Below, piece by piece: positions 1 through 64,000 of a DNA stretch of 64,000 nt. The stretch covers positions 352,001 through 416,000 of the forward strand of contig CAVVLO010000005.1 in the NCBI GenBank assembly GCA_963749155.1, written 5' to 3'. The stretch's first letter is position 1, and each line of letters begins with the position of its first letter. This stretch comes from an uncultured Armatimonadia bacterium. GTDB taxonomy: Bacteria; Armatimonadota; Zipacnadia; CAVVLO01. Below the pieces are notes generated by a model that saw only the letters and a program-made list of their open reading frames with translations, was not told the DNA's origin and searched no databases. The position numbers and the translations under genes were made by a program.

Positions 1-17
1 CCGGATGAGGAAATAAA

Positions 18-56
18 GCAGGAGAGCGGCAGGAAGGATAGAAATCAGGCGAGAAC
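18..56 (+). promoter_or_regulatory. Putative tandem SigH-like promoters (GCAGGA...GAA)
   Basis: GCAGGA at 18-23 and 29-34, followed by GAA 18 and 19 nt after the GCAGG; the motif recurs elsewhere in the window. Confidence 0.4.
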
Positions 57-107
57 ACAGGGGATAGCCCCAGCCGATGTCAATATACCTCACGGGAGGT
101 GCCCAGT

Positions 108-1268
108 TTGAGCAAACAGATCGGAGTGGCCCTGGTAGGCTACAAGTTTATGGGCAAGGCCCATTCAAACGCCTATCACAGCCTCAAGATGTTCTTCCCC
201 GAAGTGGAAGCCGAGCCAGTGATGAAGCTGCTGATTGGCCGCAACAAGGAATGGGTAACGGAGGCCGCTGCCCAGTTCGGCTGGCAGGGGGTCGAAACCG
301 ACTACGCGACCGCCCTCAAGCGCGACGACATCCAGCTAGTGGACATTACCTCGCCCTCGAACGCCCACTCCTGGATGAGCATTGCGGCGGCCGAAGCGGG
401 CAAATCAGTCTACTGTGAAAAACCGATGGCGCTCAGTCTGAAGGATGGGCGCGCTATGCTGAAGGCCTGCGAAGCTAATGGCGTGAAGCATATGATCAAC
501 TTCAACTATCGCACCGTACCCGCCATCGCCCTGGCCAAACAGCTGATTGAAGAGGGCGCCCTGGGGGAGATCTTCCACTGGCGTTCTCAGTATCTGCAGG
601 ACTGGATTGTAGATCCCGAGTTCCCGCTGGTATGGCGCCTGGACAAAGAAGTCGCTGGTTCCGGCGCGCTTGGCGACCTGGGCGCGCACAGCATCGACCT
701 GGCCAGGTGGCTCGTGGGCGAAATAAAGCAGGTCGTCGGACTTGACCGCACCTTCATCAAGCAGCGTCCGATAGCCGAACGGATGACCGGACTGACCGCC
801 CAGAAGTCCGACCAGATGGGCGATGTGACCGTGGATGATGCGACCATCTTCCTGGCCGACTTCGAAAATGGCGCCGTGGGGACTTTCGAGGCCACGCGCT
901 TTGCTCCAGGCCACAAGAACTACAACTTCTTCGAGATCAACGGTTCTGAAGGGAGCCTGGTATTCAACCTCGAACGGTTGAACGAGTTGATGTATTACAG
1001 CCGGAAGGACAAAGAAGGACTCCACGGTTTCCGTCTCATCCAGACGACCGAAGCGTCCCATCCTTATGTCTCGGCCTGGTGGCCTCCGGGTCACATTATT
1101 GGTTGGGAGCATACCTTCGTTCATCAGGTCTACAATCTGATGAATGCGATGGCGCGGGACGAGATGCCCTCGCCCAACTTCTACGACGGAGTCGCGTGCC
1201 AGCAGGTGCTCGAAGCTGTCGAAACAAGCTGCCATGAGAAGCAGTGGATTGCTGTGGACCAACTCTAA
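108..1268 (+). CDS. Gfo/Idh/MocA family oxidoreductase
   Basis: Rossmann start VALVGYKFMG, CEKP motif and GALGDLGAHSID; TTG start at 108 after GGGAGGT SD. Confidence 0.92.
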   Translation: MSKQIGVALVGYKFMGKAHSNAYHSLKMFFPEVEAEPVMKLLIGRNKEWVTEAAAQFGWQGVETDYATALKRDDIQLVDITSPSNAHSWMSIAAAEAGKSVYCEKPMALSLKDGRAMLKACEANGVKHMINFNYRTVPAIALAKQLIEEGALGEIFHWRSQYLQDWIVDPEFPLVWRLDKEVAGSGALGDLGAHSIDLARWLVGEIKQVVGLDRTFIKQRPIAERMTGLTAQKSDQMGDVTVDDATIFLADFENGAVGTFEATRFAPGHKNYNFFEINGSEGSLVFNLERLNELMYYSRKDKEGLHGFRLIQTTEASHPYVSAWWPPGHIIGWEHTFVHQVYNLMNAMARDEMPSPNFYDGVACQQVLEAVETSCHEKQWIAVDQL

Positions 1269-1283
1269 GGAGGGACGAATCCA

Positions 1284-2249
1284 ATGAAGATTGGCGTACT
1301 GACTGCTTTGCTGAGTGACCTGCCCCTTGAGAAAGCTCTGGACTATGTGAAAGAGGCCGGCGCGGAAGCCGTAGAGCTTGGCTCGGGCGCTTACCCAGGC
1401 AACGCCCACTGCGATCCGGTGGCCTTGCTTGCCAGCCCCGCGAAACTGAAGGCTTTTACAAAAGCTATCGAGAGTCGCGGCCTGACGCTGTCGGCACTGT
1501 CATGCCATGGCAATGCGCTGCATCCAAACAAGGCACTGGCCAAGGAGCATCACGAGGCCTGGCAGAACACCGTGCTGCTGGCCGAGAAGATCGGCCTGGA
1601 CACAGTTATTACCTTCTCCGGTTGTCCTGGCGACTCGGACAAGTCCACTGCCCCCAACTGGGTAGTTGCCCCCTGGCCTGAAGACCACGCCAACGTGCTG
1701 GAATGGCAGTGGAAGAAGAAGGTCATCCCCTATTGGAAGAAAGAGGTCAAGTTCGCCAAGGAGCATGGGGTGACCAAGATTGCCCTCGAGATGCACCCCA
1801 ACTTCGTGGTGTACAACCCCGAGACGCTGCTGAAGCTGCGCGCGGCCGCAGGCGATGCGATTGGCGCCAACTTCGACCCTAGCCATCTCTTCTGGCAGGG
1901 CATCGACCCGGCCTATGCCATACGCAAGCTGGGCGAGTGCCTGTGGCATTTCCACGCCAAGGACGCCAAGGTAGATCCTTACAACTGCATGCTCAATGGC
2001 GTGCTGGACACCAAGAGCTATACCGACGAGATTAACCGCGGCTGGATTTTCCGCACTGTGGGTTACGGGCACGGGGCCGAGGTCTGGAAGCATATGATCA
2101 GCCAGCTCAGGCTCGTGGGCTACGATGGAGTGCTTTCAATCGAGCACGAGGACAGCCTGATGTCTCCGCAGGAAGGCCTGGCGAAAGCCATCGCTTTCCT
2201 CAAGGAAGCCGTAATAGCCGAACCTCCAGGCGAGGCCTACTGGGCTTAG
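1284..2249 (+). CDS. Sugar phosphate isomerase/epimerase (xylose-isomerase-like TIM barrel)
   Basis: Metal motifs LEMHP, FDPSH, HFHAKD and SIEHED; AAGGAGG SD. Confidence 0.9.
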   Translation: MKIGVLTALLSDLPLEKALDYVKEAGAEAVELGSGAYPGNAHCDPVALLASPAKLKAFTKAIESRGLTLSALSCHGNALHPNKALAKEHHEAWQNTVLLAEKIGLDTVITFSGCPGDSDKSTAPNWVVAPWPEDHANVLEWQWKKKVIPYWKKEVKFAKEHGVTKIALEMHPNFVVYNPETLLKLRAAAGDAIGANFDPSHLFWQGIDPAYAIRKLGECLWHFHAKDAKVDPYNCMLNGVLDTKSYTDEINRGWIFRTVGYGHGAEVWKHMISQLRLVGYDGVLSIEHEDSLMSPQEGLAKAIAFLKEAVIAEPPGEAYWA

Positions 2250-2273
2250 TCCAGAAGCCGGCCAGCAAACTAG

Positions 2274-2305
2274 CGCAGCGGCCGGGTGACCGGTCGCTGC
2301 GTTTT
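2274..2305 (+). terminator. Intrinsic terminator-like hairpin
   Basis: CGCAGCGGCCGG-GTGA-CCGGTCGCTGCG followed by TTTT. Confidence 0.65.
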
Positions 2306-2328
2306 CTAGCTCGAAGGGGTGCCGCCTG

Positions 2329-3270
2329 GTGAAGGGTATTGGGCGTCTGATAGGAAAATCTGGTCCACTGATTGGCCTGGTTGGGCTGTGCGCGCTGATT
2401 GCGGGGCTGGATTACTTCCTCAATGACCAACCGAGTTTCCTCTCGGCGGCCAACTGGAAGAACGTGCTGCAGCAGGTAGCGGTCGTTGCCATCCTCGCAG
2501 TGGGCAGCACCTTTGTGATTCTGACAGCGGGTATCGACCTCTCGGTCGGCTCGGTGCTGGCGCTTGCCGGCGCAGTCGGCGCTCACTTTATCGCCCAGGG
2601 CGATGTGGCGGTTGGGGTGCTCGTGTCGCTAGGCCTGGGTACTCTGCTTGGGCTTGGGATGGGCAGCCTGGTGGCTCATTTCCAGCTCCCTCCCTTTGTT
2701 GTGACCCTTGGGATGTATGCCATTGCCCGCAGCCTGGTGCTGGTCTATACCACGGGGAAGGCCATCTCGGATTTCCCGGAAAGCTTTCAGTCGCTTGCAA
2801 CCTGGGCGCCAGTGCTGCTGGTGGTGCTTTATGCGCTGGCTTTCGTGACCTTGAAGTGGTTGCCTTTTGGCCGTTATGTTTATGCGGTGGGGGCCAATGA
2901 GGTAGCGGCCAGGCTTTCAGGGGTTGCGGTCAGCAAAATAAAACTCGCGGTCTATGGGCTTAGTGGCTTCTGCGCGGGCCTTGGCGGCCTGGTTTGGGCC
3001 TCCAGGCTCAACTCGATTGACTCTCGGGCTGGGCAGGGGCTGGAACTCGACGCCATCGCAGCGGTGGTCATCGGGGGCACCAGCCTGATGGGCGGGCGCG
3101 GCAGCGTGCTTGCGACAGCTTGCGGCGCGCTCATCCTCGTCGTGCTGCAGAACGGTATGAATTTGCTCCAAATCAATCCCTTCTGGCAGCAGGCGGCCGC
3201 GGGTGCTATGATTGTGCTGGCCGTGCTGGCAGATAGACTGCGCGTGCGAGCCGAAAGCCGTTCTGCTTAG
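2329..3270 (+). CDS. Monosaccharide ABC transporter permease (RbsC family)
   Basis: GIDLSVGS, FGRYVYAVGANEVAARLSGV and ELDAIAAVVIGGTSL motifs. Confidence 0.92.
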   Translation: MKGIGRLIGKSGPLIGLVGLCALIAGLDYFLNDQPSFLSAANWKNVLQQVAVVAILAVGSTFVILTAGIDLSVGSVLALAGAVGAHFIAQGDVAVGVLVSLGLGTLLGLGMGSLVAHFQLPPFVVTLGMYAIARSLVLVYTTGKAISDFPESFQSLATWAPVLLVVLYALAFVTLKWLPFGRYVYAVGANEVAARLSGVAVSKIKLAVYGLSGFCAGLGGLVWASRLNSIDSRAGQGLELDAIAAVVIGGTSLMGGRGSVLATACGALILVVLQNGMNLLQINPFWQQAAAGAMIVLAVLADRLRVRAESRSA

Positions 3271-3280
3271 GTGGTAGCTT

Positions 3281-4414
3281 ATGAAACTCGTTGGGCTTGG
3301 TATCCTGCTCGCGATCGCGGCGGCGGGAGCTTTCTTCCTGGGACTTGTTATGGCCCCTATCGCGATACTGGCGGGGCTTGCGGGACTTGGACTGGCTGGA
3401 TTCGGACTCTTTTGGACGGTGACTGCCGCTATGACGAAACTCCTTTTCAAACTGGCCATCGTGGCCATCCTGGTAGTAGTACTGCTCTCACTCATCGGCG
3501 CGCTTTCGGGCTGCGCGAAGACTGAAGAACCTGTTGCCGTGGCGCCGCCTGCCGGCGTGAGCGCTCCGCCCGAGGCAACGGGCGAGTTGATTGTCTATTC
3601 CGCCCCTGACCTCAACAACACCTACTGGCTGCGGGTCAGCGCAGGGGTGGAAGAAGGCGCAAAACTGGCTGGCTACAAATTGCAGACTCTCGATGCCCAG
3701 GGCAAGGCCGACAAGCAGCTTTCGGACATCCAGAACATCCTGCAGAAGAAGCCCAAGGCGCTTTTGATTTCACCTTATGAGAGCGACCCCATCGTGCCAG
3801 CGGTAAAGCAGGCTAACGAGGCCGGCGTGCCTGTCATCATCGTGGATATCGGCATCAGCGGGGGAGAGTACGCAGCGCTCATCATCTCTGACAACTTCGC
3901 GGGCGGCAAGCTTGCGGGCGAGTGGATGGCCAAGGAGCTTGGCAAAGGCGCGAAGGTCGCGCATATCCAGTGCCAACTCGGCGCCGAGAACGCCCAAAAG
4001 CGCGGCAAGGGCTTCGAGGAGGCCGCCAAGGCGGCCGGGCTGCAGGTAGTGGCCAAGCAGCCTGCCGACAGCGACCGCTCCAAAGCGTTGACCGTGATGC
4101 AGAATATGCTGCAGGCCCACAAGGACATCAAGGGCGTCTTCTGCCAGAACGACGAGATGGCCCTGGGCGCTCTGCGCGCTTGCGAGACCGCTGGGCGGGA
4201 CGACGTGCTGATTTGCGGCTTCGATGGCAATAACGAAGCCCTCGAGGCCATAAAGGCGGGGAAGGTCGGCGCCACTATCGCCCAGCAGCCCGAGGAGATG
4301 GGCAAGAGCGCCGTCGACTTCGTGAAGCAGCTCGGTACGCTTGAGCCAGGCAAAGAAGTCGATGTCCCAGTAGTACTGGTCACCAAAACCAACCTGGCGG
4401 ACTTCCTGAAGTAA
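3281..4414 (+). CDS. Sugar ABC transporter substrate-binding lipoprotein (RbsB family) with extended hydrophobic N-terminus
   Basis: SDNFAGG, NDEMALGA, GFDG and ATIAQQP motifs; lipobox LSGC at C78; alternative ATG at 3431. Confidence 0.88.
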   Translation: MKLVGLGILLAIAAAGAFFLGLVMAPIAILAGLAGLGLAGFGLFWTVTAAMTKLLFKLAIVAILVVVLLSLIGALSGCAKTEEPVAVAPPAGVSAPPEATGELIVYSAPDLNNTYWLRVSAGVEEGAKLAGYKLQTLDAQGKADKQLSDIQNILQKKPKALLISPYESDPIVPAVKQANEAGVPVIIVDIGISGGEYAALIISDNFAGGKLAGEWMAKELGKGAKVAHIQCQLGAENAQKRGKGFEEAAKAAGLQVVAKQPADSDRSKALTVMQNMLQAHKDIKGVFCQNDEMALGALRACETAGRDDVLICGFDGNNEALEAIKAGKVGATIAQQPEEMGKSAVDFVKQLGTLEPGKEVDVPVVLVTKTNLADFLK

Positions 4415-4440
4415 TTATCCAGGCAAGCTGAGCTATAAAT

Positions 4441-4477
4441 AAAAAAGGGCGTCCCCTTAGGGGCGCCCTTTATGTTT
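4441..4477. terminator. Bidirectional intrinsic terminator
   Basis: A-run, AAAGGGCG(T)CCCC-TTA-GGGGCGCCCTTT, T-rich tail; lies between convergent genes. Confidence 0.8.
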
Positions 4478-4487
4478 GGCAGCAGGA

Positions 4488-6668
4488 TTAAGCCTGGTCG
4501 GCGACTGGCAAGTAGAGATGGAAGGTGCTGCCTGCTCCTGGAATGCTTGCAACTTCGATCCGCCCGCCAAGTTCGTCCAGCGTGGACTTCACAATATAGA
4601 GGCCTAGTCCAGTGCCTCCATTGTTTGCGCGGGTGGTAAAGAACAACTCGAAAAGGCGCTCCAGAGTATCGCTGTCCATCCCGCAGCCGGTATCGGTGAA
4701 AACGATTTCTATCTCGTTATTTTTTCGAGAGGTAGTGATGGTCAGACTGCCGCCCGGCTGGGTTGCAGAGGCGGCGTTGAGAAGCAGATTCAAGATGATC
4801 TGTTCAAGCGAGCCAGGCCAGGCGTTGACCCTCGGCAGGTCACTTGCCAGATTCACCTCGATTTCGAGATGAGCCGTGATGGCCGTCGAAATTGCAAGCA
4901 CGGTCTCAAGGGCTTCGTTGAGGTCAACTGGGCTGGTTTGAGTGGCTTCCCCGTGGTGAGCGAAAGCCATCAGTCGCTCGGCGAGCAGATTAGCCGAACA
5001 GGTGGTGTCAAGCAACCTGGCAAGGCTTGCTCTGGCCTGTTCGGGAAGGGGCTCGGTTTGCGATGCCATCTCGGCCTGACCTTTGATAGCGCCCAGATAA
5101 TTGCGGAAGTCGTGAGCGATACCGCTTGCCAGTTTGCCAACGAGTTCGAACCGGCAACGTTGCAGGCGGGTAGCTTCGCGTTTGGTTGATTCGGTGACGT
5201 CCATCACGAAACCAAGCCAGCCGGGGCCTTCGTCCTCCTCAGCGGGGAAGGCCACCACATGGGCTTCGACCAGGCGACGCTCGCCCTTCTTGTTAAGCAG
5301 GTGCAACCTGATTTGGGTACGTAGTCGCTCGCCCCGGTCCGCGCGCGCGTATTCGCGGTCGAGGAGAGGCAGATCCTCGGGAGCAACCAGTTCGGCCAGG
5401 CTGCGGTGGAACTCCAGCTCTTCGGGCGTTGCCCCCACCATCGAGGCCGCAGTTGGGTTGCAGTACACGATGGTGGCGCGCTTGCCGGCGTATTCTCTTA
5501 CCAGGAAAACTCCAATGCCTATCTTGCCAATGGCATCAACAAGCTTGCGCTGATGGATATAGGCCGCTTCAAGCTGAGATTGGGCCATCCTGAGAGGCCG
5601 CAGATCGCGCAAATCTACAAGCAACAGGGGAGTGCCAGCCAGCGAGATAGCTTTGGCGGCTAACTCGACAGGCAGGATGGAGCCATCCTTGGTGAGACAT
5701 TCCGACTCGAATCGAGCGCCCTCTGGCAGCGCGCTCAGGTCTTCGGGAGTTGGAAGCTCAGCTCTAAGGGCATCAGGCACCAGGTCCAGGGCTTGAAGCT
5801 GCAACAATTCTCTGTGGGTATAGCCAAGCAGGTCGGCGGCTGCAGAATTTGCGGCCAATATACGACCATCCATAGTCTCGACCAGAGCCGCGTCCATCGA
5901 TCCCTCGAAGATGGCTCTGAAACGATCGGCACTCTCTATGAGGGCGGATTCCTGGGTACGTAGCTCGGTAAGATCGCGGATGAGCGAAAGGCGCAGTATG
6001 CCGCCTTTGTCATCGAACACATCGCATTGAACGATATTCAAGACTCGACCAGTCTGAGGCTGGATGCACTCCCAGGTACGGGTTTCCCCTTGAATGACTT
6101 TTTCTCCCAGGCAATCAGGGCAGCCAGGCGCTGTGCCAAAAATCACCTGGTTGCAATTTTCGCCAGTGGGATCGTGGCCAACGAGATTAGCGAGGGCCGG
6201 ATTGCAATGGCGGACCACACCAGTCGTATCAGCGAGGAAAGCTGCCTCGGGAAGCATCTCCATCAGTCGATCAAAACGCGACTCGGCTAGTTCTGCCTGC
6301 CTGCGCTGGGCTTTCAGATAAGCCCAGAGGAAATAGCCAGCAAGCAGCGAGATAATCGCATTGAGGGCGACCAGCAGGACATCGCGGTCCTTGAACGCAG
6401 CCACGGAAACCGGCGAAAGCACATCGAAGAAGGTCTCCACCGCAAGCCCTGTCATCAGGCAAAGGAGGGTTGCGGGGAGTAGCAGGGCTACTGAACGCGC
6501 TTTGGCAGCCAGGTAGATACAGGCGGTGAAAGCCAGGAACTGCAAGAAGGCTGCGACCGCGGCGGCAGCGGGGACATTGATGCTCCAAAGCATGAAGACG
6601 CCACCGAGCACGACCACCAAGGCCACGCCCGCTTTCCAGTCAGCCGGTCTGTCGCTGAAACTTATCAT
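4488..6668 (-). CDS. Membrane-anchored multi-PAS sensor histidine kinase
   Basis: N-terminal TM segments, about 3 PAS domains, H-box GIAHDFRN, N-box NLLLNA, G1 DTGCGM, G2 GTGLGL. Confidence 0.9.
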   Translation of the reverse strand: MISFSDRPADWKAGVALVVVLGGVFMLWSINVPAAAAVAAFLQFLAFTACIYLAAKARSVALLLPATLLCLMTGLAVETFFDVLSPVSVAAFKDRDVLLVALNAIISLLAGYFLWAYLKAQRRQAELAESRFDRLMEMLPEAAFLADTTGVVRHCNPALANLVGHDPTGENCNQVIFGTAPGCPDCLGEKVIQGETRTWECIQPQTGRVLNIVQCDVFDDKGGILRLSLIRDLTELRTQESALIESADRFRAIFEGSMDAALVETMDGRILAANSAAADLLGYTHRELLQLQALDLVPDALRAELPTPEDLSALPEGARFESECLTKDGSILPVELAAKAISLAGTPLLLVDLRDLRPLRMAQSQLEAAYIHQRKLVDAIGKIGIGVFLVREYAGKRATIVYCNPTAASMVGATPEELEFHRSLAELVAPEDLPLLDREYARADRGERLRTQIRLHLLNKKGERRLVEAHVVAFPAEEDEGPGWLGFVMDVTESTKREATRLQRCRFELVGKLASGIAHDFRNYLGAIKGQAEMASQTEPLPEQARASLARLLDTTCSANLLAERLMAFAHHGEATQTSPVDLNEALETVLAISTAITAHLEIEVNLASDLPRVNAWPGSLEQIILNLLLNAASATQPGGSLTITTSRKNNEIEIVFTDTGCGMDSDTLERLFELFFTTRANNGGTGLGLYIVKSTLDELGGRIEVASIPGAGSTFHLYLPVADQA

Positions 6669-6732
6669 CTGCGTGGGCCCAGATTGGGCGCGCGCTACCC
6701 TCCCATGCCGCTATCAAAGTCGCTATCGACCT

Positions 6733-9351
6733 TCAGCGCACCAGGGGAAGCGTCACCTGGGCAGCCAGCGGCTGGTATGCAGTTACGGCATAACATGAGG
6801 GACCATCAAGAAGCCAGGCCCCCTCTTCATTATAGCCAGCGAATTGACCTAAACCCAACTTAAGCTTCGGCTCGGTGGGAAGAGAGGCGCTGCTGAGTGA
6901 GATTCCAAGCATATAAGGATTGAGGTCAGAGCAGGCAGAGAAGCCCCGGTCATCGATATAGTTGGTGTTGCTGTCCATACTGCGCTGGGCCAGCTCGAAG
7001 CGCCCCAGCGCGCCGTAGATAGCTACTGGCAAGGCGCCGGTGAAGTCGTCGAGGCCGCCTGGCTGGTCCTTCCAGAAGAGCCCCTCATCGCGCCACTCCA
7101 GTGTAGAAAGAGCCTTTGCCAGTGCTGCGTTGAAGCGCGGCGCCTGGGTCAGCCGTTCGACCCGGATAAGGGCAACCATATTACGAAGCTGGAAATTGAG
7201 CCAGGGCCAGGAGCCGTCTTCAGACTGTTCCTCCAGCATTTTGTCGCCCCAACGCTGGGCCTCGGACCGGTATTCCATATGCCCGAGCAGCAACATATAT
7301 TCGCAGCCGTGGATCAAGTGGTAGAGCTGCTGGGTGGTCACGCCTTCCCTTTCGCGGTCGAGGGTAGCCCGGTAGGCGGCCAGAGCGACTTGCTCTGCCT
7401 CCTCAGCCTCGGGCGCGCCAAATTCGCGGAAGAGCCAGGCGGCCGCAGCCAGTCCGCCAGGACCGATGCCGTTTTCGTTCACAGTCCAGACAGGATCGTA
7501 GCTCCCTGCGCCGAGTTTCCCGGTGGCGAGATAGTTGTCAGCCATCGCGCGGGGGCTCCTAAGTCCTTCGGGGAAACCTGAGAAGGGCAGCACGGCAAGC
7601 TCTACAGGGGCCTGGCCACTGAATTCGAGTCGCATCGAATCGAGTAATACGCCGCGCCGGCCACCCTGAGTGGTGGTGAAGGCGATGCGGTCGGGCTTGC
7701 GGCTCCAGATAACGAGCAAGGCGCGGCAATAAGTCAGTTGGCCAGAGTTGCCCCCGCGCAGCAGCAGGTAGTCGAAGTCAGGCGCTTCTATTGACGGAGC
7801 GGCCTCTTCGGCCCAGAGCTGCTTGCCGTCAGGCAGGACAACTGCTTCAGCGCCCCAGGAGCCAGGAACGAACCAGCGCCCTGCGGTCGAGAGCTGCTCG
7901 AAGCCGAAAGCCCAGTTGTCCAGGCCAGAGGGCGTCAAAGTGAGTTTGGGCGGGGTGTCGGCATCGCCTGGCAGGAACCGGCAGGCCGCCTGGAGCGAGC
8001 CGGCCTCGCCACGCCAGACTCGGTCGAAGCTCCAGCCTGTCTCATCGCGCACAACCGGGGTATCGGAATAGTCTTCCAAGGTTGTCCAATTGCCCTCTTG
8101 CTGGAGGCAGGGCGCCATGTCAGGGGTCAGGGCGACATTATCGCCTTTATGGGCCAAGGTCAGGCGCGAGGGCGCCTCGGGACGTGGACGGATATCCACT
8201 GGACGCGGGTCGTGCTTGAAGGCATAAAGGTGTTCGCCACCGGGCAGTTCGGCGTTTTTCACCCCTTTCCAAAGGCGCCTTGCGAGTTCGAGCCGCACGA
8301 CAGGCGTGTAAAGTGCCTCGTCCGCCAGAGCCAGCAGGCTGCGCGAAGTGTCGTGAACAAAATGGATGGGATTGCGTTCGCTCGGTTTGAAGGTCAACAG
8401 GTCGTAGCGTTGGTCGTAGAGACACTGCATATAGTTGCCGGCCAGCCAGTTTATATTCACAGGGTCGTAAGGGGCGAAATTCCGGTTGCGCTGCCAGCCT
8501 TGCTCCCCAAACTTCTTGGTCTGTGGCGCAGAGCAGGCGGGCATAAGCAGGCCGACGCGGACAGGACTCCAGAAGCCAGCCTGGCCATCAAGGGGTAAGA
8601 GAGTGACTTCCAGCCGGTTCGTGCCTCCCGTGAGAGTGACCGCGCTGACATCGGCCCACAGTCCGCCATCCCAGGTTGGCCCAAGCATCAGAGGTTTATC
8701 ATTCAAGGTGACCTGCTGCACTGTCGCCAGCAATTTGGCCGAAATAGAGCCCCAGCGACTGGTCCTTCCACTCGGCTGGGGCCTCAAACTGGCGCGTCAG
8801 CCTCACAGATTGTCTGGACTCAGGACAGGCTCGCCAGCATCGAGTTCCAGCCGCGTGGCAGGGCCTGGACCGGCATCAAAGAGGCGCAGTTCTGACAGCA
8901 GCGCGCCCCAGCCATCTTCCTTGTAGCGGTCTTCGAACTTCACCAGCACGGCCTCACTGCCGGCCAGGAAGGGCGTCAGGTCGACCAATACCCAGGTGCC
9001 ATATACCTCGTGGTTGTCTACCGATGACACTTTCTGGAAGACTGGCTCGGTGCCTTCAGCTGGCTCAGGCGCGGCGCTGATATCAAACTGGGTGTCCACA
9101 AGCAGCATCAGCCAGGCCATATGACCCTGGCCAGGCGCAAACCGGTAGGTATAGAACATCGTCTGGCCGTCTGCGATGCGAGTATAAGGGCAAAGCGGAT
9201 CATAACCTATCTCTCTCACCACCGAGTGTTGAGCGATGAGATAAGGCGCCTCCTCGGGGGTGCCTGGTCGGAAGAGCAGTTGCTGCTGGCTCTGGGCCAG
9301 GGCAGCTAGCAGAGTGAGCAAAGCCAGGATCAGCAGAGGTTCAAAACGCAA
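6733..9351 (-). CDS. Secreted glycoside-hydrolase-like protein (N-terminal beta domain, GH2-like beta-sandwich, C-terminal helical barrel), broken by two compensating indels
   Basis: ORFs 8803-9381 and 6733-8787 share a frame; a bridging frame at ~8814-8726 reads QSVRLTRQFEAPAEWKDQSLGLYFGQI; signal peptide after TTG 9351; QSEDGSW motif in the C-terminal half. Confidence 0.55.
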
Positions 9352-9382
9352 GGTAATCACCTTCAACAGTAATTGGGGCAAT

Positions 9383-9445
9383 CTTCGCCTAATTCGCTGT
9401 GAAGCCTGCTCTGAGGGCAGGATATGGCGGCTCCGCGGCCAAACA
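9383..9445. promoter_or_regulatory. Back-to-back SigH-like promoters
   Basis: Minus strand GCAGG(9409-9405)-N18-GAA; plus strand GCAGG(9417-9421)-N18-CAA. Confidence 0.5.
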
Positions 9446-9477
9446 AAGGGTCAAAGAACACTTTGGGAGGAGCACTA

Positions 9478-10662
9478 ATGGATACCCCCTCAGTCCTTAT
9501 TACTGACTGCCAGCTTGTCGGTCCAGCCGGGCTTTCGCCGATTGCAGCGGCGCGCATCGAGAAGGGCAGGCTGGCTGCCATATACCAGGAAGGCGAAGCC
9601 TTCGATCCGGGAGCGGACATAACCCTCGAGGCAGTAGGCGGTTATCTGGCGCCCGGCTTGATTGACGTGCATACGCATGGTGGTTTCGGGGTGGACTTCA
9701 CCACTTGCACGGCTGAAGAAGGGCTGAAGTGCCTGGAGCAGTACATCCCGCATGGCACAACCCATATTATGCCGACCTTCGTCACGAGTCCGGTCTCCCA
9801 GTTGGTGGCTCAGACCGACGTGATGGAAGAATTGAAAAAGCTGACCGAGGCCCCAGGATACAAGGGGGCGCGGTATGCCGGGCTTTATTGGGAAGGGCCC
9901 TTCATAAGCAAGACCAAGAAAGGCGCGCAGCCCGAAGAGAGCATCGCCGCGCTGGATGCGGAGGCTCTGGCGCAGGTGAACTCCTGCGCGGGCAAGATTA
10001 ATCGTCTGATCCTTGCCCCAGAAGAAGTAGACCTCGGCAAGCTGCAATTCGCCGATCCAAATCTGAAGCTGACAATTGGGCATACAGATGCAAGCTTCGA
10101 GCTGGCGGTGCTGGCAGCAAATCTGGGTATGAACTCCTTCGTGCATACCTTTAACGGGATGAGCGGATTTGGTCATCGCTCCCCTGGTGTGGTTGGCGCG
10201 GCAATGGCGACCTCCGAGACCTACTGCGAGCTTATCTGTGACGGTGTGCACGTGCTGCCACCGGCTATGAGAGTTCTGTTCGAGGCGCGCGGAGCGGACT
10301 GGATTGTCCTCATTACCGATGGCAACACCGCAACAGGCCTTCCCCCTGGCGAATACGAGCTGGCCGGGATACGGATGATTGTAAAAGAGGACGCCTGTTA
10401 TCTGCCAAATGGCACGCTGGCCGGCAGCGTCATAACGATGGACGAGGCGGTAAGGCGCGCGGTACGGTTCCTCGGCGCAAGTCCCTTAGAGGCTATCCGG
10501 ATGGCGACTTATACGCCGGCGCGCTTCCTGGGGCTGACTCAGGGGCGATATGGCACGGTGCTGGGCGCAGCTGCCGACTATGTTGTGCTGGACTCTGACC
10601 TGAACGTGATGGAGACTCTGATTGGCGGGCAGGTGGCCTGGTCTCGCGATGGCAGAGGCTAG
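9478..10662 (+). CDS. nagA: N-acetylglucosamine-6-phosphate deacetylase
   Basis: DVHTHG, EGPF, GHT, HTFNGM, DGVHV, LITD and LAGS motifs; GGAGGAG SD before ATG 9478. Confidence 0.9.
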   Translation: MDTPSVLITDCQLVGPAGLSPIAAARIEKGRLAAIYQEGEAFDPGADITLEAVGGYLAPGLIDVHTHGGFGVDFTTCTAEEGLKCLEQYIPHGTTHIMPTFVTSPVSQLVAQTDVMEELKKLTEAPGYKGARYAGLYWEGPFISKTKKGAQPEESIAALDAEALAQVNSCAGKINRLILAPEEVDLGKLQFADPNLKLTIGHTDASFELAVLAANLGMNSFVHTFNGMSGFGHRSPGVVGAAMATSETYCELICDGVHVLPPAMRVLFEARGADWIVLITDGNTATGLPPGEYELAGIRMIVKEDACYLPNGTLAGSVITMDEAVRRAVRFLGASPLEAIRMATYTPARFLGLTQGRYGTVLGAAADYVVLDSDLNVMETLIGGQVAWSRDGRG

Positions 10663-11635
10663 ACTGCAAGTCGTGCTGGGCCTCGATGGCGGCGGGTCGA
10701 AGACCCAGGCCGTCGTGCTCGACCTGACCGGGCAGGTCCTCGGAGAGGGGCTGGGTGGCACTTCGGCGACGCTCTACGCCTCGGACGAAGTCGTGGCGAC
10801 TTCGACGAGGACGGCGCTTAAGGGAGCTTTTTCGACGCTCCCCGAGCCGCCCCAGGTCCTTGGCATCGGCTGTACTTTCGCGGTTGGAGGGCAGGGGCCG
10901 GTGGGCGAGACGCTGGCCGAATACACGCCCTTGTCCTTTATTTGGGCGATCAGCGAGTGCGAGGCCTGCAGTTACGCGGCGCTCGGCAAGCCGCACTCGC
11001 TTGTCATCCTGGCGGGGACGGGCAGCTTTGTCACTTACTGCGGGCCAGAGGGCTACCGCGCTCATGTAGGCGGGGGAGGGCCAACCCTTGGCGATTTCGG
11101 CAGTGGCTACTGGATTGGCGTCGAGGCGCTGAAGCGGGCCTTCCAGTCTTATCAGGAAGCTTTGCCCTCGACGACTCTTGTCCAGCGACTTTGCGAGCGC
11201 TTCAAATTGCCTGACCTGGGCGCCCTGGTGCCTCTGGTTTACGTGACCAAATTGTCGCGCTGGGAGATCGCTTCTCTTTCCAAACTGGTAGCGGATGAGG
11301 CGGACGCGGGAGATAGCGTCTCTCGCCAGATTCTGACAGATGCCGCGGAAGAACTGAATCGACAGCTCGAAGTAGTAGCGCGCAAGCTGGAGGGAGAGGA
11401 GCCTCCTTCGGATGTCGTGCTGGCAGGCGGGGTGCTGCAGCGCAAGGGGCTGGTGGCAGCCCTGGTCAGCCAACGCGCAAGTGAGCTGCTGCCGCAGGCC
11501 AGGGTCACGACACTGGAGTTGCCACCCGCCGCCGGCTGCGCGCTTTCGGGTCTGGCAAGACTGGGTTTTGAAGTGGACGAATTGGTGCATCAACTCACGC
11601 TCGCCTCGTGGCGGGCGCTCAAGGGGGAAAAGGCA
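10649..11635 (+). CDS. BadF/BadG/BcrA/BcrD-type sugar (GlcNAc) kinase, in frame with the following SIS domain
   Basis: GLDGGGSKT, LAGTGS, LGDFGSGYWIG and VLAGGV motifs; no stop before the SIS domain, so fusion status is uncertain. Confidence 0.75.
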
Positions 11636-12380
11636 GTGCTTAAGGACAAATGGTTTGATCAGATGAGGCGCCTTATTGCGCACTTCGAGGGCGAAGGGAA
11701 ACCTCAAATCGAGGCGGCGGCCCAGCTTATATTCGATTCGGTGACTAACGGCGGGGCGCTGCATATCCACGACAGCGGCCATATGCTGATGCGCGAGGCC
11801 ATCGGCCGCGCGGGCGGGATGTATATGGTCAACGCGCTCGAGTTTGGGCTGTCCATCAACAATCCCGTAAGGCCCCGGGCCAACCGTACGCCAAAAGAGA
11901 ACCCCCGGATGGACCGGCTGCCTGACCTGCCCAGGCTGGCCATCCAGTGCAGTCAGGTGAAGGCCGGCGATGTGGTGATAGTTGGCTCCGTGTCGGGCCG
12001 TAACGCCGTGCAGATAGGCCTTGCGATCGCTGCCCAGGAAGAGGGCGCGAAGGTGATCGCGCTGACCTCGGTGGACTACAGCAGTCAGCTCACCTCGACC
12101 CATCCTTCGGGCAAACGACTCTTTGAAGTGGCCGATGTTGTCGTGGACAACGGGGCCGAGTTCGGCGATGCTGCCCTCGAGGTCGAAGGGCTTGCCCGTC
12201 AAGTGCTGCCCGACCTCTGGCCTCGGCGCGGCGATGGCTTTTTGGGCTATTACGGCAGAATTAATCGAAAAACTCGTCGCTGCTGGCCATCAGCCTTCGG
12301 TCTATATGAGCGTCAACCGGGACGATGGGCCTGCTTTCATCGAGCAGATGGAAAAGAATTTCTTCGAGAAAGGCATCTAG
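11636..12380 (+). CDS. SIS-domain (UPF0309-like) sugar isomerase protein 1, +1 frameshift at ~12189
   Basis: DSGHML..GRAGG, SVSGRN, DNGAEFGDA; continues as PVKCCPTSG..SVN in ORF 12123-12380; GTG 11636 has an AAGGGGG SD. Confidence 0.7.
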
Positions 12381-12391
12381 CGGGGGTTATT

Positions 12392-13132
12392 ATGAGCGCT
12401 GAAAAGTATTTCGAAGCGGTACTGGCCCAACTGGCGGTAATCCAGGAAGAAGAATTACCCAAGCTTGCCGAGCTTGCCAGGACGATTACCGACCGGCTCG
12501 AAACAGGCGGGACGCTCTGGTCGTTCGGCTGCTCGCACGCCTCTATCCTGACGCAGGAGCTTGTCTATCGAGCGGGGGGCTTTATGCTATGCAATGCGCT
12601 CTTCTCGATGGAATGCGACCTCAAAGTGCGGCCCGCGCTGCGCACCAGCCGGATGGAACGCGTGCACGATTACGGGCGCATAATGATTGAGGAATCGCCG
12701 GCCAAAGCGGGCGATGTGCTTATCGTGGCCTCGGTCTCTGGGCGCAACGCGGTGCCCATTGAAGTCGCCCAGGCAGGGAGGGAGATGGGCCTTTACGTTA
12801 TCGGCGTCACTTCTCTGACTGCCTCAAAGCCTCTGGCCTCGCGCCAGAAGGGCGGGCTCAAGCTTTACGATGTGGTGGATTTCATCCTCGACCACCATTG
12901 CCCAATCGGCGATGCCGCAATCGAGGTGGAAGGTGTCCCCTCGAAGGTAGGGCCGACCTCGACCATCGGAGGCGCTCTGATACTCAACGCGCTAATCTGC
13001 GAAGTGGTCGCCGAATACGCGCGCCGGGGCCTCGAGCCGCCCATCTTCCTCAGCGGCAATGTGGACGGGGGAGACGAATATAACCGCCGGATGCTTGCCA
13101 AATACGCCGACCGCATCCACTATATGGAATAG
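12392..13132 (+). CDS. SIS-domain (UPF0309-like) sugar isomerase protein 2
   Basis: FGCSHAS..YRAGG, SVSGRN, GDA, GPTST and SGNVDGGD motifs; ATG 12392 after GGGGGT. Confidence 0.85.
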   Translation: MSAEKYFEAVLAQLAVIQEEELPKLAELARTITDRLETGGTLWSFGCSHASILTQELVYRAGGFMLCNALFSMECDLKVRPALRTSRMERVHDYGRIMIEESPAKAGDVLIVASVSGRNAVPIEVAQAGREMGLYVIGVTSLTASKPLASRQKGGLKLYDVVDFILDHHCPIGDAAIEVEGVPSKVGPTSTIGGALILNALICEVVAEYARRGLEPPIFLSGNVDGGDEYNRRMLAKYADRIHYME

Positions 13133-13144
13133 AGGTGACGCGAA

Positions 13145-13891
13145 ATGAAATTCGCAACCAGCCTGACGAGTTCGGAAGGGAAGCGCCTGATAGCCAAGGG
13201 CGTCGCGGCGTTGCCCAGTGTGCGCAAAGCCTATGAAGAAGGCATCCTCGTGATCGGCCGGGGTACGACCAACGCCCTGCTGGTAGAAGAGCTGACCGGC
13301 GAGGCGATTGATCGCGGCAGTTATAGCGCAGGTATTACCGTACCCGCCCACAAGCGCATCAAGAGGTTGAATTATGACGAATATCTCTTCGAGAAGGGCG
13401 AGAAGCTGACTGGTACGACCAGTGGCGAGGTTGCCAAACGGATGAGGCGGGGCGATGTTTTCATGAAGGGCGCCAACGCCCTCAACTATGCCTCTGGCAT
13501 CGCTGGCGTGCTGATTGGCGATCTTGCGGGAGGCACCCTGGGCGCTTATCCCTTGCTGGTTGCGCGCAAAATCGAATTGGTTATCCCTGTCGGGCTGGAG
13601 AAAGAGATAGCCACCGACATAATGAGGGCGGCTGAACTCATCCGGGAACCGGGCGTAGAACTCGAAGGAGTGCCCAGCCTGTTCCCAATCCAGGGCACGG
13701 TCATCACCGAGATCGAGGCTATCGCTGTGCTGACAGGCGCGACAGCCATCCAGATAGGGGCCGGCGGCGTTAACGGGGCAGAAGGCGCTGTGTGGCTTAT
13801 GGTATCAGGCTCGGAGGAGGTTATCGCCGAAGCGCGGGGTCTGCTTGATTCTATCAAGGGGGAACCGCCCATCACCTTACCCGAGGAGTGA
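13145..13891 (+). CDS. Conserved hypothetical protein
   Basis: Intact ORF with SD, operonic position, conserved-looking motifs (EGKRLIAKGV, GTTN, KGANA, PVGLEK, GAGGVNGAEG). Confidence 0.75.
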   Translation: MKFATSLTSSEGKRLIAKGVAALPSVRKAYEEGILVIGRGTTNALLVEELTGEAIDRGSYSAGITVPAHKRIKRLNYDEYLFEKGEKLTGTTSGEVAKRMRRGDVFMKGANALNYASGIAGVLIGDLAGGTLGAYPLLVARKIELVIPVGLEKEIATDIMRAAELIREPGVELEGVPSLFPIQGTVITEIEAIAVLTGATAIQIGAGGVNGAEGAVWLMVSGSEEVIAEARGLLDSIKGEPPITLPEE

Positions 13892-13896
13892 GTCCA

Positions 13897-14898
13897 ATGA
13901 AAATCGCAAGCTATTGGGCCAGGCGCGGAGACGATCGCCTGCAGTGCGAGCTTTGCCCCCAGGCTTGCGTGCTTTCGGAAGGTGAGGCGGGGGATTGTCT
14001 TGTCCGCCGCATGCAGGAAGGCCAACTGATTGCGACGACTTATGGCCGAGTGACCTCTGCCAGCCTCGATCCTATCGAGAAGAAGCCTCTCTATCACTTT
14101 TTCCCAGGCCGGCGCATCCTGTCCATCGGCAGCATCGGATGCAATTTCCATTGTCTGTTCTGCCAGAATCACGAGACCAGCCAGACAGGCAATCTGGCGT
14201 ATACCCAGGAGCTTCCTCCAAAGGCCGCGGTCGAGCTTGCTTTACGGCAGCCCGGCAACCTGGGCCTCTGCTACACCTATAACGAGCCTCTTATCCAGTT
14301 CGAATATGTACTCGACTGTTCAAAACTTGTCCGCGAAGCAGGCCTGTGCAACGTCCTGGTATCCAACGGCTACATCAACCCGAAGCCTCTGGCAGAGCTG
14401 ATACCCTTCATCGACGCTATCAACGTAGATATCAAGTCTTTGGACGAGGGGTATTACAATCGCCTGTGCGGAGGCAAGCTGAAGCCAGTCCAGCGCGCTA
14501 TAACCGAACTCGTCAAGGCGAAAGTGCATGTAGAGCTGACCAACCTGCTGGTGACGGGGCAGAACGACAGCGATGACCAGATCAAGCGACTTGTGGACTG
14601 GGTAGCCAGCCTGTCGGAGGATATTCCTTTACATTTTTCCAGGTATTTCCCCCAGTATCAGATGGACCTTCCAGCGACACCGGAAGAGCGGCTGGACAAG
14701 GCTTACGAGCTCGGTCGGGCCAGGTTGAACTATGTCTACCTGGGCAATGTGCTGAGTTCTCTGGGCTCGAACACGCACTGCGTCGAGTGCGGCAACCTGC
14801 TGGTTGTGCGAGAAGGTTATTCTACGCGCCTGGTGGGCCTGCAAGGCGCTGCCTGCGACAAGTGTGGCGCGGTGCTGGCAGGACGGTTTGAGGAATGA
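13897..14898 (+). CDS. amrS: AmmeMemoRadiSam system radical SAM enzyme
   Basis: CELCPQAC, DPIEKKPLYHFFPG, GCNFHCLFCQN, YTYNEP, PLHFSRYFP, YVYLGNV and C-terminal CxxC pairs. Confidence 0.9.
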   Translation: MKIASYWARRGDDRLQCELCPQACVLSEGEAGDCLVRRMQEGQLIATTYGRVTSASLDPIEKKPLYHFFPGRRILSIGSIGCNFHCLFCQNHETSQTGNLAYTQELPPKAAVELALRQPGNLGLCYTYNEPLIQFEYVLDCSKLVREAGLCNVLVSNGYINPKPLAELIPFIDAINVDIKSLDEGYYNRLCGGKLKPVQRAITELVKAKVHVELTNLLVTGQNDSDDQIKRLVDWVASLSEDIPLHFSRYFPQYQMDLPATPEERLDKAYELGRARLNYVYLGNVLSSLGSNTHCVECGNLLVVREGYSTRLVGLQGAACDKCGAVLAGRFEE

Positions 14899-15485
14899 GC
14901 AGCCAGCCTCGTCTTGTGCTTGCGTCCGCCTCGCCAAGGCGCCGAGAGCTGCTCTCGGCGCTTGGGCTTGACTTCGAAGTGCGTCTTGCTTTGGAGCAAC
15001 CTCCAGAACTAGCCGAGGGAGAACCGTCAGAAGTGGCGCTCGCTAATGCCAGGGCGAAGGTGCTCGCGCTTGAAGCCGCCGAGGACGAACTGCTTGTTGG
15101 CGCTGACACCATCGTTGTGATTGCAGGCGCCATCCTGGGCAAGCCCAATTCTGCCGAAGAAGCCAAAACAATGCTGCGGCGCCTGTCTGGCAACCGCCAT
15201 GAGGTGCTGACAGGAGTTGCAGTCCGCTCGCGAGAGTGGCTTGAGGCCGATGTGGCGCGCACCTCGGTCTGGTTCCGCCCGCTCGAGGAGTGGGAGATCG
15301 AGGCCTATGTGGCCACAGGAGAGCCTCTCGACAAAGCGGGTGCCTATGGCATCCAGGAGAGGGCGTCCGTGTTCGTCAGCCATATTGAAGGGGATTATTT
15401 CAATGTGGTCGGACTGCCTCTTGCCCTGCTCGATGGGCTGCTAAAAAAGCGGGGATGTGGTATATTGGCGCTGACTCCCCGGTAA
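14895..15485 (+). CDS. maf: Maf family nucleoside triphosphate pyrophosphatase
   Basis: LASASPRRRELL, GADTIV, GKP, DKAGAYGIQ and NVVGLP motifs. Confidence 0.95.
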   Translation: MSSQPRLVLASASPRRRELLSALGLDFEVRLALEQPPELAEGEPSEVALANARAKVLALEAAEDELLVGADTIVVIAGAILGKPNSAEEAKTMLRRLSGNRHEVLTGVAVRSREWLEADVARTSVWFRPLEEWEIEAYVATGEPLDKAGAYGIQERASVFVSHIEGDYFNVVGLPLALLDGLLKKRGCGILALTPR

Positions 15486-15617
15486 GGCGCCGGAAAGGGT
15501 TTCCAGGAGGCGGGCATCAAGGCCGCTAGCTGCGGCTTTGAGGTATAATTAACCCTCGTTCACAGCCATTTAACACGCGTTCCCCGGCAAGGCCTTCAGG
15601 CGGAACGTGAAGCGAGG

Positions 15618-16658
15618 TTGAAGGCAGCCGTGTGGCAATCGTGGTTTAGCGGGTTCTCCCGAGATATGGGCATCGACCTGGGCACTGCCAACACGCTCAT
15701 CTACGTGAAGGGCAGAGGCATTATGGTGCAGGAGCCCTCGGTCGTTGCGATGGAGCAGCATACGCGCAAGGTACTTGCTGTTGGCGATGAAGCCAAACGT
15801 ATGGTCGGGCGCACCCCAAGCAACATTATCGCTATCAGGCCTCTTTCCGATGGCGTTATCGCAGATTTCGACGTCGCTCAGGCTATGATCGAGCAGTTCA
15901 TCCGGAAAGTGCATCAACGCGGTTTCCTTATGAAACCGCTGGTTATTATTGGTATCCCAAGTGGTGTCACCGAAGTCGAGAAGCGCGCTGTCCTCGAAGC
16001 CAGCAAGAACGCGGGGGCCAAGCGTTCCTTCCTCATAGAAGAGCCTATGGCTGCCGCAATTGGCGCCGGGCTGCCTATCACCGAGCCTCGCGGCAGTATG
16101 ATAGTCGATATCGGAGGCGGCACCACCGAAGTCGCTGTTATCTCGCTTGGGGGCATCTGCGCAAGCAAGTCGGTGCGTGTCGCGGGCGATGAGATAGACG
16201 AAGCCATCGTCCAGTATGTGCGCCGAGAACATAGCCTCCTGATCGGTGAGCGCACTGCCGAAGAAGTGAAGATGCGTATCGGTTCGGCTTACCCGACCGA
16301 GGACTTGCTGGAGATAGACATCCGCGGCCGCGACCTGGTGACCGGCCTGCCCAAGCAGGTGACTATTACCTCTGATGAGGTGCGCTCGGCCATCCAGGAA
16401 CCTCTGATGACCATAGTTGAGACCGTCAAGCAGACACTCGAAAACACGCCGCCCGAGCTTTCGGCTGATATTATCGAAAGCGGGATAATGCTCGCCGGGG
16501 GCGGGGCGTTGCTGAAAGGGATAGACGATCTGATCGCTTCGGAAACCAATATGCCCGTGCGGCACGCGGACGAACCGCTTTACTGCGTAGTCGAGGGTTG
16601 TGGCCGGGCGCTGGAAGAGATCGAAACCCTCAAGGAAGTCTTCGTAGGCCAGGCCTGA
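15618..16658 (+). CDS. mreB: Rod shape-determining protein MreB
   Basis: IDLGTANT, EEPMAAAIGAG, DIGGGTTE and GGGALL motifs; true start may be GTG 15630. Confidence 0.97.
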   Translation: MKAAVWQSWFSGFSRDMGIDLGTANTLIYVKGRGIMVQEPSVVAMEQHTRKVLAVGDEAKRMVGRTPSNIIAIRPLSDGVIADFDVAQAMIEQFIRKVHQRGFLMKPLVIIGIPSGVTEVEKRAVLEASKNAGAKRSFLIEEPMAAAIGAGLPITEPRGSMIVDIGGGTTEVAVISLGGICASKSVRVAGDEIDEAIVQYVRREHSLLIGERTAEEVKMRIGSAYPTEDLLEIDIRGRDLVTGLPKQVTITSDEVRSAIQEPLMTIVETVKQTLENTPPELSADIIESGIMLAGGGALLKGIDDLIASETNMPVRHADEPLYCVVEGCGRALEEIETLKEVFVGQA

Positions 16659-16683
16659 AGCAGGCCTTTCGGGAGCAGCGACG

Positions 16684-17511
16684 ATGTGGTGGCGCGACCG
16701 CACAATCCGCGTGCTGGCTATCCTGATGCTGGCCGTGTTTTTTGTCGCGTGGGGAGCCCGCACTGATGGCTTCGGCCTGCGTCCCCTTGGCTACGTCTGC
16801 TCGACGCTGTTCAGTCCTATCGACTGGTTCTTCAGCGGCGTCACAGGCACGGTGGGGAAGGTGCGCGGCACGCTTTCCAGCAACGTCAGCCTGATGCGAA
16901 GCAACACCGAGTTGAAGCGGCAGCTTGGCGAGGCTCAACTTATTATCACCGAACTCGAAGAGCTGCGCCGGGAGAATCGGCGGCTCTCCCAGCTGTTAAA
17001 CCTGCCGGTACCTCAGGGCTACACTCGCACCAGCGCGCGGGTGGTGGGCCGCTCCGTCACCAACCTGTACCAAACCTTGCGTATCAGCGCGGGCGTCGAG
17101 TCCGGCATCCAGCCGGGCGCGCCTGTGGTCTCGGGTCAGGGGCTGGTGGGGCAGGTGCTCGAATCGTCGCTCTTCTCTTCCACCATACTGCTGATTACTG
17201 ACGCCAACTCGGGCGTAGCGGTGCTGTCGGCTGACAATCGCTCCAATGGCGTAATCAAGGGGACGGGCGAAGTCTATCTGATGATGGACTATGTAGCCGG
17301 CTCGGACCTGCTGGAACCTGGCGAGGAAGTGGTTACCTCTGGGCTAGGCGGAGTTTTCCCCAAAGGCCTGCCCGTTGGCATCGTCACCTCGGTTACGCCT
17401 GATCCAGTAACCCATGTCAAGACCGCCACTGTGCTGCCATATACGGACTTCTCCAATCTGGAAGAGGTATCGGTGCTGCTTCCGGGAGCGGGGGGCGAGC
17501 CCTCTGAGTAA
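16684..17511 (+). CDS. mreC: Rod shape-determining protein MreC
   Basis: N-terminal TM, coiled coil ENRRLSQLL, GLVGQV, TSGLGGVFPKGLPVG. Confidence 0.93.
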   Translation: MWWRDRTIRVLAILMLAVFFVAWGARTDGFGLRPLGYVCSTLFSPIDWFFSGVTGTVGKVRGTLSSNVSLMRSNTELKRQLGEAQLIITELEELRRENRRLSQLLNLPVPQGYTRTSARVVGRSVTNLYQTLRISAGVESGIQPGAPVVSGQGLVGQVLESSLFSSTILLITDANSGVAVLSADNRSNGVIKGTGEVYLMMDYVAGSDLLEPGEEVVTSGLGGVFPKGLPVGIVTSVTPDPVTHVKTATVLPYTDFSNLEEVSVLLPGAGGEPSE

Positions 17512-17996
17512 GGCAGCACTAGGGCGTCTGGTGGTTACCTTGCTTGCCTTGTTGCTGGCTCAGATAACCCTGGGCTGGAGGTTTGCCATCTTTGGAGTGG
17601 TGCCTGATTTCTGGCTGCTTGCTGTAGCGGCAGCGGCACTGCGCGTTGGCACGATGGGAGGGGCTATCGCCGGTTTTGCAGTGGGACTGGGCCTTGGGCT
17701 GGCCCAGCCGGTCCATCTGGCAGTGCTTGCCCGCTTGCGCGCTGGTGCTGGGCGCGGCCGCGGGGACACTGCAGCGGATAGCCGCCGAGACCAATATGCT
17801 GGTGCAGGCGGTTGTGGCGGCAGGTTTCACAGCAGCCTTCTACTGGCTGCATTTCCTCTTTGTGCCTTCACTTGGCGCTGCCAATTATCTACGCTGGTCG
17901 CTTGAGGGCGCCCTGTATAGCGCGATACTGGCGCCTTTCTTCTTTTGGCTGTTTGCCAAACTTGCCGGCCCACAGGAACGCTATACCCTCTTCTGA
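17504..17996 (+). CDS. mreD: Rod shape-determining protein MreD, +1 frameshift at ~17730
   Basis: GVVPDFWLL and AGFAVGL motifs, follows mreC; hydrophobic C-terminus in ORF 17646-17996; start codon uncertain. Confidence 0.7.
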
Positions 17997-18020
17997 TTAC
18001 TGTTTCCTTTTGGGCTACTA

Positions 18021-18048
18021 GAAGGAAAGCGAGATAACACAGAGAAAG
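18021..18048 (+). promoter_or_regulatory. Putative SigH-like promoter
   Basis: GAAGG(18021-18025)-N18-GAA upstream of the oxidoreductase operon. Confidence 0.35.
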
Positions 18049-18140
18049 CTTATCCCAGACCTTGGCAAGCAGGTGGTCCGGCGCGTCTCCAGGCTGGGCC
18101 ACGATACTTCCTTTATCTTCCAAACGGGAGTGAGACGGTT

Positions 18141-19130
18141 ATGAAGGTTGCGCTGGTCGGCTCCGGCGGAATGGCGCGTACCCACGCCAGTGGGTACGGC
18201 ATCGTGCCGGGGGCGGAGTTAGTCGCTGTAATGGACTACAAGCTGGACCGGGCTCTTGATTTCGCCAGCACCTGGGGCGTCAAGGCTTACGACGATTTTG
18301 CCAGGATGCTCGCCGAGCAGGAGATTGACGTCCTCGATGTCTGCACCCCTACCTATGTGCATTCCGAGTACGCCATCAAGGGGCTCGAAGCGGGCAAGCA
18401 TGTCATCTGCGAAAAGCCAATGGCGCGTACCATCGAACAGGCGGATGCGATGATCCGGGCCGCTGACGCCTCGGGAAAGCAGCTCTTCGTGGCTCAGGTG
18501 CTGCGTTTCTTCCCCGAGTTCCGCAAGGGCTATGACCTGCTCAAATCGGGCGCGGTAGGCGAGCCGGGAATGATCCGCACCTGGCGTTGCTGCCAGTTCC
18601 CGCGCGGGACGGACGACTGGTTCGCTGACGATGCGCTTTCGGGCGGCGCGCCGCTTGATTTGCTCATCCATGACATCGACTGGGTCAACTGGGCCTTCGG
18701 GCCTGTGGAGCGCGTGTTCGCGCGGCGCTTCAACACCCGAGAGCCATACCATGCCGACATCATCCTCGTGACGCTGAGATTCACCTCGGGCGCCATTGCG
18801 CACCTGGAGGGGAGCTTTGCCCATGTGACGGGCTTCGACTGCGGCTTTGAGGTCAGCGGGACAGGCGGAGTGCTCGAATACAAGCTCTCCGAGATGCAAC
18901 CCCTGCTGACCAAGGTGCAGGCAACAGGCGGCACAGGGCCTGGAGTCATCGTGCCCGCCAGCCCAACCAAGGCCTCGCCTTATGGCCTCGAGCTCAAGCA
19001 TTTCTTCGCTTGCATCGAGGGCAAAGAAGAGCCAATTGTAACTGCGCGCGATGCCAGAGCGGCACTGGAGATAGCCTTCGCCGCCATCGAGTCCGCCGCC
19101 AGCGGCAAGCCCATTACCCTGGCGAGTTGA
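18141..19130 (+). CDS. Gfo/Idh/MocA family oxidoreductase
   Basis: VALVGSGGMA, CEKP and DLLIHDID motifs. Confidence 0.92.
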   Translation: MKVALVGSGGMARTHASGYGIVPGAELVAVMDYKLDRALDFASTWGVKAYDDFARMLAEQEIDVLDVCTPTYVHSEYAIKGLEAGKHVICEKPMARTIEQADAMIRAADASGKQLFVAQVLRFFPEFRKGYDLLKSGAVGEPGMIRTWRCCQFPRGTDDWFADDALSGGAPLDLLIHDIDWVNWAFGPVERVFARRFNTREPYHADIILVTLRFTSGAIAHLEGSFAHVTGFDCGFEVSGTGGVLEYKLSEMQPLLTKVQATGGTGPGVIVPASPTKASPYGLELKHFFACIEGKEEPIVTARDARAALEIAFAAIESAASGKPITLAS

Positions 19131-19131
19131 G

Positions 19132-20133
19132 GTGAGGAAAATGAAGCTTGGTATCTTAAGCTTTGCCCATTTGCACGCAGGCAGTTATGCGCACTCCATC
19201 CAGCAGGCCGAAGGCGCAGAGCTGGACTTCATCTGGGACGAGAATCCAGCGCGCGGCCAGCAGGCTGCTGCCAGCTTCGGCGTGCCCTATATCGCCAATT
19301 TGGCAGATGCGCTCGCTCGCGATGCCCAGGCTATCGTCATTGACAGCAGTAATGCGCGTCACGCGGGGCTTGCCATCGCGGCAGCCGAGGCGGGCAAGCA
19401 CGTGCTGTGCGAGAAGCCGCTTGCGACTACGGTCGAGGACGGCAAGGCGATGATTGACGCTTGCGCCAAGGCCGGCGTCAAGCTGATGACCGCCTTCCCC
19501 TGCCGCTTCCATCCGGCTTACGAGGGGCTGTGCGAGGTCGTCACCAGCGGCAAGCTGGGCGCGGTGAAAGCTATCGTCGGCACCAACCGCGGCTCGATGA
19601 TCGGTGACTGGTTCTGCGTGAAGGAAGAGTCTGGCGGCGGCGCGGTTATGGACCATACCGTGCATGTCGTGGACCTCATCCGCGCAATGACCGGCAGCAA
19701 CGTGGCCGAAGTCTATGCCGAATACGATGAGAAGCTATATACCGAATATGGCATCGACGATATTGGGTTGCTCAGTATGCAGCTCGAGAACGGCGTCATT
19801 GCGACACTGGACTGCAGTTGGTCGCGCCCACCAGGCTATCCGACCTGGGGCGACGTGACGATTGAAGTCGTAGGTGAAGCCGGTGTAACAAAGATGGATA
19901 TGTTTGCGCAGGACTTGGCAAAATACCCCAAACAGGCAACAAAATCCGAATGGGTCTATTGGGGCGATGATATGGATTTCCTGTTGATTCAGGGGTTCAT
20001 ATCCGCTATAACAGAGAATAAGGAACCACTCACTTCGGGTCAGGATGGCCTCGAGGCGCTGAAAGTAGCCCTCGCCGCCTATGAATCAGGCGCCCGCAAG
20101 CAGCCTGTGGTCCTCAAGGAGCTGTTCGGCTAA
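19132..20133 (+). CDS. Gfo/Idh/MocA family oxidoreductase
   Basis: GILSFAHLHA, CEKP and GGAVMDHTVH motifs. Confidence 0.92.
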   Translation: MRKMKLGILSFAHLHAGSYAHSIQQAEGAELDFIWDENPARGQQAAASFGVPYIANLADALARDAQAIVIDSSNARHAGLAIAAAEAGKHVLCEKPLATTVEDGKAMIDACAKAGVKLMTAFPCRFHPAYEGLCEVVTSGKLGAVKAIVGTNRGSMIGDWFCVKEESGGGAVMDHTVHVVDLIRAMTGSNVAEVYAEYDEKLYTEYGIDDIGLLSMQLENGVIATLDCSWSRPPGYPTWGDVTIEVVGEAGVTKMDMFAQDLAKYPKQATKSEWVYWGDDMDFLLIQGFISAITENKEPLTSGQDGLEALKVALAAYESGARKQPVVLKELFG

Positions 20134-20137
20134 GCCG

Positions 20138-21097
20138 ATGACTGGCCTGGAACGCATTATGGCAGCGATCGAGCACCGCGAAGGCGATCGCGCGCCGCTC
20201 AACCTTTGGAATTACAATGGGGGCCCAGGCGATATGGGCCCCCAGGCCATCGAACGTTACGGCAGCGTAGAAGGCTGGTACGAGCGTTTTGGGCTCGATA
20301 TGCATACCGCCTTCCTTCCGCTGCCCCCGCTTAAGGGACGCCTCCATGAGGGGCCTCTGAGGGACGATGAACTCGACGTCATCGAGTTCGAGGACCTGCC
20401 GGACACGGCCGGCGACCCCATCAAGGCCGAGATCGCCCATCACCACTCCAAAGGCAGGGCTATCTTCATCCAGATCTGCGGCGTCCACGAGGCAGCCGCA
20501 GGACTTTTCGGCATCGAAAACGCCCTGATGACCCAGGCGATGGAGCGCGAGAAGTTCGGTCGGTTGCTCGGTCAGATCGCCGATGCGGCTATCCAGCAGG
20601 CGCAGCTCGCGGCGAAACTCGGCGGCGATGTCATCCACGTCTCGGACGACTGGGGCGCGACGCGCGGGCTTATGTTCTCCCCGACTGACTGGTGGGAACT
20701 GGTCTATCCCGAAGAGAAGCGCATCGTGGATGAGATCAAGCGCCTGGGCAAGCCTGCCTCGCTGCACAGCGATGGCAATGTCAACGAGGTACTCGAGGGC
20801 ATAATCAAGCTGGGCTTCGATGTGCTTCACCCCTGCCAGACATCGGCGGGGATGGATCCGTACGCAATCAAGGCCGAGTGGGGCGCCAAGCTGACCCTCT
20901 ACGGCACCCTCGATATCGTCCACTTGTTGCCGCACGCCCCGCTTGCCGAGCTGGAGGCCGAGGTTACAAGAAGGATGCAAGAGCTGAAAGTCGGTGGCGG
21001 TTACCTCTTCTGCACCGAGCACTCTCTTCAGACCGACACGACCTGGGAGCGTATCGAGCTGGCTTTCGATACCGCCCTCAAGTGGTCCTGGTATTAG
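20138..21097 (+). CDS. Uroporphyrinogen decarboxylase / methyltransferase-like family protein
   Basis: ERIMAAIEHREGDRAP, SDDWG, LHSDGN and GGGYLF motifs. Confidence 0.85.
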   Translation: MTGLERIMAAIEHREGDRAPLNLWNYNGGPGDMGPQAIERYGSVEGWYERFGLDMHTAFLPLPPLKGRLHEGPLRDDELDVIEFEDLPDTAGDPIKAEIAHHHSKGRAIFIQICGVHEAAAGLFGIENALMTQAMEREKFGRLLGQIADAAIQQAQLAAKLGGDVIHVSDDWGATRGLMFSPTDWWELVYPEEKRIVDEIKRLGKPASLHSDGNVNEVLEGIIKLGFDVLHPCQTSAGMDPYAIKAEWGAKLTLYGTLDIVHLLPHAPLAELEAEVTRRMQELKVGGGYLFCTEHSLQTDTTWERIELAFDTALKWSWY

Positions 21098-21142
21098 TCC
21101 TTCCGCCTTCGGCAGTTCCAGGCGTCAAGGAGGCCCCTGCTT

Positions 21143-22627
21143 ATGTATTATCCCAGCTTTGCCCAGTTTGAAGAGTTAGCTCAGCAATATCCGGTAGTGC
21201 CGGTATATACAGAGCTATTGCTGGATTTCGAGACGCCCCCTTCGGCTTATCTCAAGGTCGCTAACAGCCCCAACACAGGGCTGCTTGAGAGCGTCGAGGG
21301 AGGCGAGCGCCTCGGTCGTTATTCCTTTGTGCTGACCCAGCCCGAACTCGTCATCCGCACCAAAGGGCGCCATGTCGAATATGAGACTGGCAGCCATCTC
21401 GAAGCCTTCGACCTGCCAGCAGATAAAGATCCACTCCACCTGGTGCAGGAGGCGCTGGACGCCCGGCGCGCCCCAAGGCTGCCCCAACTGCCTTCGATGG
21501 CCGGGGGCTGTGTTGGCTATCTCGGCTGGGACCTGGTGCACTTTTTCGAAGAGCTGCCCGAGACCCAACCTGACGAGCTGGCCATCTGGGACACCTATCT
21601 GGTCTTCTACGACACCATTATCGTCTTCGACCACAGCCGCCATGTGCTGCAACTGGTGCATAATGCGCGGATAGGGGGCAACCCTCGCTACGCCTACGAG
21701 CAGGCGCAGGTAGAACTTGAGAAGCTGGCCGAGCAACTGCGCCACCGCCAGGTCGAAGCGCCCGCGCTTACTCCGGTGGAGGGCAGCCCTGAAGTGCCAG
21801 CTTCCAATCTGACCAAGGCAGAGTTCGAAGCATCGGTCTCGGCGGCCAAAGAGTATATCGCGGCAGGCGACATCATCCAGGTGGTCGTTTCGCAGCGGCT
21901 GGAGCGCGACTTCGAGGGCGATCCCTTCTCGGTATATCGGGCGCTGCGCACCCTTAATCCCTCACCTTATATGTACTACCTGCACTGCGGGGATGTGCAA
22001 CTTATCGGCACCTCGCCCGAAGTGCTGCTTACGGTGAACGATGGCACCGCGCGGGTGCGACCAATCGCAGGGACCAGGCCGCGCGGGGCAACGGTCGAAG
22101 ACGACAGGCTGCTGGAGCGCGAATTGCTGGCCGACGAGAAGGAACGCGCCGAGCATGTGATGCTGGTGGACCTCGGCCGCAACGACCTGGGGCGGGTCTG
22201 CGAGTTCGGCTCGGTACAGGTGCCCGAGCTGTTCGTGGTGGAGCGTTATTCCCACGTGATGCACATTGTCTCCGAGGTGCGCGGTCAACTGGCCGAGGGC
22301 AGGACTGAACTAGATGCGCTGAGGGCGTGCTTCCCCGCGGGGACAGTCAGCGGGGCGCCCAAGGTGCGCGCGATGGAACTGATTGACGAACTGGAGCCCT
22401 GCCGGCGCGGCGCATATGGCGGGGCGGTTGGATATTTCAGCTATTCCGGTGGGATGGACACTTGCATCACCATCCGCACCCTGATGGCCAAAGGCGGCAA
22501 GCTCTACGGCCAGGCGGGCGCGGGCATTGTGGCGGATTCGGTGCCCGAGCGAGAATGGCATGAGACGCTTCACAAGGCCAGAGCGCTGCTTACCGCGGTG
22601 GATATGGCCCAGGGAGGGAGCCAGTAA
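21143..22627 (+). CDS. trpE: Anthranilate synthase component I
   Basis: [36 protein letters not shown] and [11 protein letters not shown] motifs. Confidence 0.97.
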
Positions 22628-24267
22628 TGATTTTGATAATCGACAACTACGACTCCTTCACCTACAACCTGGCGCAGTATTTCGGCGAACTCGGCGCAGA
22701 GCTCGAGGTCGTGCGCAACGACAAGATAACGATTGAAGAGGTAGCCGCCCTCGCTCCTGAGGGAATCGTCATCTCGCCAGGGCCAGGCAGGCCGGAGGAT
22801 GCGGGCCTCTCGGTGCCGCTTATCCGCGAGCTGGCTGGCAAGACGCCAATCCTGGGCGTGTGCCTCGGCCATCAGGCGCTTGGACAGGCCTTTGGCGGCG
22901 ACATTGTGCGCGCCGAGAGGCTGATGCACGGCAAGACCTCGCCCATAAGTCACGATGAACGTAATCTCTTCCGGGGCCTGCCCTCGCCTTTCGAGGCCAT
23001 CCGGTATCACAGCCTGCTGGTGGACAGGGCTTCTCTGCCCGCACAGCTTGAAATAAGTGCCGAAAGCGACACCGGCGAGATAATGGGGCTGCGTCACAAG
23101 GAGTTCAACCTCGAAGGCGTGCAGTTCCATCCGGAGTCAATCCTCACCGCTCAGGGCAAGCAACTGCTGATGAACTGGCTCGAGCTTGTCAAGTTTGGCG
23201 GCAGGCGGCCCCAGGACGCGGGCGCAGCCTCGCGCACTGCCATCCAGCAGGCGCTGACCCGGGTGCTGGCCGGCGAGGATCTGTCGGCCTTCGAAGCAAG
23301 CAAACTGATGGAAGACGTGATGGATGGCCTTGCGACGCCGGCCCAGCTCGCGGGCTTCCTGATAGCGCTTCGGTTGAAGGGCGAAACGCCCGCCGAGATA
23401 GCCTCCTTCGCCAAGGTGATGCGGTCCAGGGCTGTCACAATCCCTGTGCATCGCGAGGTAATCGACACCTGTGGCACTGGCGGAGACCGCATCAAGACCT
23501 TCAATGTCAGCACGGCGGCGGCTTTCGTGGTCGCAGGCACTGGGCATGCAGTCGCCAAGCATGGCAACCGGTCGGTCTCCAGTCGGTCGGGCAGCGCGGA
23601 TGTGCTGGAAGCGCTGGGAGTCCGGATAGACCTGGCGCCTGAAGCGGTCGGACGCTGCGTGGACGAGATTGGCCTGGGCTTCCTTTTCGCGCCCGCGCTG
23701 CATCCGGCAATGAAACACGCCATCGGCCCCAGGCGCGAGCTGGCGCAGCGGACTGTCTTCAACGTGCTGGGACCGCTGACCAACCCGGCAGGGGCGAAGC
23801 GGCAGTTGCTCGGTGTGTTCGATGCCGACCTGACCGAGACCCTGGCAGAGGCGCTTGCGGCGATGGGCACCGAGCGCGCTCTGGTCGTGCATGGCGAAGG
23901 CGGACTGGATGAAGTTTCGACTTTCTCGCGCACCTTTGTTTCCGAGGTCAGAGGCGGCAAGGTGGAGAGTTATGTCCTCTCGCCTGAGGAGCTTGGCCTC
24001 GCGCGCTGCCGGCCTGAGGACGTGGCGGGGGGCAGTCCTGAAGAAAACGCCGCGCTTATCGAGCGGATGTTCAAAGGCGAGGCCGGCCCTGCTGCTGACC
24101 TGGTGCTGGCCAATGCAGCTGCGGCGCTGCTCACGACCGATGATTATGCAGACCTCGTGGAGGCGCTGGCGGCGGCCCGAGAGAGCCTGGCGGGCGGTCA
24201 CGCGCTAGAGGCATTGAACGAGCTCAGGCGGCTTACAGCGGAACTTGCACCGGAGAAGGAAGGCTGA
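22627..24267 (+). CDS. trpGD: Bifunctional anthranilate synthase component II / anthranilate phosphoribosyltransferase
   Basis: [15 protein letters not shown] and QFHPES, then DTCGTGGD and KHGNRSVSS. Confidence 0.95.
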
Positions 24268-25094
24268 TGAAGCCTCTTGCCGGCGTGTTGGCCGAGCTTG
24301 TTGCCACTGCAAAACAACGGGTCGAGGCGGCTCTGCCCTACCACAAGCAACTGGAAGAGGTGGCGCGCAAACGCCCACCGGCGCCGGATTTCCGAGCAGC
24401 TTTGAAGGCTTCTGATAGTCTGAGCCTGATTTGCGAGGTTAAACGGGCTTCTCCCTCGCAAGGAAACATCCGCCCCAAGGCTGATCCAGTGAAGGTGGCC
24501 AAGTTTTATGCCGAAGCAGGCGCGGCAGCGGTGTCGGTACTCACCGAACCGAGCAGGTTCGGAGGCGGGATGGATGATCTGATCTTCGTCCAGCAGGCTT
24601 TGCCCGCGCTGCCGGTGCTGCGGAAGGACTTCATCGTCCACGAAGTGCAGCTTGCAGAAGCCAGGTCGGCCCAGGCGTCATCGGCTTTACTGATGGCCGC
24701 CGTACTGGAGCAGGACGAGCTTGCCCGGCTGCTTGCCTATGCGCGCGACCTGGGGCTGGAGCCGCTGGTCGAGGTCCGAGGCGAGGCAGAACTGGAAGAG
24801 GCGCTTGCCGCTGGCGCCAGAGTTATCGGCATCAACAACCGCAATCTGACGACCCTCGAAGTCGATCTCGCGGCCACTTTCGAGTTGGCCGGGCAGGTGC
24901 CGGATGAGGCAGTGCTGGTCAGCGAGAGCGGTATCCACGGCCCCGAGCAGGCGCGCGAGCTGCGAGCGGCGGGCGTTGACGCGTTGCTGGTAGGGACTTC
25001 TTTAATGAGAGCGGAAGAGCCAGAAGAGCTTATCCGGGAGTTGTTACAGGCAGGCGCTGGGCCAAGGCCCAGGCGAGCCGGCAGGAGGCACTGA
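24267..25094 (+). CDS. trpC: Indole-3-glycerol phosphate synthase
   Basis: [26 protein letters not shown] and SESGI motifs. Confidence 0.95.
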
Positions 25095-25099
25095 TTAGA

Positions 25100-26293
25100 G
25101 TGAAGATGGGCCCTGACGAAAGGGGTTATTATGGCGAGTTCGGGGGCAGTTTTGCGCCCGAGATAGCCTCTACCGCGCTGGAAGAGCTGGAACAGGTCTT
25201 CCACGAGGCGATGGCGGACGCGGAGTTTCAGGCGAAGATGGCCTATTACCTGGCCGATTATGTGGGCAGGCCGACCCCGCTCTACTTCGCCGAGAATCTG
25301 ACCAGGCTGGCAGGTGGAGCGCGGCTGTATCTCAAGCGCGAAGACCTTTGCCATACTGGCTCGCACAAGCTCAACAACACTGTAGGCCAGTGCCTGCTGG
25401 CAAAGCGGATGGGCAAGCCGCGCGTCATCGCCGAGACTGGCGCAGGGATGCATGGCGTGGCTACCGCCACCGTCGCCGCGCTGTTTGGACTTGATTGCAC
25501 GGTTTATATGGGCGAGATCGACACCCAGCGCCAGGCGCTCAACGTCTACAAAATGAAACTGCTTGGCTCCAAGGTCTGCCCTGTGACAAGCGGCAGCAAG
25601 ACGCTGAAGGATGCCACCAACGAGGCCATCCGCGACTGGGTCACCAATCTCGACCATACCCATTTTGTGCTGGGCTCGGTCGTTGGGATGCATCCCTATC
25701 CGATGATCGTCCGCACTTTCCAGTCCATCATCAGTAAAGAAGCCAGGCAGCAGTCGCTTGCGCAGATTGGCAAGCTGCCGACCGCCATCGTGGCCTGCGT
25801 GGGAGGCGGAAGCAACGCGATGGGAGCTTTCTACAACTTCATCGAAGATCCAGGCGTGCGCCTTATTGGGGTAGAAGCCGCCGGGCTGGGGCTGGAGACG
25901 GGCAAGCATGGCGCTTCGCTGGCCAAGGGCCGCCCTGGCGTGTTGCACGGGGCCAAGACTTACCTGCTGCAGGACGAGCATGGCCAGGTGGCGGAGACCC
26001 ATTCCATCTCGGCTGGCCTGGATTATCCAGGCGTTGGGCCTGAGCATTCCTGGCTGAAGGACACCGGCCGCGGCGAGTATGTGTCAGCCACCGATGAGGA
26101 AGCTCTGGAGGCGCTGGAGACTCTCTCTCGCGCCGAGGGCATCATCCCGGCGCTGGAGTCCGCCCACGCGGTTGCCTATGCGATGAAACTGGCCAAGGAG
26201 CTTCCACCCGAGGCTTCGATAATGATCTGCCTGTCGGGGCGCGGCGACAAAGATGCCGAGACCATAATGAAACTCGGCGTGGGGGTGGAGTGA
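25100..26293 (+). CDS. trpB: Tryptophan synthase beta subunit
   Basis: [20 protein letters not shown] and [11 protein letters not shown] motifs. Confidence 0.97.
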
Positions 26294-27096
26294 CGATGAA
26301 CCGGATCGATGCCACCTTCGCAAAACTGCGCGGTGATGGTCAGAAAGGCCTCATCGCTTTTATCGTGGCTGGAGACGGCGGGCTGGAGGCAACGAAAGCT
26401 CACGTCCACGGGCTGATTGAGGGCGGGGCGGATATCGTCGAGCTGGGAGTGCCTTTCTCCGATCCGATTGCCGATGGGCCAGTTAACCAGGCGGCGGCTT
26501 ACCGCGCGCTGGATGCCGGCGTCACCCTCGAAGGGATTTTCGAAACAGTGCGGGCCTTAAGGCAGGAAGTCGAAACGCCGATACTCCTTATGGGATATAT
26601 GAATCCTTTTTATAGTTATGGACTTGAGGCGGCCTGCAAGGACGCTGTTGAAGCTGGAGTGGACGGTTTTATCATTGCCGATTTGCCGCCGCTCGAGGCT
26701 GAGCTTATAACCGCCTATGCCCAGCCCACAGGGCTTGCGACGGTCTTCCTGGCGGCGCCCAATTCGAGCCAGCGGCGTCTTGAAGCCATTGCGAAGCACT
26801 CGACAGGTTTCGTTTATTGCCTGGCGAGGGCAGGCGTGACGGGCGAGAGCGAGGCTCTCTCGGATGATTCGCGCGAGCTGGTCGCGAAGCTGCGCAGGCT
26901 GACCGACAAGCCGCTTGCGGTGGGATTTGGTATCAAGTCCGCCCAGCAGGTGCGCCAGGCCTGGGAATATGCCGACGCTGCAATTGTAGGAAGCGCGCTG
27001 GTGCGAATTATTGCCGAAGCAGGAAGTCCAGCCGAGGCGGAGAATTCTCTAGTGCAATTTGTAAAAAAGTTGAGAACAGGAACCGAAATAGGGTAA
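26290..27096 (+). CDS. trpA: Tryptophan synthase alpha subunit
   Basis: [23 protein letters not shown] and IVGSA motifs. Confidence 0.97.
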
Positions 27097-27144
27097 CCTA
27101 GACAGGATATCGCCCCGAAAGGGAGGGGCTCCCAGGAGCGAGGC

Positions 27145-27846
27145 ATGCTGGCCAAAGAATTGCTACCCAAACTGATGGAGTATTCCATCATATTACCGAC
27201 AGCGGGGCGGAATGATATCTCTCAGGCCTGCTCGCTGGCCAAGAACCGCCATTTCGCGTGTGTCTCGGTCTTTCCCTGCTGGGTGCCTTTTGCCGCGAGG
27301 CAACTCGCCGGCACCGATGTGAAATGTTCTGCGACCATCGGCTACCCCTACGGCGTGGACGCCCTTTCCGTGAAGGTCTATTCGGCCCAGTTGCTGACGA
27401 AAGTTGGCGCGGGCGAGATAGAAGTTTTCGTGAATCTTTCGGCCTTGAAATCGGGCGATTTTGATGTGGTAGTCGCCGAAGCCGAAGAATTAAAAGACAC
27501 GGTTACAGTCACCGGCCTGACTCACAGCGGGGAAGAGGGTATGCTCAAACTCGCCATCCCCGTGGATTATCTCGAGCCTGCCGAACTAGCCAGACTTGTC
27601 ACCACACTGCGCGAGGTGAGTGTGGACTTCCTCACTTTGTTCTTCCAGCAACCGCAGGTAGAGCCTGTCACCGATGCGTTGCGGCTCGTACGCGACTGTG
27701 TGGGCGCCGAGATGGGCATTAAGCTTATGGCGCCAACGATGGAAGCCGATACGGCGCTGCGCCTGGCCGACCTGGGCGCCAACAGGGTGGGCTGTTCCAA
27801 CTTCGCTGACTTTATGGAAAAAGCCGAGGAAGCCGCCTCCAAGTGA
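27145..27846 (+). CDS. Deoxyribose-phosphate aldolase (DeoC)-like protein with degenerate active site
   Basis: FACVSVFPCWV, TIGYPYG, GAGEIEVFVNLSALKSG and GANRVGCS align to DeoC; canonical DFIKTSTG reads DFLTLFFQ. Confidence 0.75.
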   Translation: MLAKELLPKLMEYSIILPTAGRNDISQACSLAKNRHFACVSVFPCWVPFAARQLAGTDVKCSATIGYPYGVDALSVKVYSAQLLTKVGAGEIEVFVNLSALKSGDFDVVVAEAEELKDTVTVTGLTHSGEEGMLKLAIPVDYLEPAELARLVTTLREVSVDFLTLFFQQPQVEPVTDALRLVRDCVGAEMGIKLMAPTMEADTALRLADLGANRVGCSNFADFMEKAEEAASK

Positions 27847-28593
27847 CCACAAGGCAACCTCTCACTGTCGAGGGGCTGGTACTTTCCAATCGCGAGCTGG
27901 GCGAAGCTGATCGGCTCGCAATGATTTTGACCGGCCCTCAAGGCAAGCTGGTCTGCCGCGTCCGAGGCGCGCGCAAGCCCAAGAGCAAACTGCGCGCTTC
28001 TACCGAACCCGCGATGTATATCAGGTGTCAGATCGCCGAAGGGCGTTCGATGCATACCCTTACCCAGGTCGAAGTGCTGGATGCCTTCTCAGGACTGCGC
28101 CGTGACTGGCGAAAATCCTTTCTCGCTTTGCTTGTCCTCGAAGTGGTGGAAGCCCTCTGCCTGAAGGGCCAGCCGAATGAGCTCATCTTCGAGCTTGTAC
28201 TGAGACAGCTCAAGCAGCTTGAAACCACCGAGCAACCAGTCCAGCTTGTCCAGGCGCTCCTGATGGCTTTGCTTTCCGAATGGGGCGCAGAGCCTTCGCT
28301 TCGTTATTGCCCCGTGTGCGGCGAGCCGGTCGCTGGCGAAAGCTATTTCTCGCCAAGAGCTGGAGGCCTTGCCTGTAAGACTTGCGCCCAGGCCAAGGGC
28401 GCCCGGCATTTTCGCAGCCCAGAATTCACCAGCTATTTTCAAGGCCTTCTGGAGCGCCAGGAGTCGGTCGAGGTGTCTAACGAGGTACTTGCTCGAAGCG
28501 CATAAAGCGCTGCACAGATGGCTTCAACATTACCTGGACAAGGAGTTGCCTGGTTTCCTGGTGGTCGCCAGCAGCCAGGTTATAAGCAATTGA
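27843..28593 (+). CDS. recO: DNA repair protein RecO, +1 frameshift at ~28490
   Basis: GEADRL, RGARKPKSKL and CPVC..CKTC zinc motif; C-terminus LEAHKALHRWLQHYLDKEL in another frame. Confidence 0.88.
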
Positions 28594-29150
28594 AGCCTCT
28601 GCCCCGCGACTTCTATCTGCAGCCAACCCTTGAAGTGGCGCGCAACTTGCTGGGCGCTTTTATCGTCAGAGAACTGGACGGGCAGCGTTTGGTTGCGCGA
28701 GTGGTCGAGACAGAAGCTTATCTGGCCGAGGATCCAGCCTGTCACGCCTCGCGCGGCAAGACTCGCCGCAACGCACCGATGTTCGGCTCGCCTGGCACCG
28801 CTTATATGTATCTCATTTACGGGATGTATCACTGTTTCAATGTGGTCTGTGCCGAGGAAGGGGTGCCAGAAGCAGTGCTGATACGCGCTGCAGAGCCGCT
28901 TGAAGGCTTTGGAAAGCAGGTTGATTTGCGTCTGCTTGCCGGGCCAGGCAAGTTGTGCAAGACTCTTGCGCTGGAAGCCGCCTTGTGCGGCCATGACCTG
29001 CGCCTGCCACCTGTGCAACTTGTCGAGGGTGAGTCGGTACCGGCACAAAAGGTGCTTGTAAGGCCCCGTGTGGGCATCAGCCAGGCCACTGACAGGTTGT
29101 GGAGATACTGTATTGCCGGCTCGCCGGCGCTTTCCCGGAGGGAAGAATGA
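28590..29150 (+). CDS. mpg: DNA-3-methyladenine glycosylase (MPG/AAG family)
   Basis: ETEAY, DPACHA, YLIYGMY, AVLIRAAEP, GPGKLC and PRVGIS motifs; TTG start overlaps recO stop. Confidence 0.92.
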   Translation: MKPLPRDFYLQPTLEVARNLLGAFIVRELDGQRLVARVVETEAYLAEDPACHASRGKTRRNAPMFGSPGTAYMYLIYGMYHCFNVVCAEEGVPEAVLIRAAEPLEGFGKQVDLRLLAGPGKLCKTLALEAALCGHDLRLPPVQLVEGESVPAQKVLVRPRVGISQATDRLWRYCIAGSPALSRREE

Positions 29151-30580
29151 AGTCTCGCTTCTTGTTTCTTATACTTGTTGGACTGTTTGGGCTTGCTGGC
29201 TCGGTGTTTGCCCAGGAGGCGCCAGCCTCGGCGCCGCTTACCCTTACCGAGGTGCGTTATTCCGATTCGCCCGAGCAGCTTCGGCTGGTGTTCGATATTT
29301 CTGGCCCCTTCGAATATGCCGAGCGCACCTCGCCCAACCTGCTTTCCTTGCGAATCAAAGCGACTCTGAGTGATCAGGCGCTGGCTGGGCTGGAGGCCGT
29401 CAAATCGTGGATGCTGGTCGATACCGAGGCAACTCGGACTGACGGCGCGACCATAATCGAACTGACTCATGTAGAGTCTACCTTCACGCCCAAGGTGTTC
29501 GTCCTGCACGAGCCTGAACGGCTGGTCGTGGATTTTTGCAAGTTGTTCAACTGGCGCGATGAGGAAGAAGTGCGCCCAGGCCTGAAACTGGTGCGAATTG
29601 GCCGCGGCACCCCTGATGGGCCGGTCCGAGCCTGGGCTTTGGTCGTCTCCCACGAGGCCAAAGACCTTTCACTAGGCGCTCTGATCGCCGATGAGACCAT
29701 CTGGAAGCGCCGCCCTATCGACCAGATTGCACGCGCGGCGGGCGCTTACGCCGCCATAAATGGGGGATATTTCACCTGGCAGGGGCCAGCGGTCGGCCTG
29801 GTCTATACGAAGGGCCGGGTCGTAGCCTGGCATTACGGCAACCGCACTGCCCTCGCCCAGGACAAGACGGGCAAATTTCATATTGGCGCCTATCAGGCGA
29901 AGGGCCAGGTCGTTATCGGCGACAAGACCTTGCAAGCTAAATTGGTGAACTCCTCTCAGGTCTTTACAGGGGGTGTTACAATCCTGACTCCCGAATGGGG
30001 TGACAAGACTCCCAAAGTTGAAGGTGGCGTTGTCTTCACCGTGCGCGAGGACAAGCTGGTCGCGCTGACCAAAGAGCCCGTTGAACTCGACCTGCCGCCC
30101 GATGGCTGGGCGGTCTCTATGCTGGCTGAAGTTGCCAAAACGCTTCCCGAACTGAAGCCAGGGATGAAAGTCGAAATCACAACTGGAATTAGTCCCGCAA
30201 TCAAAGATGTCGTCTGGGCTCTTGGTGGAGGGCCGCGCCTGCTGACAGAGGGCAAATCGGTGGCGGCTGAAGACCGAGAAGGCTTCGGAGAGGCCTTCCA
30301 TATGAACTTGCATCCGCGCACTGCCTTCGGATTGACCGCCAAGGGAGACCAGGTGCTGATTGTTGTGGATGGTCGTCAACCTTGCTGGAGTATCGGCATC
30401 AACCTGCCGAATCTGGCGAAGCTGATGAAAGAAGACCTGGATTGCTTGCAGGCGCTGAACCTCGATGGAGGCGGCTCATCGGCCCTCTACCTGGATGGAA
30501 AATTGCTTAACAGACCTTCGGACGGCACATGCAGGGCAGTCTCGAATGGTCTTTGTCTTTGGGCTCCCCCTGAGGACTGA
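29147..30580 (+). CDS. Secreted phosphodiester glycosidase (NAGPA family) with N-terminal AMIN-like domain
   Basis: Signal peptide, RLVFD..PERLVVD, AINGGYF, HPRTA, VDGR and NLDGGGSS motifs. Confidence 0.85.
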   Translation: MKSRFLFLILVGLFGLAGSVFAQEAPASAPLTLTEVRYSDSPEQLRLVFDISGPFEYAERTSPNLLSLRIKATLSDQALAGLEAVKSWMLVDTEATRTDGATIIELTHVESTFTPKVFVLHEPERLVVDFCKLFNWRDEEEVRPGLKLVRIGRGTPDGPVRAWALVVSHEAKDLSLGALIADETIWKRRPIDQIARAAGAYAAINGGYFTWQGPAVGLVYTKGRVVAWHYGNRTALAQDKTGKFHIGAYQAKGQVVIGDKTLQAKLVNSSQVFTGGVTILTPEWGDKTPKVEGGVVFTVREDKLVALTKEPVELDLPPDGWAVSMLAEVAKTLPELKPGMKVEITTGISPAIKDVVWALGGGPRLLTEGKSVAAEDREGFGEAFHMNLHPRTAFGLTAKGDQVLIVVDGRQPCWSIGINLPNLAKLMKEDLDCLQALNLDGGGSSALYLDGKLLNRPSDGTCRAVSNGLCLWAPPED

Positions 30581-30595
30581 TTTTTGCCTGGCAAT

Positions 30596-30640
30596 AAAAA
30601 GGGCGGAGCCACTAGAGGCTCCGCCCTTGGCTTGTCTTTT
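30596..30640. terminator. Bidirectional intrinsic terminator
   Basis: AAAAAGGGCGGAGCC-ACTAGA-GGCTCCGCCCTT between convergent genes. Confidence 0.8.
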
Positions 30641-33600
30641 TACTGACGCCAGGTGAGCTTGAAGGCCAGCCCGGCAGGTTCGTCGATATACTTCAGCAAC
30701 AAGGTCTCGCCTTCGACCATGAAGTCACACTTGCGCGGCTTGCCGTCTGCGCCGAGGGCTTCCACCGAGGCTACCTCGCGTCCCGCCAGGCCCAGGCGCG
30801 CGCGCGCATCGCAGTTGGCAGGACCTGAAACCAGCAGCTTCAGTCCAGCCTCATCTGCCTGTTGCCAGTTGAGTTTCGAGGTTATCCAGAGCACTGTTGG
30901 GGTGGGCGCTGAGAGTTCTGCCGACACATCGCGCAGCAGGCAATGCTCTTCCTGCCCGAGGACAAGCTCCTCTATAAGGCTGAGTTCGGGATCGAAGATA
31001 TTGATAAACGTCCCGCTCAGCCTGCGCTGGCCTTCCCATTGCTTGCAGAGGGTATAAGGCCCGCGCTGCAGAAGCAGCCCTTGCTGGTCGGCCTCCGCAG
31101 GGGCGCTGAGCCCTTGTTCCTGCAAGGTCAAAGCCAGCAAGCGCTGCACCAGTTCAGCGCCCTGGGGCGTCTTCGCGGTAAGGGCGGGATTTACTCCCAG
31201 GAACCAGAGTTGCCCAGCGTCGACCGCGCGATGGAATCCAACCGCCTTGCCTCCCTGCCCTGCGGTCAGCAAGGTCTCAGCCTCAGCACAGGGATAAGCG
31301 CTGACGCGAGGAGAACCACTGGAAGGCAACTCGTCAAAGCCTCCGGTCAGCAGCGAGCCGGCCGGGACGACCAGCGAGCGAGCTACCGCGCGTGGTTCGG
31401 TGTCCGAGACGCTGACTCGATACTGGTTCTGGATCATCAGTCGCACCATAAGGCGTTGGCCCTTGGGGAAGGTGAAACCATATATCCAGAACCGGTCACC
31501 ATCGGCAAAACGTATTCCGTTGTAGCCCGAGCCATGATCTACAGCGACGTAGGGAGCCTCTTCGGGACTGCCTGTCAGGAAGCTTGTTGCAAGCTGGCCG
31601 TTAACCCAGATTTCCACCTGCTCTACCGCGGCGCCCCAGCCGTCCTCGGGGAGAGTGTCCTCAAACTTGATGAAGGCCTGACCAGTCGAGGCAATCTGAG
31701 CAGAGAGTTCAAGGTCGATCCAGCCCCGATTATCTCCGTTGCGGCCGGTGTAGTCGCTTTCAAGGGCGGTGACATATTCGCCCTCGACTGCCCCGTCCGT
31801 ACCCAGGTTGTCGCGCGCCGCGACCTCGACTCCAAGCTGGGCAAGGAGTTCATCCTGAGGAGAAGCGAAGCCCGCAGCCTTCCACCACTCGTCCACTTCG
31901 TCGAAAGCATCGCCCGCGCCAAAGAGGACGAGGGTGCCGCCTGCCTTTACCCAGTCGGCCAGGGCTGCATTGACTGCGGCCTCCAGCGGTTTCTGCCCGT
32001 CATAACTGAGGAAGAGCACCTTGTACGGCGCCAGATATCCGGGTTCAGCGAACCTGTCTATATGGGCAACATCGAAGGCATAGCCTGAATAGAGGAGGGG
32101 CAACATCAGGCCGTAACAGCCATCCATATCACTGGCCAGGGGGCCACCGCGCTGATAACAGGCCCCATCTCCGAAAGCCACAGCGACCTGCCCAGCGGGA
32201 TTGGCCCAGGCCCAGTCGCCGTCGAAGTCCTGCATTTCTTCAAGGGCCCGGATGATACTCATCACTTCCTGTTCATACTGGTCTGGGATGCGCCCGAAAA
32301 CTCGCACAGGCCAGGGGATGACTTCATAATTGCTTACCTCGGGCCGCATCAGGGCGCCGATTACGGTCGCCTCATATTCGAAATGGTACTGATCCATCGT
32401 CAGGCTGGGCGCGTCCGCCAGGGGATCTTGCAGAAACCAAACCGGCACCAGCCCTCGGCACAGCGCGTAGGCTGAGGAATATTCGAGATAGCCCAGCTCT
32501 ACGATGCGAGGTTTGCTTACGCCGGCATACCGGATGGCGCCGCGCAGCATATCCGACCAGGTCTGGTTGACCATCTCGGTGACCAGGCCAGTCTTCAACA
32601 GCTTGTAATGCGGGAAGACTGCGCCGATTGCCGTGTAGTTTACGGGGCTGTGGGCCAGCAGGAAGCGCTTGACCGAGGGATCCCAGTCCTGGGCGAGTTT
32701 GTAGATCTCACTCATTATGTGGACTTCCATATCGCCCTTCAGGATTTCCCATTCCCAGCGGTTCTGAGGGGTCTGGTCATCGCTCCACGGGCGACCATAA
32801 CGCTCTTCGAAGGCCTGTTTGAAAGCGCCCGAATAGCCTGCCGAGGAGAAAAACTCCGGCTCCTCCGGGCAGACGCCTTGCGTACCCCCCTCAAGTGCTT
32901 CAGTAAAATACTCAAGCGCCCGCTGGACGCGGTTCTCGCTGGGCACGAGATAATAAGAACCCGGCCCGCAGGTCAGCGCCGTGCCTCCGCCTGTGGTCTG
33001 ACAGTCCTCGGGATGGGCGTCCACCCAGGCCTGCCCATCGCGGAAGCCATACATCACATGGGTCTCGTAACCCTTGCGCTGCCAACTCTTTATTTTCTCT
33101 GGATCGCTTCCAGCGACAATTGCGATGTCGGTCTTGAGATCGTTCGTATCGAGATATCCGGTCGGATTCTGGAAGGAGCTGCGCGGCGGATTGGCCCTGC
33201 TTGCGAAGGGGCCTTCGGCTGCTGACAGATTGGCGCCAAGGAAGCTCTCGAGGGCATCAGGGATAGCATCCAGGTCCAAGTCAAGTCCATCAGGGAAGAA
33301 TTCCAACGAATACACCTCGACAGGTTCGGTTGCAGTGAGCCTGAGCCATACCTCTCCCGAGTCCAGAGGCGCCGGCACTTGGAAACTGAGTTGGGTTATT
33401 CCAGCCAGAACCCGATTACCTTTCGAAGGACTTTCAATCCAGCTTTTGCCTGGGCGCGTCTCGAGCTTGAGGGGGCCAGAGGTTTCAAGCAGCACGCCTC
33501 CTGCGGGCAGCATCGAGGCTGGAAGTTTGAGGGTAAGCGTTGCGCCCGAAGCGAAGGAAGCCACAAGTGGAGCAAGCTGCACTCCCTGACTGGCTTCGAG

Positions 33601-34224
33601 GTAGCGCTCTGCGGCCTCCGTCCCAAGCAACACGCTGGTTGCCTGAGGCGCAAGAGAAGCGACCAGAGCCTTGAGCTCAGTTTCATCCAGCCCTTCGACC
33701 TCGGTGGCAGGACACACCAGGACATCGTCAATCCAGACTTTGGCGGGGGCCAGTGAACGTATCTGCGGCGAGAAATCCGCCGTCACGGCGCCTTCGGGGG
33801 CTTCAATTAGCTGATACAGAAAGACCCAGCCACCCGAGTTCGCTGGCAGCTCAGGGCCAAATTGGCCAACGTACCCCGCCTCGCCAAAAAAGCGCACGTA
33901 AAGGTGATCAACGGGTGAGCAGGCCTCGGTCCACACCCAGGCAGCCACCAGCCAGCGCCGCACGTTTTCGGTGCGCCAGGAGGGGCACTGACCGCCGCCC
34001 CAGTCGTCCCTGCGGTGCCTCTCAAAAGCCAGCGAATACTGCCCTGTATGGCTTCTCAGCGCAGACCGGCTTGCCAGGTCACCGAGCGCGGCATTGAAAG
34101 ACCAGCTCTGAGGGCTGGTTCCATCTCCGGCCTCAAAGCCCGGATTAACGACCTGGTTGGTCGCAGCCAGGCCAATCCCGGCTCCAAGTAAAATTGCAAA
34201 TAGCACAAATAAACCGCTACGCAT
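30640..34224 (-). CDS. Large secreted multidomain glycoside-hydrolase-like protein
   Basis: Signal peptide, CBM4/9-like NPGFE domain, DxDxDxIPD Ca-binding-like motif, PEEPEF TIM-barrel region, trimerisation-like LADWVKAGGTLV. Confidence 0.7.
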   Translation of the reverse strand: MRSGLFVLFAILLGAGIGLAATNQVVNPGFEAGDGTSPQSWSFNAALGDLASRSALRSHTGQYSLAFERHRRDDWGGGQCPSWRTENVRRWLVAAWVWTEACSPVDHLYVRFFGEAGYVGQFGPELPANSGGWVFLYQLIEAPEGAVTADFSPQIRSLAPAKVWIDDVLVCPATEVEGLDETELKALVASLAPQATSVLLGTEAAERYLEASQGVQLAPLVASFASGATLTLKLPASMLPAGGVLLETSGPLKLETRPGKSWIESPSKGNRVLAGITQLSFQVPAPLDSGEVWLRLTATEPVEVYSLEFFPDGLDLDLDAIPDALESFLGANLSAAEGPFASRANPPRSSFQNPTGYLDTNDLKTDIAIVAGSDPEKIKSWQRKGYETHVMYGFRDGQAWVDAHPEDCQTTGGGTALTCGPGSYYLVPSENRVQRALEYFTEALEGGTQGVCPEEPEFFSSAGYSGAFKQAFEERYGRPWSDDQTPQNRWEWEILKGDMEVHIMSEIYKLAQDWDPSVKRFLLAHSPVNYTAIGAVFPHYKLLKTGLVTEMVNQTWSDMLRGAIRYAGVSKPRIVELGYLEYSSAYALCRGLVPVWFLQDPLADAPSLTMDQYHFEYEATVIGALMRPEVSNYEVIPWPVRVFGRIPDQYEQEVMSIIRALEEMQDFDGDWAWANPAGQVAVAFGDGACYQRGGPLASDMDGCYGLMLPLLYSGYAFDVAHIDRFAEPGYLAPYKVLFLSYDGQKPLEAAVNAALADWVKAGGTLVLFGAGDAFDEVDEWWKAAGFASPQDELLAQLGVEVAARDNLGTDGAVEGEYVTALESDYTGRNGDNRGWIDLELSAQIASTGQAFIKFEDTLPEDGWGAAVEQVEIWVNGQLATSFLTGSPEEAPYVAVDHGSGYNGIRFADGDRFWIYGFTFPKGQRLMVRLMIQNQYRVSVSDTEPRAVARSLVVPAGSLLTGGFDELPSSGSPRVSAYPCAEAETLLTAGQGGKAVGFHRAVDAGQLWFLGVNPALTAKTPQGAELVQRLLALTLQEQGLSAPAEADQQGLLLQRGPYTLCKQWEGQRRLSGTFINIFDPELSLIEELVLGQEEHCLLRDVSAELSAPTPTVLWITSKLNWQQADEAGLKLLVSGPANCDARARLGLAGREVASVEALGADGKPRKCDFMVEGETLLLKYIDEPAGLAFKLTWRQ

Positions 34225-34253
34225 CTTTGATACCTCCTGAGACTGATTAAGTA

Positions 34254-34305
34254 ATTGGCTGAAAAGTACTGTTAACCTGCAGGGAGAGGGGCCAGTGAAT
34301 GGAAC
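34254..34305. promoter_or_regulatory. Overlapping divergent SigH-like promoters centred on CCTGCAGG
   Basis: Plus strand GCAGG(34279-34283)-N18-GAAC; minus strand GCAGG(34280-34276)-N18-CAAT. Confidence 0.5.
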
Positions 34306-34378
34306 CTGTTCGCCATTCTGGGTATAATTGGAGAGAGCCAGACCGCCTTGCTTTGCGCGCGGCCTGACCTTGATTCAC

Positions 34379-35746
34379 ATGGCTGTCGAGCAAGCACCAG
34401 AGAATATCAAATCGGTTGACCCCGCCGCTCTGTATCGGCGGAACTTTTTATATGGGGTATTGAATGGCAGCCTCTTTATGTGGGGTTTTGCCCTGTTCAA
34501 TCCCTCGACTATCCTCTCGGTATTGCTGCTCGAACTACTTGGAAGCAAGCTCATCGTCGGGATGCTCACGACCTTGCTCTCAGCAGGCTGGCTGATTCCG
34601 CAACTGCTGGTCTCAGGTTATGTCCTCAACAAGCCGCGCAAGATGGCCTTCTACCGGGTAAACACCGTCTTCAGGACGCTCTCACTGGCCAGCTTGCCCG
34701 TCGTTATAGGCAGCCTGGGAGGCACCAATCCCAAACTTGCAGGTTATCTTATCCTGGTTTCGCTGTTTGTTTATGCGCTGACCAACGGCCTGTCGGGCGT
34801 GCCTTTTATGGATATCGTCTCCAAGATTATGCCCCCCGACAAGCGCGGTCGCTTCTTTGCGACCCGGATGCTGCTCGGAAACCTGCTGGCCTTCGGCAGT
34901 GGATTTGCCATCCAGCGAGTGCTGGACTCGCCGACGCTGGGTTTCCCGTTAAACTATGTTGTGCTGACAGGACTTGGCGTATCGCTAGTGGCAGCGGGCT
35001 GGGCGTCTTTCTGTATGGTGGAAGAGCCACCCGGGCCTGTCACTGGTCATTCGGCGACCTTGCTTTTTTCGTTCGCTCATGGGGTGCGCACCTTTCGCAG
35101 AGACGAAGACCTGCGCAGGCTCTGGGCAGTGACCATCTTCTGGTCGCTCTCGGCGATGGGATTGCCTTTCTTCGCTACGATGGCCGTCGAAGTCTTTGGC
35201 GCAACTGCAGGTTTCGCGGGCATTATGACAGGCGTGGCGGCACTGAGCGCGGCGCTATCCAATCTTTTCTGGGCGCCTATGAGCGAGTTTCGTGGTGACA
35301 GGCGCTTGTGGGTCACTTCCAGCATCGGGATGGTCGGCGTGACCACTATGAGTGTCCTCCTGGGGATGCTGCCAAGGCTCCAGGTACACCCTTCACCTGG
35401 CTGGGAGGCCCATCTGGCTGGGTTGTTTGGCCTGGGAGGGGGCGTGGTGGACTTGCGTCTACCTCTGCTGCTGCTGATGGTGGCCATCGCAGCCTTCGTA
35501 ACTAGCGGGCAGGCCCTCGGTGGCGCGACCTACTTGCTCAATCTGGCGCCCCAGCGCGCTCGGCCTACCTATGTAGGCTTCTTCAATACCCTGATTGCCC
35601 CACTTGCCATCATCAGCACTCTGGCAGGCGGGCTGGTAGACCTTTTCTCCTACGAATTGGTCTTTGGACTGAGTTTCTTCTTCTCGATTCTGGCTGTAAT
35701 CGCAGCCCACAGATTGCGCGAAGTGCGCGAAGACCTGCTCGAGTAG
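34379..35746 (+). CDS. MFS transporter
   Basis: About 12 hydrophobic segments; DIVSKIMPPDKRGRFF and LAPQRARPTY motifs. Confidence 0.85.
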   Translation: MAVEQAPENIKSVDPAALYRRNFLYGVLNGSLFMWGFALFNPSTILSVLLLELLGSKLIVGMLTTLLSAGWLIPQLLVSGYVLNKPRKMAFYRVNTVFRTLSLASLPVVIGSLGGTNPKLAGYLILVSLFVYALTNGLSGVPFMDIVSKIMPPDKRGRFFATRMLLGNLLAFGSGFAIQRVLDSPTLGFPLNYVVLTGLGVSLVAAGWASFCMVEEPPGPVTGHSATLLFSFAHGVRTFRRDEDLRRLWAVTIFWSLSAMGLPFFATMAVEVFGATAGFAGIMTGVAALSAALSNLFWAPMSEFRGDRRLWVTSSIGMVGVTTMSVLLGMLPRLQVHPSPGWEAHLAGLFGLGGGVVDLRLPLLLLMVAIAAFVTSGQALGGATYLLNLAPQRARPTYVGFFNTLIAPLAIISTLAGGLVDLFSYELVFGLSFFFSILAVIAAHRLREVREDLLE

Positions 35747-35773
35747 GCAGGGAACCGGCGCCTCAGGGCTAAC
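35747..35773 (+). promoter_or_regulatory. Putative SigH-like promoter
   Basis: GCAGG(35747-35751)-N18-TAAC. Confidence 0.45.
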
Positions 35774-35806
35774 CTCTTGTCATACCTGCCCTTCGGAGGT
35801 CGTTAT

Positions 35807-37057
35807 ATGCCGCAAGTCATATTGCTAGTGTTGCTCCTCTGCCTGCTGACAAGTCCCGCCTTCACCGAGGCCCTGAGGCTCGCTGATGGCCGTCCCCTCG
35901 TGGGTTGCTACTTCTTTGGCCATTGGTGGGAACCCTGGACCTCGGACGATAGCGCGATGGAGCGCGATCATATCCGGGTTGGTCAGATGGGCGTGAACAC
36001 GCTTTTCTATGACCATGAGTTCTCCCAGTCGCGCCACAACAACTGGAAATACCTCGACCGGGAATACAAATTCGCCGAAGCGCATAACTTTATGATTCTG
36101 CCCTGGCTCGAACTCAAGTGCGGGGCGGATTTGGCTTCTCACAGGGCGGAAGCGCTTTCGTATTACGGCACCGAGACACCGATGTCCGAGGATGTCCAGG
36201 GCAGGCCCAACAATGCCCTGCTTTGGGATATGCGTTATCAGGATCTGCTCTACCTCTACTGCTGCGAGTATCTCGACAGATACCATGATCGGCCCGGCCT
36301 GCTGCGGCTTCAGTGGGAAGGGAAGGTCAGGCCGGCGGTAGCGCTGTCGGTAGAGGTCGGCTGGGATGGCGCAGGCTATGATGAGGCTACCCAGCAGCGG
36401 TTCCGCGCCTGGCTCAAGGCCAAATACGGCTCGCTAGACAAACTCAACCAGGCCTGGGGCACGCAGTATGCTTCTTTCGAAGCGGTTGATCCTCGTGATA
36501 CAGCCAGATTCCCGTATCCGACAGACGAAGTGACTCCTGTGCCGCAGACGACCCAGGACCACGCGCACTTCCGTGCCGAGGTCGTGAACGCAGCGATGGA
36601 TGCCATCAAGCAACGGCTGCTGCGCAACTACCCCGACTTGCTCATCATCGCCGAGGTGCCTTATCCCCCTGGCTGGAAGCACCCCCACGCGGTCGGTTAC
36701 AGTTATGGGGCAGCCAGCTTCCTCGAGACAGTCACCTATGCCGATATCGTGGTGTTCCGCACCGCGGGGCCAAGCTCGATGAACGCCGAGGGGCTGATAC
36801 CTTTCAGAGCGCGCGGCCAGAAGCTCGTATTCGCCCACAGGACAGGCCAGGGCGGGTTGGAAGCCGATGTGCGCAACCAGACGTTGCTGGATGGTTATGT
36901 CAGGCAGGCGCTGGACTGGGCCGAGGGGGTTGGATTTTATAGCTGGAATGAGATGGGCGACTGTGCGATGGTCAGCAATGAGCGCGCAGAGGGGCTTATT
37001 TCGACCTACACGCGGTTCTTCCACCAGTGGGCGCGGCAGGTTGACAGGCAGCGCTAG
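35807..37057 (+). CDS. Secreted GH42/beta-galactosidase-like TIM-barrel protein
   Basis: Signal peptide, FRAWLKAKYGSLDKLNQAWGT motif, YSWNE; GGAGGT SD. Confidence 0.7.
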   Translation: MPQVILLVLLLCLLTSPAFTEALRLADGRPLVGCYFFGHWWEPWTSDDSAMERDHIRVGQMGVNTLFYDHEFSQSRHNNWKYLDREYKFAEAHNFMILPWLELKCGADLASHRAEALSYYGTETPMSEDVQGRPNNALLWDMRYQDLLYLYCCEYLDRYHDRPGLLRLQWEGKVRPAVALSVEVGWDGAGYDEATQQRFRAWLKAKYGSLDKLNQAWGTQYASFEAVDPRDTARFPYPTDEVTPVPQTTQDHAHFRAEVVNAAMDAIKQRLLRNYPDLLIIAEVPYPPGWKHPHAVGYSYGAASFLETVTYADIVVFRTAGPSSMNAEGLIPFRARGQKLVFAHRTGQGGLEADVRNQTLLDGYVRQALDWAEGVGFYSWNEMGDCAMVSNERAEGLISTYTRFFHQWARQVDRQR

Positions 37058-37123
37058 AGACCCTCTGACTTGACAATTGTGAGGCGCCGTGCGATTTTTG
37101 AAGGAGAGGCTCTCGGTAAGGTG

Positions 37124-37152
37124 TTGACGCGCCTCCGGGCCGTGGCTATAAT
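37124..37152 (+). promoter_or_regulatory. Sigma70 promoter of the tRNA operon
   Basis: TTGACG-17 nt-TATAAT. Confidence 0.85.
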
Positions 37153-37161
37153 CAACGCCGT

Positions 37162-37249
37162 GCCCAGGTGGCGGAAATGGCAGACGCGCTAGGTTGAGGG
37201 CCTAGTGAACATAACGTTCGTGCGGGTTCAAGTCCCGCCCTGGGCACCA
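37162..37249 (+). tRNA. tRNA-Leu(GAG)
   Basis: Cloverleaf, CTAGG-TTGAGGG-CCTAG anticodon arm, long variable arm, GTTCAAGT, CCA end. Confidence 0.95.
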
Positions 37250-37261
37250 GAAGCACAAAGT

Positions 37262-37337
37262 GGGCGAATAGCTCAGTTGGGAGAGCGGCTGTCTCACGCA
37301 CAGCAGGTCACAGGTTCAATCCCTGTTTCGCCCACCA
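37262..37337 (+). tRNA. tRNA-Val(CAC)
   Basis: GCTGT-CTCACGC-ACAGC anticodon arm, GTTCAAT, CCA end, 76 nt. Confidence 0.95.
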
Positions 37338-37343
37338 CTCGAT

Positions 37344-37419
37344 GCGGAAGTAGCTCAGTTGGTAGAGCACCAGCTTCCCAAGCTGGGTGTCGCGGGTTCG
37401 AGTCCCGTCTTCCGCTCCA
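37344..37419 (+). tRNA. tRNA-Gly(CCC)
   Basis: CCAGC-TTCCCAA-GCTGG anticodon arm, GTTCGAGT, CCA end. Confidence 0.96.
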
Positions 37420-37423
37420 CCCC

Positions 37424-37455
37424 TTGCACGATAATGAAACAAGCGGTAATATAAT
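37424..37455 (+). promoter_or_regulatory. Internal sigma70-like promoter before tRNA-Gly(GCC)
   Basis: TTGCAC-17 nt-TAATAT, with an overlapping TATAAT at 37450. Confidence 0.55.
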
Positions 37456-37461
37456 GCGCGC

Positions 37462-37537
37462 GCGGAAGTAGCTCAGCTGGTAGAGCACAACCTTGCCAAG
37501 GTTGGGGTCGCGGGTTCAAGTCCCGTCTTCCGCTCCA
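37462..37537 (+). tRNA. tRNA-Gly(GCC)
   Basis: CAACC-TTGCCAA-GGTTG anticodon arm, CCA end. Confidence 0.96.
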
Positions 37538-37549
37538 CCCGCAACACCC

Positions 37550-37576
37550 AAAGCCTCCGTGTTCGGAGGCTTTTTT
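37550..37576 (+). terminator. Intrinsic terminator-like hairpin inside the tRNA cluster
   Basis: AAAGCCTCCG-TGTT-CGGAGGC-TTTTTT. Confidence 0.7.
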
Positions 37577-37582
37577 ACTTAG

Positions 37583-37658
<76 letters not shown>

Positions 37659-37665
37659 CTCCTTT

Positions 37666-37755
37666 GCCGGAGTGGCGGAATTGGCAGACGCACGGGACTT
37701 AAAATCCTGCGGGGCTTATACCCCCGTGCCGGTTCGAGCCCGGCCTCCGGCACCA
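37666..37755 (+). tRNA. tRNA-Leu(TAA)
   Basis: CGGGA-CTTAAAA-TCCTG anticodon arm, long variable arm, CCA end. Confidence 0.95.
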
Positions 37756-37789
37756 GCTTCTTTGCCCGTTACCCACCGAGCCTGCTTCG

Positions 37790-37981
37790 TTAGAGCCCAA
37801 GTACGAGTTTAACTGCGCTTGCCACCACATAACCTGCTGCGTAGAGATACAGCAACGAAGCCAGCGCGAAGCAGACCACCGAAAGCGGCCTGCTCCCAGG
37901 CCAGAGCATAAATCCTGCCCCAAGCAGCAAGACGCCGACTGCCAGCAGCACCAGGAAGAACAGCGGAGCGAGAACTACCAT
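37790..37981 (-). CDS. Small two-TM membrane protein (63 aa)
   Basis: GGAGGT SD, extended -10 TGCTATAAT upstream, two hydrophobic helices. Confidence 0.65.
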   Translation of the reverse strand: MVVLAPLFFLVLLAVGVLLLGAGFMLWPGSRPLSVVCFALASLLYLYAAGYVVASAVKLVLGL

Positions 37982-38156
37982 CTGACCTCCCCTCCGAGTT
38001 AATTATAGCACTTGGCTTTGCAAAATATTTGGCAAGGCTGTTGCAAACTTTTATACAAAGAAATACCTAATATTTTGTGATATCACGCGTGGGCTTCCGC
38101 GAACTAGGGTATGATAGCGTATACGAAAGCAAGCACTTCACCTTAGGGGGAAACCA

Positions 38157-38555
38157 ATGCAGGTCCTCAAACAGCGCAAAGCCCTTCTTGTTATCAGTCT
38201 GGTAGTTGCAGTAGCAGCGCTCGCTCTTGTTATGCAGGCAGGTATCGCAGAAGACGTACAGTCAGTCGTAGCTGTAGTATCGCCCAGCACCATTGTGATT
38301 GGCGTACCAGGGCAGGACGTAACTGTCCACGTCGAACTCGCTCTGAGCGCCGTAGACGCCTCCTCGGTAAGGCTTAGCGGTCTTGTACCGCTGGGCGTCT
38401 TCGCCGACAACAGGGGAGAGCTTGTAGCCAAGTTCTCGCGCCAGGCGGTAGAGGCCATCGTAGCCCCTCCCTCGGCCATACTCGAACTTACCGGCGCTAA
38501 GAAAGACGGCGGCCTGTTCGCTGGCAGCGACGAAGTAGTCGTTCGCAACCGCTAA
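38157..38555 (+). CDS. Secreted hypothetical protein (single beta-sandwich-like domain)
   Basis: AGGGGG SD, signal peptide, alternating beta-strand pattern, followed by a terminator. Confidence 0.7.
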   Translation: MQVLKQRKALLVISLVVAVAALALVMQAGIAEDVQSVVAVVSPSTIVIGVPGQDVTVHVELALSAVDASSVRLSGLVPLGVFADNRGELVAKFSRQAVEAIVAPPSAILELTGAKKDGGLFAGSDEVVVRNR

Positions 38556-38584
38556 AGCCGTACTCCAGGCATCTGATAGACACG

Positions 38585-38618
38585 AGAGGCTCCAGGCAAA
38601 AAAGCCTGGAGCCTCTTT
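38585..38618 (+). terminator. Intrinsic terminator
   Basis: Perfect 13-bp stem AGAGGCTCCAGGC-AAAAAA-GCCTGGAGCCTCT followed by TT. Confidence 0.8.
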
Positions 38619-38697
38619 ATGTGTGTCAAGGATGGACTGCCTGCTCGCTGAGACATGGTATGATGCAAAGTCATATGGGTCAGTTGGGAGGGGCAGA

Positions 38698-39600
38698 ATG
38701 GGTGATTCAAAAACCGGATGCCATTGGCTGTTGGTTACTAATCCCGCTTTGTGGGATTCAGAGAGCATCTTTACAGCAAGCACCACGGACTGGGGTGGCG
38801 ACTTTATTAAGGCACCCGTCATGCACAAGCGAATCAAAGAAAAAGTCCGCAAGGGTGACCAGGCACTTATTACCTAACAAGCCCGAAAAGCTATAGTAGG
38901 GATTGTCAAGGTAGTTTCAATCCAGTAGAGCGCAAGGGAAGCTATCTTTAGTCTCTCCTGTGAGCGCTTGATAATCCTGTTCTCGTCTAAAGATAGAAAG
39001 AACCACAGCCCGAATGGAGTTTGTTCTGAATAGCCGAGTATGCTACTCTGACAGAGGATGAATATTCGGCGATCATCCAGCTTGCGGAAATTGTCAAGGA
39101 GTCCTCGGTATAGACGACCTACAGTCTGCAGATCCAGCATATCGAGGTACAGCGTCAGCTCGCTGAGATAGGCGGCTGCTTAGGATGCAAGTCTGGATTG
39201 CACCAGACAGCCGACAGCGAGTCTGCTCTAGCACTGACTTGTCAACTTATTGTGTTAACGAGTTACGCCCTTGGACTCGACCAAGAGACGACCTCGCTCG
39301 TTCACAGCATTGATGTGTTGTGGCTCGCGGGCAACAAGGTCGAGGCTGCATTTGAGGTAGAACATACAACTTCGATCTACTCCGGGTTATTACGTATGGC
39401 GGATCTACTAGCTTACAGCCTAATGTGACTATCAAGCTGTTCATTGTTGCACGCACAAAGTGAGCAGGTCAGACGACAGGTAACCGCATTTTTATCGACT
39501 GCCCCAACCCATGACAAAACTTCCTCTATCCATCACTCTATTCTCAATGGCCAGGTGGACTGAAGATTTCGGTGTCAAACAGACGGCGTCTTATAAGCCG
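38698..39600 (+). pseudogene. Decayed EVE-domain / PD-(D/E)XK nuclease-like gene
   Basis: HWLLVTNP..VRKGDQALI*..IVGIVKV (EVE-like), HIEVQRQLAEIG, IDVLW..AAFEVEHTTSIYSGLLRMADL; several stops and frameshifts; lower GC. Confidence 0.6.
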
Positions 39601-39608
39601 ATCTCCAG

Positions 39609-39812
39609 TCACAGCTCCTCCGTCAGCACTTCGAGGAGGGCGGTGATCTTGGTGGTGAGCAGGTAGCCGGTAGCGAGCAGCAGCAGGCCGAGGGCAAGCA
39701 GAGCCAGGGCAAGCGCGCGGGAGCGATTCCAGGCGAGGACTACTCCTGCCAGCAGGGCGATGAAGACGAGCGAGGCGAAGACCAGGATGGCGATTAGCAA
39801 AGAGTCGTCCAC
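39609..39812 (-). CDS. Small two-TM membrane protein (67 aa)
   Basis: Two hydrophobic helices with a WNRSR loop; GGAGG SD. Confidence 0.65.
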   Translation of the reverse strand: MDDSLLIAILVFASLVFIALLAGVVLAWNRSRALALALLALGLLLLATGYLLTTKITALLEVLTEEL

Positions 39813-39816
39813 GCGC

Positions 39817-40029
39817 TCAGCCTCCAGCCCCCACCGTCAGTTCTCCGAAGAAAGCCATCAGGCCATTGGCCAGCACCAGGCCCAGGGCTAGCATCACCAC
39901 CGCGAGAGCAAACAGGATATGGCTCTTCTTCCTGTCGCGTTTGAAAAAGTATAGCCCCGCGACGGCCAGAGTCCCCGAGCACATAAGCGCCATCAGCACA
40001 ACAGCCAGGAAGAGCAGATTCACATACAT
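39817..40029 (-). CDS. Small two-TM membrane protein (70 aa)
   Basis: Two hydrophobic helices with a KRDRKK loop; GAGG SD. Confidence 0.65.
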   Translation of the reverse strand: MYVNLLFLAVVLMALMCSGTLAVAGLYFFKRDRKKSHILFALAVVMLALGLVLANGLMAFFGELTVGAGG

Positions 40030-40051
40030 AAAAGTCGCCTCAGAGTGGGGC

Positions 40052-40249
40052 TTACTCGCCTATATCGTAGAGGCCTTGCAGCGTCCCCGGCAGCAGGAGA
40101 AGGGCGATAAGAAAGAGCAGCGAGATGAGCCCGATCAGCAGGAACTTCCAGGGAAGTGACGCCCCATACGCGCGCGGCAGGTTGCGGTAGAGGGCCAGCA
40201 GGAAAGCCGCCGCGAGCAGCAGTCCAGCCAGCCAGGGCAATCTTTCCAT
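40052..40249 (-). CDS. Small two-TM membrane protein (65 aa)
   Basis: ATG 40249 after GGAGG; two hydrophobic helices. Confidence 0.65.
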   Translation of the reverse strand: MERLPWLAGLLLAAAFLLALYRNLPRAYGASLPWKFLLIGLISLLFLIALLLLPGTLQGLYDIGE

Positions 40250-40266
40250 ACCCGCCTCCCGGTACC

Positions 40267-41569
40267 TCAATTTTCTTGTATTAGTGTACCCACAAGCCAG
40301 TCGTCCTGCACCTCGGATATTTCCACTTCGGCGAGGGCAGGGGGGAAGAAGCCGCAAAGCGCACCGTAAGATAGTTGCCACTGGTGCCCTGCCAGAGGCC
40401 AGGGGAGACTTCTTCCTCGGCGACTACTTCCAGCCGCCGGCCGATCATCCGCTGGAGGAACTGCGCCTGCTTTAGCGGCCAGCGCCTCGCGCAGGGCGCG
40501 CGTGCGGGCTTTCTTCACCTCGGGAGGCACGTCATCCATCCAGGTCGCGGCGAGCGTCCCAGGGCGCTCGGAATAACTGAACACATGCCCGTAGGTCAGC
40601 GGCAGGGCCTCCACCAGATTGAGGGTCGCCTCGAAGTCTTCGTCCGCTCTCGCCCGGCAGGCCAGTGATGAGGTCGGTGCCAAGGCCCACCGCCGGGTCG
40701 TTGAACTTCGCGATGGAGCAAAATTTGATAAACTGCGCGACCGTGTGCGGGCGGCGCATCCGCTCCAGCAACCGCTCGGAGCCACTCTGCAGCGGCATAT
40801 GCAGGTGGGGCGCGATGCGAGGCTCGAAGCCGAGCAGCTCGAAAAGCTCCCCTGAGAGGAACTGCGGCTCCAGCGAGGAGAAACGCAGCCGGAAGCCCTC
40901 TCCAAGTGCGAGCAGTTTCCGCGCGAGCCACGCCAGAGTGCGCCTTGGAGAGTAGCCCTTGCCCCAGTCACCGACATTGACACCGGTCAGGATGAGTTCT
41001 ACGGCGCCTCGTTCGAGCAATACTTCAGCCTCGCGCAGGATTTCTTCCACCTGGCGAGAGCGGCTTGGCCCGCGCGCAAGCGTTATGGCACAGTAGGCGC
41101 AGTCGAAGTCGCAGCCGTCCTGCACTTTGAGGTAGGCCCTGCGGCGGGGCGCCGAGGTGGGGCCCGAGACCACTGCGCCAGGCTGGAAATCGGTCAGTGC
41201 CTGGCGGGGGAGAACGCCCGAGAGGGCTTCTTCCACCAGGGCTACCAGGTGCTGCCGGGCGTCGGTGCCTACGACCAGGCCAACTCCTTCCACCGCGGAG
41301 GCTTGTTCAGGCTGAAGCTGGGAATAGCAACCAGCCAGCACCACGAGGGCTTCCGGATTTAGTCTTGCGGCTCGCCTGGCCAGCTTGCGAGAGTCCGCCT
41401 CGCTTCGGTGGGTGACCGCGCAGGAGTTGACCACATAGACATCGGCGACCTGATCGAAGTCTACGCGCTGGAAGCCCGCCGCCTCGAAGGCGGCCTCGAG
41501 GGCAGAGGTCTCATACTGGTTGAGCTTGCAACCTACGGTGGCGAAGGCGATGCGGCGAGGGTCTGTCAT
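40267..41569 (-). CDS. mtaB: tRNA threonylcarbamoyladenosine methylthiotransferase MtaB, three indels (~40645, ~40472, ~40340)
   Basis: GCKLNQYE, NSCAVT, KVQDGCDFDCAYC, HMPLQSG and HVFSYSERPGT motifs. Confidence 0.88.
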
Positions 41570-42420
41570 CGTTGCTTCTCCCTGGGCAGGCGGCGGCGCA
41601 GTCGCTGGCAAAAGGGGCAGATATAGGTGCCTCGACCGGCGACTTTGGTCTTCTCTATCAGGCTCTGGCAGCGCGGGCAGGGTTGCTCTTCCTTCCACAT
41701 CACCTGCAGCTCCTCACCGTAAGCGCCAGGCTGGCCCAGGAGATCGCGAAAATCGCCTGCCACCCCGTGCTGCTCATAAGCGGACTGTAACTGGCTGCGC
41801 AGTGTAGCCACCAGGCTCTCTAGTTCGACTCGCTTGAGGGTATTGGCGGGCTGCCTGGGGTGAAGCTGGCAGGTCCAAAGCGCCTCGGTCGCATAGATAT
41901 TGCCGATTCCGGTAACGATATGCTGGTTCTGCAGCACTTCTTTTATGCCGACGGAACGGCCTCCGATTGCCTTCCACAAGTATTCGGCAGAGAATTCCTC
42001 CGACAACGCTTCAGGACCCGGGTTGAAGGCCTCTATAGCCTCGCGACTCTCCTCGGCTGAAAGGAGTTCGACATACCCAAGCTGGAAGTCCTTAAAGGTG
42101 AGCGTATGGCCATCCTCGAAGCGCAGGCGAGCGACCAGATGGGCGTCGACCTCAGGCCCCTCATCAGCATCAAGCAATACCCGCCCACCGAATTGCAGAT
42201 GCATATGGACAACCTCATCGCGCTCTGCCAGCTGCAGCAACATCAGCTTGCCGAAGTGCTCGATGTGGGCAAAACTGGCGCCCAGCAGCGCCTTACGTAC
42301 CAAGGCTTTTTCGAAATTGGTGGCTTTGGTCTTGCCAAGCTCAATCTCGGTAATAGTCCGGCCTGTGATGTACTGGTTGAGCTGGTCGACCAGCCACTTA
42401 ACTTCGGGTAGTTCGGGCAT
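41566..42420 (-). CDS. mutM: Formamidopyrimidine-DNA glycosylase (Fpg/Nei family)
   Basis: N-terminal PELPEV, GIGNIYATE and CPRC..CPFCQ zinc finger. Confidence 0.9.
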   Translation of the reverse strand: MPELPEVKWLVDQLNQYITGRTITEIELGKTKATNFEKALVRKALLGASFAHIEHFGKLMLLQLAERDEVVHMHLQFGGRVLLDADEGPEVDAHLVARLRFEDGHTLTFKDFQLGYVELLSAEESREAIEAFNPGPEALSEEFSAEYLWKAIGGRSVGIKEVLQNQHIVTGIGNIYATEALWTCQLHPRQPANTLKRVELESLVATLRSQLQSAYEQHGVAGDFRDLLGQPGAYGEELQVMWKEEQPCPRCQSLIEKTKVAGRGTYICPFCQRLRRRLPREKQR

Positions 42421-42432
42421 CAAGACCTCTAT

Positions 42433-42467
42433 AAAAAAGGCAGGGCCGGTCCGGAGACCGACCCCCT
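42433..42467 (-). terminator. Intrinsic terminator after slipin
   Basis: Minus strand GGGTCGGTC-TCCG-GACCGGCCC followed by GCC and T6. Confidence 0.65.
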
Positions 42468-42489
42468 AAGACTTTCAGACAAGCCCTAA

Positions 42490-43272
42490 TTAGCTTTCTT
42501 CGTCGGAGCCGCCCTTCATCGCGCCCAGGACACCGGAGAACTCCTTGAAGCCCCTCAGTATCTCAAGGGGCAGAGGGAAGACGATAGTCGTCGTGTTCTC
42601 GGTCGAGATCTCCGAAAGGGTCTTGAGGTAGCGCAGTTGCAGTGCGCCAGGCTCGGACGACATTATCTTGGCGGCTTCGGTGAGGCGCGTGGAAGCCTCG
42701 AACTCGCCCTCGGCGCCGATGACAATGGCGCGGCGGGTACGTTCGGCCTCGGCCTGGCGGCCTATTGCGCGCTGCATGGTGTCAGGCAAATCTACGTCTT
42801 TCACCTCGACCAGGGTCACCTTGATACCCCAGGGGTCGGTCTGCTCGTCAATTATCTTCTGCAGGCGCTCGTTGACACTTTCGCGATCCGCCAGCAGTTC
42901 GTCCAGCTCAACCTGCCCCAGGACGCTACGCAGGGTCGTCTGGGCTATCTGGCTGGTGGCCAGCAGATAGTTGGCGACCTTGACAATCGCGTTCTCGGGA
43001 TTTAGCACCTGGAAATAGCAGACCGCATTCACCTTTACGGTGATGTTGTCTCGGGTGATGACGTCCTGCTTGGGCACATCAAGGGTGACGATACGCAAGT
43101 CGACCTTAATCATCTTCTCGATGATGGGGATGACGTAAAACAGGCCAGGCCCGCGCGCGCCCACGAGGCGACCGAGGCGGAAGATAACACCGCGCTCATA
43201 CTCGTTCACGATCCTGATTCCACTGATGATGAAGAGCACCACCAGCACGATGAAGGTCCATACAGCTTCCAT
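42490..43272 (-). CDS. Slipin / SPFH (stomatin-like) protein
   Basis: [29 protein letters not shown] and ALQLRYL motifs. Confidence 0.95.
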
Positions 43273-43284
43273 CCAGACTCCCTC

Positions 43285-44694
43285 CTATAAAGCCGATGAG
43301 GGCGCTGGGCCCTCTTGGCCTTGCTCGCTTTCTTCGTCAACAGGTTCAACCCAAAACTTGAGCCCTTCCATCCTCACGACTCGGGCGCGTTCGCCGGCGG
43401 GTATGATCGCCTCGCTCACCGAATAAGCAGTCCACAGGGTGCCATCCAGTGCCAGAGTGCCGGGTTCCTCGGCGGTGATAAGCTTGCGTACCTCGCCAAT
43501 GTCGTGGATATAGCCTTCTCGCCCCATAAAGGGTTGCTTCCGCATCGCTTTGATAACCGCCCCAACGGCGAACACGAAGAAGGCCGTGAGCGTGAGCACG
43601 ACAGTAAAGATGACCTCTCGGCCGATGGGATAGGTCGTGCGACTGGGCGAGAGCAACATCATCGAGCCTAAAGCCAGGGCGACCACCCCGCCTGCCGTAA
43701 GCACCCCGTGGGTGGGCATCTTGAGGTCGATTATGAACAGGGCGATGGCCAGCACGATAAGCAGCAGACCGCCCAGATTTACCTCGAGAGCCGAAAGTGC
43801 CGTAAGGCCAAGCAGCAAGCTGATAACGCCCACCACTCCGGCTACAACGCCACCGGGACTTGCCAGCTCGTAGATGATGGCCATTATCCCAATGGTCAAA
43901 AGCAGATAGGCCACATTGGGATCGGCGACCGCATGAAGGAAGTTTTCCTGCGGGGTCATTACATGATCTTCAATAGGCAGGCCTCTGGTTGCCAGGGTTA
44001 CATAGCCGCTGGCAAGCTTAACCTGGCGACCGTCCAGTTTCGTCAGCAACTCGTTGGTGTCGTTGGCGATAAAGTCGCAGATGCCTGATGTCACGGCCTC
44101 GGAGGCGGTCTCAGCGAGGCTCTCCCGGACGATCTTCTCGGCCCATTCCTGGCTGCGGCCGCGTTGCTCGGCGATAGACTTTACGAAGGAGGCGGTGAAG
44201 TTTACTATCTTGTCTTCCATCACCGCGGTATCACCGGGAGCAGTCTCGGGCTGACCGGGCATCCCGCCTGGGGCGATGGAGACCGGATGGGCCGCGCCGA
44301 TGTTGGTGCCCTCTGCCATTGCCACGATGTTGCCGGCGATGGTAATGATAGCGCCAGCCGAGCCTGCGCCGGCGCCAGAGGGGGCGACCCAGCATACAAT
44401 TGGTACCTGGCAGGCGAGCATCTCTTGTACCAGCGATTGTGTACTGGTAAGCAGCCCTCCTGGGGTATCGATTTGCATGATGACGATCTCGGCGCCCGAG
44501 GCCTGAGCCTTCTTCAATCCGGCGATAAGATAATCGGTGAGGAAAGGATCGATGCCACCAGTGATGGAGAGCCTGTAAGCTACTCTTCCAGAGCTGGGCA
44601 TGTCCTGGTAGGTTGGCTGCTGGGCTAAAGCCAGCAGGCAGGAAAGGCCGATAATCAATACCAGGCAAATAAGAACGACTCGCGATTGTCTCAT
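43285..44694 (-). CDS. nfeD: NfeD family membrane-bound serine protease
   Basis: DTPGG, SAG and TNIGAAHPV motifs, TM region, C-terminal OB fold; paired with slipin. Confidence 0.92.
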   Translation of the reverse strand: MRQSRVVLICLVLIIGLSCLLALAQQPTYQDMPSSGRVAYRLSITGGIDPFLTDYLIAGLKKAQASGAEIVIMQIDTPGGLLTSTQSLVQEMLACQVPIVCWVAPSGAGAGSAGAIITIAGNIVAMAEGTNIGAAHPVSIAPGGMPGQPETAPGDTAVMEDKIVNFTASFVKSIAEQRGRSQEWAEKIVRESLAETASEAVTSGICDFIANDTNELLTKLDGRQVKLASGYVTLATRGLPIEDHVMTPQENFLHAVADPNVAYLLLTIGIMAIIYELASPGGVVAGVVGVISLLLGLTALSALEVNLGGLLLIVLAIALFIIDLKMPTHGVLTAGGVVALALGSMMLLSPSRTTYPIGREVIFTVVLTLTAFFVFAVGAVIKAMRKQPFMGREGYIHDIGEVRKLITAEEPGTLALDGTLWTAYSVSEAIIPAGERARVVRMEGLKFWVEPVDEESEQGQEGPAPSSAL

Positions 44695-44766
44695 GGCCGT
44701 TCACCTCCGTGAGGCGCCAAAACCATTATAGCAGAGCCAGGCCTGTGCAATTGTCCTCTCCTCCCT

Positions 44767-44795
44767 TTGAAGGGCAGAGGGGCCAGTGATATAAT
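44767..44795 (+). promoter_or_regulatory. Sigma70 promoter of gatCAB (a divergent extended -10 for nfeD lies at 44725-44733)
   Basis: TTGAAG-17 nt-TATAAT with TG extension. Confidence 0.65.
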
Positions 44796-44821
44796 CGCGC
44801 CATCCAGGGGAGGGCATGCCG

Positions 44822-45112
44822 ATGGAGATTACGCTTTCAGAAGTCGAATACGTTGCAAATCTGGCCCGGATGGCGCTGGGCGAGGATGAGAAAGCCAGAC
44901 TGACCGAGGAACTCTCCCGGATCCTGGCCTACGTAGCCAAACTTGACGAGCTGGATACGACAGGCATCCCCCCGATGAAACATACCCTGCAGCGTTCCAC
45001 TCCACTGCGCGCCGACAAAGTCAAGCCTTCGATGCCGCGCGAGGAAGCGCTTGCCAATGCGCCTGACGCGCGTCAGGGCAGTTTCGCCGTCCCCCTTGTT
45101 ATGGAAGAGTAG
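44822..45112 (+). CDS. gatC: Asp-tRNA(Asn)/Glu-tRNA(Gln) amidotransferase subunit C
   Basis: VANLARM, LDELDT, LRAD, LANAP and FAVP motifs. Confidence 0.93.
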   Translation: MEITLSEVEYVANLARMALGEDEKARLTEELSRILAYVAKLDELDTTGIPPMKHTLQRSTPLRADKVKPSMPREEALANAPDARQGSFAVPLVMEE

Positions 45113-45137
45113 CGCTTATCTCGTTGGAGTGAGTCGA

Positions 45138-46599
45138 GTGGAGTTTTGGGAGTATTCGGGCTACGAGACGCAGCAACTACTGGCCTCAGGCGAGGCCTCG
45201 GCCTCAGAAGTGACTGAAGCGATCCTTGGCCGACTGGTCAGCCTCGAGCCGCAGATAAACAGCTATGTGACAGTGACCTGCGAGACTGCGATGGAGACGG
45301 CCCGTGCCGTGGATGAGGCGCGCGCCGCTGGTGAAGAGCTGCCTCCGCTTGCTGGCGTGCCAATCGCAGTCAAGGATCTGATGTGCACCAAAGGCGTACG
45401 AACGACCTGCAGCAGCAAGATGCTGGAAAACTTCGTGCCCCCCTACGATGCTGAAGTCGTGGCTCGCATCAAGGCCCAGCGGATGCCCATCACGGGCAAG
45501 ACCAACCTCGATGAGTTCGCGATGGGCTCCTCGACTGAAAATTCGGCTTTCTTCTCGACCCATAATCCCTGGAACCTCGACTGCGTGCCAGGCGGCAGCA
45601 GCGGAGGGGCGGCGGCGACCGTCGCTGCGCGTCAGGTGGCGCTGAGCCTCGGCTCGGACACGGGGGGCTCTATCCGCCAGCCCGCGTCCTTCTGCGGGGT
45701 CGTCGGCCTCAAGCCGACCTATGGGCGCGTCTCGCGTTATGGGCTGATAGCTTTCGCCAGCTCGCTGGACCAGATAGGCCCGCTCACCCGGGATGTACGC
45801 GACTCGGCACTGGCGCTCAACCTGATCGCCGGGCACGATGCGAAGGATTCGACTTCGGCCGAGGTGCCGACCGAAAACTGGCTCGAATGCCTGGACAGGC
45901 CCCTCGAAGGGCGCAAGCTGGGCCTTATCAAAGAATTTATGGGCGAGGGGATAGAGCCCGAGATACGCGACCTGGTGCTGGCCGCAGTTCGAACGTTACA
46001 CCGAGCTTGGCGCCGAGGTAGAGGAAGTCTCCTTCCCGCATGCCGAATATGCTCTGGCCACCTACTACATCATCGCACCGGCCGAGGCGAGTTCCAACCT
46101 GGCCCGTTATGACGGGGTGCAATACGGTTACCGCGCCGAGGTAGTGGGGAAGGATTATATCGAGCTGTTCAAGACCACGCGCGGCGAGGGTTTTGGCCCC
46201 GAGGTCAAGCGGCGCATTATGATTGGTACCTACGCGCTGTCGGCCGGTTATTACGACGCCTTTTACGGCAAGGCCCAGCAGGCCAGGACGCTGCTGGCGC
46301 GCGACTTCGACACCTTGTTTGGGAAGTATGACGCGCTGCTTTCGCCAACTTCTCCAACCGTGGCTTTCAAGTTTGGCGAACGCGCTGCCGATCCACTAAA
46401 AATGTATATGTCGGACATCTGCACTATTCCGGTGAATATGGCTGGGCTGCCAGGTATAAGCCTGCCGTGCGGCTTCTCGGAGGGGCTGCCGGTAGGCCTG
46501 CAGCTAATCACGAAGGCCTGGGATGAAGCGAGTCTGCTCAACCTGGCCTGGGCTTATGAGCAGTCCACCGACTGGCACAAGCAATCCCCCGCACTGTAA
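45138..46599 (+). CDS. gatA: Amidotransferase subunit A, +1 frameshift at ~45995
   Basis: [30 protein letters not shown] and [11 protein letters not shown] motifs. Confidence 0.93.
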
Positions 46600-46613
46600 C
46601 GGGAGCGCCACCA

Positions 46614-48061
46614 ATGGCTGATGAATACGAAGTCGTAATAGGAATGGAAGTCCACGCGCAGCTGCTTACCAGCTCGAAGTTGTTCTGCGGTTGCTCGACA
46701 GCTTTCGGCGCGGAGCCGAACACGCAGGTCTGTCCTGTCTGCCTCGGCTTCCCTGGGGTGCTGCCCGTGCTGAATGAGCGGGCGGTTGATTTCGTGGTGC
46801 GGACGGGGCTTGCCCTCAACTGCGAGATAGCCGAAGAGAGCATCTTTGCGCGCAAAAATTACTTCTATCCCGACCTGCCGAAGGCTTATCAGATAACCCA
46901 GTATGAGACGCCGCTCTGCCATAAGGGCTATCTCGATATTGAAGTCGAGGGCAGACACCAGGCGCATCGGCATTACGCGGGTTCATCTGGAAGAGGACAC
47001 CGCCCGCACCGCTCATACCGGCGGGGACGCCAGCCTGGTGGACTATAACCGGGGCGGCACCCCTCTGATGGAGATCGTCACCGAGCCGGATATCCGCTCT
47101 GCCGAAGAGGCCCGGGAGTATATCGTCCGGCTGCGGCAGATACTGCGCTACCTGGGCGTCTGCGATGGCAATATGGAAGAAGGCTCTCTGCGCTGCGAGC
47201 CCAATGTAAGTATCAGGCCGGTGGGACAGGTGGAGTTCGGCACCAAGGTTGAGTTGAAGAACCTTAACTCCTTCCGCGCCGTGTACAACGGGCTAAAATA
47301 CGAGGTAGAACGCCAGAGTCGCGCTCTGCGGCGGGGCGAGGCCATCGTGCAGGAGACCCGCCGCTATTTCGAGGAGACCGGCAAGACGGGCGTAATGCGC
47401 AGCAAGGAGAGCGCCCACGATTATCGGTACTTCCCAGAGCCTGACCTGTTGCAACTCAACCTGTCGCCTGAGTCCATCACCGAGCGCAAGCTGCGCGCTG
47501 CCAGAATTGCCCCTGGCGAAGAAGCAGCGCTTCCTGGCCGAACTCGGTCTGTCTGATTATGATGCGACCAACCTGACCGAGGATCGGCGCCTGGCTGGAT
47601 ACTTTGAGGAATGCCTGGCAGCCGGAGCTGATCCGAAAGCTGCCGCCAACTGGTTGATGGGCGATTTCTCGGGCAAGGCCAATGAGGCCGGCATCGCAGT
47701 ATGGGAGTCGAAGGTCAGCCCCGAGGCCCTGGCCGAATTGTTGACTCTCATCGCCGAGGGCATAATCAGCGGCAAGCAGGCCAAGCAGGTCTTCGAGGTG
47801 CAGTTCGAGACGGGCAAATCGCCAAAGGCTATCGTCGAGGAACAGGGCCTCGTGCAGATCTCGGACGATTCGGCCCTCCAGGAACTTGTAAAACAGGTCG
47901 TGGCGGACAATGCCGACTCGCTGGCCCGGTATCTGGCGGGCAATGAGAAGCTGATTGGCTTCTTCGTCGGCCAGGCGATGAAGGCCAGCCAGGGCAAGGC
48001 CAATCCCCAGAAGTTGAACGAACTCTTGAAAGCCGAACTGGAGTCCCATCGGGAGGGCTAA
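46614..48061 (+). CDS. gatB: Amidotransferase subunit B, +1 frameshifts at ~46951 and ~47488
   Basis: [34 protein letters not shown] and GFFVGQAMK motifs. Confidence 0.93.
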
Positions 48062-48063
48062 CA

Positions 48064-49356
48064 ATGGAGTATGTTCCGCTGAGCGTCCACGAGGCGCCTG
48101 TCACTCACAAAGCCGACGTGGTTGTGGTCGGTGGAGGACCAGGTGGAGTTGCCGCCGCGCTATCCGCCGCCCAGGCCGGGGCCAGGGTGCTGCTTATCGA
48201 GCAGTACGGGATGCTCGGCGGGATGGCGACGGTCGGCCTCGTGAATCCCTTTATGACCTTCTTCGCGGGCCAGCGACAGATCATCTTCGGCAGCTTCCAG
48301 AAGCTGCTGGACAAGCTCGCGAGCTTCCCCGGGGGCCTTGGCGGACCGAAAGGACCCTGGGCCTTCGATTCGGATGTCTATGCCCGTGCTACTGAAGAGC
48401 TTTGCCAGGAAGCCGGCATCGAGTTGCTCTTCCATAGCTACCTCTGTGATGCAGCGAAAGAGGGCGAAACGCTCAAAGCCGCCATCTATGCGAGCAAATC
48501 GGGCCTTCAGGCAGCGAGCGCCAAAGTCTTCGTGGACGCGACTGGCGATGCCGATCTGGCCGCGCTGGCAGGTTGCCCCTTCGAGCAAGGTCGGCCTGGC
48601 GATGGGCTGACCCAGCCGATGACCTGCTGCTTCGAGATGAGCGGCGTGGATGAAGAACGGATGCCCAGCAAGACCGACATCGATAACGCCTTCAAAGCGG
48701 CGCGCGCGCGCGGCGAGGTCAGCATCCCGCTGGACTGGGGAGTGCTGTATTTCTACACCACGCACCCCGGTCAGGTGCATTTCAACAATACACGCATTGT
48801 GCGGCGGCATGGCACCGACGTGGACGATATGACCTGGGCCGAGGCCGAAGGCCGCAGGCAGGCCTTCGAGCTGGCCGCGTGGATGATTGCCAATATCACA
48901 GGCTTCGAGCAGGCGCATCTCTCGCGCTTGCCGGGGCAGGTAGGGGTACGCGAAAGCCGGCGCATCGTCGGAGATTATACCCTTATCGCCGAGGATGTCA
49001 CTGAAGCGCGCAAGCATCCCGACGCTATCGCCTGCGGCTCGTATATGGTGGACATCCACGACCCGGATGGAGGCGGAGTGGTGCATCAATGGCCCCCTGC
49101 CGGTGACTGGTACGACATCCCTTATCGCTGCCTGCTGCCTCAAGGCGCGCGCAACCTCGTGATTGCGGGAAGGCCTATCTCGTCGACCCATGAGGCCCAT
49201 TCGGCAACGCGCGTTATGCCCATCGCGGCGGCTATCGGTGATGGGGCAGGGGTCGCGGCGGCGCTTGCGGCCGAGGCGGACGGCGATCTGAGAGCGATTG
49301 ACCTCAACAAACTGAGAGAGCAACTCAAAGCTCAGGGCGCTTTCCTGGGCGACTAA
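48064..49356 (+). CDS. FAD-dependent oxidoreductase
   Basis: VVVVGGGPGG, DATGDADLA, GVRESRRI and YDIPYRCL motifs. Confidence 0.9.
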   Translation: MEYVPLSVHEAPVTHKADVVVVGGGPGGVAAALSAAQAGARVLLIEQYGMLGGMATVGLVNPFMTFFAGQRQIIFGSFQKLLDKLASFPGGLGGPKGPWAFDSDVYARATEELCQEAGIELLFHSYLCDAAKEGETLKAAIYASKSGLQAASAKVFVDATGDADLAALAGCPFEQGRPGDGLTQPMTCCFEMSGVDEERMPSKTDIDNAFKAARARGEVSIPLDWGVLYFYTTHPGQVHFNNTRIVRRHGTDVDDMTWAEAEGRRQAFELAAWMIANITGFEQAHLSRLPGQVGVRESRRIVGDYTLIAEDVTEARKHPDAIACGSYMVDIHDPDGGGVVHQWPPAGDWYDIPYRCLLPQGARNLVIAGRPISSTHEAHSATRVMPIAAAIGDGAGVAAALAAEADGDLRAIDLNKLREQLKAQGAFLGD

Positions 49357-49373
49357 ACGAAAGAGGTTTCCTA

Positions 49374-50159
49374 ATGGGATTCAGATATGGCGTATGCGCC
49401 GGAGTGGACGCAAGCCCTGCACTTAAAGCAGCCGGCTATGACTATATTGAGCTTGCTGTTGGCACGGTAAAGCCAAAAGAACGTGACTGGGACGGCCTCG
49501 CAACGCTTCGGGCCCAGACAGCCGAGGCAGGCCTTCCTTGTGATGCCTGGAACTGCCTGCTTCCTGGCGAACTCAAGGTCACAGGTCCGGATGTGGATCT
49601 GCAGGCCGTGTCAGATTATATCGATCTGGCTTTTATCCGCATCAGCAAGCTGGGCGGGCGGATAATCGTCTTCGGCAGTGGAGGCGCCAGGCGCATCCCC
49701 GAAGGCTGGCCTCGCGAGGAGGCCGAAGCCCAACTGCGCGCCTTCCTCAGGCTGGCCGCTTCTCACGCCGCCGACCACAACCTGGGCATCGCAATCGAGC
49801 CTCTGCGTTCGGCCGAGAGCAATGTAATCAACACGGTCGCCGAAGGGCTGGAGTATGTCCGCGCCGTGCAATCGTGTCGCGTTCAGGTCTTGATGGATTA
49901 TTACCATCTGGTCGAAGAAGGCGAACCGCTCGAGGTCGTCCACCAGGCGGGCAACTTCCTGGTGCATGTCCACGTAGCGGTGCCAGGCTCTCGGAAGGCG
50001 CCAGGCCTTGAGGAACATGACTTTGTGCCCTTGATGCGCGCTCTGAAGGAGATCGACTATAAAGGGCGAATCTCCATCGAGGGCGGTTGGAACGATTTGG
50101 CCGCCGAAGCCGCCAGGGCGCTCGAGGTGCTGAAGGCCGCCGAACAGGCTGCCTCTTAG
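49374..50159 (+). CDS. Sugar phosphate isomerase/epimerase (ketose 3-epimerase-like TIM barrel)
   Basis: VFGSGGAR, IEPLRSAE, DYYH, HVH and SIE motifs. Confidence 0.85.
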   Translation: MGFRYGVCAGVDASPALKAAGYDYIELAVGTVKPKERDWDGLATLRAQTAEAGLPCDAWNCLLPGELKVTGPDVDLQAVSDYIDLAFIRISKLGGRIIVFGSGGARRIPEGWPREEAEAQLRAFLRLAASHAADHNLGIAIEPLRSAESNVINTVAEGLEYVRAVQSCRVQVLMDYYHLVEEGEPLEVVHQAGNFLVHVHVAVPGSRKAPGLEEHDFVPLMRALKEIDYKGRISIEGGWNDLAAEAARALEVLKAAEQAAS

Positions 50160-50187
50160 CAGACTCGGCGCGGGTATCGCCCGCCTG

Positions 50188-52110
50188 ATGAGTCAAGAGA
50201 CGCAGCCAGTTCAGGAGCCAGACTTCTCAACCCAGGCCCCGCGGTGGGGCTTCTGGGTGCTTGGCCTTGTGCTGGTCGCCGCAACCTCCCTCTGGATTGC
50301 CTACAGCGAGGTGCCCGCGCGCGTCTTTATCAGCTCCTGGTGCCTGGTGATCCCCGCAGTGCTCGTGTTGGTCATCCTCGTGGCCCTTTCCTACTGGAAG
50401 AGGCTCGCGATAACCAGGCAGGAGATACTCCTCGTCTATCTGATGATCTCCGCGACCTCTGGTTTTGCTGGTTATGCGATGCTGCATATGCTGCTGCCAG
50501 TGGTTGGCACTGCGGCTTTTTATGCGGATGACTCCAACCACTACGATGAAGTGCTGGGCTGGCTTCCGCAGTTCGTAAAACCTTCCAGCCGCGCGCTGGT
50601 GCGCCCTCTGTTCATCGGCGAGTCGAGCCCCGACTGGCTGGCCTGGCTCCCGATTGCAGCCTTCTGGCTTGGGTTTATGCTGGTCGCTTTCTGCGTGATG
50701 CTTTCCATCAACCTGCTGGTCTGGCGCAGGTGGGTCAGGCGAGAAAGGCTCAGCTTTCCGCTGGCGCAGATCCCCCTGGAGCTGGTCGAGAAACGCCGGG
50801 GCTGGTTGACCAACCGCACCCTCTGGATTGGCGCCTCCATCCCGATTGCACTGCAGACCCTGCTCGCCTTCAACTACTGGTATCCGGCTGTGCCGGCCTT
50901 CCTGCTCAAACACGAGGACTTCGCGCCCAGCCTTTTTGTGAATCTGCCGTGGAAAGCGGTCGGGCGGTTCTTCCTCAAAGGCTCGCCCTTCTTCTTCGGA
51001 ATCGCTTATCTTGCGCCGACTGACCTGTCCTTCAGCCTGTGGTTCTTTATGGCAGTGCGCTTCGTAGTGCTTATCGGGTCCAATATTCTGGGGCTGGATG
51101 CCCCCTTCGGGGCGCATGGCAGGGCTTTCCCCTTTATTGCGGAGTCCAACGTCGGCTCGTATGCTGCTTTTGGGCTGGCGGCCCTCTGGCTGGTGCGGAA
51201 GGACACCCTCGACCTTATCCGGCGCGCGCGCGCCAAAGCGCCCCTCGAAGAAGACGACCGGATGGCGCTGTTTGGACTTTGGGGCCTCGGGTTCGGGCTG
51301 ATTGGCCTGATACTTTTTGGCTGGGTGCTGGGCCTGCCCTGGTGGCTTACCCTGGTTATCTTTGGGCTCTTCCTGCTGTTTGGGGTTACTCTCTCGCGCG
51401 CCAGGGCCGAAGCTGGGCCGCCCTGGGTGTTTGGCTCGCGCACTTCCACCGACGTCGTGATGAACACCCTTGGCACAGCGCGCTTCGAAGGTAAAAGTCT
51501 GGTGGGGCTTTCCAGCGTGATGTGGTTCCTGGCGGATATCCGAAGCATCCCGATGCCCGCCCAACTCGAAGGCCTGAAACTGGCCGATGCCTCGGGCCTG
51601 TCGCGCAAGAAGACGGCCGTCGCCTTGATTGCGGCGACCTGTGTCGCGCTGATAGCGGGCTTCGCGGCGACGCTGGCGGCCTCGCACCTCTATGGCCTAA
51701 GCTCCGCCAAAGTCTATGGCGGGCCGCGCTGGGTTGGTTTCTGGGCCAATGACACCGCCGTCCGCTGGCTTAGAGAGGGCAGTCTGCCCGACCTGTCGGA
51801 AGTCACTCTGGCCATCCCAGGCGCCATCATCACCTGGGCGTTGATGCTGCTGCGCACCCATATCACCTGGTGGCCGCTCAATCCTATTGGCTACGTGCTG
51901 TCAAACAACCCGACTGGCGAAGTCTTCTGGTTCGCCTATTTCTGCGCCTGGCTTATCAAGACTCTCATTGTCCGGTATGGAGGCATCCGCCTTTACCGCA
52001 AGACCATCCCCTTCGCGCTGGGTATCGCACTTGGCGATATGATTATCCAGGGCTTCTGGAGTGCTCTTTCTTCGATCTTCAACCTGCCTGTCTACCAGTT
52101 CATTAGCTAA
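50188..52110 (+). CDS. Polytopic membrane protein (DUF6785/DUF6784-like, putative transporter)
   Basis: WVRRERLSFPL, RARAEAG and WWPLNPIGY..YGGIRLYRK motifs; many TM segments. Confidence 0.75.
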   Translation: MSQETQPVQEPDFSTQAPRWGFWVLGLVLVAATSLWIAYSEVPARVFISSWCLVIPAVLVLVILVALSYWKRLAITRQEILLVYLMISATSGFAGYAMLHMLLPVVGTAAFYADDSNHYDEVLGWLPQFVKPSSRALVRPLFIGESSPDWLAWLPIAAFWLGFMLVAFCVMLSINLLVWRRWVRRERLSFPLAQIPLELVEKRRGWLTNRTLWIGASIPIALQTLLAFNYWYPAVPAFLLKHEDFAPSLFVNLPWKAVGRFFLKGSPFFFGIAYLAPTDLSFSLWFFMAVRFVVLIGSNILGLDAPFGAHGRAFPFIAESNVGSYAAFGLAALWLVRKDTLDLIRRARAKAPLEEDDRMALFGLWGLGFGLIGLILFGWVLGLPWWLTLVIFGLFLLFGVTLSRARAEAGPPWVFGSRTSTDVVMNTLGTARFEGKSLVGLSSVMWFLADIRSIPMPAQLEGLKLADASGLSRKKTAVALIAATCVALIAGFAATLAASHLYGLSSAKVYGGPRWVGFWANDTAVRWLREGSLPDLSEVTLAIPGAIITWALMLLRTHITWWPLNPIGYVLSNNPTGEVFWFAYFCAWLIKTLIVRYGGIRLYRKTIPFALGIALGDMIIQGFWSALSSIFNLPVYQFIS

Positions 52111-52156
52111 GCTGGTGGTATAATCGCCGGCACCTGGCGATACTGGGGGGACCTTT

Positions 52157-53531
52157 ATGAAAGCCGTTATCCTGGCCGCGGGCCGAGGCAGCTATTTCCA
52201 GCCTTTCGACTACTACAGGCCCAAGACCCTCTGGCCTGTCTGCGAGAAGCCGCTGCTCGGGCATCTCTTCGACCGCCTGAAAGCGGTCGGCATATCGAAG
52301 ATTGCGGTTGTAGCTGGCCATCGCAAAGAGCGCATCGCTTACTGGCTTGCTGCTAACCCGCAAGAAGGCCTGGCCGTTACCTTGCTTGAACAGAGGGCGC
52401 CCCTCGGCACTGCCGATGCCCTGCTGGCCGCTGAAGAGTGGCTTGCCGGCGAGGACGCCCTGGTCGTTTATGGCGATCTGGCCTTTGGGCCAGGCGTTTT
52501 GCCGCAGGTTCTAGAGGCCTTTCAGCAGGCCGAACTGGGCGTGGTAGCGACCAAGCAGGTCGAAAAGGCCGGCCACTATGCGCGCGTGCATAGCGCAGAG
52601 GGCAAAGCTAGCGGTTACTCCGCTCCAGAGGCTGAGGCGCGCCAGGCCGCTGTCCTCGCAGGAATATGGGCCTTGCGTCCGGCCGCTGTGAGGTTTGCTG
52701 CCTCTGTTTCCGGCTTGTTGCAGGAGACCTTTGTCGGTACCCCGCCCAAAGAAGAACGCGACCTGCTTGAGCTTATTCCGCTTGCCTCAGCTGCCGGGAC
52801 ACCCCTCTCCACTTGCGCGCTGGAAAACTGGTGGGTAGATGTAGATTTCGCCTGGGACACCGTCCGGGCTTATCGCCACCTGTTTGAGGAACGTATCGCG
52901 AAGCTGGCCGGCCAGGTGGTAGTCGCCGAGGGAGGCCTGATTGAAGAGGGCGCCCGGGTGAGCGGGCCTGTCTATGTAGGGCCTGGCGCGGTGGTCGAGG
53001 CTGGCGCTTGCCTTGAAGGGCCTGTCTGGCTCGAGGCGGGCGCGCGAGTCAGGTTCGGCAGCCTGGTGCATTCAGGTACCTGGGTGGGGAAGGGCAGCCG
53101 GATTGGGCCCAAATGCCGAGGTACGCGGGATGCTGGATGAGGATTGCACCGCACTCCATTGTTGTGAATTCGAAGGTATCGCTTTGAAAGGTTCGCGCTT
53201 TTCGCACTATATGGAGCTGGCGGGCATCTTCGGCGAGGGCTCCGAGATTGGCGCTGGCACGATGACAGGCACCTTGCGCTTTGATAATGGGCTGACCCGG
53301 GTCAAGTTGAAGGGGCGCTACTATGAGGCTGAAGAGCTTTCCGGCGTGCTGTATGGCGATTATTCGCGCACTGGAGTTGGCGCCCTGCTTATGCCTGGGC
53401 GCATCATCGGGCCTGCGGGCATCGTCGGGGCGGGCGTGGTGCTTGAGCAAAACGTGGCGCCCCATACTCTTGTCAGGCTGGAGCAGCAAACAGTAATAAC
53501 CGAATGGCCCCGAGAGATTTACGAGACCTGA
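52157..53531 (+). CDS. Sugar-phosphate nucleotidyltransferase with left-handed beta-helix (GlmU-like), +1 frameshift at ~53112
   Basis: KAVILAAG, PK, LGTADA and YGD motifs, hexapeptide repeats; upstream TGGTATAAT. Confidence 0.8.
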
Positions 53532-53551
53532 GCAACCGAAGTCAGTGACCC

Positions 53552-53581
53552 TTGACAGGTCGCGCCGGGCGGTGCTATATT
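53552..53581 (+). promoter_or_regulatory. Sigma70 promoter of rplU-rpmA
   Basis: TTGACA-18 nt-TATATT with TG extension. Confidence 0.75.
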
Positions 53582-53656
53582 ATGGCGCCGCCGCGGGGCA
53601 GGGACCATCAGCCTGCGCGGCGAGTTTGCCGCGCGTCACCAGTGGGTGAACCTTAG

Positions 53657-53971
53657 ATGTACGCAGTAGCCAAGATAAAAGGTAAGCAGTACAAACTCGA
53701 AGAGGGCACTATCGTCTTCGTCGACCTTCTGAAGGCCGAGACGGGCTCTACTGTTGCCTTCGAGGAAGTCTATCTGCTTGCAGAGGACGACAAAGTCGAA
53801 GTAGGCACTCCCGTACTCGCGGGCGTGACGATTTCTGCGACCGTGCTGGGCGAAGAGAAAGACAAAAAGATCCGCATCGCCAAGTTCAAGTCGAAGCGTA
53901 ACGAGTGGCACAAGGTCCAGGGACATCGCCAGCGCTACACCAAGATCAGGATAGACAAAATCACGAAGTAA
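53657..53971 (+). CDS. rplU: 50S ribosomal protein L21
   Basis: MYAV..GKQYK and GHRQRYT motifs. Confidence 0.96.
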   Translation: MYAVAKIKGKQYKLEEGTIVFVDLLKAETGSTVAFEEVYLLAEDDKVEVGTPVLAGVTISATVLGEEKDKKIRIAKFKSKRNEWHKVQGHRQRYTKIRIDKITK

Positions 53972-54014
53972 TTTCCCTCGCCCTTTGGCGAGCTTAGCCT
54001 GGAGTTGAGACTTA

Positions 54015-54284
54015 ATGGCACATAAAAAAGCAGGCGGCTCTAGCCGCAACGGTCGCGACAGTAATGCTCAGCGTCGGGGCGTAAAGGCCTACGGTGGCGA
54101 GTTCGTGCGCGCAGGGGCCATCATTGTGCGTCAGTGCGGCACCCCCATCAAGCCGGGGAAGAACGTCGGGCTTGGCAGAGATTACACCATCTATTCACTT
54201 ATCGAAGGTACCGTGAAGTTCGAGATCTTCGGCAAGGGCAAGAAGGAGAGGCGCGTCTCCGTCGACCCAATCGTTGTAGCTTAG
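54015..54284 (+). CDS. rpmA: 50S ribosomal protein L27
   Basis: [16 protein letters not shown]. Confidence 0.98.
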
Positions 54285-54333
54285 GAGACAGCTTCAATCA
54301 GGTTTGTGGCTAGTGGCCTCGAGGTGAAGGCAG

Positions 54334-55659
54334 TTGTCTGACAGCAATGAGCAGAAACTGGCAGCCTTCCTTGACGAGGCCACTCTCTTTGTCAAAGCAG
54401 GTAACGGTGGCGATGGGATGGCTCATTTCCACCGGGAGAAGTTCGTGCCGCGCGGTGGTCCCGATGGTGGAGATGGGGCGCCGGGCGGTTCTGTCGTTTT
54501 GGAAGCTACCTCCAGGCTGAGTTCACTCCTCGAATTTAAATACCAGCATCAGTTCAAGGCCGAGGTCGGGGGCAAGGGTGGCACCAACAACCGCGTTGGC
54601 GCGGCTGGCGCTGACCTGGTCATCCCCGTGCCTGCGGGCACGCAAATCTTTGATGCCGACTCGGGCGAGTTGCTGGCCGACCTCAGGATTGCCGGGTCGA
54701 CCGCGATTGTTGCGAGTGGTGGCCGGGGAGGCCGGGGCAATGCCTCCTTTACCGATCCTGTCCATCAGGCGCCTACCCTTGCCGAGATGGGCGAGCCGGG
54801 GGAGGAGCGCAACCTTCGCCTCGAACTCAAACTGCTGGCTGATGTCGGTTTGCTTGGATTGCCCAACGCGGGCAAGTCCAGCCTCATTACCCAGGTCTCT
54901 CGGGCGCGCCCGAAGATAGCCAATTATCCCTTTACAACCCTTAAGCCTCATTTGGGCGTCGTCAAGACTGACCAGGTAGAGTTCACTATGGCTGATCTGC
55001 CAGGGCTTATCGAGGGCGCCAGTGAAGGGGCGGGGCTGGGACATGACTTCCTCAGGCATCTGGAGCGCTGCGGCGTGCTGGTTCACGTCGTGGACTGTTC
55101 CGAGAAGACCCCTGAAGAGGCTTTGGGGGCCTGGCAGACTCTGCGCACCGAGCTTGAGCGTTATGACTCCGACCTGGCGCGCCGCCCCGAGTTTATCGTG
55201 CTCAACAAGTTCGACCTGTGGGCCTTCGATGAGGAAGCTGTCGAGGAATACACCAAGCAGTTCAAGTCGACAGGCAGGCAGGTCTTCTGTGCAAGCACCG
55301 CGACCGGCTGGGGCCTGGATTCACTGATTAACACCCTGGGCGCTCTCGTCGATGCCGAGCGCGCGGCCAACCCGGTACTGGAAGAGCCGCAGCATCTGGA
55401 TTGTTCTCGAACTGAAGCCCCTCTTGAGGTCAACGCTTCCGAAGAGGAAGAAGACGTCTTTCTTGTCTCTGGCGGAGGGATAGAAAAGTTTCTGTGGCGA
55501 GTTGACTTCACAAGCACCGAGGCGTTGTATTATCTGCATAAGCGTATGCAGCGCATTGGGGTCATCGACAAGCTGCGCGCGCTGGGCGCAAGGGAAGGTT
55601 CGACCGTCAGGATTGGCGAGTTCGAGCTGCAATTCACCGATATGCCCCTCTTCGACTGA
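54334..55659 (+). CDS. obgE: GTPase Obg
   Basis: GGPDGGDG, GLPNAGKS, YPFTT, DLPG and NKFD motifs; C-terminal extension. Confidence 0.97.
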   Translation: MSDSNEQKLAAFLDEATLFVKAGNGGDGMAHFHREKFVPRGGPDGGDGAPGGSVVLEATSRLSSLLEFKYQHQFKAEVGGKGGTNNRVGAAGADLVIPVPAGTQIFDADSGELLADLRIAGSTAIVASGGRGGRGNASFTDPVHQAPTLAEMGEPGEERNLRLELKLLADVGLLGLPNAGKSSLITQVSRARPKIANYPFTTLKPHLGVVKTDQVEFTMADLPGLIEGASEGAGLGHDFLRHLERCGVLVHVVDCSEKTPEEALGAWQTLRTELERYDSDLARRPEFIVLNKFDLWAFDEEAVEEYTKQFKSTGRQVFCASTATGWGLDSLINTLGALVDAERAANPVLEEPQHLDCSRTEAPLEVNASEEEEDVFLVSGGGIEKFLWRVDFTSTEALYYLHKRMQRIGVIDKLRALGAREGSTVRIGEFELQFTDMPLFD

Positions 55660-55671
55660 GGAGAGACGCCC

Positions 55672-56775
55672 TTGGCGAACTGCAATCTGAAAAAACTGGT
55701 TGTGAAACTTGGTAGCTCGTCGCTTTCCGCTCCCGGTGGAGGGCTGGACGAGGCCTATATGGCGAACCTGGCCGAGCAAGTGGGCAAATTGCGCTCTCTA
55801 GGCTGGGAGACCTTGCTTGTCAGTTCGGGGGCTGTGCGCTCAGGGCTGCAATTGCTTGGCGTCGACCAGCCTGACGAACTCACCGCTCAGCAGGCCCTTG
55901 CCGCGGTAGGCCAGAGCGCCCTGATGAACACGTGGGGAAGGGCCTTCCAAAAGCAGCAGCTTCACGTCGGGCAGGTACTGCTGACCCGTTATGACCTCGA
56001 AGACCGCGCTCGATACCTCAATGCCCGCGCCTGTCTTGTCGAGCTTTTCCGCCTGGGCGTCGTGCCTGTTGTCAACGAAAATGATACAGTTGCCGTGGAT
56101 GAGCTATGTTTCGGTGACAACGACACTCTGGCGGCGATGGTCGCCTCGATGCTGGATGCAGACCTGTTGGTGCTACTCACCGATGTAGAGGGCTTTTATT
56201 CTGACCTCGAACAAAAAACTGTGATCCGCGAGGTGGCCTCCGTGGACAAGACGCTGTTCGCCCTGGATTTCGGCAAGGGTGACAGCGTTTCGCGCGGGGG
56301 GATGGCGACCAAACTGCAGGCGGCGCGGCTAGCCACAAAGGCGGGTATCGAGGTTGTGCTGGCTCACGCCAGGGCTGATGAGGTACTGGTCAGGGCAGCC
56401 GACGGGCAGGAAGTCGGCACGCGCTTTGTAGCGCAGAGCAAGCGACTCGAAAACCGCAAGCGCTGGCTAGCTTATGCGCGGGTCAAGCGCGGCACGCTTA
56501 CTGTAAATGACGGCGCGCGCCTGGCCTTGCTCGAGCGCGGCAAGAGCCTGCTCGCGGCCGGCCTTGTGAAAGTGGCTGGACGCTTTGAGGCAGGCGATCT
56601 TGTCGATATCGCCGATGAGGCGGGCGAAGTGCTTGCGCGTGGTCTGGTAAGATACGGTTATCGCGAACTCCAGCAGGTTATGGGCCTGCGCTCCGCCGAG
56701 GCGCGCAAGCAACTTGGCGATGAGTTCGTCTGTGAAGAAGTTGTGCATCGCGATGATATGGTTGTAAATCCTTAG
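55672..56775 (+). CDS. proB: Glutamate 5-kinase
   Basis: VVKLGSS, NENDTV, GDNDTL and GGMATK motifs; PUA domain. Confidence 0.97.
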   Translation: MANCNLKKLVVKLGSSSLSAPGGGLDEAYMANLAEQVGKLRSLGWETLLVSSGAVRSGLQLLGVDQPDELTAQQALAAVGQSALMNTWGRAFQKQQLHVGQVLLTRYDLEDRARYLNARACLVELFRLGVVPVVNENDTVAVDELCFGDNDTLAAMVASMLDADLLVLLTDVEGFYSDLEQKTVIREVASVDKTLFALDFGKGDSVSRGGMATKLQAARLATKAGIEVVLAHARADEVLVRAADGQEVGTRFVAQSKRLENRKRWLAYARVKRGTLTVNDGARLALLERGKSLLAAGLVKVAGRFEAGDLVDIADEAGEVLARGLVRYGYRELQQVMGLRSAEARKQLGDEFVCEEVVHRDDMVVNP

Positions 56776-56789
56776 GAGGTACGTGCCCC

Positions 56790-58052
56790 GTGGAGCCACT
56801 TGTCGAAGTCCAGACCAAAGGCCAGGCTGCCAGGCGCGCTGCTCTTGTGCTCGCTTCGCTGCCGACTGCGGATAAGAACAAAGCCCTCGAACTTATTGCT
56901 GATCTGCTCGAAGAGCGGACCGGTTATATCCTCACCGAGAACACCAAAGATATGCGCGCCGGCAAGGAAAACGGTATGACGGAAGCCTTGCTGGACAGGT
57001 TGCTGCTGAGCGAAGGGCGGCTGAAGAGCATAGCCGATTCGGTGCGCGAGGTCGTAGGGCTTGCCGATCCGGTAGGCGAGGTCGTTGATGGGCTGCGCCG
57101 GCCCAATGGACTGCGAATCACCCGTATAAGGGTGCCAATGGGCGTGGTGGGGATCATCTACGAGGCCCGCCCAAACGTGACAGTGGACGCCGCGGCGCTC
57201 TGCCTCAAGTCAGGCAATGCGGTCGTGCTGCGCGGCGGCAAGGAAGCCATCCGCAGTAATACCGCTCTCGTAAGGGTCATCCAGGAAGGCCTCGAGAAAG
57301 CCGGGCTTCCCAAGGACTCTGTCCAGCTCATCGAGAACACCGACCGGGAGACCGCCCGAGAGCTTATGCGCGCAAAGGCTTATCTCGACGTGCTGATCCC
57401 GCGCGGCGGAGCGGGGCTTATCCAGAGTGTTACCGAAAATGCCACCGTGCCGACCATAGAGACGGGCGTTGGCAATTGTCACGTTTATATTGATTCGCCA
57501 AGCAAACTGGAGATCGCCAAGCCTCTCGTGGTGAACTCCAAGTGCCACCGGCCAGGCGTCTGCAACGCCGCCGAGACTCTCCTGGTGCATCAGGACGTCG
57601 CGGCAGAATACCTCCCTGTGCTTGTACAGGCGCTTGTGGACAGCAAGGTGGAGCTGCGCGGCTGCGATATGACACGCCAACTCTGTCCAGAGTTGCCCAT
57701 CAAGCCTGCCACCGAGGACGACTGGCGCGAGGAGTATCTGGCCCTGGTGATGGCGGTCAAAGTGGTCACTTCGCTGGAGGAGGCCATCGCCCATATCAAC
57801 ACTTATGGCACCAGGCACACTGAGGCCATCGTGACGGATGACTACTTCCACGCGACCCAGTTCTGCCAGCAGGTGGATGCAGCGGCGGTAAATGTAAACG
57901 CCTCGACGCGTTTCACTGATGGCGGGCAGTATGGGCTGGGCGCCGAGATAGGCATCAGCACGCAGAAGCTTCACGCGCGGGGGCCGATGGGGCTGCGCGA
58001 ACTTACAACCATAAAGTGGATCGTCCAGGGCGAGGGGCAGATCCGCAGCTAA
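56790..58052 (+). CDS. proA: Glutamate-5-semialdehyde dehydrogenase
   Basis: YEARPNVT, GVCNAAE, NASTRFTDG and STQKLHARGP motifs. Confidence 0.97.
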   Translation: MEPLVEVQTKGQAARRAALVLASLPTADKNKALELIADLLEERTGYILTENTKDMRAGKENGMTEALLDRLLLSEGRLKSIADSVREVVGLADPVGEVVDGLRRPNGLRITRIRVPMGVVGIIYEARPNVTVDAAALCLKSGNAVVLRGGKEAIRSNTALVRVIQEGLEKAGLPKDSVQLIENTDRETARELMRAKAYLDVLIPRGGAGLIQSVTENATVPTIETGVGNCHVYIDSPSKLEIAKPLVVNSKCHRPGVCNAAETLLVHQDVAAEYLPVLVQALVDSKVELRGCDMTRQLCPELPIKPATEDDWREEYLALVMAVKVVTSLEEAIAHINTYGTRHTEAIVTDDYFHATQFCQQVDAAAVNVNASTRFTDGGQYGLGAEIGISTQKLHARGPMGLRELTTIKWIVQGEGQIRS

Positions 58053-58075
58053 CTCGCGGCAATAAAGCTAAAGGT

Positions 58076-60568
58076 CTAATCGAGGTCCGGTGTCGTGGCG
58101 CCGGGCCTCAGTTTTTCGGCGGGGATTAGCACCAGGCGAGTCTCGCTGACAGACAGCGCAAACCTGAGCCTGCCCTGCTCATCCGCTGTCAGAGGCATTA
58201 CCCGGGTGCCCCCAACGGCGTCTCTTATCCCCAGGACATGGCTTGAGCCAGGCTGCACCCGGTACAGGCCATCCGAAAGCGTAAAGGCTACTTCCACCTG
58301 ACCAGCGGGACCGACCAGTTGCTCGCCTGTCTCGGTTTGCTGAAGCCCGGCGCCAGGGCCGAAGGCGTCCAGTTCTAGTCGGTCTGCGATAGCTTCTCGC
58401 GCCTGCAGCCAAACCTGATTATTGGAAGGTGTCGCCTGCAAAGCCAGCGGTGTCAGTAGTTGCGGGTCGGCGCTGGCAGCGCCAAACAGGCGCACCGTGT
58501 CAGAGGCAAGCCCCAGAGCGGGCGCGAATACCTGACAGATCGCCTCCTGGAAAACCGCACCTCCCAGGTGATGGACTTCCACCTCAAGAGGCAGCTTTCC
58601 CTCATCCCCTGACTGGGCGACGACAAACTGGGGGAAGGCCGCAATCCGCGCGCCATCTCGCCCGGGCAGCCGGTCGGGCGTCACAGGCATCAAGGCAGCC
58701 TGAGCGCGTTCCATCGCGAGGGGCAAATGGAACTTGCTCCAGGCGAGGTCTTCGCTGGACCATCTGGCCCAGAGACTGGTAGAGCCGAAAAACGCCCAGC
58801 CCGATTCGATGGGGTGAGCGAATATCCCGGCATAGACAGGGATGTTTATCAGGCGCGAGCGCATCGCCCGCCAGAGCATAAAGACATGGGTCTGATTACC
58901 GGGGAAGGCCATTACCCATCTGTCGCCGAAAGGCAGGCCTGACAAGGCCGCGTTGGTGGCTTCACCTGCGCGAAAAGCGGGCAAGGCCGAGATCTGCGTA
59001 TAGACCGCAAGCTCTCCTTGCCCTCCCAGCTCTTCGGCGAGCATCGGGAGCCCAAGCAGCAGCTTTGCATCCTCAGGCATCGAGGAGATATGCCCCTCTG
59101 CCCGGTCGCAGGCAAAGCCCAAATCGGCGATGAGGGCGCCACCTCCCGCTACGAAATCTCCAAGCGCGGCGGTGGCTTCTTCAGGCAGCTCAAACTGGGC
59201 AGGCAGCAGGCAGAGGCTATAGTTATCGAGGTTCACAAACTCCCACAGGTCGCGGCTCGATACCACATCGCAAGAGGCAAAAGGCGTGCCTTCGGAGAAA
59301 TCCGAAGCGCATCTCCAGTCATCGTCGAAAAACTGCTGATAGGCCGCGCCCAGGCCAAAATACTTGGGGAAGTGGGTCACAAGCACTGGGGTCAGTGCAG
59401 GCTGCACGAAACAGGCCGTCAGGCGCTTGCCCTCGGCAAGGGCAGCCTCGAGCTCCACTGCGTCAAGAGGTCTGCTGGGTAGAAACTGTTGGGGTATGAC
59501 CACGCCCGAGGTGCCGCGCAAAGCGGCTCGCTGGACGAACTCTTTCAATTTCAGGCCAGGCGCGCGCAGCCTGTCTTCTCGTCCCATATCGCTGGCATAT
59601 AAGGGGAAACAGGCGAACCGGTTGGCCCGCATACAGGCAGCGAGGGCGGGCAGAGAAAGTGCGCTTTCTCCCTCGGCTTGCTCGAAAAAAGCCGAAACAA
59701 ACATCCCCAGGTAGGCGGGAGGCACCACAAGGGCCACATACGGGTCGGCAGGCACATCCACCAGCAGCGGTCGCAGTGGATCATGCTGTTTAACTGCCGC
59801 AAGCAGCGCAAGCAGGCGGTCTTCATGAGCCTGGGCCCAGGCCAGATTGGGATCGAGCCAGGCATAACCGGGCGCGTGGAAGTTGGGCAGCGGCACATTG
59901 AGCGCATCGGAGAGGGTCAGCGTGTCAAAATTCGTCAGCGCGGTGCCCCAGGCCTGGTTTACCTGCGGCAGGTCGGCATAATTGGCGAGCACCCAACCCC
60001 GAAACTCTTTGGGGGTTGGCGGCAGGTAGGCGAGTTCACGATAATCTACTGTCCAGGCAACGACGCGCTTGCTGGCGGCAAGTTTCTTGACCAGGGGGCC
60101 GACAAGGGTGGGGAAGTTCTTCAGCGCGTCCTCGACTGCGATAGCCGCATCTCCGCGCGCAACATAGGGACGCAGTTCGAGGATGAGATAAAGGTCGGAC
60201 GCCTCGGCCGCCGCCAGGGCCTCCAGGGCCTCGTTCAGGGCAAGTTCGGGATTGCGGACAGTGATGGCGCGGATCACGGTATTGAGCCCGCAGGCCCGAC
60301 CGAGTTCCAGATTGTCAGGTTTCCGGTTGAACCAGCCTGCCAGTAAAGGAAGGGATCTGCCTTCGGCCGCAAGTACCACTTTGCCAAGCGCATTGCGCGT
60401 CAGGTTGGCCAGAGGCACTACGGGAGCAGGCGGGGGAGTAGCAGTCGGCTGAGCAGGAGCAGGCTGAGTGGGGGCCGGTTGCTCCTGGGCTGCGGCTGGC
60501 AAGGCGGTCAGAAGAGCGGCCGCCAGCAGCAGCGCCAGGAGGTATATTCCAGCTTTACTTGCCCGCAA
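58076..60568 (-). CDS. Secreted GH42-like hypothetical protein, divergent
   Basis: Signal peptide, Pro-rich linker, FRGWVLANYADLPQVNQAWGT, trimerisation-like GDFVAGGGALIAD. Confidence 0.6.
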   Translation of the reverse strand: MRASKAGIYLLALLLAAALLTALPAAAQEQPAPTQPAPAQPTATPPPAPVVPLANLTRNALGKVVLAAEGRSLPLLAGWFNRKPDNLELGRACGLNTVIRAITVRNPELALNEALEALAAAEASDLYLILELRPYVARGDAAIAVEDALKNFPTLVGPLVKKLAASKRVVAWTVDYRELAYLPPTPKEFRGWVLANYADLPQVNQAWGTALTNFDTLTLSDALNVPLPNFHAPGYAWLDPNLAWAQAHEDRLLALLAAVKQHDPLRPLLVDVPADPYVALVVPPAYLGMFVSAFFEQAEGESALSLPALAACMRANRFACFPLYASDMGREDRLRAPGLKLKEFVQRAALRGTSGVVIPQQFLPSRPLDAVELEAALAEGKRLTACFVQPALTPVLVTHFPKYFGLGAAYQQFFDDDWRCASDFSEGTPFASCDVVSSRDLWEFVNLDNYSLCLLPAQFELPEEATAALGDFVAGGGALIADLGFACDRAEGHISSMPEDAKLLLGLPMLAEELGGQGELAVYTQISALPAFRAGEATNAALSGLPFGDRWVMAFPGNQTHVFMLWRAMRSRLINIPVYAGIFAHPIESGWAFFGSTSLWARWSSEDLAWSKFHLPLAMERAQAALMPVTPDRLPGRDGARIAAFPQFVVAQSGDEGKLPLEVEVHHLGGAVFQEAICQVFAPALGLASDTVRLFGAASADPQLLTPLALQATPSNNQVWLQAREAIADRLELDAFGPGAGLQQTETGEQLVGPAGQVEVAFTLSDGLYRVQPGSSHVLGIRDAVGGTRVMPLTADEQGRLRFALSVSETRLVLIPAEKLRPGATTPDLD

Positions 60569-61595
60569 GCTTGTCCATCACCTGGCGAGTGATAGCTTCG
60601 ATAACAGCGCGGTCGGGCGCTTCGACAGTAGTAGAAGCCACTGGGGCCGTCGCCTTGGTCGAAGGCGTGGGAGCCTTGTCGGCGAAATTGGCCCTGACAT
60701 CGCAGCCACCGCAGTTGAGACAGGCCGGATTGTTGGGGCCGCACAGGCCGTAGGTGCCGAAGACCTTCATCTTCTGCACCGCGACTTCGCGCACGGCGCG
60801 CCTCTGGTGCAGCAGTAGTTCGGTATATTCCGACTTGTCGCCGGCTTCGGTGATATATTCGCGCATATACTGGATGAGGCGCATCTGCATCTCGGTGTAG
60901 ATATTGATTTTCGCGATGCCAAGCGAGATAGCCTTGCGGAAATCGTCGTCCGAGATACCACTGCCTCCGTGCAATACCAGGGGGATGTCGCACAAATCGC
61001 GGATGCGCGCGATCCGGTCGAAATCGAGGTTCGGCTCACCCTTGTAGATGCCATGGACGTTGCCAACGGCAATTGCAAGCGCGTCCACGCCAGTCCGGCG
61101 GACGAACTCGGCGGCGTTTACGGGATCGGTGAAGGCCGCCTCATCAGCGGCTTTCGGGGTTAGCGCGCCTTCACCACCGCCTACATGGCCAAGTTCGGCT
61201 TCGACAGTGACACCGCAAGCATGAGCGAACCGCACGATGTCGGCGGTCTTCTCGACGTTCTCTTCGAAGGGCAGCTTGCTGCCGTCGAACATCACGGAGC
61301 TAAAGCCGGCGCGTATGGCGCGCATTATGGCCTCGAGCGTGACACCATGGTCGAGGTGGACGGCGACAGGGATAGGCGCTTCCTGGGCGACTTTGCGGAT
61401 GGCAGGGGCCAGATCCTCGACTTTCAGGTACTTGAAGTGAACCTCGGCGATCATCAGTATGATAGGTGAGGTAGCCTCGGTGGCGGCTTCTTCGAGGGCT
61501 GCCAGCATCTCGAGGTTAAGCAGGTCGAAACCTCCGACCGCAAACTTGTATTCTTTGGCCTGCGTCAGCAGGTCTCCCATCGGGACAAGGCCCAT
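60555..61595 (-). CDS. fba: Class II fructose/tagatose-bisphosphate aldolase with Cys-rich and encapsulation-peptide-like C-terminal extension
   Basis: VHLDHG, SVMFDGS, EAELGHVGG, GNVHG, LVLHGGSG and KINI motifs; about 60 extra C-terminal residues. Confidence 0.9.
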   Translation of the reverse strand: MGLVPMGDLLTQAKEYKFAVGGFDLLNLEMLAALEEAATEATSPIILMIAEVHFKYLKVEDLAPAIRKVAQEAPIPVAVHLDHGVTLEAIMRAIRAGFSSVMFDGSKLPFEENVEKTADIVRFAHACGVTVEAELGHVGGGEGALTPKAADEAAFTDPVNAAEFVRRTGVDALAIAVGNVHGIYKGEPNLDFDRIARIRDLCDIPLVLHGGSGISDDDFRKAISLGIAKINIYTEMQMRLIQYMREYITEAGDKSEYTELLLHQRRAVREVAVQKMKVFGTYGLCGPNNPACLNCGGCDVRANFADKAPTPSTKATAPVASTTVEAPDRAVIEAITRQVMDKLAGK

Positions 61596-61617
61596 TGTGG
61601 TTCCTCCAGGCTAGAAG

Positions 61618-62817
61618 TCACTCGGATTGTAGCAAATTATACGCATGACGCGCGACCATAACTTCTTCATTAGTGGGAACTACCCAGACTTCGATTGCTG
61701 AATCGGGCGCCGAGATGCGTCTTTCGGCAGGTCCGGAAGCATTGGCGGTCTCATCGAGCCTGAGGCCGACATAGCCAAAAGGCGCCAGGATGGCCGCTCT
61801 GGTGCCTGCTTCGTTCTCGCCGATGCCCCCGCTGAAGGCAATTACATCACAACCAGCGAGGGTGGCCATATAGGCGCCGATATATTTCTGCACCGAGTAG
61901 GCGAGTACCTCCAGGGCAAGCGCGGCGCGTTCGTTGCCAGCTTCTGCGGCTGCCCGGATATCCCGGTTGTCATCCGAAACGCCCGAAAGCGCCAGCAGGC
62001 CGCTCTCCTTCGTCAACTTCTTGATGACGTCCAGGCGCGAAAGGCCCTCTTGTTCCATCGCGAAAAGGAGCGCTTCAGCGTCATAATCGCCCGGACGAGT
62101 CGACATCGGGATGCCCGCCTCGGGGCTGAAGCCGCTCGAGATGTCCACCGACTCGCCTGACAGCACGGCGCAGATACTGCTCCCGCTACCCAGATGGCAG
62201 TTGATTTGGCGCAGTCCCTGGGCAGAGCGCCCAAGCAACTCGGGCACCCGCTCGGCCAGATAACTATGAGACATACTGTGGAAGCCGAACCGGCGCAGAC
62301 CATATTTTTCAATCCAGCTAGCGGGGAAGGCGTAGGTATAGGCTTTCGGCGGCAAGGTCCTGTGGAAACTGGTTTCAAAAACGCCCACCTGGGCAACCTC
62401 GGGGGCGAGTTCGAGGCACAGCTCGACTCCAAGCACCATAAACTGGGTGTGCAGAGGGGCAAGTTTGGCCCCATCGCGCAGCAAAGGCAGCGACTCAAAT
62501 CCCAGTCGCTTGGCGGCTACCTGGTCAGGGCCGCTGTGGATGAGCTTATGGGCGATCGAGTCAAGCTCGGACAGGTCGGTTATGACGCCTTCTTCAGGAT
62601 CCATCAGCAGGGCCAGCGCAGCCTGGATAGCCTCGCGGTGGCCTGGGATTGGCTGCGTACGCACTAGGGCTTCGCGGCCAGCCTTCTGGTGCTTGAGCAC
62701 GGCTTCCTGACTGCCGACGCGCTCGAGGCTGCCTTTGGCAAGTTCCAGTTGCTCGGGCATCTGGTAGGCTCGGTATTTGAAGCTTGAGCCTCCGGAGTTA
62801 ATAGCCAGGATTATCAT
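61618..62817 (-). CDS. ackA: Acetate/propionate family kinase (atypical)
   Basis: INSGGSSFKY, APLH, GFH, HLGSGSS, MSTR, GGIGEN and PTNEE motifs. Confidence 0.88.
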   Translation of the reverse strand: MIILAINSGGSSFKYRAYQMPEQLELAKGSLERVGSQEAVLKHQKAGREALVRTQPIPGHREAIQAALALLMDPEEGVITDLSELDSIAHKLIHSGPDQVAAKRLGFESLPLLRDGAKLAPLHTQFMVLGVELCLELAPEVAQVGVFETSFHRTLPPKAYTYAFPASWIEKYGLRRFGFHSMSHSYLAERVPELLGRSAQGLRQINCHLGSGSSICAVLSGESVDISSGFSPEAGIPMSTRPGDYDAEALLFAMEQEGLSRLDVIKKLTKESGLLALSGVSDDNRDIRAAAEAGNERAALALEVLAYSVQKYIGAYMATLAGCDVIAFSGGIGENEAGTRAAILAPFGYVGLRLDETANASGPAERRISAPDSAIEVWVVPTNEEVMVARHAYNLLQSE

Positions 62818-63545
62818 CGAGCATCCCCTCAGCGGTCAAAGCAGCGCGAGCCGCTTGTTGTTCAGCTTCTTTCTTGGTGCGACCTTCGCCCTGGCCTGGC
62901 GAGCGCCCTGCCACCTGGGCTTCGACCTGGAAGAACGGCTCATGAGGCGGGCCCAAGGAGGCCAGCACAACATAAACAGGCAATTGGCCGTATCGCTGCT
63001 GGCATTCCTGCTGGAAACGCGATTTGAAATCGTAGAACAAGCCCGCCGTGCCTGCCTGGGCCAGTTCTTCAGCCAGCAACAGCGCAACCAGTCGCCTGGA
63101 GCTGGCGTAACCGAGTTGCAAATAGACCGCGCCCAGCACTGCCTCGACTGCGCCAGCCAGGGGCCTTTGGTGCGGCGACCCCGAGCGCCTCGCGGTTGCG
63201 CCACACACCAGCAGAGTATCCAGGCCCCATCTCCTGGCTACCTGGGCAAGCGTGCCGGTGCGCACCAGGGTCGCGCGGATCTTCGAAAGCGCGCCTTCCT
63301 GCAGCTCAGGGAAGCGAGCGTAAAGCTCTTCGGTCACGGCAAGTTCCAGCACGGCATCGCCCAGGAACTCCAGCCGCTCATTATGCTCGAAACCTGTCAA
63401 AGCGGCTTCCTGCACGGCAGATGAATGCACAAGTGCCTGCCGAAGCAGCTCGGGCGCCTTCAGAGACTCTCCCAGCAAGCCTTCGAGCAATACTGCCAGT
63501 CCGGGCAGCTTGCTCGGTAAGCAGGGCTTCTGGAGCGGTGTCCAT
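62798..63545 (-). CDS. rnc: Ribonuclease III, +1 frameshift at ~63503
   Basis: NERLEFLGDAVL and dsRBD (KKEAEQQAA); AGGAGG SD before ATG 63545 in a shifted frame. Confidence 0.92.
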
Positions 63546-63570
63546 CGGGCGGCCTCCTGGGCTGCTAGGG

Positions 63571-64000
63571 TTAGCCTTCGTATTTGGCTAACGCCAGCAC
63601 CGCATTATGCCCGCCGAATCCGAACGAATTACATAGAGCCAGCTTCGCCTTGGTCTCGCGAGGCCCTTCGGGCACGTAATCCAGATCGCACTCGGGATCG
63701 GGCACCTCGTAGTTGGCCGTCTGATGCAGTATGCCGTGCCTTAGCTGCAGTATGGTGGCAATAGCCTCAACCGGTCCGCCAGCGCCCAGCATATGGCCGA
63801 GCATGGACTTGGACGAGTTTACGGCGATATTGCGGGCGTGGTCGCCGAAGAGAGTCTTTATGGCCAGTGTTTCGACCTTGTCGTTGTATTCTGTCGAGGT
63901 GCCGTGGGCGTTGATATAGCCGACGTCCTCCAGATTTGCTTTGGCCAGCTTCAAGGCGCTCTGCATCGCCAGGATAGCGCCTCTGCCCTCGGGATGCGGG
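63571..64000 (-). CDS. fabF: Beta-ketoacyl-ACP synthase II (3' part, truncated by the window edge)
   Basis: YINAHGTST, SKSMLGHMLGA and NSFGFGGHN motifs. Confidence 0.95.
   Translation of the reverse strand, partial: PHPEGRGAILAMQSALKLAKANLEDVGYINAHGTSTEYNDKVETLAIKTLFGDHARNIAVNSSKSMLGHMLGAGGPVEAIATILQLRHGILHQTANYEVPDPECDLDYVPEGPRETKAKLALCNSFGFGGHNAVLALAKYEG

Follow-up and report, generated by a model that had tools for sequence, protein, structure and literature searches.

Genes and Features of the Locus

The module described here lies in the window, i.e., the whole stretch of 64,000 nucleotides that was analysed, and consists of two minus-strand genes. One encodes a class II aldolase with a C-terminal extension of the bacterial microcompartment (BMC) type, and the other a divergent member of the acetate kinase family; they are referred to below as the tailed FBA and the divergent AckA. 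The features of the locus are as follows.

60555..61595, minus strand: fba ORF, 346 aa, class II (PF01116) aldolase with C-terminal BMC-type extension
60747..61583, minus strand: catalytic TIM-barrel domain of the aldolase, residues 5-283 (Pfam PF01116)
60702..60743, minus strand: Cys4 motif of the aldolase, C285-x6-C292-x2-C295-x2-C298 (36-sequence alignment)
60615..60701, minus strand: Pro/Thr/Ala-rich linker, residues 299-327, predicted disordered (AlphaFold2 pLDDT)
60558..60614, minus strand: terminal amphipathic helix, residues 328-346, candidate encapsulation peptide (EP)
61603..61607, minus strand: Shine-Dalgarno sequence GGAGG, 7 bases 5' of the fba ATG (from the sequence)
61618..62817, minus strand: ackA, divergent acetate/propionate-kinase family, 399 aa, without terminal extension (PF00871, TIGR00016)
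62798..63490, minus strand: rnc (RNase III), upstream neighbour, outside the module (Pfam)
58076..60568, minus strand: 830-aa protein with a signal-peptide-like N-terminus, downstream neighbour (weak GH42 match), of doubtful module membership

The ackA gene lies 22 nt upstream of fba and overlaps rnc by 20 nt, and the neighbours of fba identified by Pfam in the window include fabF as well as rnc. The ackA-fba pairing is conserved between this genome (G000) and the nearest tailed lineage (G203), where the rnc-ackA adjacency is absent. We have also considered the 830-aa downstream protein as a member of the module. Its match to PF02449 (E 0.0014) is under the cut-off, and a BLASTP comparison with the neighbours in G203 gave no match, so that this candidate was dropped. 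The shell-gene families PF00936 and PF03319 have no match in the window, in agreement with the original prediction, and none on the contig to which it belongs (C5).

Anatomy of the C-Terminal Extension

The PF01116 domain ends at residue 283, leaving a tail of 63 aa, close to the 60 or so residues that had been predicted to run past the normal class II FBA end. The Cys motif and the terminal helix likewise fall where they had been placed. In the AlphaFold2 model, built on the 36-sequence alignment, the barrel is confident (pLDDT mostly >90), the pLDDT drops from 75 to 53 across the Cys4 motif and lies below 50 at residues 299-304 and 307-325 of the linker, and a helix is predicted at residues 329-345, in keeping with the 15-20 aa or so of an EP, which bears out the proposed order of a linker followed by an amphipathic helix. 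The hydrophobic residues of this helix are spaced i, i+3/4, resembling the EPs of the BMC locus found elsewhere in the genome (see below).

Cys285, Cys292, Cys295, and Cys298 are invariant in all 36 aligned sequences, and about 108 of the best 120 database homologues carry the Cys motif with 18 or more residues after it, which shows that the tail is not a matter of chance. The linker varies among the homologues in both length and sequence, and two proteins, P0011 and P0013, stop directly after the Cys motif and have no helix. The paralogs of the tailed FBA in the same genome and at least 60 other FBAs terminate near residue 283, so that homologues without a BMC association lack the extension, as expected for an EP. 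The four cysteines may bind a metal, such as the Zn or Fe-S site that had been suggested, or form disulfides.

A word search with the tail alone against a set of 5.8 billion proteins returned only the tailed FBA itself, since tail sequences have diverged too far to share 5-mers. When residues 284-346 were modelled together with two BMC-H copies, the complex prediction scored 0.00, which speaks neither for binding nor against it.

Match to the Encapsulation Extensions of BMC Aldolases

The genome encodes a second aldolase, of the PF00596 family, within its BMC locus. Its tail, which has the same succession of Cys motif, linker, and helix, aligns with that of the tailed FBA (BLASTP E 1e-6), the Cys4 motif being matched to CxxCGxC in the tails of PF00596 BMC aldolases. 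An hhalign comparison of a profile of FBA tails (108 sequences) with one of PF00596 tails (53 sequences) gives 96.8%, E 2.6e-10, and a score of 49.0, against 19.5 and 20.8 for reversed controls and at most 13.6 for 40 column permutations; Cys patterns had been used to choose the tails beforehand, and this biases the match toward its Cys part. The linker-plus-helix part alone matches the PF00596 BMC-aldolase profile with 93% and E 3e-7.

The same relation is found within the genome. An HMM of PF00596 tails, whose training set excluded the sequences of this genome and any near-identical to them, was searched against the genome's 10,534 ORFs. It finds the PVM aldolase with 36.9 bits and the tailed FBA with 31.0 bits (E 1.2e-7), the next match having E 0.15. 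The reverse HMM of FBA tails ranks the tailed FBA first, followed by the PVM aldolase (E 1.6e-4) and, not significantly, by the N-terminal EP of PduL (E 0.75). An HMM of the helix only, made from 11 bona fide cargo termini, is a weakly discriminating profile and gives the FBA helix 2.5 bits, at rank 77 of 7,412 matches and 22 of 1,626 among those at ORF termini. The composite tail thus matches the profile of the PF00596 BMC-aldolase tails, while a profile of the helix by itself does not single the tail out.

According to PMC4594438 and PMC8217296, the C-terminal extension of the PF00596 BMC aldolases is an encapsulation extension. The match to these bona fide cargo tails supports the BMC targeting that had been proposed for the aldolase. 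PF01116 is absent from the list of EP-bearing proteins in PMC4594438, and in the literature searched we found no description of a tailed class II aldolase as remotely encoded BMC cargo.

Catalytic Domain of the Tailed FBA

PF01116 covers residues 5-283 with E 1.2e-95 and 320.6 bits (cut-off 25.5). Residues D82, H83, H181, H209, and N231 are invariant across the 36 aligned sequences; from the class II FBA literature, we take them to be the conserved metal-ligand (Zn) His and the catalytic Asp/Asn. The best-matching families are named FBP or ketose-bisphosphate aldolase, and the protein scores under the curated cut-off of every equivalog FBA/tagatose model, the best being NF005284 (341.4 vs 406 bits). 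For the glycolytic FBP aldolase equivalogs, the values are 303.1 vs 343.05 bits (TIGR01859) and 309.5 vs 423 bits (NF009497). On a tree of catalytic domains, the Cys-tailed rows, 53 in all, are confined to a single clade of 64 (SH-like support 87), which is separate from the glycolytic paralogs.

The same genome has an intact untailed FBA on contig C2, 42% identical to the tailed one and located between a PfkB (fructokinase-like) kinase gene and two phosphofructokinase genes. It also has a canonical AckA, whose gene adjoins pta. The tailed FBA is therefore not the housekeeping copy. The original prediction had set the module in a housekeeping string fabF-rnc-ackA-fba; the adjacency is indeed present, but neither fba nor ackA is the housekeeping gene. 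Within PF01116, the tailed FBA is probably a ketose-phosphate aldolase of a specialised kind.

Divergent Acetate Kinase

PF00871 covers residues 3-390 of the divergent AckA, and TIGR00016 gives 348.2 bits vs a cut-off of 293.4; none of the equivalog-level models reached its cut-off. Alignment to 1TUU shows Lys91, Glu148, and Ser211, with altered LHNPPN and GTRCGSIDP motifs and STRPGD present, which agrees with the enzyme having been called atypical. In the pta-linked paralog, positions 91, 148, and 211 (M. thermophila numbering) are occupied by Arg, Asp, and Asn. These positions (canonical Arg91, Asp148, and Asn211) presumably matter for catalysis, as we understand the literature on the Methanosarcina enzyme. 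The divergent AckA is a third paralog, besides the pta-linked one and that of the BMC locus.

The FBA-adjacent AckA of G203 likewise has Lys91, Glu148, Ser211, and STRPGD. We have considered the Lys91/Glu148 signature as a marker specific to the pairing with FBA. It was dropped, since the f27 genomes have the signature as well, in a gene that adjoins corrinoid genes and whose product is no closer to the divergent AckA than the canonical paralogs are. The connection of the divergent AckA to the organelle is thus indicated by the adjacency in two lineages only.

Shell Genes in the Genome and Their Co-occurrence with the Tail

The genome has four matches to PF00936 and three to PF03319, all on contig C2, so that the genome-wide search called for by the original prediction does find a BMC. 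The C2 locus is of the PVM type and encodes a PF00596 aldolase, two BMC-H, PduL, three BMC-P, an unknown protein, an aldehyde dehydrogenase (AldDH), an RnfC-like protein, BMC-T, and AckA. The EP-bearing aldehyde dehydrogenase and PduL that had been sought are both here, the EP of PduL being N-terminal. The Cys motif is carried by aldolases of two families, and the remaining cargo of the locus lacks it.

In a sample of 401 genomes of the home phylum, shell genes are present in 7 of the 7 tailed genomes vs 18 of the 394 untailed ones (base rate 25/401); the seven represent only three families and, being related, are not independent samples. Of the roughly 50 families of the phylum, 3 have the Cys tail, each of them among the 10 families with shell genes, and no further tailed genomes were found within the 79-genome class. 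In a second phylum, the three Cys-tailed genomes all have shell genes (base rate 85/281). All 10 Cys-tailed genomes checked across the two phyla, these being the phyla covered by the counts, thus have shell genes, and neither of the two outcomes named as refuting the original prediction is seen. Most tailed database homologues belong to Poribacteria, Latescibacteria, and Actinomycetota. A sample of 301 Chloroflexota genomes contained no tailed FBA and so bears on co-occurrence in neither direction.

The tailed fba and the shell genes are on different contigs in all seven home-phylum genomes, and gene position thus offers no support in the home lineage. The Cys motif and the helix are intact in these genomes despite 50-70% divergence of the catalytic domain.

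Tailed Class II Aldolases in Other Genomes

A positional link is found in the second phylum. The BMC operon of G944 encodes, in order, DeoR, a tailed FBA-II, two BMC-H, PduL, AldDH, a PduS-like protein, BMC-T, and a PfkB kinase. The tailed FBA-II, an orthologous member of the tailed clade, is the sole aldolase of this operon and occupies the slot of the signature aldolase. The proposal of an FBA-II-type signature enzyme is thus borne out for G944; in the present genome the PF00596 aldolase is also there, and the tailed FBA is not the sole signature enzyme.

Two Firmicutes genomes (G428 and G844) have helix-tailed FBA-II genes within GRM5-like loci, and these are independently evolved. Shell genes are present in 4 of 4 Firmicutes genomes with helix-tailed FBA-II; among genomes whose close orthologue has no tail, the count is 3 of 6. 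The neighbours of the tailed FBAs or of their closest relatives include sugar-handling genes, i.e., AP_endonuc_2, AGE isomerase, DUF4434, GFO/IDH/MocA, and a PfkB kinase together with a lyxose/mannose isomerase. Among relatives from cultured organisms, the closest is L011, which is 50% identical, belongs to NF005284 with 565 bits, and sits in a sugar transporter-isomerase-aldolase-kinase operon; a search of E. coli genomes for a homologue of it gave no match. A locus scan of contigs with the full-length alignment returned mainly untailed Firmicutes FBAs, because the search patterns derive from the catalytic domain, and a metagenome scan yielded six short contigs, informative for the immediate neighbours alone.

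Proposed Role and Alternative Explanations

From the tail anatomy, the profile-level match, the co-occurrence with shell genes, and the in-locus position in G944, we propose, with a probability of about 0.75, that the tailed FBA carries an aldolase-type BMC encapsulation extension and is recruited into the PVM-type metabolosome encoded on C2 as a second aldehyde-generating enzyme. Since its tail is the same as that of a known cargo aldolase, it is most likely delivered to the organelle, and recruitment through the tail would be post-translational. Within the organelle, it would act beside the resident PF00596 aldolase and probably split a ketose phosphate into DHAP and a short (hydroxy)aldehyde. 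Conversion of the aldehyde to an acyl-phosphate would then fall to the organelle's EP-bearing enzymes, the CoA-acylating aldehyde dehydrogenase and PduL. From the acyl-phosphate, a member of the acetate kinase family would produce the acid and ATP; this is probably the cytosolic AckA of this locus, co-transcribed with fba.

It could be argued that the tail has nothing to do with BMCs and is instead a small metal-binding knuckle with an amphipathic helix, through which a cytosolic aldolase oligomerises, is regulated, or attaches to a membrane or partner, its likeness to the PF00596 tails reflecting a shared aldolase-specific function. The restriction of the Cys motif to aldolases leaves room for such a function, and the indifferent helix-only score, the absence of shell genes beside fba in the seven home-phylum genomes, and the lack of a helix in P0011 and P0013 would all fit. 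We nevertheless consider this unlikely, because every Cys-tailed genome tested has shell genes, the tailed enzyme heads the BMC operon of G944, the untailed paralogs and relatives function without any extension, and the matching PF00596 tail is a published encapsulation extension. A somewhat smaller chance still is given to the tail being a relic inherited from a G944-like BMC operon, on an enzyme that is now cytosolic or is encapsulated without metabolic purpose. The remote position of fba inside the fabF-rnc string, the aldolase already present in the home locus, and the patchy distribution over three families, as expected after horizontal transfer, speak for it. A useless extension of 63 aa would be expected to decay, however, and both the Cys motif with its helix in the diverged genomes and the ackA-fba pairing in G203 have been kept.

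That the two proteins are simply a glycolytic FBP aldolase and an ordinary acetate kinase in a housekeeping operon, as the neighbours fabF and rnc and the best family names might suggest, was already disfavoured and is very improbable. Both roles have their own canonical genes beside the PFKs and pta, the tailed FBA falls short of every equivalog model and forms a clade apart from the glycolytic paralog, and the divergent AckA has Lys91 and Glu148.

Beyond recruitment of the tailed FBA itself, we tentatively suggest, at a little short of even odds, a more general reading. The Cys motif, linker, and helix would constitute a portable module for targeting, which may bind a metal or be redox-active and is common to two structurally unrelated aldolase superfamilies. 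Tailed PF01116 proteins would then be a widespread uncatalogued class of sugar-phosphate metabolosome enzymes, acting as the sole signature enzyme in some lineages (G944-type loci) and as unlinked "plug-in" cargo that widens the PVM substrate range in others. In that case, part of the cargo would be missed systematically by catalogues that take shell genes as their starting point. The function of a BMC is now read from the neighbours of its shell genes, and remotely encoded tagged cargo implies that the content and substrate range of the organelle can exceed its locus. PF01116 becomes a candidate third aldolase family for metabolosome signature enzymes, after the FucA-type and DeoC-type, and the aldolase encapsulation extensions contain a conserved Cys motif in a region that earlier surveys took as an unconserved linker. 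The tail could also be a compact targeting tag for engineered compartments.

Comparison with Known Systems

Satellite BMC loci, in the definition of Sutter et al. 2021, contain at least one shell protein gene. The ackA-fba pair has none, so that the original term "satellite" module does not apply in that sense, and the pair is invisible to locus catalogues seeded on shell genes. In the SPU BMC, a DeoC-type aldolase (PF01791) is the aldehyde-generating signature enzyme, according to PMC8217296. It resembles the tailed FBA in being a sugar-phosphate aldolase that serves as the aldehyde source of a metabolosome, but belongs to another class and family of aldolases, and no RpiB partner accompanies fba.

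Acetate kinase is an ancillary gene of PVM loci (PMC4207490). The divergent AckA is, like the PVM-locus and housekeeping enzymes, a full-length member of the PF00871/TIGR00016 family, and departs from them in its residues at positions 91, 148, and 211 and in its altered LHNPPN and GTRCG motifs. The untailed class II aldolases (FbaA-type, GatY/KbaY, YdjI, and NF005284) share the catalytic domain and the conserved His/Asp positions with the tailed FBA; they differ in lacking its 63-aa tail, which is covered by no solved structure.

The closest parallel is with the PF00596 (FucA/RhaD-like) aldolases of the PVM, PVM-like, GRM5, and ACI types. Their fold is unrelated to the PF01116 TIM barrel, their tails have three or two cysteines vs four in the tailed FBA, and the one in this genome is encoded within the shell locus, whereas fba is on another contig. 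Nevertheless, both enzymes carry a C-terminal Cys motif, a variable linker, and an amphipathic helix, both are expected to convert a ketose phosphate into DHAP and an aldehyde, a PVM shell is encoded in the same genome as the tailed FBA, and in G944 the operon slot of the PF00596 enzyme is taken by a tailed FBA-II.

The tailed aldolase and its neighborhood

The present analysis shows that the tailed class II (PF01116) aldolase FBA* is a real finding. The relevant features of the home genome G000, in window coordinates unless a contig is named, are as follows.

60555-61595, minus strand: fba*, encoding FBA* (346 aa)
61618-62817, minus strand: ackA*, encoding the divergent acetate kinase AckA*, directly upstream of fba*
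58076-60568, minus strand: 830-aa ORF
47507-48061, plus strand (G000 C5:399507-400061): 184-aa ORF
G000 C5:421897-423108 and upstream (L152 5864-8258), outside the window: canonical pta-ackA

The Pfam match to PF01116 spans residues 5-283 of FBA* (E 1.2e-95), and NCBIfam assigns the protein to the class II ketose-bisphosphate aldolases, yet under all curated equivalog cut-offs (top model NF005284, 341 bits vs a cut-off of 406). The final 63 residues carry the Cys motif C285-x6-C292-x2-C295-x2-C298, followed by a Pro/Thr/Ala-rich segment and the terminal segment DRAVIEAITRQVMDKLAGK. In the AlphaFold2 model, built on a 36-sequence alignment (mean pLDDT 87.8), the barrel is confident, the pLDDT drops from about 75 to 53 in the Cys loop and lies below 50 at residues 299-304 and 307-325, and a helix is predicted at residues 329-345. 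The original prediction was right in both the coordinates and the description of this tail.

The Cys/helix tail is a family feature of the FBA* homologues. Among the best 120 in the database, which are mostly 330-370 aa long and for which Poribacteria, Latescibacteria, and Actinomycetota MAGs are among the sources named, 108 have a Cys motif with at least 18 further residues behind it, and all four tail Cys are invariant across 36 aligned sequences. A tree of 128 rows (every second tailed match, all untailed matches, and the untailed FBAs of the fetched loci) was built on the catalytic domain only, the tail being excluded so that it could not drive the topology. One clade of 64 rows, with an SH-like support of 87, holds all 53 Cys-tailed rows, the remaining 11 being variant or lost tails and one untailed Escherichia homologue; outside it lie the untailed paralog of G000 and 61 other FBAs.

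Some FBA-II tails (P0003, P0004, P0012, P0022, P0023, and P0057) contain a second Cys-rich cluster within the linker (e.g., CxxCxxC...CxxC), as do some tails of PF00596 aldolases (P0139, P0153, P0154, P0164, and P0167), which hints at a possible second metal or disulfide site, or more, in some lineages. Several proteobacterial class II FBAs (L023, L034, L046, and L055) have a different conserved C-terminal extension of ~110 aa (EHLIIYN...SYRDHPxH...), unrelated to the Cys/helix tail.

FBA* and AckA* are not the housekeeping copies. In G000, there are three genes each for PF01116 proteins and for acetate kinases. On contig C2, the untailed aldolase has a fructokinase-like PfkB kinase on one side and a pair of phosphofructokinases on the other, and the third PF01116 copy, on C1 (917766-918624, 38% identical), is broken by an in-frame stop and spread over two frames, and is likely a pseudogene or an assembly error. 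The canonical pair, with ackA directly after pta, lies on the same strand about 7 kb past the window end. After it come plsX-fabH-fabD-fabG, running into fabF-rnc-ackA*-fba*, and two acetate kinases therefore stand in one long same-strand gene string. The 830-aa ORF, read from its first start codon, shares 14 nt with the end of fba*. Its N-terminus is rich in Pro/Ala/Thr and resembles a signal peptide, GH42 is matched only below the threshold, and BLASTP gives no match among the neighbors in G203, another tailed genome of the home phylum.

AckA* can be aligned end to end with the acetate kinase of M. thermophila (1TUU), and its earlier description as atypical is borne out: it has Lys91, Glu148, and Ser211, while LHTQFM replaces LHNPPN and STRPGDYDA replaces GTRCGSIDP, all at positions that we take to be important in acetate kinase. 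The pta-linked paralog of G000 is canonical, and the paralog in the microcompartment locus retains Arg91 and Asp148. Lys91, Glu148, Ser211, and STRPGD are also present in the FBA-adjacent AckA of G203, where the ackA* and fba* genes overlap. We have also considered the Lys91/Glu148 signature as specific to the ackA-fba pairing. This was ruled out, because in the home-phylum family f27, where the FBA is coupled to a GFO/IDH/MocA gene rather than to ackA, the neighbors of the Lys91/Glu148 AckA are RACo, purA, and a B12-binding protein, and its identity to AckA* (39-41%) is no higher than that of the canonical paralogs. In two examples, L153 (G030 C11) and L157 (G070 C10), it lies between a RACo-like activator with the B12-binding protein and purA, which are unexpected partners. 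From the Pfam coverage, AckA* has no terminal extension, on which basis it is taken to be cytosolic.

The microcompartment locus of the home genome

A search of the whole G000 genome gave four PF00936 and three PF03319 matches, all in the region around 698-705 kb of contig C2, and none on C5, the contig of the window, in agreement with the earlier observation that the window holds no shell genes. The gene order of this bacterial microcompartment (BMC) locus is given below.

G000, C2: AP_endonuc_2, two GFO/IDH/MocA, PF00596 aldolase, two BMC-H, PduL, three BMC-P, 255-aa unknown protein, AldDH, RnfC/PduS-like protein, BMC-T, acetate kinase

The layout is the PVM arrangement as it appears in the available parts of PMC4207490 and PMC8217296. 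Helices resembling encapsulation peptides (EPs) are found at the N-termini of PduL, the 255-aa protein, and AldDH; the genome contains both the shell genes and the AldDH and PduL with EP-like termini that the original prediction had proposed to look for. In the PF00596 aldolase, the C-terminal CxxCGxC leads through a linker to an amphipathic helix.

Of the BMC-H pair encoded here, one protein (L008 12266-12646) has a C-terminal extension of ~40 aa, acidic and then Gly/Arg-rich. In the BMC locus of the f27 genome G030, a 346-aa radical-SAM protein (L127 13918-14958) lies between the RnfC/PduS-like gene and BMC-T, there is only one BMC-P, and the tail of the PF00596 aldolase has CxxC, not CxxCxxC.

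Similarity of the two aldolase tails

The tail of FBA* matches that of the PF00596 aldolase of the C2 locus (BLASTP E 1e-6). From the best 120 homologues of the latter, 101 with at least 240 aa were kept, and their last 75 residues were found to contain CxxCxxC in 48 cases, CxxC in 35, and neither in 18; a Cys motif before the helix is therefore common in BMC-type PF00596 aldolases. Alignment by hhalign of 108 FBA tails with 53 PF00596 tails, picked for CxxCxxC, gave a probability of 96.8% (E 2.6e-10, score 49.0, 46 columns), compared with scores of 19.5 and 20.8 for reversed profiles and a maximum of 13.6 over 40 column permutations. When the two parts are aligned separately, the score is 17.6 for the Cys part and 30.0 for the linker with the helix; selection by Cys pattern biases the comparison toward the former and not the helix part.

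HMMs of the tails, trained without G000's own or near-identical sequences, were run on all 10,534 G000 ORFs with a length of 100 aa or more. The PF00596-tail HMM retrieves the PVM aldolase with 36.9 bits and FBA* with 31.0 bits (E 1.2e-7), the next match having E 0.15. The FBA-tail HMM retrieves FBA* first and the PVM aldolase second (E 1.6e-4); its third match, the N-terminal EP of PduL, is not significant (E 0.75). An HMM of the helix only, for which 11 termini of bona fide cargo from four genomes were used, gives the FBA* helix 2.5 bits and a rank of 77 among 7,412 matches, or 22 among 1,626 at ORF termini. Given this score and low rank, the helix alone is not diagnostic; the composite tail is. 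In the scoring against EP models that the original prediction had proposed, the outcome for the helix counts against the targeting reading. The 184-aa ORF has an internal, non-terminal EP-like segment of 21 residues and ranks 5 with the helix HMM and 4 with the PF00596-tail HMM (E 0.59, not significant).

Co-occurrence with shell genes

In a sample of 401 home-phylum genomes, a tailed FBA, defined as a match of at least 464 bits reaching the end of the tailed profile, is present in seven, namely G000, G203, and five of family f27, all other FBA matches having at most 315 bits and ending near profile position 285. Shell genes are present in 25 of the 401, including all seven tailed ones. The hypergeometric probability is about 1.5e-9 per genome, a count in which related genomes are not independent, and about 0.006 by family: of some 50 families, 3 have tailed genomes, and each of these is among the 10 that bear shell genes. 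No additional tailed genome was found among all 79 of the home class, and no tailed FBA among 301 Chloroflexota genomes. In none of the seven are the FBA and shell genes on the same contig. In a sample of 281 genomes of a Firmicutes-type phylum, the Cys motif occurs in three, with the helix in G944 and G966 and as the motif only in G1012; PF00936 is present in all three, the base rate of PF03319 being 85/281. In neither sample did a genome with the tail lack shell genes.

In G944, the tailed FBA-II (48% identity to FBA*) heads a BMC operon from which a PF00596 aldolase and a glycyl-radical enzyme (GRE) are absent. GRM5-like loci of Clostridia-type genomes such as G428 and G844 contain a second form of FBA-II, in which a short linker leads to a terminal helix and the Cys motif is missing. 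It falls outside the tailed clade in the catalytic-domain tree and arose independently of it. Shell genes are present in 4/4 genomes with this form vs 3/6 with close untailed orthologues.

G944: DeoR, FBA-II, BMC-H, BMC-H, PduL, AldDH, PduS-like, BMC-T, PfkB kinase
G428: AldDH, BMC-T, DeoR, FBA
G844: GRE, activase, BMC, ADH, two BMC-H, BMC-P, PduS-like, BMC-T, AldDH, BMC-T, DeoR, FBA

The main operon of G944 shows no BMC-P, a BMC-P triplet being located on a separate contig (C61:17115-18016).

Candidate route and relation to known systems

On metagenome contigs, the tailed FBAs neighbor AP_endonuc_2 (L139, L140) or DUF4434 and an AGE-family isomerase (L137); similarly, AP_endonuc_2 and GFO genes precede the PF00596 aldolase in the BMC locus of G000. 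The closest FBA* relative from a cultured organism (L011) is encoded in an operon with an ABC sugar transporter, a lyxose/mannose isomerase, and a PfkB kinase, and a PfkB kinase is also the last gene of the FBA-led operon of G944. The three neighbor contexts point one way and are consistent with a pathway in which an uncommon sugar would pass through isomerase, kinase, and aldolase steps to give DHAP and a short aldehyde.

A full-text literature search for microcompartments with PF01116, fructose-bisphosphate, tagatose, or bisphosphate aldolase gave nothing relevant. The available part of PMC4594438 lists EP-bearing proteins, and its authors state that to their knowledge no others exist; the aldolase linker is there described as having no conservation of composition or sequence, though Table 2 has 5.5% Cys in it. 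In the text and supplement text of PMC8217296, the only aldolases cited are pfam00596 and pfam01791, and the "01116" strings of the supplement text are locus tags; the locus diagrams, which as figures lie outside a text search, might show others. The only term given in the available part of PMC8156839 is "class-II aldolase homolog".

The central proposal of the original prediction, an aldolase targeted to a BMC, holds in the computational tests applied; the physical steps are a prediction. What is new, as judged from the sequences, is the apparent extension of a known targeting system to a new family of enzymes, with the gene remote from those of the shell.
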